Assembly (NCBI GenBank): GCA_951406725.2 | Contig: OX597827.1 | Location: forward strand, 29,016,001-29,080,000 | From: Octopus vulgaris | Taxonomy: Eukaryota | Direction of reading: 5' to 3' | Length of the DNA: 64,000 nucleotides | Part shown: positions 1-64,000 of the stretch, piece by piece | Layout: every line of letters begins with the position of its first letter | Position numbering within the stretch: position 1 is the stretch's first letter | Program-made: the position numbers and the translations under genes | Notes under the pieces: model-generated | Told to the model about the DNA's origin: nothing | Database searches by the model: none | What the model saw: only the letters and a program-made list of their open reading frames with translations

Positions 1-9
1 CAATTAAGT

Positions 10-605
10 GTATATATGTGTGTGTATGTGTGCATTGTATATATGTATATTGTAGGTGTGCCATATGTGCATGAATACATGTATATGCAGTGCGTGTATA
101 TATATGTATGCATTGTGTATGTATGTTATATGTGTGTGTATTTATATATATTATATGTATGCGCACGTGTATGTGTATGCATTGTATGTATGTATATTGT
201 GTGTATATGTGGTATATCTATGTATGTGTATGTAAACACTATTTATATGTATACATGTATATATGTATATGCATTGTCTATATATATATATATTATATGT
301 ATGTATTGCGTACGTATATTGCATGCATATATTGTGTATGTGTATTATATACATGCTGTATTTGTATATTGTATGTGTATATATATATGCTAGGTGTATT
401 TGTGCGATATTTATATTATGTATGGATGTGTGCGTGTGTTGTGTGTGTGTGTGTGTGTGTGTGTGTTGTGTGTGTATGTGTGTTATATATATATGTGTGT
501 GTATATTATATATAAATACATGTTATATTTGTGTGTTGTGTGTATATATTATATATGTGGGTGCGTTGTGTGTGTGTGTGTGTTCTGTGTGTGTGTTGAT
601 GTTGT

Positions 606-638
<33 letters not shown>

Positions 639-642
639 GTGT
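10..642. repeat. Degenerate (TA)n/(TG)n low-complexity tract
   Basis: Dinucleotide-dominated sequence; the ORFs here (YIYI/CVCV) are artefacts. Confidence 0.95.
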
Positions 643-1313
643 GACAAACAGACGCTGCTTGACCAGCAGGCATACTAACCTCCTGATAACCCCAAAACCA
701 TTGATGCTTGAAGGGGAGTATACACCACACTGGGTACAACCTTTTTTCTCTCAATTCAACCTTTCTGCTAAAACAAACAGGTTAGTAACAACATATTCTC
801 GCCTTCAACTTAAAATATTCTGAGATGTATAAAAGATCCATTTTAATTTTTGCTGTCAATAGATTGTATATATATACCAAAGGCTGTATATATATACATG
901 TAATGTGACAATTTGCGACAACCAATAATTAACGCAACCAAATTTCCAATAATATATTTGTTTTATCCTTTTCTGCCAATTTTTCCAAATATTCTCATCA
1001 TACTATTGAACTTCTCTGTTACCAAACTATATTTATACATGTAATGTGACAATTTTGTATAAAAAAACATTTTTGAATTCATAATATCCAATGTGACAAT
1101 TATGTAAAAAACTTTTTTGAATGCATAATATTCAATGTGACAATTATGTAAAAAACTTTTTTGAACCCATATTATTCAATGATACTTTTAATGTTACTTT
1201 TGACAATCTTTTACCAAAGAGTGAAACCGCTTAAGTAAATAAACATCGTTTAAATTGCATTTTCAAACCTTTTTTCTTATATAATCCCACTCGTGCGATA
1301 CCCCACAACTCAA

Positions 1314-1357
<44 letters not shown>

Positions 1358-1394
1358 TAGAGAGAGAGAGAGAGAGAGTGAGAGAGAGAGAGAG

Positions 1395-2143
1395 AATTCA
1401 CAAAAAAAAGAGGAAGACAGGTGTTGTAGACAACAAACAAATGTATTAGTTTAACGCTCGCGAAGTGAAATAAGTCTTTAACGTTTTCAGCCTACCCTCT
1501 TCCACCGAAAGGAACACAGAAAGAAACAGGGAGAAAAAATAAAGAAAGTGTAGTGTCTAGCGATCTATCATGGAAGCAATGAAAGGACAAAGGGAGAAAC
1601 AGAAAGAAAAGGGGGAAGAAAGGGAGAAGAGAAGACGAAAGGGGAAACGAAAAGGAGGGAGAGTGAGGCAAGGTAACAGGTGCGTATTAGAGAAAACAGA
1701 GTAAGAACTACAAGAGTATGAAGAAACGACAATAGGAAAAAGCAGAAAGTACAAAAAAGTTTAGAAAGTATAAAAACGTTACGAAAAGTTCAAAAGATTC
1801 AAATGTCTTGGTGTATTGGAGCGATTCCTCATTAACGGAAGAGTCCAGTGTAATCCATGAGTAGGAGAGGTTCGGCTGAAGTGCAGGAGAGTAGAAAATC
1901 CAGGTAGAGAATCCAGGTAGAATAGTCTGAAGTGTAGAAGGTGTAGAAAATCCGAGAAAAGTTCGTTGGGCTATGAGGTGGAGACAGAATCAAAGTGTTG
2001 CGACCACGTGAGCGTGTAATATATGGGGAGAATTCACAGAAACAAAAAACAAAAGATGAAGAGAGGTGGTGTAGACAACAAACAGATGTATTAGTTTAAC
2101 GCTCGCGAAGTGAAAAAGTCTTTAACATTTCGAGCATACGCTC
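1395..2143 (-). mobile_element. Two direct copies (1395-1572, 2027-2143) of a dispersed ~180-bp pLTR-like repeat with a hammerhead-like motif
   Basis: The block gaattcaca...gacaacaaacagatgtattagtttaacgctcg recurs here, at 18793-19000 and at 45654-45838; minus-strand consensus tcttt-CTGTGGA-a-gagc(gtag)gctc-GAAA-cgtt-aaaga. Confidence 0.6.
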
Positions 2144-2144
2144 A

Positions 2145-2270
2145 CGACGGGCTTCCTTCAGTTTCCCACTACCAAATCCTCTGGCAAGGCTTTGGTCGGC
2201 CCTTGGCAATAGTAGAAGGTCTGAACCCGGAAACTTGTGGTTGGAAAGCAAGCTTCTTACCACAGAACCA
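2145..2270 (-). mobile_element. SINE family A fragment (tRNA-derived head)
   Basis: Matches the full copy at 60803-61182 (acgacgggcttctttcagtttcc...gaacccggaac...cttaccaca). Confidence 0.8.
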
Positions 2271-2295
2271 CGCATAAATACGCTATTTTATTTTA

Positions 2296-2602
2296 TTTAT
2301 GCACCCTTTTCAAGCCTAGCCAGGCTAATGGGTCCGATTTCCCGGCTTCTGTGGCGTATGTGTTCCCCCCAGCTGGACGGAACGCCAGTCCATCGCAGCA
2401 TTACTGAAGAAACAGGAAGAAAGAGTGAAAGAAAGTTGGTGCGAAAGAGTACAACAGGGGTCGCCACCAAACCCTGCTGGAGCTTCGTGGAGCTGAATGT
2501 GGTTTCGCTCAATAAACACACACAACGCCCGGTCTTGGAATCGAAACCGCGATTCTCCGACTGCGAGACCGCTGCCCTAACCACTGGGCCATTGCGCCTC
2601 CA
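2296..2602 (-). mobile_element. SINE family C (tRNA-derived)
   Basis: Minus strand begins ggaggcgcaatggcccagtggttagggcagcgg...ggtttcgattcc (A/B-box-like); related to 22955-23110 and 36578-36903. Confidence 0.8.
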
Positions 2603-3334
2603 AATAGGCTATTAAACAGTCAATATCGAATAATAGCTTTAAAACATTGTAAAAAACTTGCCGGGCAGGAGAAAGGTTTTCTTTTGAAGTCATGTGATCT
2701 TAAAGTCCATTTTCTACTATAGCTGCTCCATAGTAGAAGATGCTCGAAAGTTGCACTCTTGGATTCGTTATGCTTTTTATTTAAACATGCAATGGTCATG
2801 TTTGGATCGCTTTGGTCGTAGATCTTAATCAGAGCTGAACTGGGGAGAAACATCTTATTCGATACCCAGTGTGCAGTATGTTTCATTCAAAATTTATAAC
2901 GATAAGCATTTACTGACGGAATTTTTGAAGTCGGAAACTGTACAGAGTTGCGTCGTACATGTGTGGCCGTGCCTGGCTACGCTTCTTTTATTCTTCCTTG
3001 AGCAAGATGCTTTATTTTACATTTTTCCAGTGCACTCAGATGGCAAAAATTAGTTGCACCTCTATTTCAGTGTAACAGTCTTGTCACATTCTGTGTCACA
3101 CTAAGGGTACGCGTGTCTGTGGAGTATTCAGCCACTTGCATGTTAATCTGACAAGCCGGTTGTTCCACTGATCAAATAACCTGGAACACACGTAGTCGTA
3201 ACCGACAGAGCGTCAGTGTGAGAAGTATTACCGTGGCGAATTGGTGAAGATATTGATGTTGTTCTTTCTTTGTAATTTTTTTGAAGGAATTCAACAAAAC
3301 TTGAAATGTAAGAATGACAAATTCTTAATGAACT

Positions 3335-3599
3335 GTAGAGAGAGAATAGAAGGGAGGGGGCAGAGGAGAGAGGAAGGGGGAATGGAGAGGGGAGAGGGAG
3401 AGGAGGAAAGAACGAAAGAACGAAAGAAAGAAAGAGAGAAAAAGAGAGTAAGAAAGAGAGAGACACACAGAGAGAGAAAGAGAGAGAGGGAGAGAGAGAG
3501 AGAAAGAAAGAAAGAAAGAAAGAAGGAATGAAGAAAGGAAGAAAAGAAGGAAAGAAAGACAAAGAAAGAAAGAAAGAAAGACAGAAAGAGAGAAAGGAA

Positions 3600-3639
<40 letters not shown>

Positions 3640-3944
3640 ATGCAAAAGATAGAAAGAAAGAGAGAAAGAAAGAAAGAAGGAAGGAAGGAAGAAAAGACGG
3701 AAAGAAAGACAAAGAAAGAAAGAAAGAGAAAGAAAGAAAGAAAGAAAAAGAAAGAAAGAAAGAAAGAAAGAAGAAAAGACAGAAAGAAAGAAAGAGAGAA
3801 AGAAAAAAAGAAAAAGAAAGTAAGAAACAGAAAAAGAAAAAGAGACAAAGAAAGAGAATGAAAGAAAGAAAGAAAGAAAGAAAAGAAGAGAGAAAAAGAG
3901 AGAAAGAAAGAGAGAGACACACAGAAAGAGAAAGAGAGAGAGAG

Positions 3945-3983
<39 letters not shown>

Positions 3984-4110
3984 AGGAAGGAAGGAAGGAA
4001 GAAAAGACGGAAAGAAAGACAAAGAAAGAAAGAAAGAAAGAGAAAGAAAGAAAGAAAGAAGAAAAGGAAGAAAGAAAGAAAGAAAGAGAGAGAGAAAGAA
4101 AAAGAAAGAA

Positions 4111-4143
<33 letters not shown>

Positions 4144-4384
4144 AAGAAAGAAAGAAAGAAAGAAAGAAGGAAGGAAGGAAGGAAGGAAGGAAGAGGGAAG
4201 GAAAGAAGGAAAGAAAGAAAGAAAGAGAGAGAGAAAGAAAAAGAGAGAAAGAAAGAGAAAGAAAGAAAGAAAGAAAGACAGGAAGGAAGGAGGAAGAGAA
4301 AGAAAGAGAAAGATAGAAAGAAAGGAAGGAAGAGAGAGAAATAAAGAAAGAAAGAAAGAAAGAAAGAATGATGGAAAGAAAGAA

Positions 4385-4416
<32 letters not shown>

Positions 4417-4450
4417 GAAAGAAAGAAAGAAAGAAAGAAAGAGTGAGAAA

Positions 4451-4481
<31 letters not shown>

Positions 4482-4506
4482 GAAGGAAGGAAGGAAGGAA
4501 GGAAAG

Positions 4507-4537
<31 letters not shown>

Positions 4538-4783
4538 AAGAGAGAAAGAAAGAGAGAGAGAGAAAGAGAGAAAGAAAGAGAGAGAGAGAAAGAAAGAAGG
4601 AAAGAAAGGAAAAAGAAAGAAAGAAAGAAAGATAAAGAAAGAGAGAACGAACGAAAGAAAGAGAGAAAAAGAAAGAAAGAAATGGAGAGAGACAAAGAGA
4701 GAGAGACAAAGAGAGAGGGGGTGGGAGGGAGATAGAAAAAAGAGAGAGGGGGAGGGAGATAGAAAGAAAGAAAGAAAGAATGA

Positions 4784-4835
<52 letters not shown>

Positions 4836-4919
4836 AAAGAAAGAAAGAGAGAGAGAAAGAAAGAAGAAAAGAAAGAAAGAGAGAAACAAAGAAAGAAAGA
4901 AAGAGAAGGAAAGAAAGAG

Positions 4920-4974
<55 letters not shown>

Positions 4975-4992
4975 GAGAAAGAAAAGAGAGGA

Positions 4993-5067
<75 letters not shown>

Positions 5068-5145
5068 GAAAGAGAGAAAGAAAGAAAGAAAGAAAGAAGG
5101 AAAGAAAGAAAGATGGAAGGAAAGAAAGAAAGGAAGAAAACGAGA
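3335..5145. repeat. ~1.8-kb polypurine (AAAG)n/(AG)n/(AAGG)n tract
   Basis: Almost pure purine on the + strand; the KERK and FLSF ORFs are artefacts. Confidence 0.97.
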
Positions 5146-5564
5146 GTTGACCACTGGATGAAATATATTGTGGTACTTAGTTGCGTCAGTTAATATCCTG
5201 AGTACAACTCCTGCATCGGCAGACGTTTTTCATCTTACCGTGTGAGATGAAAGAAGATTATTCAAGTTTGACTCTGCTGTCGGTCAGCGTTTAATCTTAA
5301 TCCCTAGATATCATTTGGCATTGGTATATATTTGGTCCTTGTCTCCAGTTCCAAGATAACATCCTTCCGGCGATCAAAGACATCCTGAAAAGAGGAATAG
5401 CCACTATTATTTAAACCTCGGATGAATCCCGAAGTAAAATTTGTGACATTGATGTAATGAACAATATCCTGCGCTAAATGTGCGACTTTTTATAAATTAC
5501 TTTTAACTTTAGTTGTTACAGACAGAAGCTGTTGCAACGCTCGGACGCCAACAGGTATGACGCT

Positions 5565-6075
5565 CACAGGTACTTATTTTTCCCTGTCCTATAAGTTACG
5601 GGGATGTAAACACACCAACATCAGTGTCAATTGATGTTGGGGGGACAAACACAGACACACAAATACATAAACACACATACATATATGCATATATATATAT
5701 ATTAGGCTGGTGCATAATTATTGCGGCTTTTTTTTTCAATACATTTTATTCAACAAAACATTTAAACAAAACGCCATTTGAAGCAATACGCCAGGCAGAA
5801 ATTGAAGTAGATGGTGAATATGCACCGGAATAATCATTTAAAAATGTTTTTGTTAAATGTTGTTATTGTTTTTGTTGAATAAAACTCCGCAATAATTTCG
5901 CACCAACCTAATTTCGCACCATACGACGGGCTTCTTTCAGTTTCCGTCTACCAAACCCACTCACAAGACCTTGGTCGACCCGAAGCTATAGTAGAAGGCT
6001 ATAGTAGAAGGTACGACGCAGTAGGACTGAACGCGAAACCATATGGCTGGTAAGCAAGCTACTTACCACAGAGTC
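5565..6075 (-). mobile_element. SINE family A copy interrupted by a MITE
   Basis: The tail-side part (5565-5690) and head part (5923-6075) match family A. Confidence 0.75.
5702..5911. mobile_element. Mariner-type MITE with Hsmar1/MADE1-like TIRs
   Basis: TIRs ttaggctggtgcataattattgcgg / ccgcaataatttcgcaccaacctaa; left end follows TA; internal EIEVDGEYAPE* resembles a mariner transposase C-terminus. Confidence 0.8.
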
Positions 6076-6164
6076 TCGCCTGTACCTATGAACAAACATA
6101 AACAAACATTTCACTTCAAGCATGGTCGTGCAAGGTATTGTTACTAAATTTATTTCTTTAAAAG

Positions 6165-6460
6165 AAGGTGGCTTAACAGTTAACGTATTCGGCTCACAGT
6201 CGTAAGTTCCTGGCGGCGTGTTATGCCCTTGAGCAATGCACTTCATGTCACGTTGCTCCAGTCCACTGATAAAGAATGAGTGGTGCCCGTAATTTAAAGG
6301 GCCAGCATTGTTACGTCCAGTGTCACGCTGGACCTCCTTGAGAACTACTTTAAGGGCACTCATGTGTGTGGGGTGTTCAACCCCTTGCACGTTAATCTCA
6401 CGAACAGGATCTTCTTTGCATCGGATCAACTAGAACACTCGTCGTCACCGACGGTATGCT
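6165..6460 (+). mobile_element. SINE family C, degenerate
   Basis: ggtggcttaacagttaacgtattcggctcac...cccttgagcaatgcacttcat...gctccagtccact matches 36578-36903. Confidence 0.7.
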
Positions 6461-7040
6461 ATTCGCTATCCCCGTCCGTTCCCTTTCTCTTCTACTGTTT
6501 TGATGACAGTTAATGACAGTGGGTTGTGTGTTGAAGAGAAAGCGAATGAAATTACGTAGCAAGGTAAAAGTATATTTTTCTAATGCTACAGTCTTGTTAG
6601 TGTCAGATTGGCGAATATATTCAATAAGATTCTAATACCGTATGATATTCTTGTTATCGCTATATCAGCCGGTTATATAAATAAACGTCCATTAGATAAG
6701 GCAATATTATAAAATCTCTTTATCGCAATTGTATGCTAACAGAAGAAGATGAAACACGTTTGAATATCAACGTGAACATTATCTGAAATATCGAACTGTG
6801 ACTTCTAAAGTGTCAACAAATCTAAAATCATTTCAATCAAATATCTAAGAATCGAACGACTAAGGCTAAGGAGGTGATCGATGCCGTCTCATTCTGTGCA
6901 TTTATCGATTCTATTTGAAGTTGGCAGCAGATCGCTTACTATTCACAAGATAAAGGAAACAGATCACAAGTCCGACGCAACAAATTCTTTGTCGACATTA
7001 CTCGTTGATTTTACTTCATTGAAAACTCTCCCACTCTCTC

Positions 7041-7078
<38 letters not shown>

Positions 7079-8721
7079 AGTCTCTATTTGTCTATCTCTT
7101 CCTCTCACACTCTCACTTCGTCTCTATTTTTTTTCTCTATATTAGATTTCTTTTTCTTAATGCCTTTGACATGATTTTTATCTTTGTTGTTGTTGTTGTT
7201 CTCAACTACAGTATGTTGTTTTGTCATTAATAATTTCACTTCCGCTCTCCATCAATTCAATCACATGGATAACATTCATTACAAACTTTCGCCCAACTAT
7301 TTTGTTATTATCATCATCATTATCATTATTATTACTCTTTTTTGTAGCTTTTAATTCTGAATTATATTGATAATCATAAAAGAAAAATAAATTTGCTTTT
7401 CTTTTAGTAATTTTTTTATTTCATTTTACTTTTATTTTATTTTTCAAATATTTTTCGACCAAACGAAGACACGAATCGCAAAGAAATGAGAGAGTGAGAC
7501 GTCACAATCTTTACGATGTCTTATAAACTTCGTCCACAGACGTACCGCAAAATTTCTGCAAATATTTTGTCTGAAGGATCGAAACCTTCTTAGATAATTT
7601 AGCTGGACACAAATTGAATATGTCGAGATAAAGGAAGACAAATGACAAGGACACCCAACGAAAGTCGATCATTTTAACGTCTCCAAAAAGAGTTCTTTCA
7701 ATGTATGAGATCTTCTGAGATCTTAATAGATTTTAAGGTCATCTTTAATTTGTTATATGATTTAGTTGCCTAAAACATATATACAAATATACTTATATAC
7801 ATATATACATATATACATATATACGTATATACATATGGCAAATCAAGCGTGCTTGTTCATAAGATATTTAACTACATCATCTAGCACGTATTTCATGAAC
7901 AACAACGCTAGTTACACACACACACATCAATATAGATAGATAGATATATACATACATATATATATATATATACATGTTTGTTCGTAAAATATGTGCATCT
8001 TACGCGCGTTTCAGTAACAAAGAATACAACTTATAAATAAACACACGCACATTCACAGACACACAGAAAAACACCCACACATACGCACTCACAAACACCC
8101 CCACACACGCACACACACACACACACACAAACATGCACACACATATACATTCATATACACATGCAAACATGTATATATTCATAATCTTGATTGCTTATAC
8201 ATATACACATACATAATTGTGTATTTGTGAACGCACATTTATATACCTGCATGTAAATGTATTTTTACGAGTAGGTATATACGCGCGTGTGTGTATGTTT
8301 ATGTGCGTGTGAGGGTATGCGTGTTTTTCATACTTTAAGTGTGTATATATGTGTATGTAAACAAGTGGCTGTCCTATCCATTTTTATATACTCTGCGCAT
8401 ATGTCTGTATGCGCATGTCTTCAAACATGGACGCGGGTGCGCACCATATGCAGTATCGTTGCACATAAACAACATTCTTTGTTTTTGTTTTTTTTAAATT
8501 CTCACACTTCCTTGAAGCGATAACATCATTGACATTTCAAACTGTCATTGATATAGATATATCACGTGATAAAAGTAATTTTTCGGTATGTTCAATCGAT
8601 TTTTATGCCAACAGTATAAAAAAGTAAACACCTATGGGATGTTGTGTTCAATTTGAACAGAGACACACGAAACTGGAATCCCCCGAGTAACTTGTAAGTT
8701 TGTTTGGGGATTTAGAACATC

Positions 8722-8763
<42 letters not shown>

Positions 8764-9119
8764 CTACATAACACACGGAACTCTATTTTCTTATAATTAT
8801 CGAATAACTCCTACTGCAAATAAACAGATGCACATACAGACACTTGCATATATGCATATGTGCATATATATATTGTGCGTTTATATACATACATACATAT
8901 ATATATATGTATGTATTTATGTATGTATGTAATTTCAATACATGTGTCGTACTGATATGGAGGCACATACGTATATAATGTAAAAGAATGAAAACTGATC
9001 GTCTGATCGAATTTTCCTATTGAACGCCTGAAGCAATCTGAATATTTTGATTGGGATTGAGAAAAGGAAGAGCGTACACAAATGCATATCATTTTTCCTA
9101 CAGACGTTATCAATTTAAT

Positions 9120-9470
9120 GAGCCCTGACCAATGCAAATTTTACACACCGAATGTCCGTATCTTCCACAGCAGTGTTCATATCCTCAACTTGCTATCCAG
9201 TGTCATCTACAATTTGATCACTAAATCCCTTTCTTGGTCTACCGATTCCTCTATGCCCACGAGTGGGTTCCCAGAGAAGGAGAACACTCGATATTTCATC
9301 ATTGCTTTTTCAACAGTGTCCTGCGTATGTTCTCCTTCTTCCGATGCCCAAAGTGGTGGGAGGAAGAATGCCATACACTTGCTGCTCTGTAGGACGTTGC
9401 TGCCAAGAAAGATTATTAACTGCACGAAGCATTCTCTGTAGAGAGAAAACTCCCAGCCTTTCTCAACAGA
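9120..9470 (-). mobile_element. RTE-type LINE 3' fragment (pseudogenised)
   Basis: Minus-strand translation RRTYAGHC*KSNDEISSVLLLWEPTRGHRGIGRPRKGFSDQIVDDTG resembles an RTE/RTE-X ORF C-terminus (GH...W.P...GRP). Confidence 0.65.
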
Positions 9471-9485
9471 TGCTTTTATTTGTTT

Positions 9486-9693
9486 TCTTTTACTTGTTTC
9501 AGTCATTTGACTGTGGCCATGCTGGAGCACCATCTTTAGTCAAAGAATTCGATAGCAGGACTTTTTCTTTGTAAGCCTGGTACTTATTGTAACCGCTAAA
9601 TTACGGGGGTGTAAACACACCAACATCAGTGGGGGGACAAACGCAGACACAAACATATATATACACACATACATACATACATACATACATACA

Positions 9694-9774
<81 letters not shown>

Positions 9775-10192
9775 CAATAAATGGTAGGGTTGTGTTGACC
9801 GCACGTGGAGAAATGATAGGCAAGGAAAAATTATAAAAAGGCAGAATGCTAAATTGAAGGTAAATTTTAATGAAAATGGGTGTATGGAAAATTTTTTAAA
9901 TTAAAAAAAAAATATATTAATTACATTTCCATACACCCATTTTCATTAAAATTTACCTTCAATTTAGCATTCTGCCTTCCTATAATTTTTCCTTGCCTAT
10001 ATATATATATATATATATTTATTTATTTATTTATACGACGGGCTTCTTTCAATTTCCGTCTACCAAATCCACTCACAAGACTTTGGTCGATCCAACATTA
10101 TAGTAGGAGTCCCTTGCCCAAGGTGCCACGAGGTGAGACTGAAACCGGAACCATGTGGTTGGGAAGCAAACTTATAACCACACAACCACTCC
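9486..10192 (-). mobile_element. SINE family A copy split by microsatellites and a small fold-back insert
   Basis: Tail 9486-9660 and head 10036-10192 match family A. Confidence 0.8.
9815..10000. repeat. ~75-bp inverted repeat (fold-back) within (AT)n
   Basis: ataggcaaggaaaaattata...gggtgtatggaaa versus tttccatacaccc...tataatttttccttgcctat. Confidence 0.85.
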
Positions 10193-10214
10193 TGTGCTCT
10201 ATTGACTTAATATC

Positions 10215-10670
10215 GGTTTCTCATTTCAGCACAAGGCCAGCGACTTTGAGGGAAGGGCTTAAGTTGATTACCTCGACTCCAGTACTGAGCTGGTATCCAA
10301 TTTTTTGACCCCTAAATGATGAAAGGGAAAAGTCAACCTCGGCACTAAAATTTGAACTCAGAAGGTAAGAACGGACGAAATGCCGCGATGCATTTTGCCC
10401 GGCATGCTAGCGATTCAGCCAGTTCGCCTCCGATGATGTTTACTTAACATGAAACATAAATGGCAGTAAGCTGGCGGAATCGTTTGCGCGATGAACAGAA
10501 TGATTAGCGACATTTCACCTGTCTTCTACGTTCTGAGTTCAGATCACCCCGAGATCAACTTTACCTTTCGTTATTTGGAACTCGATAAAATAAGTTCCTG
10601 TTGAACACTGAGGTTAATACAGTTGACTTGGCCCGACCCCTGAAATTACTGATTACCTGTCCTAAAATGT
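10215..10670. mobile_element. Two divergently oriented SINE family B copies
   Basis: 10215-10432 (-) and 10461-10670 (+) match 55360-55567 (gagctggcagaatcgttagc...ttctgagttcaaatt). Confidence 0.7.
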
Positions 10671-11144
10671 GAAACCTATATTAAACATATAAGAAAAGCA
10701 ACATTTATGCTGAACTGCAGAGAAATACGCCGATACAAGGAATATAGCTTTAGATTTATAGCTTGTCTTACTGAAGCACTTGCTACTAGAAATAGCAATC
10801 TTTGCAGATTGTTGTATGGTTATATAACTAGTTGCTCCAGCAGAAATTTTGGGACACTCTTTCACAAGTGACGAAGGTTAAGGTTGATTAGGAATGTGAA
10901 ATGAAACCCTATGAAAAGGACAGTGAAAATACCTGAATTATTTTAATTATTTTAATTAGTAACAGATATATACACTTATGTGTATACATGTCTATACATA
11001 GCAATTTACGTATATCTGCATGTACATACGTAAAACCTGAATGATCTGTTCATGTAATGATATACGATGATGCAGTCATACAGAACAAACAAACTGTAGT
11101 CAATGCATACACACATACATACATTCATACTTACATTCATACAT

Positions 11145-11550
11145 ACATGAAAAATCTGCAGTTACGCTATCCAGATTACAAGTTCAGATTTATACCTGTA
11201 ATTACGGGGACACTGGGATATGTAACAGACTGCCTAAATACCTACATATCTTGAGAAATTAGGCTTCTCAAATCCAGAAAGGAGAATGCTGATTCAAAGA
11301 CTACAGATCCAATCCATCACTGGAAGTGTAAAAATCTCAAAAACTTTCCAGACGAATATCATTTCAATTTGTATGAGCATATATAGACATGCATGAGAAT
11401 ACATATATAAAACAAAACTTACAAATCTGAACATATACATACATACATTCATACATACCCTGTTTCTTATTCCAATGAAAGTGCCTTAGATCTAGGTTAG
11501 AAACCGGTTCTTTCTCTATTGACAAGAAATCTTGAAATAAAACTGAGTAA
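11145..11550 (+). mobile_element. 3' end of an RLE-type (R2 group) non-LTR retrotransposon in (TACA)n
   Basis: NLQLRYPDYKFRFIPVITGTLGYV...LEKLGF...IQRLQIQSITGSVKI resembles the post-RLE C-terminus (P-V-I-x-G-x-L-G). Confidence 0.6.
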
Positions 11551-11902
11551 AGACATACATACATACATACACACATACATACATACATACATACATACAT
11601 ACATACATACATACATACATACATACATACATACATACATACATACATACATACATACATACGTACGTATATACTTACATACATGGATTCATACATGCAA
11701 ATGCCTAAAGCGTGTTGTATAAAATTCTAACAAAATAGAGTCGTTTCCAGTTTAGAAACCGGTACTTTATTAGCGAGATATTTTCAAAACGACACCAGCA
11801 CAAACCGACATATAAACATAAGTATATACATACATAAAAACACAAAGCAACGAACATACACATACATATACATACGTATAATGGCACATAGATACCTTCC
11901 GC

Positions 11903-11956
<54 letters not shown>

Positions 11957-12331
11957 TTGTGTATGTATGTGTATATATGTATCTATGTGTCTGTAAGTTT
12001 GTGTGTGGGTGTGTGTCATTAGCGAATAGGTGTAAACGATAATATCAGAGAAGAGATTGATATATTTATTGCCAATTATACTGTCTCTGCACTTTTAAAT
12101 ATATATATTTATAGCTCCCTATTCGAAGAAACAATTCCAGCTTAATTCAATTACGTTATTTATATTTTCGAGATAAAACTTTCATATTGAGGATTCTTGT
12201 TTAATGTGGAACCATTAAACATTAACCAACATAGATATTAATGACAGCCTCAAGGTTACATTGTGTTGTTGATGTTTTGCAAAGAAGAATATACATACGA
12301 TAATAGTTGAGTTAAGAAAGGAAATTAACCC

Positions 12332-12421
<90 letters not shown>

Positions 12422-13557
12422 TGTATGTATATGTATATGTATATATACATATATATATATACTTATATACATATATAAATATATATATATATGTATACAT
12501 ACATATATATATACTTATATATATATACATATATATATATACTTATATATACTTATATATACACATACATATATATATACTTATATATATACATATATAC
12601 GTAAATATATCTATTCTTATATATATATATACATATATATTGACACGTAAAATATAAATAAATACTTATATATGTATGTATATGTATAAGCATACATACA
12701 TATGTATACGTATATGTCTATAGATATATATGTGTATGTGTGTGTCTGTGTGTTTGTGTGTGGATGCGTGCGAATATAAATGTACGTATGTATGAATGTC
12801 CATATACACATATATATACGAAATAAGATATACGTAAACATGTATATATGTATATACATTCGTCAATATATATATATATATATATATACATATTTTATAT
12901 AGCATACATATGTATATATTCCCGTGTGTCCGTTGTGTATATTGTGATCATACACACAGACACAAAAACACATTGGTAAACATATTCATTGCGACCTCAT
13001 CAATATACAGATAATTGAATCGCTTATAATTATTAACAATTCAGAAAATCTTTGGATGAAACAAGACTAGCGCGACTTAATATTTGAGGGAATATATTTT
13101 TATAAATAAACTTTCTGGACATTGGCACACGTTCCGGCCATGCCTATTGGCGAATAGCTTTCTTTCAATTTTCAAATGTGTAACATTCGCACAGACCAAT
13201 GATAAGAAGAAGTGGACTTCCAGCCACTTGGTTTGGAGTTCACCACCACAATTTGGCAACTTTGGCCAGTGTCTTCCAACTATAGCCTCGGGCCGACCAA
13301 AGGCCCGTAAGAAGTTTGTCGCATGTTCATATTGATAAGGAAATGCACTTTCGATTCTAATCCAGAAACGAATTCGTCCATAATTAATCCACGTAGGCTG
13401 GGATTTCGTTATCTTCTTTCTCTTATACGGGTTACAAATTCTGTTTGTTTGTGGAGACTTACTTTTCTAGTAGTAGTAATGGTCACCTATTTGGTTGCTA
13501 TTTCTAATATTTTCGGTATGTGGTTTTGAGCAACTTGTTGCAATTAACTCTTTATTA

Positions 13558-13622
<65 letters not shown>

Positions 13623-13837
13623 TATTGAATTTCTAAATGTTTCAGAGTGACATAAGCGGTGGTGGAGCAATATAGTGGTCGTATACTGTCAACTCAATGT
13701 GACAGTCCCGTAAGGGAATTACACCACTGCCATTTAGCCCTAGGAAACATCGACGTCTCCTGTCGGCTTTGACACATTTTCTGTGTCCTTATATTTGCAA
13801 AGGGGAGGCAATCACCCCCGCAAGCCGGAACAAGGCA

Positions 13838-13884
13838 CCTGAAGACATATGTTTCTGAGTGTATTGCTCATCGTCAGTTCAGGG
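13838..13884 (-). ncRNA. Minimal type-I hammerhead ribozyme
   Basis: ccctgaa-CTGACGA-tgag(caataca)ctca-GAAA-catat-GTC|ttcagg; palindromic stem III ACATATGT. Confidence 0.9.
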
Positions 13885-14135
13885 TAGCCTGCCTCGCTCG
13901 CTGAGATGACTGCAACCTCTCTAAATGGCGGTGGTGTAATTCCCTTACGGTACTGTCACATTGAGTTGACAGTACACATCCACTATATCGCTCCACCACC
14001 GCTCATGTCTCTGAGACATTTAGAAATTCAATATTTCTAATTTCGGTGATAAGGAAATAAATTTTACTGATAATATGATATATTTGCAGAGAGGTTGCAG
14101 TCATCTCAGCGAGCGAGGCAGGCTACCCTGAACTG

Positions 14136-15762
14136 TGTTTGCGTCGGTTTTTCGGATTTGCGGTTTAGTGGATTGGATTTTTTTGATTATTGTTATTGAG
14201 AACTGTTGCGTCGTGTTGAATTGTTGAATTCTTTGTTGGGTATGCAAGCCCAAACTTATGCGGGAGCAGCAGGCAAAAGCCTGGCTGCGAACGTATTACA
14301 GTTGGAAGAAATAATTGTCGAAAAGGAAGATTTGAGGAAGTACTACGACAGCTTCAAGAAGGAAGGAGAATGTCTGAGGGTTACACCACCTGAAGACGAA
14401 GTGAAAGAATCGGAGAAAAAATCATAACATACAGAACATGGAATGTGATCTCAAAGAGAAAGAAGTAGCAGAGATGGAAGAGATTGAGAAATGTCTACAG
14501 GAAATTAAAGGAAGAACTACCTTCTACAATAGAGGTAGAAATTACGCTACGGTAGACGTTCGTTTCGAAAATGAAGACGAAGCGAAAAGGAACGCAACGA
14601 CAGTGTTGAGATCGGAAAAATGGGTTTTACTCCCTAGTTATTGTGGAAAAAGAGCAGTGAGGATACGAATAAGCAAAATCCCACCGGAACTTGATACCGA
14701 AAGAATAGTAGCCGCAATAATCCATAACTGCAAGGAGAACGTGGACATACTTAAGCTGGAAAAGTCGAATGAAATAAACTGGTGGGGTTATGCGGTGCAA
14801 GCCGTAGTCCACATAACCATGCCAGATTTGTATAACATCCCGGAGGAGTTGGTGTTCCCCGACGAGACACGTCTGAGAGTCATGGTGGAGGGGAGACCTC
14901 CAGTGTGTTATAAGTGTAAGAAAAGAGGGCACACGAAAGATGTGTGTCCTGAAGGAGAAATACAAGAGAGGAAGATGACACTGGAGGAAGCAATAAGAGC
15001 TTTGACAGAGGATTTAGGAGATAATACGGAAAGTGACGACGAGTTAGTGAAGGAGAAAGAAGAGGAAAGAACAGAAGAAAAAGAGGATAGAAAGCGAACA
15101 CGGGTGGAATCACCACCCAAAGACCAAAAAAGAAAAAAACTAAAAGGAAGTATGCTGACGGGACAGATGATCGAACGCCCGAAGGGAGAGATACAGCAAC
15201 TGAACTGAGTGAAGGTTCAAGGTGGGAGGAAACGGTAAAATGGTCAACAAAAGTGGAAGAATGTCTGAAAACATGCAAGGAAGGAGGAAGACCTAAAGGA
15301 AAGAATCTCAGAGCTGTAATATTGTACACAAAAGATAAAGAAATTGAGAAAAAATTAGCAGTAACGAAGAATCTAACGAGAGTGAAATTGAACCCGAGGA
15401 TGTACGATGACAAAACAAAGGCTGCAATAGTGGAAAAAGAGACGGTAAATAAATTAATAAATTTGTTTTCAGATACAGTTGTAACCATAAAGTATTACGT
15501 TCGGTATGACAGTTTGCCCGGAGTTATAGAACAAGATGAATTACTCGTTTACATTACGGACGAACACCCCAGATAGTATAACTGTAATATAAATGAAACT
15601 ACTAGATTTGGGGGGCTCGTAAGGCATTTCATTAATTCAGTGTTAATAATTCATTTCATTTAATATCATCCTTTTTATTTTTTATTATATGTACCCCATG
15701 TCCTGTATTGCATTGGTATGTCCCCTCTTCAGTCAGGCCATTGAGCCTATAATAAAGAGAAA
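14136..15762 (+). mobile_element. ORF1-only non-autonomous L1/Tx1-derived (HAL1-like) retroelement
   Basis: Flanked by a 20-bp TSD aggcaggctacc(c/t)tgaactg (14116-14135, 15763-15782); ends in aataaagagaa; gag-like ORF, no RT. Confidence 0.8.
14242..15576 (+). pseudogene. Tx1/L1-type ORF1 (gag-like, CCHC zinc knuckle) with frameshifts
   Basis: N-terminal TYAGAA; EGRPPVCYKCKKRGHTKDVC = CX2CX4HX4C; charged tail; ORFs 14206-14427, 14438-15208 and 15253-15576 join via frameshifts near A-runs. Confidence 0.8.
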
Positions 15763-15772
15763 AGGCAGGCTA

Positions 15773-15819
15773 CCTTGAACTGACGATGAGCAATACACTC
15801 AGAAACTTATGTCTTCAGG
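15773..15819 (+). ncRNA. Minimal type-I hammerhead ribozyme
   Basis: ccttgaa-CTGACGA-tgag(caataca)ctca-GAAA-cttat-GTC|ttcagg; predicted cut after 15813. Confidence 0.85.
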
Positions 15820-15979
15820 TGCCTTGTCCCGGCATGCGGGGGTGATTGCCTCCTCTTTGCAAATATAAGGACACAGAAAATGTGTCGAAGCCGACAGGAG
15901 ACATCGATGTTTCCTAGGGCTAAATGGAGGTGGTGTAATTCCCTTATGGGACTGTCACATTGAGTTGAGAGTATACGAC

Positions 15980-16010
<31 letters not shown>

Positions 16011-16090
16011 ACAATTGCAGCGTGGAAGGTGTTTATAAGCCATTTAAGAAACACAAAAGCCGTTCGATTCACTTCAACATTTAAGTTTAA

Positions 16091-16140
16091 TTTGTCAAAA
16101 TATTTTCGTCGCTAAAATCCGCGACCTGTTCACTGACAAA
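16091..16140 (-). ncRNA. Variant hammerhead-like motif (G3:C8 core); second copy 17457-17506 (+)
   Basis: tttgtca-GTGAACA-g-gtcgc(ggatttta)gcgac-GAAA-atattt-tgacaaa. Confidence 0.55.
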
Positions 16141-16279
16141 AATCCGTGCTGCATCTGAGAAAGTAACAGTTCTTTGAAACTATCATTGATGCTTCTAGAA
16201 GTCTCACCTATGTATGACTCTGGGTTAGTCGCGCAAGCTCCCTCCTGGCACTTAATCTGGTATACAGTGCCCTTGGTTT

Positions 16280-16627
16280 TGCAAAACCAAGGGCACTGTA
16301 TACCAGATTAAGTGCCAGGACGGAGCTTGCGCGACTAACCCAGAGTCATACATAGGTGAGACTTCTAGAAGCATCAATGATAGGTTCAAAGAACACCTGG
16401 ACAACTACATTGAAAGGAAGCCAAACTCCATCTTCTACCAACATGCTGTAGACTGCCACAAAGGATCCTTAGGGAAACTTAAGTTGAACATCCTATCAAC
16501 ACATCCCACCGATGCAATGTTGAGACAGGTCACAGAAGCTGTTTGTATACAAGAATACAAACCTACTCTCAACCGAAAGTCCGAATGGAGTAACATCCAG
16601 ATCCCATTCAGAAGGACTATTCTATAA
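16280..16627 (+). pseudogene. PLE GIY-YIG endonuclease domain fragment (not in ORF track)
   Basis: CKTKGTVYQIKCQDGAC...SYIGETSRSINDRFKEH...HAVDCH...RQVTEAVCIQEYKPTLNRKSEW; open frame to TAA at 16625-16627. Confidence 0.9.
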
Positions 16628-17644
16628 CCACCCCTCTCTCTCTCTCTCTCTCGTTTACTTGTAGTCCTTACATACAGGTTGCAATGCGTATGTGCAGTTA
16701 TATATAACGGTATGAGCGTACGTTGTTTGATACGTACAGTTGCACTTAGGCGTTGTATCCATTCACAGTTAGACGGTGATGAGAGGAACAAACACACACC
16801 CACATATATATATATATATGTGTGTGCGTCTATACAAACATATATGTGAATATGTATACAACCTTCAACAAAGTAACAGTCATGTACACAACTTGGACGG
16901 ACACATGCCAGTACACGGACATACGTTCACATACACATACACATGTACACACTCTCACAGACACGTCTGCCCATTCTCCTAGACACTCACATACATACAT
17001 ACATACATACATACATACATACATACATACATACATACATACATACGCACAATTATAAAACAAAAGTTCTGTGATATAGAGATAAATAGGTTTTAGGGTA
17101 TAGTTTTGGGAGTAAGGATCGTAAATCACTTCCAAGCTTCGTCGGGGGGAAGTTGAAATTTGATATTATTGTGATGAGTGGTCACTCTACATCTATCCAT
17201 CGCTACAGGTTTATAGCTTTATGTTTATAGTGTGTATGTGCGTGCATATACACACACATACATATATACATACATAATACATACATAATACATACATACA
17301 TACATACATACATACATACATACATACATGCATACACAAGCGTATGTACGTACATGCATACATACATACATACACACATGTATGCATACATAGACACAAA
17401 CATACGTACATATATATGACGAACTAACTGTTACTTTCTCAGATGCAGCACGGATTTTTGTCAGTGAACAGGTCGCGGATTTTAGCGACGAAAATATTTT
17501 CACAAATTAAACTTAAATGTTGAAGTGAATCGAACGGCTTTTGTGTGTTTCTTAAATGGCTTATAAACACCTTCCACGCTGCAATTGTCTTCGTTTCAGC
17601 ACACGATCTCAGATCAAATTACTTGCTATGCGAGTACATCTCCG

Positions 17645-17696
<52 letters not shown>

Positions 17697-17701
17697 TATA
17701 T

Positions 17702-17740
<39 letters not shown>

Positions 17741-17842
17741 CAATACTAAATGTCTGAGCGAGGTATACACAGTAGCTGCACATCATAAAATATATCTGTC
17801 ACCTAAATGGGGCTAAACTGTGTGCCAATAGCCAGCTGGAGG

Positions 17843-17905
<63 letters not shown>

Positions 17906-17949
17906 CATATATACATATATATATATATGTGTGTGTTTATATATATATG

Positions 17950-18612
17950 TTGTTATATTTCGAAATGGTCATTTTGCCAGTTTAGCCAATAAAAACACAC
18001 GCACTATATATTTGGTGTTACTTTTCTTCAGTGTTATTTATTTTTTACATTAATCATAAATATATCTCTATGTGCATCTATGTTTATTTAGTGTGTGTGG
18101 GGGGGGGGATGCCTGTAATATTTGTATCTTCTGTTTATATACGTTCATGTAATTTGTTTTTGTTGTTGTTGTTTTTGTTTATTCTTATTTTGATCATGTG
18201 TTTACATCCACTTATTATTATCATTACATATGCTTGAATAAGAATAAACAAAAACAACAACACCAAAAACAAATTACATGAACGTATATAAACAGAAGAT
18301 ACAAATATTACAGGCATCGCCCCAACACACACACTAAATAAACATAGACGCACATAGAGATATAAGCTTGCGCAAATGAAGACATACAATAGAAATACAA
18401 AATGGCTGACGGTTAGTAAGGAGAGACACAAATAAGAAAGAAGAAAGCAAAGGACCACTGATGCGGTCACAGGAGTGTGACGAAAGAACTCTGGCCGAAA
18501 TAAGATTATGATTAATGTAAAAAATAAATAACACTGAAGCAAAGTAACACCAAATATATAGTGCGTTTGTTTTTATTGGCTAAACTGGCAAAATGACCAT
18601 TCCGAAATATAA
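17950..18612. mobile_element. Non-coding inverted-repeat element (PLE pLTR-like)
   Basis: 17950-18059 is inverted at 18507-18612; 18062-18190 is inverted at 18237-18364; flanked by (AT)n; a short piece also at ~30603-30646. Confidence 0.75.
18452..18496 (+). ncRNA. Hammerhead motif (A9->C variant)
   Basis: gacca-CTGATGC-g-gtcaca(ggag)tgtgac-GAAA-gaa-CTC|tggcc. Confidence 0.6.
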
Positions 18613-18694
18613 TAATATCTGTTTCAACACACGACTTCACATAAAAAATCTTGCACAACAAATATATAAACGTATAAATATATATATATATATA

Positions 18695-18791
<97 letters not shown>

Positions 18792-18792
18792 C

Positions 18793-19000
18793 GGGAAGGT
18801 TTACGAAAATAAACAAAAGACGAAGGCAGGTGGAATACAAACAAAGAAATGTATTTGTATAGTGCTCAGGAATTAGAAATAGAGAAAGTCTTTTACGTTT
18901 CGAGCCTACGCTCTTCGACAGAAAGATACACAGAAAAAAAACAAGGACAGAAACAAGGAGAGGAAAAAATGCGTGTAGGAGCTAACGATATATCATGGCG
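18793..19000 (-). mobile_element. pLTR-like repeat (same family as 1395) with hammerhead-like motif at 18888-18926
   Basis: tcttt-CTGTCGA-a-gagc(gtag)gctc-GAAA-cgta-aaaga on the minus strand. Confidence 0.6.
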
Positions 19001-19007
19001 TCCAATA

Positions 19008-19103
<96 letters not shown>

Positions 19104-19728
19104 ATACAGCCTTAAGACTTTTATTTGATAGCCGTTGATACTCAAGAGTTTCTCCGCCCTTTGACGGGTTTTGTTTTTCATCCCGCATGGAGACAGGAAT
19201 AATCGGACTGAATACCCGATCGCGCGATTAAACCATTGGGAGTGAAGGTCTCCTAGCATTTGTTAGGGCATCCTTCTAGTAGAAGGTAACTCGGGTAACT
19301 GGGATAACTCCGACATAAAACCTGCGGCTCAGTGGTTACCGATGATGTTGACCTGTTCTTCTTTTCGGATTATGGCTGCTGTTTCTTAGTGAGTGGGATT
19401 GACTCAATGCACAACCTTTCCTCACTTTAAAAAAATTTTCTTGCACAGGTATTGCACGATAACAACATTGATTAAGATTCGTGCAATGGCCATACTCGAT
19501 AACAAGGGGGCAGCCACCATATATATATATATAAATAGATGAGTGTATTTTACCTTGTTAACAATTAACACGGAAAATAAATAAATAGTTACCAGGGCAG
19601 CAAAAATCTCACATGTAAAGGTGTTGTAACTCCTTGTTTATAAAGTTAGAAACTTCGTGTTTACGTTGAATATTTTGAATAATATGAATAAAAAAATGGA
19701 GTTAACGCAGGTGTAATCAAATATTTTT

Positions 19729-19814
19729 ACTTTCGACACATGTTTCGAAAATTCCACTCATACTATTCAAAAGAATAAATGGTATAAACAATGCAATCTT
19801 CTCCTCAGGAAAGT
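19729..19814 (-). ncRNA. Type-I hammerhead with long stem-loop II
   Basis: actttc-CTGAGGA-gaagatt...aattttc-GAAA-catgt-GTC|gaaagt. Confidence 0.8.
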
Positions 19815-20015
19815 GAAAAAAAACGAAATTCGTCAATAAGACAGTTTAGCAAAAATGATGGATTTGTATTGCGATAGAAAGAACGCTATTAATATTGTTT
19901 AAAAAAACGTTATATGATAGAACGTCATAAGTAGCTAACAGAAAGAGTAGGGATATTAATAGTGAATGTTAAATATAAAGGAAATCATGGTTTAAATTAT
20001 ATATAATGATAGAGA

Positions 20016-21335
20016 CTACTTATATGCACTAAATGTATGTTTTTGCCAATGCTTACATCTGTATGCTCGCTCTATAACCATGTTTACTAGAGTATTTTTA
20101 GAAAAAATAATGAAAAATAGCTCAGAATTGCAGAGAAGACAGAATTTCTTGCCTTTGTCATATGGTATCGAAATTGAGAGAATCAACCATTCTAAATGAA
20201 ATTGTTCATTGTGGTCTTTTAAATCCCAAATCAGTTTGCTGAGACCGGCACTATTCCGTTTATTTCTATCCCTAAATGTTGAGTAATGGATAGAAATTCT
20301 TTTAGATAACTCTAACGATGTGCTTCCAATGTAAAATCGTACTTTATTACGAGTCCTGATTATACACTGGTATATAGAATTTTTAATCTTAGAGTTACTT
20401 GACATAAACTTAATTCTATTGGAATTGACTTCAGATACAATAACCTTGTTATTAATATTTCTCGAGGGTTGGATGGTATTAGCTAAATTAATGTTAGTAT
20501 TAGTAAATGTATTAATATTTAACAGTTTGTTATTATAAGAAGGGATAATTTGCAAGAGATTTTTTGTGTTTGAAAATCATATCCTAATCTTATGTGAATT
20601 GATTATAGAGTAATATCTAGAATTGTTTGGAAAATTCCTAGCAATAGCTTGACGAAACAGCAGTGGGAGATTAGATTTAATTTGTCTCCCGTAAGGAATT
20701 ATTAACCAAATATTTTTACTAGTATTCATACCGTAATTACTTTTGAAGGTGTTATATTTACTTATAGATCGATAATAGGGGATTAAATAAGGGTTATCTG
20801 CCTTCATTCGCTTTGTATCGGTGCGTAAGTTATGTTTGTTATCAATAATTCTTTTACGACTAGAAATCTTATCTACATTATTGATTTTACAATTAGACTG
20901 AGCAGAATCTATGTAGAAAATTTTCTCTGTATAACCTGATTTGATTAAGGCAGAGTTATAGAATTCAGCGTTATTATTGAAAATATCAACATTAGCAGAT
21001 AATTTAGATAATCTAAATGAAATATTCTTAACCAAGTTCTTAGTAATTGCTCTAGGACGATTACTAAATTTACTAATGTACTTAAGATTGGTCAACGGTT
21101 TACGATATGGGAGGTAAGAGTCACTGTGTAAATTAAGCGTAATATCTAAAAAGTTGGCCTTCGTCATATCGTCATCAAAAACGATTTTTAAGCCCATTCT
21201 ACTGAAAAAAATTAACTAAATTATTCTTAACTTTTTGTACCTTTTGGTCGGAAACATTTTGGAGGTAAAGTAAACAATCATCACTATATAGACCTCCATA
21301 AATGTTAGGGAACTCTTCAGCCATTTCAAAAAGAA
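20016..21335 (-). pseudogene. PLE RT C-terminal half plus GIY-YIG endonuclease (frameshifted)
   Basis: GLYSDDCL, NFLDITLNL, PYRKP...YISKFSN (RT/thumb); SIYQC...FYIGST...RISIH, CLLCNSE (GIY-YIG). Confidence 0.9.
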
Positions 21336-21483
21336 TATATTAATATCCCTACTCTTTCTGTTAGCTACTTATGACGTTATATCATATAAGGTTTTTTTAA
21401 ACAATATTAATAGCGTTCTGTCTATCGCAATACAAATCCATCATTTTTTGCTAAAATGTCTTATTGACGAGTTTCGTTTTTTC

Positions 21484-21569
21484 ACTTTCCTGAGGAGAAG
21501 ATTGCATTGTTTATACCATTTATTCTTTTGAATAATATGAGTGGAATTTTCGAAACATGTGTCGAAAGT
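21484..21569 (+). ncRNA. Type-I hammerhead with long stem-loop II (inverted copy)
   Basis: Same motif on the + strand; predicted cut after 21563. Confidence 0.8.
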
Positions 21570-21610
21570 AAAAATATTTGATTACACCTGCGTTAACTCC
21601 ATTTTTTTTA

Positions 21611-21675
<65 letters not shown>

Positions 21676-21689
21676 ATATGTATGTATAT

Positions 21690-21890
21690 TTTTGCGTGTC
21701 TGTGTTTGTCCCTCCTACATCGCTTGACAACTGATGCTGGTGTGTTTACGTTCCCGTCACTTAGCGGTTCGGCAAGAGAGACCATTAGAATAAGTACTAG
21801 GTTTACAAACAATCTGTCCTGGGGTCGATTTGTTCATCTAAAGGCGGTGCTCCAGCATGGCCGCAGTCAAATGACTGATATAAATAAAAG
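21690..21890 (+). mobile_element. SINE family A, 3' half
   Basis: gatgctggtgtgtttacg...aaggcggtgctccagcatggccgcagtcaaatgactga. Confidence 0.8.
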
Positions 21891-22506
21891 AATAACTATA
21901 CACACTTGAAATATACCCTAAGTATTAATTTTCTATTGATTTAATATGGATGGATATAATATCACAATATGATATTTTTACCAATTATATCTACTTGAGT
22001 TTTCTTAACACATTAGATAAATATACTGTTATATTCTTACTTTACAACTCTAGTATACACAACCTTGCTCCTATTCTAAGGTGTATACCAATTTTTATAG
22101 TATGTTCGTTATGCATAGATTTTATCAGCTAACGGTTTGCAGCGGTTTACTCAACAAGCAGGAATCGAACAACTATTTTGTACATTTTGAATTAGCTCTG
22201 AAGAGATTCGACTTACAAATAATATTTAATTTAATCAATTAAATTTCTGAAGGACGAGAACTGAAACAGCTGGAAGGGATGTTTGTCAATATTTAAATTA
22301 ATAAATAATAATTTATTAACTACCTTGCTATTTTCTCATCTTATTATAATAAATAAATATACATATATATATAACCCACGGCTTATATAGTTATCGTGCA
22401 GTTGAATGTTAACAGTAATGTTCAATATCCCTTGTATAGGTAAGTGACCAGTATTATCATAGGATTTTGCTATCCCTGAATGAGGTTTTTAACCTTTATT
22501 TGTGCT

Positions 22507-22541
<35 letters not shown>

Positions 22542-22954
22542 GCGCATATAGACATATAGATATATATATTTATACCCTCACACACACACAGACACACACA
22601 CACACACACACACACACAAATATATATATATATACAACTATATGTATATACGTATATACATATATATTACATATTTATAAACCTACACAGATATGTATGT
22701 ATATGTATACACATATTCATTTGGGTACGTAAATACACACCCACACACACGCACATTTATATATATATATATATATATAGTTAATCCAAACATGAAAACA
22801 CAAAGAGAAAACACAACAACGCGAGGACGTGGAACAAGTATAGTATTTGTATATATATATATTGATTAATTTGTGAATAGATGTGATGTGTATAGCCGAA
22901 ATTGCATTCGAGGCCATAGATATTACAGAAAAGGAGGGAGAACTCTGCAGTCCA

Positions 22955-23110
22955 TCGCAACGTTACTCATTTTTGCCACCTGGGTGGACTGGAGCAACGT
23001 GAAATGAAGTGCTTTGCTCATGAACACAACGCGTCGCCCGGTCCAGGAATCGAAACCACAATCTTCCGATCATGGTGCTGACACCGTAACCACTAAGCCA
23101 CGCGCCTCCA
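22955..23110 (-). mobile_element. SINE family C head
   Basis: ggaggcgcgtggcttagtggttacggtg...ggtttcgattcc on the minus strand. Confidence 0.8.
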
Positions 23111-23735
23111 CCCCGTCTCCATTACAGCAGCGAAAAAGAGCGAGAAAATACAGTCTTAGGCTACGCTAAAAGATACCTACGATTAGCAGCATGGCTTTCC
23201 ATTTATATAAAATGAAGTTACATGAAGCCGAAGAAGCGCACAAACGCATACATTCGCACGCAGCTACATACTTGCATACACACACAAATTTAAGTGATGT
23301 TATGCAGACCGAGTTAAAAACAACTGGAGGCATAGAAATATATATATATTAAAATAAACATATCAATATGCCTCGAGTTGTTATTAATTCAGTTAGACAA
23401 CATAAACATTATATTAATTCCTATCGCCCAAAACTGTTGTATATGGAGCTCTTTCGGTTGAATTTGCTTCAAGTAGCCTTCCTGAAATATATTCGGAGTA
23501 AAACATACACACACACACACACATACAGATGCGCGCATATACATATATAGAAGTGAATGTGTGAGGAGTGTATATGTGTGAGGGTATAAAGGAATATATA
23601 TATACGTATGCATACATATATACATAGAAATATATCTATATGTCTATATGCGTGTGTATATGTGCGTGTGTTGGTGTGAAAGTGTGTATATATATATGGA
23701 TATATATATATAGAGAGAGAGAGCGAGAGAGAGAG

Positions 23736-23793
<58 letters not shown>

Positions 23794-23914
23794 GTAGATA
23801 GATATACACGGTCCCAAAATAAATAAAGATAACGAAGACAAGGTAAAAAGAAACAAACAGGTTCTATTAGGTTGGTGCTCAGGGAAATAGGAAAAATATT
23901 TAACGTTATGTACT

Positions 23915-23995
<81 letters not shown>

Positions 23996-24131
23996 CTGTA
24001 TGTATATACATCGTATCATCGTCATCGGCGTTTTATCATGTGTCTAAAACATATACATTTTTATATGTATATATATATATGCACACACTTATATATATAT
24101 ATATGTGTGTGTTTGTGTGTGTGCATGCATA

Positions 24132-24219
<88 letters not shown>

Positions 24220-24724
24220 CTTACACGCGCGCAGGCACTGTAGTGTGTAACGCTTTCTCTGATTAGTCAGAACAAGTTTTCTTACATAGACTGTAGCAAT
24301 AGCATGGCTGCCATGAGTTTTATCCATCAAGTACAGCTGATAGAAGAAAGTTTGTGAATCTGAAAATTCCCCATGCTCTCTAAAGACTCTAAAGTCTCAA
24401 ATGGACTCTTCATCGCTCTTTCTGCTTTCTCGACACTCATCTCTAATATATACATAATTCAGTTAGAGGTTATGCTAGCCTCGTGAAGTGATGGTCTCAT
24501 CCACGGGAATACTGGTTCAATACTTGATATTTTGGGGGAATCGACATCCTTGAAATAATTGGTGCATTTATAAACCATAGTTTATCTTCATGTAAAGGAC
24601 GAAGAAGAAAATGGACATGAGTCTACAATGTCTATAACTGAAACAACTGTAAGAGATAAGGATCAATTTTTTGCTTCTCCATTTCCCTCTTCTTGATATA
24701 TATATATTTATATATATATATGTA

Positions 24725-24785
<61 letters not shown>

Positions 24786-25072
24786 GTATATGAATATAGG
24801 GATGATATTAAAATACCATCACAACTGGTAAGCTAATTATCAGCCGTACAGGCAAATAAATAAAATATATACATACAATATTAGATATGTACATATATAC
24901 ACAAGGGTACTACATGACTACCTATATATATTTAGTTGTGTATTTTTCCCTTGTTAACAATTAAAGACTTTCATTTCTTCACACCATTTTAATCATTTGG
25001 AATTATACCAGGGATATCTTCGAAACATGTGTCGGAAGTAAAAGAATTTGTATAACACTTGCGTTCCACTCC

Positions 25073-25217
<145 letters not shown>

Positions 25218-25299
25218 TAGATATAGATATGTATGTATGTACACACACACACCTATATGTATACATATGTCTGCATGTGCGTCATTTTGTATCTGGGTT

Positions 25300-25940
25300 T
25301 ATTCCTCTGGACCACTTGACAACCAGTGCTGATGTGTTTACGTCCCCGTAGCTTAGCAGTTTAGCAAAAGAGAACGATAGAATAAGTGCCAGGCATCACA
25401 AAATAATTACTGGGGTTCATGCATTCACCCAGAAAGTCTTCAAGTTTGTACCCCAGCATGGCTGCAATCGAATGACCGAAGCAAGTAAAGCATAAAAAAG
25501 ATAAAAAAGAAAGATAAAATGGACTATCTGCGGTCTCCGGGGCTTAGACCAAATGTTCTTTGTCGTATCTCTTTTGTTGATTCATAGTCTATCATATGAA
25601 TGATGTAAAACGAAATGGAATTCGATCCGCCTCTAGTGTTTTGAAATCAGAATATAAATGGTCATAAGTATATATTGCTAAGAATATATTTTCCAATTGA
25701 TCTCTATATGACTTCCATTAATTTTATTAAAATTATGAAATGAACGTATCTAATGGTCAGCGTTTCTTAAGGTAGCGTGGCTGTGAGGTAAGAAGATTGC
25801 TTCCCTACTGCATCGCTCGGGGTTCAGTCATACTGCGTGGCACCTTGGGCAAGTGTATTCTACTATAGCTTCGGGCTGACCAAAAAAGCAAAGAATTGTG
25901 AGTGGATTTGTTAGACGGAAACTGAAAAAAAGCCCGTCAC
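25300..25940 (+). mobile_element. Two SINE family A fragments (tail 25300-25490, head 25770-25940)
   Basis: Match family A, e.g. caccttgggcaagtgt. Confidence 0.7.
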
Positions 25941-25949
25941 ATATATATG

Positions 25950-25985
<36 letters not shown>

Positions 25986-26034
25986 TGTATGTATGTATGT
26001 ATGTATGTTTACATACATATATATTTATATCTAC

Positions 26035-26068
<34 letters not shown>

Positions 26069-26071
<3 letters not shown>

Positions 26072-27711
26072 TTGCCTAAAATTCATAAAAGCTCTGAAAA
26101 ACAGAGACCTATAAAGGAACAGAGGAACAACTATATAAGAATACAAAGGCCTGCAGACCTCACAATGAGACCAATAGTGGCAGGACCCCAGGCACCAACG
26201 CAACAACTAAGCCACTTCATAGATGTACTCCTCAAACCTTTATGCCTACAGATACCAAGCTACATAAGGGATGACACACACATTCCAAATACAGTTCCGA
26301 AAAACACCATACTTGCAAGCTTCGATGTATCAAACCTATACACAAACATACCACACACTCTAGGTCTGGAAGCAATAAAACAATCGGTAGAAAAATATAG
26401 GGAACTCATAGACGAACGTTTCAAGACAGACTTTATCACCCAAGCCACCCAAAAATACATTCTCATTCAAGAAAATACATTCTCATTCAACAACAAGACA
26501 TACCAACAGATAAAGGGCACGGCTATGGGTACAAAATTCGCACCTTTATATGCCAACCTGGTGATGGGCTTCCTGGAGAACAAACTATACGATGAAATAG
26601 GGAAAGTCTTCGAACACAACTTCAGAGAAGACATCAAGAAAAAGTGGAAACGCTACCTCGATGACTGCTTCATCTTTTGGAACAGATCAGAAGAAGACCT
26701 ACGAACATTCCACAACATTCTCAACACGCTGCACCCATCTATCAACTTCCCAATAGATGCCAGCTACAACGAACTTCCCTTCCTAGACATCAACATCAAA
26801 ATACACAACTCCATCATCACAACAGACATCCACTACAAAAAAACCGACACACACCAATATTTAAATTTCCACTCCTGCCACCCATCCCACATAAAAAGAA
26901 ACATCCCATATAGTATGGCAAGACGAATATGTAGCATAGTAACTGACTCACAAACACGACTAATAAGACTAGATGAACTTAAAAACTTCCTACTAGAGCA
27001 AAAATACCCCCTTAAACTAATAGAAAATGGAATCACAAGAGCAATGAACCTAGACGTCGCACAACTCAGTACACCCAAACAAAGAAAAAACAAAGAAAAC
27101 ATTATCCCTTTTATAAACACATACAACCCTGGCGTTGCCAACATATTCCAAATCATACACTCAAACCTGCCAATAACCTTACAAAGTCCCAAAATGGAAA
27201 ACATACTAAACAAATATTGCATAAAAAACAGTAGACGACAGGACAAAAACCTAAAGAAACATCTAAAAAGAGCGAAATTCTCAACAGAAACTAAAACTGA
27301 ATTCTTTGTAAAAGAGTGCAGAGGTGGTTGATGTGGGATCTGCAGCAACCCCACCTACAAATACATAGAGGGAGACAAAGAAATGAATTTAAAAGTGGGC
27401 ACATATTTAAAATAAATGCAGATATGAACTGCAAGACGCAGAACGTAATATACTGCATAACCTACCCCACGTGCAAGGAGGATTACATAGGTGAAACTGG
27501 AAATTCTTTGTGCCAACGAGCCAGGATTCACCGACAACATGTCCGACAGGAAGAACTGCCCAAGATACCACTGAGTAAACAACTAGCTACATGTGGAAAA
27601 AGAAAATTTAAGATATTTCCCTTCTACAAATGTCCAAAGAACGACACCTGCTTCAAGAGGAATATGGGAAAATACTTCATAACTAAGTTCTCCCCCAAAT
27701 TGAATGGCTGA
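26069..27711 (+). pseudogene. Penelope-like (Neptune-type) RT + GIY-YIG ORF, 5'-truncated and disrupted
   Basis: LPKIHK, RPIV, SFDVSNLYTNIP, GTAMGTKFAPLYANL, RYLDD, PFLD, SCHP; Cys linker ECRGG*CGIC; NVIYCIT..TC..DYIGETG; the track's 25898 start is SINE/microsatellite read-through. Confidence 0.95.
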
Positions 27712-28347
27712 AAATATCTCTATAATAAGATGTACCAGATGAAGGACCAAATTTGTTAAGTAAACTGTATTAAACACACACACACACACACAGTTCAACA
27801 CATGTTTTGATTTTTAAAATACATCATTGAACAAAGGATATTCTAATATTTGAATGAAACCATTTCACTTTAATTTGTGGAACCAGTTGCTCCTATATGA
27901 TAAAACTTAATATTTATTTAACTGCCAATCAGTGAGATTTTAGACTAAATCAATTAAAGATCAGACAACAGACTCAGTAGTTGTCAGTTTGTATTGTCTT
28001 CAACACAAGAAAGTCTCTTTTTCAAGTATGGACCTTATGAAATTTTGCTCATCATACATTGAAGGACAAATCTTTCAATTTACAATTTAACATAGTGTAG
28101 CATTTAGTATATATATATATATATATATATATATAGCAATAATAATTCTCTAAAAGGGATATAGACAGTAACTGCTCGATAACATAAGGGACTAAAGCCA
28201 TCTGAATATGGCTAGGGACAGGGCAGGGTGGTGGGGGTGTTACTGTTGCATTTAGCCCCAGGCGAACATCGACGTCACCAGAAAGGCTCGACACCGTCAC
28301 GGTGCCCTTAACCTGCAAAGGGAGGTAATTCCCCGATGAAGCGGAAA

Positions 28348-28397
28348 CCACACACGGACCATGGTTTCAAGGTGTATTGCCTATCATCGGCGTGTGG
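28348..28397 (-). ncRNA. Minimal type-I hammerhead (U4C core), unit 1
   Basis: ccacacg-CCGATGA-tagg(caataca)cctt-GAAA-ccatg-GTC|cgtgtg; palindromic stem III ACCATGGT. Confidence 0.85.
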
Positions 28398-28707
28398 TAG
28401 GCCTCCGCTTCCTCGACGAATTCTCACTCTGCAGGATTTTCTTATATAGATTTTCAAGCAAAATACATTTGCTGATTTCGAAAATCTGTTCGAAAGCAAT
28501 AATAATTCTCTAAAAGGGATATAGACAGTAACTGCTCGATAACATAAGGGACTAAAGCCATCTGAATATGGCTAGGGACAGGGCAGGGTGGTGGGGGTGT
28601 TACTGTTGCATTTAGCCCCAGGCGAACATCGACGTCACCAGAAAGGCTCGACACCGTCACGGTGCCCTTAACCTGCAAAGGGAGGTAATTCCCCGATGAA
28701 GCGGAAA

Positions 28708-28757
28708 CCACACACGGACCATGGTTTCAAGGTGTATTGCCTATCATCGGCGTGTGG
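28708..28757 (-). ncRNA. Minimal type-I hammerhead, unit 2
   Basis: Identical to unit 1, offset +360. Confidence 0.85.
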
Positions 28758-29067
28758 TAGGCCTCCGCTTCCTCGACGAATTCTCACTCTGCAGGATTTT
28801 CTTATATAGATTTTCAAGCAAAATACATTTGCTGATTTCGAAAATCTGTTCGAAAGCAATAATAATTCTCTAAAAGGGATATAGACAGTAACTGCTCGAT
28901 AACATAAGGGACTAAAGCCATCTGAATATGGCTAGGGACAGGGCAGGGTGGTGGGGGTGTTACTGTTGCATTTAGCCCCAGGCGAACATCGACGTCACCA
29001 GAAAGGCTCGACACCGTCACGGTGCCCTTAACCTGCAAAGGGAGGTAATTCCCCGATGAAGCGGAAA

Positions 29068-29117
29068 CCACACACGGACCATGGTTTCAAGGTGTATTGC
29101 CTATCATCGGCGTGTGG
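29068..29117 (-). ncRNA. Minimal type-I hammerhead, unit 3
   Basis: Identical to unit 1, offset +720. Confidence 0.85.
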
Positions 29118-29333
29118 TAGGCCTCCGCTTCCTCGACGAATTCTCACTCTGCAGGATTTTCTTATATAGATTTTCAAGCAAAATACATTTGCTGATTTCG
29201 AAAATCTGTTCGAAAGCAATAATAATTCTCTAAAAGGGATATAGACAGTAACTGCTCGATAACATAAGGGACTAAAGCCATCTATATAAGAAAATCCTGC
29301 AGAGTGAGAATTCGTCGAGGAAGCGGAGGCCTA

Positions 29334-29383
29334 CCACACGCCGATGATAGGCAATACACCTTGAAACCATGGTCCGTGTGTGG
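29334..29383 (+). ncRNA. Minimal type-I hammerhead, inverted copy
   Basis: ccacacgccgatgataggcaatacaccttgaaaccatggtccgtgtgtgg; predicted cut after 29374. Confidence 0.85.
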
Positions 29384-29549
29384 TTTCCGCTTCATCGGAG
29401 AATTACCTCCCTTTGCAGGTTAAGGGCACCGTGACGGTGTCGAGCCTTTCTGGTGACGTCGATGTTCGCCTGGGGCTAAATGCAACAGTAACACCCCCAC
29501 CACCCTGCCCTGTCCCTAGCCATATTCAGATGGCTTTAGTCCCTTATGT

Positions 29550-29580
<31 letters not shown>

Positions 29581-29763
29581 GTATAAATATCAACACAATT
29601 ATTTCTTCCTTTTTCTTCTTCTTCTTCTTCTTCTTCTTCTTCTTCTTCTTCTTCTTCTTGTTCTTCTGCTTCTTCTTCTTCTTCTTCTTCTTCTTCTTCT
29701 TCTTCTTCTTCTTCTTCTTCTCCTCCTTTCTTCCCTTCTACAAACTCACAGACACCCACACAC

Positions 29764-29801
<38 letters not shown>

Positions 29802-30412
29802 CCACAAAACAATAATAAAAAGAATTCTTCTTCTCTAAAACCCAAAAACCATTTGACCATCCCTCATTAAACACATACACACTATCACACAATGATAAAA
29901 AGGAAATATAATTTATGGTCTACCTTCTTATGTCCCTCCCCGCCACTATACACTCAATAACACTATGAAATGGTCAAAACTTAAATTCTTTTCTCCCAAT
30001 ATCTTAGACCCCCCTTGGAGTAGACATCATGTCCAGCAGAACAAAAATTTTTTCTTCTTCTTCACTCTCCCTTCCCCTCTTTTTCTTTAACACTCCTTCC
30101 AAATAAAAAATCACACACATGCTCTCTCTCTCTCTCACTTTCTCCTCATCCATCACCCTCTTGTACTGTCTTATATCCCTCTCCACCACTACACACTCAA
30201 TAACACTATAAAATGGTCAAAACTTTTTCACAGGAACTTAGTTTGATTTGAAAACCCCACTAGAATGGGAGAAAGCGCTAATACATGATTAAGTTATATG
30301 ATGTATAAAAACATGTAATATACAAATAAATATCTGTAAATATAAAACCATCCGAATTTCTGAGTACCTCATTTCTTCTAATATAAAATACCTGTACATT
30401 ATCTCCAAACCT

Positions 30413-30465
<53 letters not shown>

Positions 30466-30468
<3 letters not shown>

Positions 30469-30648
30469 GCAACTGTGTGCAAAGTAGCTTGCTTACCAAC
30501 CACATGGTTCGGGGTTCAGTCCCACTGCGTGGAATCTTGGGCAAGTGTTTTCTACTATAGCGTCGAGCCAACCAAAGCCTTGTGAGTGGATTTGGTATAT
30601 ATTGTTATATTTCCAGAATGGTCATTTTGCCAGTTTAGCCAATAAACG

Positions 30649-30726
<78 letters not shown>

Positions 30727-30935
30727 TATACATATATATGCGTGTGTGTGTGTGTGTATTGGGCGAATGAAAGTGCCAATGTATCTGTGTTTACATCCCC
30801 GTAACATAGCGGTTCCGCAAAGGACACCGACAGAATAAGACCGAGACTTAAAAAACTCAGAACTAGAGTCGACTCATTCAACTAAGGCGGTACTCCAGCA
30901 TGGCCGCAAACTAACGACTGAAACATTTTAAAGAT
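30466..30935 (+). mobile_element. SINE family A copy, interrupted
   Basis: Head 30466-30597 and tail 30780-30935. Confidence 0.8.
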
Positions 30936-30960
30936 AAAAGATATATATTTATATATATAT

Positions 30961-32188
30961 TTTTTTTTTTTTGCTTATTTCAGCTTAGAGCTGCGGCCAT
31001 GCTGATGCACCGCCGTTTTGTGCTGCACTGTTATTACGAATAACCTCCTGTAACATGTGACACTTGGTGAAGAATGTAGTTTGACATAGCTACTCTCGTT
31101 TGCACCTCTTGCCGTGAAGTAGGTTCATCTGGGACTCTTGACAGGAAGATGTCCAGCTTTGATTTAAAAACTGCTACATCTACTTTGTGCAAGTTCCTCA
31201 GACTCTTTGGGAGAATATTAAAAAGCTGTGGGCTCTTGAAACCCAGGCTGTTGCAGAAGCTGGTCCTGAAGCGTGATGGCATTGCTGGGATCTTTGGCAC
31301 TATGCAGTGCCGTCCCTTTCTAGCATTAGTGTAGCTTACAATGCCAAAATTTGGCACAATTCCTTCCAGGATCTTCCAGACATATATTAATGCATACCTC
31401 TCCCGTCTTCTCTCTAGGGAGTAGAGTCTTAGCTGTTTCAACCTTTCTCAGTAGCTGAACAGTTCCAAAGAGACGATCTTCTTTGTGAATCTTCTCTGGA
31501 TTGCTTCAAGGTCCGCTGTTAATTTTACGCTGGTGGGTGACATAGCTGTGAGTAGTAATCCAGGTGGCTGAGGACGAATGTCCGCCAGAGGACCATCATG
31601 ATTTCCTTATCTCTGGTTCTGAATGTTCTTAGGATCCATTCAGCCAGTTGTCTGCACTTTGTCGCCATCCTGGTAATGTGCACTTGGAAAGAGGTATCAT
31701 CACTCATGTCGATACCCAGGTCCCTCACAGACTTAGGCTCTGGGATTGAAATTCCCTGTGGACCGGTGTATCCTGTAAGTTTAATATTCAGTTTTGGATG
31801 CTAGTAGCGCAGGGCCTGGAATTTTTCCGCATTAAACTGCATATTATTATCCTCAGCCCATCTGTAGATTGAGTGAAACTGCTGCTGCAGGTGTGCAACA
31901 TCGCTGGGGTTCTGTATTTTCTGCGAGACTTTCGTATCATCTGCATATCTTGCCAGAGTGGCTATCCGGGTATTTGAGAGCATATCTGAGAAGGCCACTA
32001 TAAAAGGCAGTGGTCCCAAGACATTGCCCTGTGGAACACCGCTCACTATTTGTGTGTTCATAGAGGTGGCTCCATTAACCACTACTGCCTGACTCCTATC
32101 TTTCAGGAAGTCATGCAACCACACTCCAAGTTTTCCAGCTATGTCGAGGTCACGCAGTTTGTGCCACATCATACCATGATCCACCTTG
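30961..32188 (-). mobile_element. CR1-group LINE, 5'-truncated (RT 3' half, 3' UTR and A-tail)
   Basis: SGVPQGNVLGP, YADDTK, WAEDNNMQFNAEKF, RDLG, RLYSLERRRER; several stops. Confidence 0.92.
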
Positions 32189-32903
32189 AGAGAGAGAGAG
32201 AGAGAGAGAGAGAGTTAAAAGACCAATAAGAATATCAACAGAATGTTAGGATCCATAAAAATTATAAAATAAAAACAAAAATAAAGTAAAATAAATAAAA
32301 TGAAATAGAGTAAAGAGTAAACATAGAGAAAAATAAATAAATGAATAATGACTTTTAAAATATTACAGTTCATCCCTTAAAACTTAATTATTGAGCTAGA
32401 CTAATACAGATAAATAGCTATTGGACAAAATTTAATTTAAAGGTTTCAGATATGCAGAGTTCGCTTAGTGAGATACCGGATGTAAATATGTTAAGAGCCT
32501 CAGGTAAGAAGATGTAGTATATAACAAATATAATTATATTAATAAATACGAATTAAAGGGAATAACTATAGGCTAACAAAAGTAATAATAAGGGCTTAAC
32601 ATGGGTCAATTCAACAAGTTATATTAAAACTTATTAATAAAATTATTTAAATAGTTAAATATAAAGCCCTCAAAACCGGAAGTATGTATTTATAATATTT
32701 CCCTCTATTTAATGAATGACTAAAGAATAGCTGGGAATAATCTAACTTAGGGACATGCCAAAGCGAAACCGGGTAGAAGTAAATAAGTATTATTTACAGT
32801 GAGTTAGAAAATAGTTACAGGTTTGGTTCATATAGTACAATTAATTTAATTTAGATAGTACGTAGGTATAAGAAAACTGTAATTATAGTATTTATATATA
32901 TAC

Positions 32904-32994
<91 letters not shown>

Positions 32995-33142
32995 GGAGTT
33001 GTATCTGGTAACGCTATATAAGTGCTATGGAAGGACCGTAGTTAAACTACGATAATGAAACGAGTGAAGAGTCTAATGTATGAGCATCTATATGTTAAAT
33101 AAAATGAGACAACAAAGCCAAGTCAACGTTTATAAAGAGAAA

Positions 33143-33197
33143 GTTCGTCTTACAGCTGTTTCTAGGATATTAGGAATATCCCTTCATCGGAAACAAC
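33143..33197 (-). ncRNA. Solitary hammerhead motif (U4C core) in a pLTR-like fragment
   Basis: tgttt-CCGATGA-ag-ggatatt(cct)aatatcc-ta-GAAA-cagct-GTA|agacg; palindromic stem III ACAGCTGT. Confidence 0.65.
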
Positions 33198-33508
33198 GTA
33201 AGATGGTTAAATAGAGGGAAATATTATATATATATATAGGAGTTAGTGTTTGGTAAGTAGGTTGCTTACCGCTGAACTATGTAGTCCGTGTTTTCTGAGT
33301 AAGAGGGAATAATTGTCACTATACTCGCAAGAAACCACTGGCAACGTATTAACAGTATTCCAATATTAGTAGGTTATTCCTACGCCATTAAGATGTGCAA
33401 CAATCGTATCTTAGTTTGTTACTAACGTGAACTCACACACAAAATATATATGCATATGAATACGCATATATATTCATACACACACACTCACACACATACA
33501 CATATATA

Positions 33509-33557
<49 letters not shown>

Positions 33558-33789
33558 GTATGTATATATTTATGTATGTATGTATATATATATATGTATA
33601 TATATATGTGTGTGTATGTATGCATGTATGTATGTGTACATATATATATTGTGTGTATATATATATATAGGTAGATAGATAGATAGATAGATAGATAGGT
33701 AGGTAGGTAGGTAGGTAGGTAAGTTGGTAGGTAGGTAGATAGATAGAAAGATAGGGAGAGATAGACATACATACATGCCCGCATGCATT

Positions 33790-33820
<31 letters not shown>

Positions 33821-34449
33821 TCAACGAAATTCAGCTCCAAAAACAGCATGTACATTTCCGTATGTAAGTATAGTTGTGTCTGTGTGTGATCAGCTGTATG
33901 TGTGATTATGTATGCATTTGTGATTTTGTATATGTGTGAGGTTGTGTGTGTTTGTGCTTATGCTTTATGAGTGTGTGCTGTGTGCACGCACGCGCGCGCG
34001 CGCGTGTGTGTATGCGTGTGCGTGTATCTAGCAGCGATGTATCTATCTTCACTTGACACAAATTGAAAACTATGCTGCAGCTTCCGAAGTACTTTGATAA
34101 GATGGCAAGATAAAGAGAGGAGCTTGCAACGAAAGTTCTAAAGTTGTAACTCCGAGGCACAAAATCCACAAGATATCGAAAGATTAAAAGACTAGAAAGA
34201 GTTCTTTCTTGAAAGAAAAAGGGGTTTCATAATTTTACTAGAGATGTCAGATAGGGGAGAATCAAAGGATTATAGAATTTATCGGAAATATTCCGAAGAA
34301 ATTGTTCAATATTGAAAGGAATTTAAGAGTTGAAATTCGGAAAAGAAGAAAAAAATTTCGATTTATTTATTGAACATATGTTTCTCAAGGCTGCTGTTAC
34401 CTATTTCCAAACTCACAGATCGAGCTTACACACATACACTCATACACAG

Positions 34450-34489
<40 letters not shown>

Positions 34490-34586
34490 CGGAGTAAACA
34501 CATAAATGTGAAACAAGGTGGAAAAATGAGTACTCAAATACCAGTGGTAGAGTAATATGCTTTTTTAAAGCAGCAGAAAATTCAAC

Positions 34587-34633
34587 AAAATCTGTTACTC
34601 TGAGTTTCTCGTTGCCGTTCATCAGACAGTTTT
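34587..34633 (-). ncRNA. Minimal type-I hammerhead
   Basis: ctgt-CTGATGA-acg(gcaa)cga-GAAA-ctcaga-GTA|acag. Confidence 0.75.
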
Positions 34634-34771
34634 TGTTAGAATGGAACCGATATATCAATTCAATCCAGACTCTTACAAACGCTACACCTTTAAAAAATGG
34701 ACTTGTTTGATTGGCCCTTTAGAAATAACGGTCAATCTTCGAGCGATAAGCAAAAAGTGAGCTCAAAAATA

Positions 34772-34830
<59 letters not shown>

Positions 34831-35959
34831 TATAAAAATTATAAAATTCGAGGAAAAACCTTACATTGAATAAAATACATATTGTCGTTAATGAAGGAAA
34901 TATAATTAATACATGGAAATTAAAATGCATTATAAATATTACACTGCAATACATATTCATATTAAAGTGTACATATATATATCAACATACACAGAAGGAT
35001 GCGTGCAAACGCCATACATATACAGACGTATAAATATAAATCTAAAATATACACACAAATGCATGCATACATATGGATACGCAATCTATCTCGCACGCAA
35101 GTTAAAATCATGGATGCTAATGTAGCGTTCCTTATTTACGGAGCAAAGCTTAAGTGAGGGGGACGTAAAGTTGTATGCACCAGTATCATATAGTTAGAGA
35201 AAAAAGCGAAAGAAAGGAAGAGAGAGAAAAAGGAACGAAGAAGGGGGTAGGAAAAAAGAAAAAGGGAGGGGTGGGGAAAAAACGAAATAAGAAAAATTAT
35301 GTATACAACCTGTGTAACCACGTTATTGACATATATAGAGAGACAAGTATACAAACACACACGTTCAAGTGGATACATACACATACAGCCATGTATGTGT
35401 GTGCTTAAGCACAAACATACGCTCACTTACACATACACAGAGACGTATGCTTACAAATACATATCCATGGCTATACACATATTTACATCAAAATTCTAAT
35501 TTTTGACATCATTGCTTTTTTAAAAAAATGGTGAGTGTAATAATGAAAAATATACGAAAGACATATAAAATATAACACCCTATTTTGGATCATCTATAAA
35601 TTAAAAATCAAAGTAAGCATATACAATACAATAACATGAAATAAACAAAGCCGAAGGTTTTTCCTAAGGTATATGTAGAAATATAAACAAAATATATGCA
35701 TGAGACTTTACTATACAGAATGAAATCTGGATAGCGCGAAACAAATGCATCGTCGCGTTTACATACTAGTCCGTATAGCGTTTGCACGCATCCTTCTGTG
35801 TATGTTGATATATATATGTACACTTTAATATGAATATGTATTGCAGTGTAATATTTATAATGCATTTTAATTTCCATGTATTAATTATATTTCCTTCATT
35901 AACGTCAATATGTATTTTATTCAATGTAAGGTTTTTCCTCGAATTTTATAATTTTTATA

Positions 35960-36008
<49 letters not shown>

Positions 36009-36143
36009 TTTTGAGCTCATTTTTTGTTTATCGCTCGAAGATTGACCGTTATTTCTAAAGGGCCAATCAAACAAGTTCATTTTTTAAAGGTGTAGCGTTT
36101 GTAAGAGTCTGGATTGAATTGATATATCGGTTCCATTCTAACA

Positions 36144-36190
36144 AAAACTGTCTGAAGAACGGCAACGAGAAACTCAGAGTAACAGATTTT
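36144..36190 (+). ncRNA. Minimal type-I hammerhead (inverted copy)
   Basis: ctgt-CTGAAGA-acg(gcaa)cga-GAAA-ctcaga-GTA|acag; differs from the other copy at the free N7 position. Confidence 0.75.
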
Positions 36191-36217
36191 GTTGAATTTT
36201 CTGCTGCTTTAAATAAA

Positions 36218-36265
<48 letters not shown>

Positions 36266-36338
36266 CGAGGTCACTGGTTCGATTTCCGGACCGAGGGCTG
36301 CGTTGTGTTCTTGAGCAAAGCACTTGATTTCATGTTGC

Positions 36339-36400
36339 TCTGACAACATTTCGTCATCTGACAACATTTCGTCATCTGACAACATTTCGTCATCTGACAA
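36339..36400. repeat. 18-bp tandem repeat, ~3.5 copies
   Basis: (tctgacaacatttcgtca)n. Confidence 0.9.
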
Positions 36401-36503
36401 GTTGCACCTGTACAGATGATGTCGATCTCTATAAACAGATCATCTACGTTGTCAAACGACGGGAGAGTCCATCATCATCGTATATTTATATATAGGTATA
36501 TTT

Positions 36504-36575
<72 letters not shown>

Positions 36576-36577
36576 CA

Positions 36578-36903
36578 TGAGGAGCACTTTGTCGGTTACG
36601 ACGACGAGGGTCCCAGCTGATACGGTCAACGGAACAGCTTGCTCGAGAAATTAACAGGCAAGTTGCGGAGCACTCCATAGACACGTGTACACCTAACTTA
36701 GTTTTCAAGGAGATTTATCGTGACACAGAATGTGACAAGGCTGGCCCTTTGAAATACAGGTACTACTCATTTTAGCCAGCTGAGTGGACTGGAGCAATGT
36801 GAAATAAAGTGTCTTGCTCAAGCAAACAATGCGTCGCCGGGAATTGAACTCATGACCATACGATCGTGAACCGAATGCCCTAACCACTAAGCCACGCGCC
36901 TTC
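36578..36903 (-). mobile_element. SINE family C, near full length
   Basis: aggcgcgtggcttagtggttagggcattcgg...gagttcaattcc...cttgagcaagacactttat. Confidence 0.85.
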
Positions 36904-37048
36904 ACGTATGTGTGTGTGTGTGTGCGTGCGTGTGTCTGTGTGTGTGTGTGCGTGCGTGAGTGCGTGCTTACGTTTGTTTAGGCGTGTGCGTTTGTATGAT
37001 ATGTATATATATATATATATATATGTGTGTATAAAGATTATATATGTA

Positions 37049-37104
<56 letters not shown>

Positions 37105-37409
37105 TTAAGATTCATGAATGAGTTGGAGGCACTCATCTCATCAGACTTTTCTCCCAATGTTTAATGTGATGGTTTTGTCCTACATGTGACGAAGCTGTAA
37201 GTCATACGAACCCGAGTCGAGCTTTTATCTAAAATATATGGAACTCCTACGAAATATGCTGAGAAAAGTAATGAATGGCCACCAATTCAAAATAGGCAGT
37301 AATATTAATACAAAGTAAACGTTGGTCATTTTGCTATTGTCTTACTAACTTATCTTGCTTAGCTCAGTTCGTCCGTCGTTGTCGACAATGACTAATAATA
37401 TGGAAGAAG

Positions 37410-37635
37410 ACGAGGCTCGCTATGTCTGACTGTGTTCAAGGCATACTAAGGCGGGTCTGGCGCATATAGGATATAGGTGGTCTGCTGTGAGTGACAGCAA
37501 GGAGTTGACTGCAAACCCGCGTACTTCTCTTTCTGCCGGGACCCGAGCATTCATGCTCACAAGCGGAGGCACTTCCGCCAGCCCTGCCAGGTAGGTCGAC
37601 CCTTTCCTCGCTTCCTCCAGAAACACAACGCAAAC
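37410..37635 (-). mobile_element. Possible degenerate RTE 3' end
   Basis: GC-rich island; fragments GWRKCL and HLYPICARP resemble the RTE C-terminus at 40067-40414. Confidence 0.35.
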
Positions 37636-39529
37636 CAAAATATTTGCTGAAATATGGGGTCGTGAAGGTGCAGGAAATCTAAAGGACCTGATAACTTTAC
37701 ATCCGGTGCCAAACAAACAGCAATGAATTCATCAGAAATTATGAAACCAAACTTTAAATAAAATTAAAAACTGAATACAGTCATGTTTACAAAAGTAAAG
37801 AAGATTAACTAAACGAAGTGTAATTTTATAGCTAAATCAATTATCTTATTTTAAATTAAATTAATGTTGTTTAAGTTAATTATAAATTAATAGCATTGCT
37901 TTAATGTCTCAAATTAAGCTATCAGTTTTAATCTGCAGTGCCGAACACTTACTGTAGAAGAGTCATTTACATATTTTATGAGGATTCGGTTGGCAAATAA
38001 ACTAAAGATAGTTCAAATTCTCTTCTAACTCCCAAGATTTTGTGACATAAACAACAATTAACGCTAATTTCTTGAAATAATACACGAATTTAACAGGCTA
38101 TTAATACACAGGTACAAAGTAATTATTATTATACATATTTAACAAGAAGATTAACTGGGTAAAACAACGGATATTGTAGGACTAAACAGTCGCTAGGGTT
38201 CATTATCCGTTTCATTGTTAATTGTTGATATTAGAAAACGTCCGTTTTGAATTATAATGACAAAATAGAGACTAGTGCAGGCATGGGAAACCTTTTTCAA
38301 AAAGCGAGCACCTATGGCTTATCATCAGGTGGATAGCATTGCTAAAACGATTCGAGTTCATTTTTGGTTAGGTGTGCCACCGTGAAAGTCTACAGTCAAG
38401 AAAACAAAATTAACACATTGCAGCCTGATTCTGAAAGTAAATATTGCACTCACCAAGGAATATAGTTTGTGTGATGGTGCATAGATGAATGATAAATATA
38501 AGAGTGAGTAAGTAATAAATACGAGAGTCCTATACTATGGTATACTTGGGAGTTACTAATAATCCAGGCATGAGTTATTGCATAAAAGTTTACGGACCAG
38601 TCTAGTTGTTGAAGACATCTGCTATTGAACTTTACCTAAATTCACACATACCTTGTATATCTCTTCTGTCAGTTTGTCTAGCACCGTTAAACTTGATGCT
38701 AAACTAATAAATTCAAAGGATTTTGCTAATAGTAACGATTAGAGGAAAATGTGAACCATTTTCCAACGATTTGTGTGAAGTCCAATCAAATGCTGATGTG
38801 CAGTTCAACATGAAATTTTCGATGTGTTTGTCAATATTATTGAGTATATATTGTTGCAAATGTGCAAGTCATTAGTTATGCATTACTATAGAAATGGTGA
38901 AATTCGAAATTATGCTTCAAAAGGCATCATAGGCAGTTATTTTACTCAAATATTCAGAAATCTAGTATCGAGGTACTAAATGATAAGCTTCGAATAAATC
39001 TATAAAACAGCAATGTATATGGAGGACTTTTTCCTTATGCTTGCGCGCGCAAACACATGGTTACTCGCACACAAACGCACACACGCACACACACACACAC
39101 ACGCACGCACACACACACGCACTCAAACACGCGCAGATAGATAGATATACATTTGTAGTCTGTATCATAGCGAAATTTAAATGTTTAATTATATGCATTG
39201 TTTTTGCATTGGTAAGTACTAATTTACATCTGTGTATAAATATATTATTCAATAGCAACTACATAAGGTAAACACATACACCCAACACATGCGTGAACGC
39301 ATACACATTCACGCGCGCGCGCGCACACACCGAGGAAGACGTCAAAAGAGACGGTTAGATATAGAGATAGATACGAATTTGTGTGCAGCTATGTGTATGT
39401 CATAGATCTATATACTTTATATTTATGTAACAGCTCAGAGGTGGATTGATAGATTACGGATCAATTTACAGATATACAAACAAGTAGCTGAAGAAGGAAA
39501 GACAGACTGACTGGAAAACAAAGACATAC

Positions 39530-39780
39530 CGCTAAGTTTCGAGGACGTAAACACACCAACATCGGTTGTCAAGTGATGGTGGGGGGACAAATACAGACAC
39601 AAAAACACACACACATATTTATATATATACACATAAATATACACGAGAAGCTTCTTTCAGCTTCCGTTTACCAAATCTACTCACAAGATTTTGGTCGAAC
39701 GGAGGCTATATTAGAAGATACTTGCCCGAGGTGCAACGCAGTGGGACTGAACCCTGAACCATGTGGTTGGGAAGCAAGCT
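39530..39780 (-). mobile_element. SINE family A fragment
   Basis: Matches 60803-61182. Confidence 0.8.
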
Positions 39781-39841
39781 TAAATATACAAGTATGTAGA
39801 TATAGGTGAACAAACACACATATGTACATCGTATGTACATA

Positions 39842-39872
<31 letters not shown>

Positions 39873-40039
39873 GTTTTGTGCTTAATTTATCTTGATAAGC
39901 ATACCCATATATAATATTACTATAAGCGTCGAAATTAGTTGACAACAAACAGCACAACCAATTTATTGAGAATTCTTTTTAGAAATAGTTTATTAATGAA
40001 TCTAATTATAGCGGCATTACTCATAACACAGCACATAAT

Positions 40040-40445
40040 GGAAGTCTGTAGGTGTTCGACAATGACTTAGTGCCACCGGAGGTGGGAGCGGAACCCAAAG
40101 GCGAACACGCAGACGCGGCCACATATTGGGCACGTAACAGCAGAAGTAGGGTTGGGGATCCTCTCTTTGCGAGCTTGTCGCTTCTGGTCCAGGCTTTTGA
40201 GGCGCTTTTCCTCGAACAGTCTAACACCCTTTTGGACAGCTGAACGCCAGGCGCTGCGGTCAGAGGCAAGCGATTCCCGGCCACGGGCTGAAATGCCGCA
40301 GGCCTCAAGGGAAGTTTTCAGATTGTTCTTGTATCGCCTCAGTGGCCTTCCAAGGTTTCTTGCTCCAGAAGCCAGCTCAGAGAAGATCATCTTTGGTAAA
40401 CGCGCTTCGTCCATTCGGACTACAAGTCCGACCCCCCGGAGCTAG
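40040..40445 (-). mobile_element. RTE (BovB-like) LINE 3' fragment
   Basis: RMDEARLPKMIFSEL..G.R..GRP..RYKN..K, DRSAWR, C-terminal CPICGR...SHLRWH zinc finger. Confidence 0.9.
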
Positions 40446-40725
40446 GCTCAGTACATATACTAACATAAATACACAACATTGGCACTTGCTTAAAAGAAAA
40501 ATGAAAACAGAAATAAATGCGGGATCTCATGATTTATAATTATAGGAATGACATTTTGTATTGCAACGTTAAGATGTAGACTAACCTGGCGATAATGTCT
40601 ATTCAAATCGCGTCTACCTGCCTTTAAAAGAAGCAGTTACACACATAATAGCCTTGACATGTTGGAGTGAGACTGTGACAGTCTACAGTCGTTGATGGTA
40701 AGAGTTGATTTAGACACTGGACAAA

Positions 40726-41085
40726 GGCGGCGAGCTTGCAGAAACGTTAGCACGCCGGGTGAAATGCGTAGCCGTATTTCGTCTGCCGTTGCGTTCTTTG
40801 TTCAAATTCCGACTTTATCTTCATCCTTTCGGGGTCGATTAAATAAGTACCAGTTTTGCACTGGGGTCGATGTAATCGACTTAATCCGTTTGTCTGTCCT
40901 TGTTTGTCTGAAATGCTTAGCGTATTTCGTCTGTCTCTATCTTTTGAGTTCAAATTCCGCCGAGGTCGACATTTTTTTTCATCCTTTCGGGGTCGATAAA
41001 TTAAGTACCTGTTGCATACTAGGGTCGATCTAATGGACTGCACACCCCACTCCCAAAAAGTTCGGGCCTGGCGCCTAGAGTAGAA
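40726..41085 (+). mobile_element. SINE family B with internal duplication
   Basis: ggcggcgagcttgcagaaacgttagcacgccggg; catcctttcggggtcgat occurs twice. Confidence 0.85.
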
Positions 41086-42485
41086 AAGGATTTAGAAACT
41101 GAATAATTCCAAGCGACCTCTAGTGTCACTATAAAAAAATATGATGGAACCATAATAAAGAGTTTTAAAAACTACGTTATTGGAGCGTTACAAGTGAAAT
41201 TGCATTTACAGATGTTGGGGTGCGTGTGTTTATGTGTGTGTGTTTGTATGTATATGCATGCAATTGAACTCCATTACATGTATTCCTTCGTTTTGGTTCT
41301 CCACCGTTAGTTTGCGGCCATTGCTCTCCCTTCCACTGCAGTTGCAATCTGCTGCTTAATACAGATATCATTTGATGGCATCCTTATGAAAGATTTTTTT
41401 CTGGTGCCCAGATTAACAGCTTGCGCATTTTAGCACAGTCTTTGAGATTTTTATCGTCTTCTATGTGGATCCTGTATCCCACCCAACACAAGTTCGATTC
41501 CCGTAAATTACAATCAAACGCCATTTGTCTGTCCTTGAAATTTTTGCTAGATGAAAATAATCATGTCTGTCCTCCTAAACATACGAAATTCAGATAGGAT
41601 TTCACGAAGAATTTGTTTTGATACATTCTGCAATATTTGAAGTTGTGTTTTTAATAGAGCGGTTCCTGCAACAGAAATCAAGTGACACTTCAGCTGGGTG
41701 AAGTGTGGGGACTTTCAGAGAATGACTATCTCTGCTCGTGTCAATGTAATCCCGTAAAAAGCGTGATGCAAATGATGGTTTTACAACGCTTCTAGTAGCA
41801 GGCTAAGCTATTGCTTAGTTATTGCTTCGTTATTGCTGTTGTTTAACCCCTCGTCAAGAAGCAGGCATATGCTAAAAGGCGTTCCGATAATGCGAATGCT
41901 GTTTTGTTCTTATGCGAGCAGAACCCTAGATCGTGTGATTTGAGTAAGATTTAGTTGCAGTTTTCTATCGGGTCGCGCAAACTATAGTGCATCTTTTAGC
42001 TCTCAAGTGGGTATATTTTACAGTGTGACTATATGAGCTTCGTTAAATTCTTGAGAACGATTGCTTCATTCTCAACATTCCTTACTTTAAGACTTCTATG
42101 AGTAGGCCTCCAAAACTAATCACTTTCCTTTTGTTTATCTCACAGATTTGAATTGGCTGTTCCTTAATATTAGGTTGTATATCTAAACTGATTTCTTTCT
42201 AAATGTGTGAGTTACATTCCAGGGCTATTTTAATAACTCACTGAAATTTTCCCACAAGCACTGTATAGTGTCATTTACTTTTTTTTTTACTAGTCCGTTT
42301 TCACGTTTAGCAAGGACTGGAATTTACAGATACTGTATTTCTTTTGTTGCAAAATATCCACGTTTTGAGTCGGTTGCTATGGTACCGTTTATCGAAATCC
42401 AGTGAGAACAGATGTAACTTTTTCGTTTATCAGATCACAGCTTTTCTATGATTACATCATTTTTAGTAATTCAGTTTGTATGATC

Positions 42486-42686
42486 ACGTGGGGGTGCTGA
42501 AAAGTTCCTGGATTTGAGTAAAAGAAAATACAAGAAATCAGTTAATTGTGATTTTACCCAACATATTCCCTTCTCAGATTCACACACTTATTGCAACAAT
42601 CCTTCTGGTTTTTTAAACCCTGTAAAAGAACACGGAACGTTGGGCCTTTCGCGATACCCTTAAATCCAAGAACGTTTCAGCACCCG
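42486..42686. mobile_element. Mariner-type MITE
   Basis: Imperfect TIRs gggtgctgaaaagttcctggattt / aaatccaagaacgtttcagcaccc. Confidence 0.65.
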
Positions 42687-45018
42687 ATCACATTCACATA
42701 GGGCCCCATAGAGTACAACGGTTACTCTGCAGGTTGCCTCACACAACTGCGATTAGCAAGATTCAGCTCGAGCAATGTCAACTGGTATACTGTCACGTGA
42801 CTTTTCTACTTGGTTAATCTTATCCTCTACAAGTGTACGTTCGCGCTTCAGAGATTTTATGCTGTTGATATTCAGTCGCTTTGTTACAGCCTTTCCGGAT
42901 TCCTCGCATTTTCATCTCACATTCAAATTACATATAGTATGCATCAATGTATGACCAATGGAGCAATCAGCGCTCTTCAAGACTCGTTTACAGATTTTTT
43001 CGCAATTATATTTTTGCGAATAAGTGCGTATTCCACCAGCCATCACTGTTTTTATTTTCTACTTTTTAAATTTCGTTACACCCACCTTCGTTCTGAAATT
43101 TCTAAAGACAAATCAGTTTGATTTAATTCCTTCTTGTATTTTTCGACAAGAGAATTGTAAACCTGCTTTGCATGATATCTCAATCAACTTCAAATGAAAT
43201 TGAGTGGAAAGTTTTTAGCGGTGCTTCTATCAAAATCTCCCTGCACTAAGTCAGGCTATATAATTCCTAACAACGTCTAACTGGCCCTTTGAGTAGGATA
43301 TTAAGCATCTGTCACGCGTATGTATTACAGCTATAACACCAAAGTGGGCTGTCTTCGCCATTGGATTTTTTCCCAACTCAGCCAACACGATTTCATTCCT
43401 GTTTTAGAAAACCTCGCACCACAGATCAATCGGAGCATCGAATATGTATCAGTTTGTAGCGGAGGAGAGGTGAAAGCATCGTCTCTAAGTCGATGAAAAT
43501 AATGTTTATTTCTAAGCGACATTTATTCACCCTCTCACAGCTTCTCTAAACTTCCATTACGAAATTCTTTCGGCTTCAAACAAATGGTCTCAAATCTCTC
43601 TTTCCAAAATTTCTCCTCTCTCTCTCACACACACACACTTCTCTTCTATCTCCTCTCTATCACACATGTTTTAGCGTCTGTGTGTCTGTGTGTGTGAGTG
43701 TGTGCGTGTGTACTATGATTCAAACAGTGAAAATAGAACTCCACATATGAAATAGAGTATATATATATATATATACATATATACAGAGAGAAAGAGGAAG
43801 ATGGGGAAGAGAGGAAGGAGAGTGTGTGTATATATATATATATATATATAAACACATATATGTATGTATATGTATATCATTAGGTATGATAATACAGATT
43901 CGCAGTGTTGGTAAGTAGTGTTGCACGAAACTCTAGGCCGTTCACTTGTGTAACATAACATGTGATAAAAGAAAACAGAATATACACATACGTGGCTGCT
44001 GTTCAATAACTGAAAGCGGTAAACAAGAGGATCAGCTAAAGTTGACATTCTTTGCTAAAATCCTAAAAGATGAAATACAACTAAACACACACAAACATAT
44101 ACACGCAAATGCATATATATACGTTTGTATAGATATATGCACACAGACACACACACACGCGCACACAAGCACATACACAAATCCATACATATATACATAT
44201 ATATATATATAATATAAACGTAAATTTTATGCATATGCACATGTCTCTATGAATAAATACGTACATATGAATATAGACATGCATATATATGTATAAGCCA
44301 TATATATATATATGTATGTATATATATATATATATATATATATTATTTATATGTATACACATATAGATATACATACATACATGTGTGTGTGTGTGTGTGT
44401 GTGTGCGTGTGTGTGTGTGTGTGTTTGCGCGTGTATGTGTGTAAACAAGTATATTGATCTCGTTTGCCACACGTTGTTTGTTTGAAGTCACGACGTCGAG
44501 ATTTGCCGTCCTGTAGACATTTTGTAGTTATGGCCAGAAGCTACTAATAATGTTTCAGTCCAACTGCTAGCTGTTATCAATGGGTTGATTGCATCTGATA
44601 TGGAAATAACCAAACGAATAATATCTCAAATTACATAAGAATAGCCATGAAATGCCAATATTCATACCAATTCAAATAAACCGAAATCAATTTCCTTCAT
44701 ATATATATATATATATATATGCATGTATATGCGTTTATACATATATGTACGTATATGTATAATACATACACACACACACACACACACATATATATAATAT
44801 ACATATATATATATTGAGAGAGGGAGAGAGAGAGAGAGAAAGAGGAAGAGAGAAAGAGGGATTCATAACTAAGTAGATAGATATATAGGAAGATACATAG
44901 GTATATAGATCGATCGAGAGTCACACATTCACACACACAAACACACACCAATATATGAATATAACATATATATATATGTGTGTGTATATGTTTGTATGTA
45001 TGTATGTATGTATGTATG

Positions 45019-45116
<98 letters not shown>

Positions 45117-45595
45117 CACACGCATATACATCCATAGTCTGAATACGGGTTGTTAAGCTAAAAATGTTAAATACTTCGGTGAAGAAATATTTAAAACAAA
45201 AACATATCCTTCCTTGTTCTTTTAGATCGTTCCACAATCTGTTTTTCTCCCTGCACGGTTTGAAACAAATCTTTCAGTGGATAAAATGCTAATCAATCCA
45301 TTGTCTATAATCTGTATTCGATCGTTTTGAGTGCATGATATCTTGCAGGCAATTGTTATTAAACTCTAAACTAAGCTGTTACCTATATTTTGGGGAGGGT
45401 GTATATATCTTAACGCAGTTGTTCAACGATCTTATTGTTCGATCAATGTTTTCATTGCGTCAGCTTCTGATTCGAGAACTCTCTGGCGACGGGGGAAATA
45501 TGTAAGTCTGCAGTATTAATCGTACATACGATGATTTTGTTATTTCTAAACAAATCACTACTGTGAAAATTGGTATCTCCCATCTATCAGTCCGT

Positions 45596-45653
<58 letters not shown>

Positions 45654-45836
45654 AGGGAGAAATCACAAAAAAACAAAAGACGAAGACAGGTGGTGCAAAC
45701 AACAAACAGATGTATTAGTTTAACGCTCGGAAAGTGAAAATGATTTTAATGTTTCGACCCTACGCTCTTCCACAGAAAGAACACGGAAAGAAACAAGGAG
45801 AGAAAATAAAGAATGTGTAGTAGCTAGCGATCTATC

Positions 45837-45838
<2 letters not shown>
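45654..45838 (-). mobile_element. pLTR-like repeat (family of 1395) with hammerhead-like motif at 45742-45780
   Basis: Sequence match to 1395 and 18793; flanked by (AT)n and (ATGT)n. Confidence 0.6.
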
Positions 45839-45892
<54 letters not shown>

Positions 45893-46073
45893 TTCAACTA
45901 TGAAAACAAATAAAGACATCATTAATGATTCAGTTACAATTGTTTCTGGACCGCCTCTGATTTCAACACTAGTTCATGCAAAAGTTCCAAGAGAAAATTC
46001 GCGTAATATTTTTTCAATTTTAAACTTTAACAGGCCATTGCAAATAGTCTATCTCTCTACCTTCACGGGACCT

Positions 46074-46163
<90 letters not shown>

Positions 46164-46164
46164 C

Positions 46165-46212
<48 letters not shown>

Positions 46213-46328
46213 CGAGAGAGAGAGAGAGAGAGATAAACAGATAGATGGATAGACAGACAGACCGATAGACAGATTGGTAGACAGACAGACAGACAGATAG
46301 GCAGGCGTACAGACAGACAGACAGACAT

Positions 46329-46419
<91 letters not shown>

Positions 46420-46420
<1 letters not shown>

Positions 46421-47735
46421 GTTTCTTTATTGGCCACACAGGGCTGCACACAGATGGGACAAATTACAAAGTAGAGCTTTTCTTTTGGGGGATGAAAAAG
46501 AAAAAAAAAGTGGCGTATGTCTTCGATCAAAAGGGATCGTAAGAGGGAAAAAAGAAAGAAAGAAAAAAAGGAAAAGAAACGAAAGAAAAGAAAAAGAAGA
46601 AAAACAGAGGAAAAAAGGGGAAGAGGAGAGAAAACGATCAATAGGGATCGTGTATCACAGTGTCATGATGTACTTTGTAAAGGGAGAATCAGATAAGGTT
46701 TATCCGTGGGAAGAAAAGCCTACGAAAAAGACCACGGTAACCTCGGTCAATATTGTTATATGTTACAACATTTGTTTGCAAGTGGGTAACCCTCTGTTTT
46801 CAATTTCTGGGTCCATAGGATTATGCTCATACGTGCCATCCTTGCTACATTCACTCATCTTTTTTTGAAACATTCGCTAGACAAAACTTGCCTCTCTACT
46901 GTCACTTTCCTTTTCAAGTGGTACTTGAAGAAGTTGATGAGAGATTGACCAGAGAGGAAAGTATTTGTCTCCAGTCCTTTCAGACGCGTCCACCAGATAC
47001 ATTCTTTCGCCATAGCCACAAGGATGATGAAAATAGCTCTTCCTTCCCGTTTGAAGGAAGGAGGCGTGACAACATTGACGATAGACTCAGCTGATAAACC
47101 GACTCGTCCCACACGTGACAGCAGTTGTTCGACATAAGACCACAGGTCGGAAATTGTTGGACATTGCACGAGTGCGTGCAGAACGGTTTGGTCGCTCAGA
47201 CCGGATCTCGGGCAGGTCGGCCCATTGTTTCTCGAGCCGTGTCTGTAGAGCTTATCCCGAACAGGTAGCGCTTCTCGGTAGCACTGAAAGGCCAGGGATC
47301 TCTGAAAGTTGTCCATGGCCCTGGCCCGAAAGTCGTCCTGAACAGGCGGGTCAGGTATTCCTCGTCGACATCCCGGTTCGCCCGAGCTCGTCGTCGTACC
47401 TCCCCTCCACTAATCCCCTATAGAATGTTTGGGTTGTGTTGAAGTCACTCAAGGTCGACCCGGGACGGCAGAGTTGCTTGAGAGCAACGCGACACTCGCG
47501 GTGCCATTCGCCGTTTCTCGGCCTCTTTTTGATCCACGACTGCAGTTCGGTCATGGAGACGAGTTGCGGGAAAGCGTGCCTCACAAACAGCGACCTCACC
47601 TGTTCACCGTCGTTTACGTAGAGCCTGAGATGTCGCAGTCTCAGATCGTGTCTGCGCATCATCAACCACGGCATGCCCAGTCCTCTTTTAACGGGTGTTG
47701 ACAGCAAATGGATCGCCTGACCATCGGGACGCATC
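46420..47735 (-). mobile_element. Tx1/L1-clade LINE, 5'-truncated (ORF2 C-terminus plus 3' UTR)
   Basis: GLGMP.L, REALPVRDKL...CPR....TVLHALVQCP...LW (zf-RVT-like); 3' end ggccaataaagaaac abuts (TATC)n. Confidence 0.88.
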
Positions 47736-48372
47736 ACGCATGTATACTTTATTTTCAAGTGCAGAAATATGAATAATAAAAACGTAGGCTGGCCGTTATT
47801 GTTGTTGTTGAAATTTGTTTGATGTTTAATCGTCCAAATCAAACTTGAGTTGAAACATGTTGCAATCACAACCATTCCGACATTTTGTACATCGGCATCC
47901 CTATTGTGTAATATATTTTGTATATATGGATATATGATACGATATGAGAGAAATGGGGCAGCTATTTCTAATCGGCCGAGCGAACATATACAAACTTGCT
48001 TGTTCCACTCTGAAACCAATTCATATCCATTGATTTCACCATAATTGTCGACGGTAATTTATCAGAAATAATTTTCACTCATTCTTCAGAGTTCCTCTGC
48101 TTCAGAGAACTGGTTTGTATGAAGAGCAACGTAAGATATGAGATACTTAGAGAAAGTGTAATAGATTGTGAGACGAAGACTTCAGGTTACTTATATAGAT
48201 GGATTTACATTACCATCATTAGAAAAATAGGTTCCTACTGGTAATAAAGTTCAAGTTTTACGTTAAACATTAATGAAAACATACTGTATGTAGCTTATAT
48301 TTAACTTCGGGATCTCATGCACTGGAAATGGAAGCTGATGCGATAGTACGTCATAAGATTGAATCTGGTTCG

Positions 48373-48513
48373 TCAGTATCTTTGTTGCTCTTTTTTAAAC
48401 TTCTTGAAAACTAACTCGCCTACCTCTTCCTGTTTCTCTCTCGTTCTCTCGACGTAATGGGCGTCCTTTCTCACTTTGTGTTTCCAAGCCGTGATTTCTG
48501 AATAGGCTGTTTT
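48373..48513 (-). CDS. Probable terminal coding exon of an unidentified host gene
   Basis: Polypyrimidine-rich acceptor tttcgttgtttgtattgcag, then phase-0 KTAYSEITAWKHKVRKDAHYVERTREKQEEVGELVFKKFKKEQQRY*; non-repetitive. Confidence 0.5.
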   Translation of the reverse strand, partial: KTAYSEITAWKHKVRKDAHYVERTREKQEEVGELVFKKFKKEQQRY

Positions 48514-48859
48514 CTGCAATACAAACAACGAAAGCAAAAGCTGTGTCGTGGCCTGGCAGATATAATTGAAATAACACATTGAAAGGTCACCGAGCAACGT
48601 CTTCTCATTTGTATGACAGGTCAAACAATCGTGTGAGAGTAATCATTCTCGGAGGAAATGGGCAGGAAGTTATGGATGTGCGGCAACAATATCTTCCATC
48701 CACACTAAACAAACACAAACATACTAACACACACACACACACACACTCACACACCACATACATATACAGAAATACATCACACTTGCACATACACACACAC
48801 ACAGGCACATGCACACTAGCACACAAACACACACTGGGCAAACAGTGCATTTGTGTGTA

Positions 48860-48902
<43 letters not shown>

Positions 48903-49597
48903 TCATACATACACACATACACATACATACATTCATTCAAATACAATGTTCACCCATATAGACATATGCACACAAATACGCAGACACGTTTAAACCGTAC
49001 TCTCCTACATATCAACAGGTTGATAAGATATTCCCAAGTAGACATAGAACGAAATATACATGGACATACCTAAATACACACTCTTATAAACTCATTCATA
49101 CATAAAATTAGAATTCTTATCCGCAAATGCAATTTAACACACGCACATACATAGACACACGCACATATATATATATATATATATAAACAAATCAAATTGC
49201 GATAAAATAAAAATAATTATAATCGCTGGTATTTCTAACACAAGCCATATATTTTCCATATATCAGTACATTAAGGCGAAATATGTGCTAGGAACACAGA
49301 AGCTGGATAAATTTAGTGAAATGAAGATAAAAACGTTTACTAACTCGGTTATTCTCAGACTGCAGTTTCTTTCTTTTCAGCAATAAAGATAATTTATTTG
49401 CTCAGGGAGAATTCGTCAGTGAGAGCCCTGTTTTTCTGAGATCCTAACTCACTAGAATATATATATTTATTTTATAGAAGGAGCTTCTACAGGACTAGAA
49501 CTATTTCATTCAAAAGAAATCATCAAGAAATTAATTTACTCTGCTATGTATTGAGTACCTTATTTACTGTGGTTAACCCCGACTCAACCCGGGACCT

Positions 49598-49642
<45 letters not shown>

Positions 49643-49644
49643 CA

Positions 49645-50045
49645 GGCGCAGGAGTGGCCATGTGGTAAGATGCTTTCTCATCAACCACATGTTCTAGGTT
49701 CAGTCCCACTGCGAGGCACCTTGGGCAAGTGTCTTCTTCTATAGCCTCAGGCCGATCAAAACCTTGTGAGTGGATTTGGTAGACGTAAACTGAAAGAAGT
49801 CCGTCGTTTATATATGCGTGTGTTCGTGTGTGTATGTGTGCGGATATGTGTCTGCATTTGTCCACTCCCACCATCACTTGACAACCGATGATGGTGTGAT
49901 TATGTCCCCGTAACTTAGCTGTTCACCAAAAAAGACCGATAAATTAAGTACTAGGCTTACAAAAACTAAGTCCTGGGGGTCGATTTGTTTGAGAAAATAT
50001 GGTGCTCCAGCATGTCCGCACTCAAATGACTGAAACAAATAAAAG
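49645..50045 (+). mobile_element. SINE family A, full length
   Basis: tRNA-like head, ccttgggcaagt central domain, LINE-like tail. Confidence 0.9.
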
Positions 50046-50458
50046 AGTATATATATATATATATATAAACAACACGGCAGCATTACATAGAGATATATAC
50101 ACAAACATTCATACACAGAGTCAGGGTGAGAGAGAGAGAGAGAAGGATATGAAAATATCCGTATTTCAAATTTAAATTCAAATATGGAGAGGAAAAAATC
50201 GATAATCTTTACGTCCAATCCAGTTCTAAAAATATAGTTTTAATTGATAACAAGAATGATAACCACAATAACAACAACAACAACAATAATAATAATAATA
50301 ATGATGATGATACTACTACTACTAATAATAATAATAATACCAACAACAACAACAACAATAATAATAATGATGACGATGATAATAATAATAATAACAACAA
50401 CAACAACAACAACAACAATAATAATAATAATAATAATAATAATGATGATGATGATGAT

Positions 50459-50500
<42 letters not shown>

Positions 50501-50692
50501 AATAATAATAATAATAATAATAATAATTGCGTGTTTAGATGTTACTTGTCCGGTCACATTGATGCTTCTCGTCTTCCATAGTTACACATCTCTATTTAAA
50601 CACGCCATCTTTTCATTCCCATCGTTTTTAATTGCAATAACTTACAAGATATCATTTACTGACTTGGTTTCAAATGAAGCAAGTATTTGTGG

Positions 50693-50756
<64 letters not shown>

Positions 50757-50760
<4 letters not shown>

Positions 50761-53495
50761 TAGTTTTATTTTTATAGCGTGCTTTCACTTCACTACCGAA
50801 CGCAGCTGTGTGCCTTAGGTATGTGCTGTGATTTGTTGTGATGCTCTGATGGTTATTGTATGGAAAGTGTTCTGCGTAGGATGTGTGCAGTGCCTAGTAG
50901 TGCAATTTTCTGTATGTTATATGTGTTTGTAAGTCCTGATGTTTTTGTTATGTATTTGTCTGAATATTTTTTATCATGCCTAATGCACCTACTATGATAG
51001 GAATTGTTTCTGTTTTTAGATTCCACATTCTGGTTACCTCTATCTCCAGGTCTTTGTATTTTGAAAGTTTCTCCATTTCTTATAGAGACACGTTGTCATC
51101 TGCCGGTATTGATACATCAATTAGAAAGCATTATTTTTCTTCGTGATCTCTGACAACTATATCTGGTCTGTTGGCCTTAATTTCTCTATCTGTGTGTATC
51201 GGCATATCCCAGAGTATTGTTGCTTTCTCGTTTTCTGTGACCTTTTCTGGTGTGTGCCTATACCATCTTTTTTCTGTTGTTATTCCATAATGTTGGCATA
51301 GCTTCCAGTGTATGTAGGTTCCAACTCTGTCATGTCTGTGAATATATTCCTTCTTAGCCAGGACTGGGCAGCTAGAGATAATATGATTTATTGTTTCTTG
51401 TCCATCTCCACATATTCTGCAGTTACTTGGTACATTTCTTTTCATTATATATTTTTGGTAATTTCTGGTGGGGAGGCTTTGGTCTTGTGCTGCAATTAAC
51501 AATCCCTCTGTCTCTGCTTTGAGTCCTGAGCTTCTCAACCATTGCTGGGATTTTTCTTTGTCTATTTCTTTTGCGTTTAGTTTAGTCCAGTATTTACCAT
51601 GAAGGGGCTTTTCTTGCCATCGTTTTATCATGGTTCGTTGCTGTTCTATTTTTAGTTTGGATTTCATTTGTTTTATAGCTTTTGTTGTTTCTTCATCTTC
51701 TTCTTCTTCTTCTTCTTCATATTTATTAGGTGGTATGATTTCTTGTTTGTATTTGTCAGCTTCCTTAAATACTGAGAACAGTTTTTTTTGTTTTGCTCGT
51801 GCTTTGCCGTTATTTGTATCAGTTTTCCTTCCTTCTGAAGTAGATATTATTGCAGTCCTATGGTTGTTATTTTATAGTAGTTTTCCAGCTGTATAAGGCC
51901 TCTACCACCTTCTATACGTTGTATATATAGTCTTTCTATGTCAGATTTTGGGTGATGCATCCTAGATCCTGTCATTATTTTTCTTGTTTTCCTATCTATT
52001 TTGGTCAGTTCATTTAGTGTCCAGTTAAGGATATTGTTGCTGTAACTTATAACTGGGACAGCTAAAGAGTTAATACCTATTATCTTGCTTTTAGCATTGA
52101 GCTCTGTTTTTAGTATTGATCTAACACGTCTATAATATTCTTTTTTTATTTTATCTTTCATTTGTGTGTGTTGTGTCTTATCTAGTTCATGGATTCCTAA
52201 GTATTTGTAAGTTTGGCTTTGGTCTAATTCTTTTATTTCATTGGTTTTATCTAATGTAATGTTGCTACTCTTAACTAGTTTTCCTCTTTTCATGGTTACT
52301 TTGGGGCATTTTTCTAATCCAAATTTCATATCTATTTCCTTGGTAAATCCATGAACTGTCTTTAATTGTGTTTCCAGCTGTTTGTCATTTGTAGCGTATA
52401 GTTTTAGGTCATCCATATATAAAATGTGGCTGATAGTTTTGCCGTAGCATTTATATCCGCATCCAGTTCTATTTAGCATATCAGATAGAGTTAACAGTGC
52501 CAAGCAGAAAAGGAGTGGAGAGAGCGTGTCTCCCTGGAATATTCCTCTTCTAATGGGGATGTCTTTGGTTTTCATGAGTCCCTCTTTTGTTTGGAGCTGT
52601 AGCACTGTTTGCCATTTATTCATAGAGTGCCCTATGAATTTTATGGTTGTTGGTGCTACTTTGTTAATGGCTTGTGTTTCGAGGATCCATGTGTGGGGGA
52701 TGCTATCAAACGCCTTTTTGTAGTCGATCCAGGCCATACTGAGGCCTTTCTTCTTTCTGTGGCTGTCTTCAGTTATGGCTTTATTAATCATTAGTTGATC
52801 TTTACAGCCATATGAGCCTTTGCGGCATCCTTTCTGCTCTTCTGGGAACAGTTTGTTTTCGTTCAACCTTTGCGATATCACTGCAGTAAATGCCTTGAAC
52901 ATTGTAGGGAGACAGGTTATTGGTCTGTAGTTTTCTGGTTTTGCTGTCTCATTTGATTTGGGAATTAAGATGGTTTTCCCTTCGTGAGCCATTCAGGCAT
53001 TGTCTCTGGCTCTGCTAGTATGTTGTTAAAGTTTTCAGCCAGCTTTTTGCGCATTCCTGTTAGATATTTCAACCAGAAGTTGGGGATCTTGTCATTCCCA
53101 GGTGCCTTCCAGTTGCTTAGTCTTTGCAGTGCCTGGGTGACCTCTTCAGTTGTTATGGGGGTCCAAAGTTGCTCAGATGCTGAGTTTGTTGTTTTAATAC
53201 TCCTTTTTGTTTTTGGTTCGTTCGCCGACCATATTTCTCTCCAGAATTCTTCCACTTCTTCTGCCGTTGGTGCTGCAGTGATTTCTATTTTATTTTTGTC
53301 AAGTTCTTGGTAGAACTTTTGGGGGTTGGAGTTGAACTTTTTGTTTTGTTCAAAGAAGCGCTGGCGTTTCTCGTACCGGCGGATCCTTTGTGCTTTGGCA
53401 AGGATATCTTGCTTCAGCTTTTCTTTTATCTCAGGTGAAATTTTTTTCTGTGATGGTATATTTGCGGAGTATTTTTGTTTTCTTTTTGTTGCTCA
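50757..53495 (-). mobile_element. R4/Dong-clade non-LTR retrotransposon, 5'-truncated, in (TAA)n
   Basis: NWKAPGND, NYRPITCL, DYKKAFDS, GIFQGDTLSPLLF, YMDD, CRICGDGQETINHIISSC, RHD and RPDIV (RLE); (TAA)n on both sides. Confidence 0.93.
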
Positions 53496-53513
53496 GTAGC
53501 ATTATTATTATTA

Positions 53514-53621
<108 letters not shown>

Positions 53622-53962
53622 TTACTGCTAAGTTGGTTTCTGTTGTTGATAACATCACTGGGAAGTTAAATTAAGAGTGTTCTTTGGTTTGTCATATACA
53701 TACGTACATGTATATACGCATACGTACATACACATATGTATACATACACACACATATACATACATATCTACACATATATATACTACACACATACACTCTC
53801 ACATATATATACGCATACATATACATTATCATATTGATATAGATGATGGCGGTCATGATAATAATGTCTGTCAAAATATTCATATATATGTATATATGTT
53901 CGTTTATATATGTATGTGTATATATATATATATGTATATATATATATGTTCGTTTATATATG

Positions 53963-54017
<55 letters not shown>

Positions 54018-54137
54018 ACATATATATAATATATATATATATGTGCATATATATATATACACACTTATATGTGCATGCATATATATATTTATAGATACAC
54101 ACACATTTATGTGCATATATATATATATATATATATA

Positions 54138-54179
<42 letters not shown>

Positions 54180-54349
54180 TGCATATATGTATACATATAA
54201 ATTTATAAGTATGCATACATACATACATATATATATACACGAAGACACGTAGACGCACACACATATAAACATAGACATTATTGCCATTATCATCATCATT
54301 ATAACTATTGTAGTTGCTATTGTTGTAGTTATTATTATCATTGTTGTTT

Positions 54350-54380
<31 letters not shown>

Positions 54381-54400
54381 TATTATTATTATTATTATTA

Positions 54401-54444
<44 letters not shown>

Positions 54445-55260
54445 TAAGACATCGCACAGAATCCAATATCATGATGTTATTGATTGAAGAAATTGTGTCT
54501 ACCGGGGGTTTGTACTAAAGTACTTCTTGTCAAGAGACAAGAAGTACCTCAGACAGAGTGTACTTTACGTAATATGCGTGCAGTTCCAGGTAATCCCGTT
54601 TTTTTAATACACCTAGATTGTAGAGTATTTCTAGATTTTCCAGATGTTATTTTTACGTTGGTTTGTATTGAACCCAAAGCTCCGATGATAGTAGGGATAA
54701 ACTTTTTGTTTGACTCTCCTAGCTGCCACATTTTCGCGATCTCAATTCTTAGGTCTCCATATTTATCGATATTTTCTCTTTCTTTCATGATAGTATGTTG
54801 ATCTTCTGGCACTGTCACGTCGATTATTAGGCATTCTTGTTTGTCTCTCCTAAAGGTTACTATATCTGGCATTCGGTGCTCTAATAACCTGTCTGTCTGG
54901 AAGTCAAGATCCCAGAGGATTTTTGCCTTCCCTTTCATGTCCATTACCGTTTCCAGTGTATGTTGGTACCAAGCACACGTAACCTCATATCCATACTTAT
55001 GGCATAGTAGCCAGTAGGCTACCTTGTCGTGTCTACGTTTGTACTCTTTCTTCGGAAGACTTTCACAAGACTCACAATGTGAGTCACGCTTTAGACCTAC
55101 TCCCCACACATCCTGCAGAGGTTCATTGCACTTGTGTGTTATATATCCTTTTCACTGAGTTGATATATAATGCCTGATCCTTGACAGCGATGATTAGGCA
55201 TTCGGTACTCTTTTTTAGGTCACCCTTCCTGAGCCACCTCCATGATGCTTCCTGGCCTTT
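54445..55260 (-). mobile_element. Second R4/Dong-like 3' fragment (RLE domain) in (TAA)n
   Basis: YKRRHDKV, ILWD..FQTD, PDIV, IIDVTVP, KIDKY-like EN.DKY.DL..EI, IIGALG. Confidence 0.88.
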
Positions 55261-55269
55261 TATTACTTT

Positions 55270-55310
<41 letters not shown>

Positions 55311-55313
55311 TTA

Positions 55314-55358
<45 letters not shown>

Positions 55359-55359
55359 G

Positions 55360-55567
55360 GGCGGTGAGCTGGCAGAATCGTTAGCACGCCGGGCTAAAAG
55401 CTTCGTGGCATTTTGTCCGTCTTCATGTTCTGAGTTCAAATTCCGCCGTGAGTGATTTTGCCTTTCATCCTTTCGGGGTCAATAAATTAAATACCAGCTA
55501 TGAACGGGGGTCGATAAAATCGACTAGTCCCCTCCCCCAAAATTTCAAGGCCTTGTGCCTTCGGTAG
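55360..55567 (+). mobile_element. SINE family B, full length
   Basis: ggcggtgagctggcagaatcgttagcacgccggg...gagttcaaattcc...catcctttcggggtc. Confidence 0.85.
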
Positions 55568-55590
55568 ACAAGTTTATTACTATCATAATC

Positions 55591-55626
<36 letters not shown>

Positions 55627-55644
55627 GTTATTATTATTATTATT

Positions 55645-55736
<92 letters not shown>

Positions 55737-56749
55737 CATTATGTCAGTGTAGTGTAGTTGACATCGACAAAGCAGAATTCTTCTATTTGCGCGTTTATTT
55801 TAACTTTCATTAAAATTATATCCGATACAAACAACAACAACTAAAATAATAATAAAGAAAGAATAAGAAATAAATGACAAGTTATATTACTTATTTTTAT
55901 ATTTTCATTTTCCGTTTTTGTTATTTTATTTTGGGGTGATTTCTATTATTTTTTCTTGTTGCAATTTTTAAAATTTGTATTCATATATATTTATTGAATT
56001 TTAATTTTTTTTTCAAACCACGAAATGAATCGAATAATTTAATTTGTCGCTTGGCTTTCCATTAAAAAGAAAATTAGGAATTGTTTAAAATATTTCACGA
56101 AATCAAACAAGATAGAGAAGTAAAATATAATAATAATAATAAAAAGAGAAGGAAGTGAAGAAGAAGGAGAAGGAGAAGAAGAAGAAGAAGAAGAAGAAGA
56201 ACAACAACAACAACAACAACAACAACAAGTACAAGAAGAAGAAGAAGAAGGAGAAGAAGGAGAAGAAGAATCAAGAAGACGATGATAATGATGACGACAA
56301 TGACGACGATGATGATGATGAGGATGATGACGATGTCGATGACAAGGAGGTGGAGGATAATCAGGAGGATGACGACGATGAGGAAAAGGAGGAGATGGAA
56401 ATGAACTGAAGAACAGAAACAACAAAAGCAAATTCATCAAAAACAAAAACAAGGACAAGAAATGCAAGACTAACATCACCCTCGACAGCAACAGCAAAAA
56501 AATTAAATCAAAGAAAAGACTATTGTCTATAAAGTATACAATGTAGAGAAAAAAGAAGAGCTAACAATTCCAGTCTGTTATATATTTTGAATATTGTTAT
56601 CACTAGTGATATCAAGATATAACTTTGTATTTTGCATTTTATGTATAGATGTATATATATAGATGTACATGTAATATGTACACATATATATACACATATA
56701 TACATGCACTAGCACTATGACCCGGCAACGGCGGGTCTTTAATGCTAGT

Positions 56750-59700
56750 ATATATATATAACTGAGAATGTGTGTCTGTCTGTCTGTCTGTATGTTTCCC
56801 TAAAACTTGAGAACTACACAACCAATTTAATTCAAATTTTACACATGCCTTACTTAAGGTCTGCGGAGTGTCATCGGCAAAAAATCTTAACTTTTTCCCT
56901 GGGGCGACCACACAGCAATATCATATCTTCTCCACTATTTCAGTATTACGTGTTAAAAGTGAAACAAAAACATCTCTCTTTTGTAATGCAGACACTTTCA
57001 CTTTAATACTGAAACTATTAAAGTGAAAGTATTATATAACAGGGATGAACCATTAACAATGGTCATCCATTTTGCTAGAAGATCCGCTATGGTCTTATAT
57101 GCTACACCACTGGTTTTCAATTCATATTAATCAAATTAATATTCAATTTTTCACCCTTATTATGTGTGTGTGTATTGAGTATTGTTATCACTAGCGATAT
57201 CAAGATATAACTTTGTTTTTTGTATTTTATGTGTAGATGTATATATATAGATGTACATGTAATATGTACACATATATATACACATATATATATATATATG
57301 CATAATATATCTACCCATACACACATACGCACACACGCACACATACATAGGGGCTGTGGCTGTGTGGTAAAAAACTACGTTCCAAACACATGGTCCTGGG
57401 TTCAGTCCCACTGTGTGGTGATTTGGCATGTGTCTTCTGCTGTAGCCTCAGACCAGCAAAAGCCTTCTCAGTGGAATTTGTACATATATACAGGCATACA
57501 TACATATATATACTTGCATACGTACATATTCGGCATAAACACTCTACCACTACAACGAATAGCTGTTGGGAACACTTTCAAACCTGCCTTACATTGGAAC
57601 CGGAATCTCAACGCCCGAGTTTTCCATCTGAAGTTAATCTCTCTCATGGAGCTCATACAAAAAGGGCAAGTCTTTGGGCCCATACAATGTGACATGTACA
57701 CAATCGAGTGGCAAAAAAGGGGCCTTTCACATGCTCTTATCCTGCTTTGGCTCTCAGCGAAGATCAATTCCAATGACATCGACAAGATAATCTCTGCAGA
57801 GCTTCCTGATCCAGCTTTAGACAAAGAACTATACGAAATAGTTAAAGTAAACATAGTACATGGTCCATGTGGGTATGGATTCAACATAAACTCACCATGC
57901 TTGAAGGACAGCATATGTTCAAAAAGATTTCCAAGGAGGTTCCTACAAGAAACTCAGACAGGTGCTGATGGGTATCCATCATACAGTCGCAGAAAACCAG
58001 AAGACGGAGGTTTCACAGCAACTATCGGACAGCACAATATTGATAATAGATGGATTGTTCCATACTGCCCACTCCTGTCAAACACTTTCAATGCCCACAT
58101 CAACGTTGAGTTTTGCAACTCCGTTAAATCCATCAAGTACGTTTGCAAATATGTAAACAAGGGTTCTGACGCTGCAATGTTTGGACTTCAACAAGAATAC
58201 TGCCAGGATGAGGTGACGCATTATCAGGTGGGACTGTACATAAGTAGCAACAAGGCTTTCTGGCGCATCTTTGGCTTTCCAATTCACCAACGACACCCCG
58301 CCATTCAACAGCTTGCAGTGCACCTGGAAAATGGTCAAAGAGTGTACTTCACCGATACTAATGCTTCTCTGTTGGCAGAGGAACCAAGGGATAGCACACT
58401 CACTGCATTCTTCAAGCTTTGTCAAGTGGATCCATTCGCTCAAACCTTGCTGTATCCACAGATTCCATCGTACTACACTTGGAATGGAAAAAAATGGGCC
58501 CCACGGAAAGCAGGTCAAAATGTTCATGGATACCCTGGCATTAAGTTTCACACTTGTCTTGGGCGAGTATACACAGTGCATCCCACTCAACAAGAGTGCT
58601 TCTACCTTCGTCTACTACTGCATGAGGTCAGAGGGCGAACGTCTTTCTAGGCCCTAAAAGCCGTTCATGGACATGTCTGCATAACATACAGAGAAGCCTG
58701 CTATCGACAAGGTCTGTTAGAAGATGGTGCACAATGGGATTCAACTTTAGGAGAGGCTGCTTTATCACAATCACCTAAAAGTCTCAGGGCACTATTTGCA
58801 GTATTACTACAGGCATGCGAACTGTGTGATCCGGCCACTCTATGGATCAAATATAGAGACAACCTGGCTGAAGACTTTCAGCGCCAAGCTCAACTGCTCT
58901 ATCCTGACATGGAGGGTATCAGTAATGAAATCTATAACAAAACACTCATTGACATTGAAGACAGAATTGCTAAACTGGGTGGAAATGAATTGTCGACGTA
59001 TGGCCTGCCACAAGCATTCAGGTCAGGGTTAAAAAGGCTTCCCACCGCTGTCATTCGTGAAACAACCTACGACACTCAAGCGCTTTCAAAGTACATTGTT
59101 GAAAATGAGCCTAAATTACTTCCGGACCAGCTGCAGGCCTACAGAACTATTCTTAACAGTGTACGCCAACGCGAGGGACGAATCTTCTTCCTCGATGCTC
59201 CTGGAGGGACAGTAAAAACATTTATTACAAAGCTTCTCCTTGCAGAAGTTAGGCAGCATCTGGACATTGCAGTAGCTGTAGCCTCCTCTGGCATTGCAGC
59301 TACTTTGTTACCCGGTGGCAGGACAGCACACTCACTTTTTAAACTCCTTCTCAATTTAGCGGCATCCGAAATGCCTTCATGCAACATCAACAAAAGCTCA
59401 GATCAGGGACAAGTACTTAAAATGTGTTATCTAATTGTCTGGGATGAGTGCATTATGGCTCACAAGGGAGCTTTGGAAGCATTAGATAGAGCCCTGAAAG
59501 ACATCCGAGACTGTTAGGCTCCAATGGGAGGTGTAACGCTTCTGTTGTCAGGTGATTTCAGGCAAACTCTTCCTGTCATTCCGAAAGGCAGTAGAACAGA
59601 TGAAGTCCAAGCATGCCTAAAGTCCTCTACCCTGTGGCATCATGTTACAATCCTCAGTCTCACCACTAACATGAGAGCTCAGCTACACGGCGACAAAATG

Positions 59701-60660
59701 TCCACAAAGTTTGTACAGGACATTTTGACACTTGGTGAAGGCAAGATGCCTCTCGATGCTGCAGGACAAATGGAAGTGTGGTCATTTTCCTCAGTTGTTA
59801 ATTCTGTAGATGACCTCAAAAACAAAGTCTTTCCCAATTTCACACAAAACTACCAAAATCACAATTGGCTGTGTGAAAGAGCAATATTAGCTCCAAAAAA
59901 CGTCGCTGTTAACAAAATTAATCAACAGCTAATGCATTCTCTTCCCGGCACTATACACACTTACAAGTCTGTTGATACAATTCCAGATATAAATGAAGTT
60001 GTGAACTATCCTCCTGAATTTCTCAATTCACTGGAGCCTCCTGGACTACCCCCACAAATATTAGCACTTAAAGTTGGAACTCCTGTAATGCTACTCCGCA
60101 ATCTGGAACCACCAAGACTTTGCAATGGAACACGACTGGGGATAAAGAAAATGATGTCACACGTTATCGAGGCGGTCATTCTTTCTGGATGTGGAAAAGG
60201 TGATGACGTCTATATTCCAAGATTTTCTCTTACTCCATCAGGAGCAGAAATTCCATTTACATTCAGAAGACTGCAATACCCCCTTTTCGTGTCAGCTTTG
60301 CCATGTCCATTAACAAATCTCAGGGTCAAACCCTCTCTATAGCTGGTCTTCTCTTGGAAGAGCCCTGCTTCTCGCATGGGCAACTGTATGTTGGCTGCTC
60401 AAGAGTAGGAACCAAAAGAAACCTTTTTGTATATGCTCCACCAGGAAAAACAAGGAACATTGTTTACAACGAGGTGTTATAATCTCAACAGCCAGGAGGT
60501 ATATACATGATCCCCCTTTTTTAAAAAAAATTCATGTACTTTCATGTATTTATATTAATATACATATATATGTGTGTGTGTGTGTATCCATGTATATATA
60601 ACAGAAAAGTCTAATTCTTCAATTGAATTTAACCGAGCAACGCCGAGTATCTCTGCTAGT
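56750..60660 (+). mobile_element. Helitron (internally deleted, decayed autonomous type)
   Basis: 5' tatatatataactgagaatgt..(ctgt)n; RepHel remnant; 3' ccgagcaacgccgag...ctgCTAGt; SINE A nested at 57350-57480. Confidence 0.85.
57600..60482 (+). pseudogene. Helitron RepHel (HUH endonuclease plus Pif1 helicase) with stops and a frameshift
   Basis: EWQKRGLSHALIL, HGPC, HINVE..SVKSIKYVCKYVNKG, DAPGGTVKT, DE, GDFRQTLPV, CNGTRL, HGQLYV..SRV; TAG stops ending at 58650 and 59517. Confidence 0.95.
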
Positions 60661-60802
60661 ATATATATATATATCTATATATATATATATATATGTCTGT
60701 GTGTATGTATGGATATATATATATATACATACATACAAACACACACACTGATATAGATAGGTAGATATATATATATATATGATATGTATATATTTTTTTT
60801 TC

Positions 60803-61182
60803 CTTGTTTCAGTCATTTTGACTGCGGCCATGCTGGAGCACCGCCTTTAATCGAGCAAGTCGACCCCGGGACTTATTCTTTTGTAATCCCAACACTTATT
60901 CTATCGGTCTCTTTTACCGAACCGCTAAGTTACGGGGACATAAACACACTAGCATCGGTTGTCAAACACAGGGGGACAAACACAGACACACAAACATACA
61001 CAAACATATATATATACATATATACGACGGGCTTCTTTCAGTTTCCGTCTACAAAATCCACTCACAAGGCTTTGGTCGGCCCGAGGCTATAGTAGAAGAC
61101 ACTTGCCCAAGGTGCCACGCAGTGGGACTGAACCCGGAACCATGTGGTTGGTAAGCAAGCTACTTACCACACAGCCACTCCT
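60803..61182 (-). mobile_element. SINE family A, full-length reference copy
   Basis: ggagtggctgtgtggtaagtagcttgc...gggttcagtccc (A/B-box-like); internal microsatellite; tail ggcggtgctccagcatggccgcagtc. Confidence 0.92.
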
Positions 61183-61200
61183 ATATATTATATATATATT

Positions 61201-61251
<51 letters not shown>

Positions 61252-61287
61252 GACATACACACTGATAAAGATAGGTAAATATATATT

Positions 61288-61331
<44 letters not shown>

Positions 61332-61936
61332 CATACATACATACATAGGTAAATAGATAGAGATAGACAGATAAATAGATACAGAGAGAGAGAGAGAGAG
61401 AGAGAGATCTGATATATGTAATTTTCTTGAAGTGTTTTTTAGCGCGTGTGCGTTCCTTACTATCTTTCTGTCTCTTTTTCTAGTACTTCTTTCTTCCCCT
61501 CTCTCTCTCTTACTCTTTCACTCTTTAACAGCCTACCACCATCACTCTCATCTTTACTACCGCACACTATAAACCATTGAATTGCTACAACGTTCACGAA
61601 CACCAGAGCGGAGGCGTGAAGATCATGTAAGAAAACCAAGAGTTTCCACTTAACATGGAATGAACGTGTGTCAAGATGCGTTAGCATTTACAGGACTTTT
61701 GCCAACTAATCTCTCACTATCAACAACAAATCATAATATTGATTCTCTGGGAAACTATAGAACAGTTTCGCTACACAAAAACACAAACAAATATACAAAA
61801 TCCAACACATTCGCCCTCACGTATTAGCATATATAAATTATATAAATTTCCATGGTGTATGCATATGTATGCAACGTGAGATACAGATGTGTGTCTATAC
61901 TAACTGACATACGGCAATGCAAATAAACACAAACGC

Positions 61937-62003
<67 letters not shown>

Positions 62004-62445
62004 TGTATGTATGTATGTATGTATGTATGTATGTATGTATGCATATATATATATATATATATAGCAAAATTTAGGAACGGCCATAATAGGCCGTTCAACC
62101 CACTAGAAATAGCAGCCAAGGCTTCAACCGCAAAACAATATTAATTCCGTAAACCAGGAGAAAATTTAAAAAACATTTACCCTGTAATACCTTATACAAT
62201 GCATTGTTTCGTCTATTTTTTAATGGTAAATCAACTTGATTAAATTAAATCAAGCTAATCTTCCATAGGCCAATAAATTCATCAGTAAAGTAAGCCAGAC
62301 GGGACAGATATTTGCACGAGGCAGCACCACTACTGTTTCGGCTATATCTGACCTAAAATTTTCAAATCATCGTACTCGCGCCAAATTTATCGGCAGCAAA
62401 TATAAGCTGCCGATTCCATTTCGGAATTAAACAGAAAATTCATAA

Positions 62446-62588
62446 TTAATCAATATAGGGTGGCAAAAAAATTCAGCAGAAATTATTTGCCACCAGCGGC
62501 CTAGTGGGAAAAAAGTAAATAGTCAGAGACCATTAATAAATTCAACAGCATTAATAAATTCAAAAATTTTTTTGCCACCCTATATTGA

Positions 62589-62593
<5 letters not shown>
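62446..62593. repeat. Short inverted-repeat element (MITE-like)
   Basis: attaatcaatatagggtggcaaaaaaatt / aatttttttgccaccctatattgattaat. Confidence 0.7.
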
Positions 62594-62667
<74 letters not shown>

Positions 62668-62749
62668 TATCTGTGCTTGTGTGTGCGTATATATATATAT
62701 GCATGTGTGTGTATGTATGAATATATGTATGGAGATTGATATAAAAATG

Positions 62750-63304
62750 GACGCTGTGCTTTTCCCCATCCGACCTTATGTCGTAGACTTGCTATGGGCA
62801 CCTGTCCATACGGTATAACAGGAAAAAAAAAAAAAGTGCCCCCACCTCCACCCCAAATACTGTCCTAAATACGGATGCATAAGAGGCAATGGATGCACCT
62901 TATTCCATCCTAAACTGTGCCAAACTTCTGTCTCACAAAGGATGTGCCTGAACCCAGAATGCAACCACCACCATCTGAAGGGCACAAAACGATCACAGAA
63001 TAGATATAAACAGGAACAGAGGAAATCTAGGACAACAACAAGAACAAAATACAACCACGTCTCCCCTCCTACAATCAAACAACGTAGACAGAACCATGAA
63101 AAAACACCAAATAACGCCAACTTGAAATATGTATCCTCTGACCAAGTGGCAAACCAAACAAGCAACTCTTTTTTACTGACATACCTGGAAAATATGAAGG
63201 CCGACCTAAGCCAGGAGATCCAGCGAGCCATCACCAACCATCTATGCAAATCACAAGGACCACTCACCCATTACCAACTTCCCTTACCTCGACATTCCTG
63301 TTAA
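62750..63304 (+). pseudogene. LINE ORF1 C-terminal part with Cys/His zinc-finger repeats
   Basis: CPYG, then KKCPHLHPKYC..GC..GNGCTLFHPKLC...CLNPECNHHH; directly upstream of the APE ORF2. Confidence 0.7.
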
Positions 63305-64000
63305 ATGTACGTGGCATCAATCCATCAATTATTGCCCAAAAATGGAAGATCCCATATATAGAGAGTTGGCTTGCCGAAATGGCACATTGCTTCCCTTTCT
63401 TTATCCTTACCGAGACTCACCTGAACAACACCCATATGGACGCAGAGGTGAAAATAAAAGATTTCACCATTGTTCGTGCGGATCGCACAGACCGAAATAA
63501 GGGAGGGACAGCCATCTTTATCCATGACTCCTTTTCACTTGATGCCAAGGACACATTTTCCAATGGCTACTGTGAATCGGTATCACTATACAACAAAGCC
63601 AAGGACATAACCATTGTTGGTCTTTACAGGCCTCCCCAGGCACCTCTAAAGTACTTTGAAGAGTGCCTTAGCAAAGTCAAGTCCTTCCTTCGGAAGTACC
63701 ACTCCGGAAACATACTAGTAATGGGTGATTTTAACCTCCCTCATGTGAACTGGCCTACAAATACTCCGAAGTTAGGCAAGTGCTCTACATCAGAACTGCT
63801 CTTTAATCTGATGGATGAGTATTTCCTGACTCAGCTAGTGCTTGAACCAACGAGACAGAATAAAACGATCTTGGATCTGGTATTGACCAATCACTCTAGC
63901 TACGTTCACAGCATTTCAGTCGAAAAAACTCTCCTCTCAGACCACGACATGGTACTCTGCAATCTTAATTCCCGACATATAAAAACCAAACCAGCCAATC
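63244..64000 (+). CDS. LINE ORF2 APE endonuclease domain (runs off the window; probably CR1 group)
   Basis: Open frame not in the track: LNVRG, LTETHL, RADR...GGTAIF, YRPP, GDFN, PTR...LDLVLTN, SDH. Confidence 0.9.
   Translation, partial: MQITRTTHPLPTSLTSTFLLNVRGINPSIIAQKWKIPYIESWLAEMAHCFPFFILTETHLNNTHMDAEVKIKDFTIVRADRTDRNKGGTAIFIHDSFSLDAKDTFSNGYCESVSLYNKAKDITIVGLYRPPQAPLKYFEECLSKVKSFLRKYHSGNILVMGDFNLPHVNWPTNTPKLGKCSTSELLFNLMDEYFLTQLVLEPTRQNKTILDLVLTNHSSYVHSISVEKTLLSDHDMVLCNLNSRHIKTKPAN

What the first reader, a model, noticed from the sequence alone, without database searches (positions are those of the whole stretch)
14116..15819. ORF1-only retroelement inserted at the hammerhead catalytic core, with a TSD that rebuilds the ribozyme
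Seen: a 1.63-kb element with a CCHC gag-like ORF and AATAAA end lies between 20-bp duplications aggcaggctacc(c/t)tgaactg that end at CUG of CUGACGA. The duplication contains the stem I 5' strand plus CUG, so an intact HHR sits ~50 nt past the element's 3' end. Established: Tx1-clade LINEs are often sequence-specific for multicopy RNA genes or other transposons, and HAL1-type ORF1-only derivatives exist. Inference: a retrozyme-targeting Tx1 lineage (a parasite of a parasite) that could use the HHR for 3' processing or, in tandem arrays, ride in a ~2-kb protein-coding ribozyme circle. At this locus only one + strand HHR exists, so no cut-to-cut monomer forms here.
Basis: partly seen in the sequence, partly recalled or inferred. 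Interest (0 to 1): 0.85.

Follow-up and report, generated by a model that had tools for sequence, protein, structure and literature searches.

The report
ORF1-only retroelement hijacking ribozyme-repeat promoters
A small jumping gene that encodes only an RNA-binding protein has inserted again and again just upstream of the self-cutting ribozyme in another parasitic repeat of an octopus-like genome; it likely borrows the copying enzyme of a larger element and the repeat's own promoter, and its last ~30 bases likely decide where it lands.

Summary
Observation confirmed; targeting is real; the "catalytic core" reading is not. The 1,627-bp element lies between 20-bp repeats (19/20 identical) in a tandem hammerhead retrozyme. 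Of 105 distinct 3' ends examined, 85 sit in retrozymes, 1 at a U2 gene start and 19 elsewhere; about 0.002 are expected by chance. The 3' junction lies 15-34 nt upstream of the core and tracks an ATCAGTG motif that U1 and U2 genes carry at -57 to -61. Only 4 of 30 copies have the CTG-ending 5' junction. Several copies begin with a retrozyme leader, one with U1 +1, which fits promoter capture. The ORF (two RRMs, CCHC) is under purifying selection (dN/dS 0.07-0.21) and only 28-38% identical to ORF1 of the autonomous elements sampled: an old ORF1-only lineage. A subclade nested within it changed target while its 3' UTR changed mainly in the terminal ~30 nt. The window copy is decayed. Riding in ribozyme circles is unresolved. 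This scan reported the autonomous elements at these sites before, on other DNA of this genome; none of the earlier notes I saw described the ORF1-only lineage.

The parts
13615..13922 (-). Inverted, empty arm of the host retrozyme, with a complete hammerhead (core 13877-13871, palindromic stem III); shows the pre-insertion site
   Evidence: I1 95% over 225 nt, I4 100% over 48 nt; exact empty-site match
13921..14115 (+). Upstream part of the ~352-bp host monomer
   Evidence: D2 spacing 1999 minus 1647; one search shows tandem and inverted empty copies elsewhere
14049..14056 (+). Decayed copy (ATAAGGAA) of the ATCAGT(A/G)A motif, a candidate snRNA-type proximal sequence element, 67 nt upstream of the junction
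   Evidence: sister copies L002 and L004 read ATCAGTAA at 64-67 nt; U1 12 of 12 and U2 13 of 15 carry the motif at -57 to -61
14103..14115 (+). ATCTC start of the host leader (predicted transcription start region)
   Evidence: donor leaders starting ATCTC/ATACTC/ATCC follow the TSD in L020, L018, L014 and L193; inference
14116..14135 (+). 5' copy of the 20-bp duplication; its CTG end is probably a leader inherited by one small subfamily
   Evidence: D6; the same junction in L001, L002, L004, L005 only, of 30
14136..15762 (+). ORF1-only non-LTR retroelement, 1,627 bp
   Evidence: 54 matches among 40 of 339 candidates scored; flanks
14242..15576 (+). ORF1-type frame (two RRM-like domains, CCHC knuckle at 14903-14953, charged linker, folded C-terminal domain); frameshifted near 14415 and 15125 in this copy
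   Evidence: model of relative L096, pLDDT 78.9; tandem-RRM matches E 4e-5
15736..15762 (+). Terminal hairpin GGC-loop-GCC, AATAAA and the GAGAAA tail typical of the subfamily
   Evidence: 111 exact family-type ends, control 0; alignment of 3' ends; tail length from off-target TSDs
15763..15826 (+). 3' duplication and type I hammerhead (core 15780-15786, GAAA 15802-15805, predicted cut after 15813); stem III no longer palindromic
15827..15987 (+). Rest of the host monomer, ending at a (TA)n tract

Best explanation
This is a decayed copy of an old ORF1-only retroelement lineage that sits mostly just upstream of the hammerhead in tandem retrozyme repeats; it likely inserts by target-primed reverse transcription with ORF2 protein borrowed from autonomous Tx1/L1-type elements, at a site that is likely the repeat's snRNA-type transcription start. 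Steps: (1, shown) copies end at AATAAAGA plus 4 nt, have 11-22 bp duplications and 5' truncations; (2, shown) the junction lies 55-62 nt, or 64-68 nt for the window's GAGAAA-tail subfamily, downstream of a motif shared with U1 and U2 promoters; (3, inferred) the host promoter transcribes the inserted element, so the RNA starts with a host leader that anneals to the next target and forms the 5' junction; (4, inferred from dN/dS and the TRE5-A precedent) its own ORF1 protein is needed in cis to package the RNA; (5, inferred) the terminal ~30 nt select the helper ORF2 protein, which sets target and nick; (6, inferred) the hammerhead is a bystander that survives because the nick lies upstream of it.
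For: Targeting: 85 of 105 distinct ends in retrozymes (69 run straight into a hammerhead, 14 into a host leader and a further element, 2 into a leader only), 1 at U2, 19 elsewhere; 28 of the 30 best full-length copies. Independent insertion: three host sequence clusters, different tails and offsets, truncated copies with TSD and promoter motif (L060 111 bp, L204 822 bp), clean 16-19 bp TSDs off target (L234, L058, L118, L140, L193), and the empty inverted arm in the window. Promoter anchor: motif at 75-100 nt upstream of 14 of 30 unselected cores against 27 of 1,620 background windows; U1 12 of 12, U2 13 of 15, the two misses being U2 genes with an ORF2-bearing element at +1; for 20 non-GAAA-tail junctions the distance to the motif has SD 2.0 and to the core SD 4.3. 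Capture: a second leader beginning at ATCTC-like bases follows the TSD in L020, L018 and the off-target L014 and L193; L025 begins with U1 +1 to +18; L016, L027, L028 carry GCTAC in the 5' junction where their own host reads ACTAT. Helpers: of 30 ORF2 loci, 23 end in retrozymes and 4 at U2 +1, one family doing both; ORF2 has APE-type endonuclease, RT and zf-RVT; ORF2 fragments share the tail and the base of insertion with ORF1-only copies (GATTTC in L253; GAGAAA in L356). ORF1: dN/dS 0.07-0.21 over the first 240 codons in 40 of 45 pairs with estimable dS, dS up to 3. 3' end rule: a subclade with 78-83% ORF1 identity to retrozyme-targeting copies sits in other targets (X, Y), is nested among them (AU test against their monophyly p 0.012), and its 3' UTR matches theirs up to the last ~30 nt, where it has the hairpin type of the autonomous X-targeting family; conversely, ORF1-only lineages with 30-55% ORF1 identity share the GCC hairpin, the GAGAAA tail and the same site.
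Against: No transcription start, RNA end or cleavage was measured; only contig-level runs were available. 19 of 105 ends are off target, and none of those with a clear TSD has the motif upstream, so tethering is not absolute. L193 and some relatives sit ~25 nt behind a TATA box instead, so the motif itself is not required. The window's subfamily inserts ~9 nt further downstream than the others, and for it the motif and core distances cannot be told apart (n 4). No full-length autonomous element with the GAGAAA tail was found: only 2 of 20 true junctions at one host site carried ORF2, both fragments, and their hairpin differs from the ORF1-only one. Retrozyme-targeting helpers have hairpins unlike GGC/GCC, so simple sequence sharing does not explain helper choice. 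The U1 head could come from template switching (PMC4494074). The AU test was chosen after the first tree was seen, and the outgroups are long branches.
Confidence: 0.68

Rival explanations
1. Plain sequence-specific endonuclease targeting: each helper's endonuclease reads a short DNA sequence at the host leader, and the position behind a promoter is a result of selection for expressed sites, not of tethering.
For: Tx1L endonuclease specificity is established (Christensen 2000, seen only as a reference in PMC4494074). Off-target junctions share their first 1-4 target bases with on-target ones and lack the motif. U2 and several hosts begin with ATCG.
Against: Sites share little sequence across hosts (AGGCAGG, GGTGATT, CCGGTG), yet keep the distance to the motif. 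Related elements also hit TATA-type starts.
Confidence: 0.3
2. The element's own ORF1 protein picks the site by binding promoter-bound factors, as proposed for TRE5-A ORF1 and TFIIIB; the 3' end only recruits an RT.
For: ORF1 is conserved although it could be borrowed; TRE5-A ORF1 binds TFIIIB in vitro and acts in cis (PMC3159450, passages); the element has a folded C-terminal domain of unknown role.
Against: Target follows the 3' end, not ORF1, in two natural comparisons: similar ORF1 with different targets, and dissimilar ORF1 with the same site.
Confidence: 0.15
3. One reading: the element aims at the ribozyme and uses it, either to cut its 3' end or to travel as a ~2-kb protein-coding circle copied by Penelope-type machinery.
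For: A hammerhead lies 15-34 nt behind most copies. Five loci have inverted arms that both carry an element end and a hammerhead (L235, L253, L377, L378, L380), the layout described for Penelope insertions (PMC8557442, passages). L376 and L096/L097 have same-strand hammerheads on both sides of elements.
Against: U2 and TATA-type targets have no ribozyme. No copy examined ends at the cut site. In the double-arm loci the host parts share 2-3 private bases but the element parts 0-1; L253 and L377 hold different elements in the two arms; with 2 of 30 cores occupied, a few double hits are expected. The window's own inverted arm is empty.
Confidence: 0.15
4. One or a few chance insertions were amplified passively with the retrozyme or by segmental duplication.
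For: Some arrays are local duplications (L096/L097, 96% over 4 kb); L001, L002 and L004 share host and junction.
Against: Different hosts, tails, offsets, TSD lengths and truncation points; unrelated autonomous families at the same bases.
Confidence: 0.03

Closest known systems
TRE5-A.2 of Dictyostelium (PMC3159450, passages read)
   Same: ORF1-only, mobilised in trans by ORF2, ORF1 needed in cis, 3' structure essential, inserts at a fixed distance from a promoter-bound complex.
   Different: TRE5-A.2 is a deletion derivative of its helper, has its own promoter and lands ~50 bp upstream of tRNA genes. This lineage is 28-38% identical to the sampled helpers' ORF1, lands at or just after a predicted start, appears to borrow the promoter, and has changed target.
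HAL1 (half-L1) elements (PMC5753468, passages; Bao and Jurka 2010 not held)
   Same: Non-autonomous, encodes only ORF1, arose more than once (several ORF1-only lineages here too).
   Different: The passage describes mammalian L1 derivatives; I recall no target specificity for them. These are site-specific and form arrays of up to 12 units.
Target-specific Tx1 families: Tx1L, Keno, crocodilian Tx1-Mar, and SINEU (PMC4494074, parts 2-4 of 5 read)
   Same: Insert into other transposons or snRNA genes, stack in tandem, carry U1/U2 heads; co-transcription from the target was proposed there; non-autonomous partners share the target.
   Different: The targets here are hammerhead retrozymes and predicted transcription starts; the non-autonomous partner codes for a conserved protein.
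Non-LTR retrozymes and newt satellite 2 (PMC7229834 and PMC7761336, passages; snRNA-type promoter of satellite 2 as cited in PMC2220036; the original paper not held)
   Same: The host is a tandem ~350-bp repeat with type I hammerheads, palindromic stem III and inverted 5' arms; an internal snRNA-type promoter has a precedent.
   Different: The passages found describe no retroelement that targets them and no octopus example.

Membership tests
HAL1-type ORF1-only non-autonomous LINE | Encodes only an ORF1-type protein, no endonuclease or RT | tested here: met
   1.6-1.8 kb copies with one frame; ORF2 queries hit none inside them; RRM-RRM-CCHC
HAL1-type ORF1-only non-autonomous LINE | Marks of target-primed reverse transcription (TSD, 5' truncation, fixed 3' end) | tested here: met
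HAL1-type ORF1-only non-autonomous LINE | Derived by ORF2 deletion from an identifiable autonomous parent | tested here: inconclusive
   ORF1 is homologous to, but only 28-38% identical with, the sampled autonomous families; no parent found
HAL1-type ORF1-only non-autonomous LINE | ORF1 kept functional | tested here: met
   dN/dS 0.07-0.21; many stop-free frames of 430-500 aa
Tx1 clade (helper elements) | Two ORFs; ORF2 with APE endonuclease, RT and C-terminal zinc motif, L1-like | tested here: met
   PF03372, PF00078, PF13966; best solved match human L1 ORF2p, E 1e-62
Tx1 clade (helper elements) | RT groups with named Tx1 families rather than L1 in a tree | not testable with these tools
   homologues carried no names; the label Tx1 is recalled and used by resemblance
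Tx1 clade (helper elements) | Target-specific insertion | tested here: met
Non-LTR retrozyme (host) | Tandem 150-400 bp non-coding monomers with a type I hammerhead | tested here: met
   monomer 342-352 bp; core and covarying stems; no Rfam hit at the gathering score
Non-LTR retrozyme (host) | Self-cleavage and circular RNA | not testable with these tools
   no raw RNA reads available
snRNA-type (PSE) promoter in the host | Motif shared with U1/U2 genes at the same distance from the start | tested here: met
   in some hosts the ATC start lies 53-55 nt from the motif, a few bases closer than in U1/U2
snRNA-type (PSE) promoter in the host | SNAPc binding and capped transcripts from that start | not testable with these tools
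   needs ChIP and 5' end mapping

The most novel reading that the evidence does not exclude
A three-layer parasite: the ORF1-only element switches helper and target by changing one terminal hairpin, lands at live transcription starts through the core promoter machinery, and in tandem retrozyme arrays is cut out between two hammerheads as a 2-4 kb protein-coding circular RNA that Penelope-type machinery re-inserts as a unit (candidates L376, L378, L380).
Probability: 0.15. Interest if true: 0.88.

Novelty: new variant of a known kind. Interest (0 to 1): 0.6.

Why it matters
How site-specific LINEs choose and change targets, and how non-autonomous elements choose a helper, are open questions. 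This family offers natural swaps: similar ORF1 with a new terminal hairpin and a new target, and unrelated ORF1 with the same end and the same base. They can be copied directly into a reporter assay. The insertions also act as footprints of a likely snRNA-type promoter in mollusc retrozymes, whose transcription the passages I read do not explain. A LINE system that inserts at transcription starts under the control of a short RNA end would matter for targeted gene insertion.

Tried and rejected
Rfam scans found no hammerhead in the window and no family for targets X and Y among 19 loci (only U2 in L186 passed). Free folding did not recover the hammerhead. RNA evidence: no RNA holder listed; contigs of four runs only guessed to be RNA lay on both host and element but cannot show starts, ends, strand or circles, so they count neither way. 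L183/L252 first looked like an autonomous element with the family's 3' end; it is an ORF2 fragment with its own end, followed by a separate 3' piece. A search for elements at the window-type site gave 9 hits, all with the ORF1-only type of end. The private-mutation test for composite riding was inconclusive. A first automatic TSD and hammerhead caller mis-assigned many rows; counts use the clusters and the 31 of 85 on-target ends with both TSD and motif (24 of these also had a usable core distance). VIA-align searches could not be run, so the C-terminal domain is unassigned. The ESM Atlas gave only unnamed or CCHC/RRM/ZCCHC3-type clusters (0.89-0.92). An early idea that all targets are TATA +25-35 was dropped: for retrozymes and U1/U2 the shared motif is ATCAGTG. 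Paper searches listed no report of a LINE or ORF1-only element that targets retrozymes; Repbase entries and subscription papers were not searchable and supplements were not opened.

Full report
What is in the window. The element spans 14136-15762 between 20-bp repeats that differ at one base. It has one long frame, 14242-15576, broken near 14415 and 15125, with a CCHC knuckle, then an AT-rich 3' UTR, a small hairpin, AATAAA and GAGAAA. Downstream lies a type I hammerhead whose predicted cut follows 15813. The same repeat is present inverted and empty at 13615-13922, so the insertion and its duplication are real. The host is a ~352-bp monomer found elsewhere in tandem and with inverted 5' arms. 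The genome holds 3,340 matches to its core pattern, control 0, and stems I and II covary across families. This fits a non-LTR retrozyme as described in PMC7229834 and PMC7761336 (passages). Rfam did not score it. The closest protein relatives are from octopuses.

Targeting. A DNA search gave 54 matches from 40 of 339 candidates. Of the 30 best copies, 23 run straight into a hammerhead, 3 into a host leader and a further element, 2 keep host sequence on one side only, and 2 are elsewhere. A 23-base pattern from the element's own 3' end, which carries no flank, has 111 matches, control 0. I examined 105 distinct ends: 69 direct, 14 leader plus next element, 2 leader only, 1 at a U2 gene start, 19 unrelated. 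Chance gives about 0.002. The hosts fall into three sequence clusters. Tails, offsets, duplication lengths and truncation points differ, so these are many independent insertions, not one event amplified with the host.

Where it inserts. The 3' junction is 17 nt upstream of the core in the window and 15-34 nt in the family. It does not fall in the core. Only 4 of 30 copies have the CTG-ending 5' junction; 19 end in GAAG or AAAG. The same odd junction in two hosts suggests a leader inherited from one master copy (inference). U1 genes (12 of 12) and U2 genes (13 of 15) carry ATCAGT(G/C) at -57 to -61; the two exceptions have an ORF2-bearing element at +1. Retrozymes carry the same motif 75-100 nt upstream of the core in 14 of 30 unselected cases, against 27 of 1,620 background windows. 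Among the 31 of 85 on-target ends with a recognisable duplication and motif, non-GAAA tails lie 55-62 nt from the motif (SD 2.0, n 20) but 19-34 nt from the core (SD 4.3). The window's GAAA-tail subfamily lies 64-68 nt from it. An internal snRNA-type promoter has a precedent in newt satellite 2 (cited in PMC2220036, passage; original not held).

Promoter capture. In L020 and L018 the duplication is followed by a second host-type leader that begins at ATCTC or ATCC. The off-target copies L014 and L193 carry similar leaders, and L025 starts with U1 bases +1 to +18. L016, L027 and L028 have 5' junction bases that differ from their own host in the same way. These 5' ends are what co-transcription from a host start would leave. 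Template switching can also add U1 heads (PMC4494074, parts 2-4 read), and no start site was measured.

The protein. A model of an intact relative (L096; pLDDT 78.9) matches tandem RRM proteins (E 4e-5), followed by CCHC, a disordered charged linker and a folded C-terminal domain that I could not assign. dN/dS over the first 240 codons is 0.07-0.21 in the 40 of 45 pairs with estimable dS, and dS reaches 3. The lineage forms a clade (99/96) with an O. bimaculoides protein and is 28-38% identical to ORF1 of the autonomous families sampled. It is thus an old ORF1-only lineage whose protein is under selection, as cis preference predicts (TRE5-A; PMC3159450, passages).

Helpers. Intact autonomous elements with APE, RT and zf-RVT exist. 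One family ends in a repeat X (26 of the 27 ends recognised in 30 loci). Another group ends at the retrozyme start (23 of 30 loci) or at U2 +1 (4 of 30), one family doing both; relatives end ~25 nt behind a TATA box. ORF2 fragments share tail and base of insertion with ORF1-only copies: GATTTC in L253 and GAGAAA in L356. No full-length helper with the window's tail was found; 2 of 20 true junctions at that site had ORF2, both fragments.

What sets the target. Two natural comparisons point to the RNA 3' end. First, a young subclade with 78-83% ORF1 identity to retrozyme-targeting copies sits in targets X and Y. It is nested among them (AU p 0.012 against their monophyly, 19 rows, outgroups on long branches, test chosen after the first tree). 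Its 3' UTR follows theirs until the last ~30 nt, where it has the hairpin type of the X-targeting autonomous family. Second, other ORF1-only lineages, 30-55% identical in ORF1, share the GCC hairpin, the GAGAAA tail and the same site. Against a simple rule: retrozyme-targeting helpers have different hairpins, and 19 of 105 ends are off target.

The circle idea. Five loci have inverted arms that both carry an element end and a hammerhead, and two have same-strand hammerheads around elements. The inverted layout is typical of Penelope insertions (PMC8557442, passages). Host parts of the arms share 2-3 private bases, element parts 0-1. L253 and L377 hold different elements in the two arms, and 2 of 30 cores are occupied, so double hits are expected. 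The point is open. At this locus it does not apply: the inverted arm is empty, and the + copy has a decayed motif, a broken frame and a non-palindromic stem III.

Prior art. HAL1 (PMC5753468, passages), TRE5-A.2 and Tx1-Mar/SINEU cover the separate ingredients. A recent octopus repeat annotation lists active L1-Tx1 families but has no occurrence of 'ribozyme' or 'target' (PMC13282606, passages). Nine paper searches listed no retrozyme-targeting LINE. Eight earlier notes of this scan describe the autonomous elements at these sites; I had reached the start-site reading before opening them, and one prompted the closer look at RNA ends. Verdict: new variant of a known kind, interest 0.6.

Noticed in passing
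window 16169-16627: Penelope-like GIY-YIG fragment (PF01541, E 8e-6) with a 113-bp perfect-centre inversion, 180 bp downstream of the retrozyme; Penelope-type elements are the proposed helpers of retrozymes.
   Followed up: partly
G000:C14:37.73-37.76 Mb (L100, L101, L114); also C4:70.04, C4:26.05, C4:93.35, C1:74.52, C10:65.71 Mb: Head-to-tail stacks of up to 12 ORF1-only and autonomous elements of several lineages at one site of an unidentified ~150-bp repeat X, ~25-30 nt behind a TATA-like box; X has a long hairpin and no Rfam match.
   Followed up: partly
L094/L095, L078 (target Y); L322, L330, L193: Further targets ~25 nt behind TATAAAA boxes, so the wider clade may favour transcription starts of more than one promoter type.
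   Followed up: partly
L228 (about 2900-3300) and L100: Abundant SINE-like repeats end in hairpins nearly identical to the two element end types (GCCCC..GGG and GGCC..GCC), which suggests that they use the same helpers.
   Followed up: no
L303: At a U2 array an ORF2-bearing element is followed by the first 14 bases of U2 and then the 5' end of another element: stacking at U2 +1, a possible route to U2-headed elements.
   Followed up: no
L253: Chimera of an ORF1-only 5' end fused to the 3' part of an ORF2 element, probably a deletion between stacked copies; such fusions could exchange 3' ends.
   Followed up: partly
host retrozyme copies L274-L282, window 15987: Most host arms end at the same base, next to (TA)n tracts, which suggests a fixed priming point for retrozyme integration.
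   Followed up: no
L177 1-245: SRP RNA-like sequence ~280 bp from an off-target insertion (E 1.5e-12, below the gathering score).
   Followed up: no
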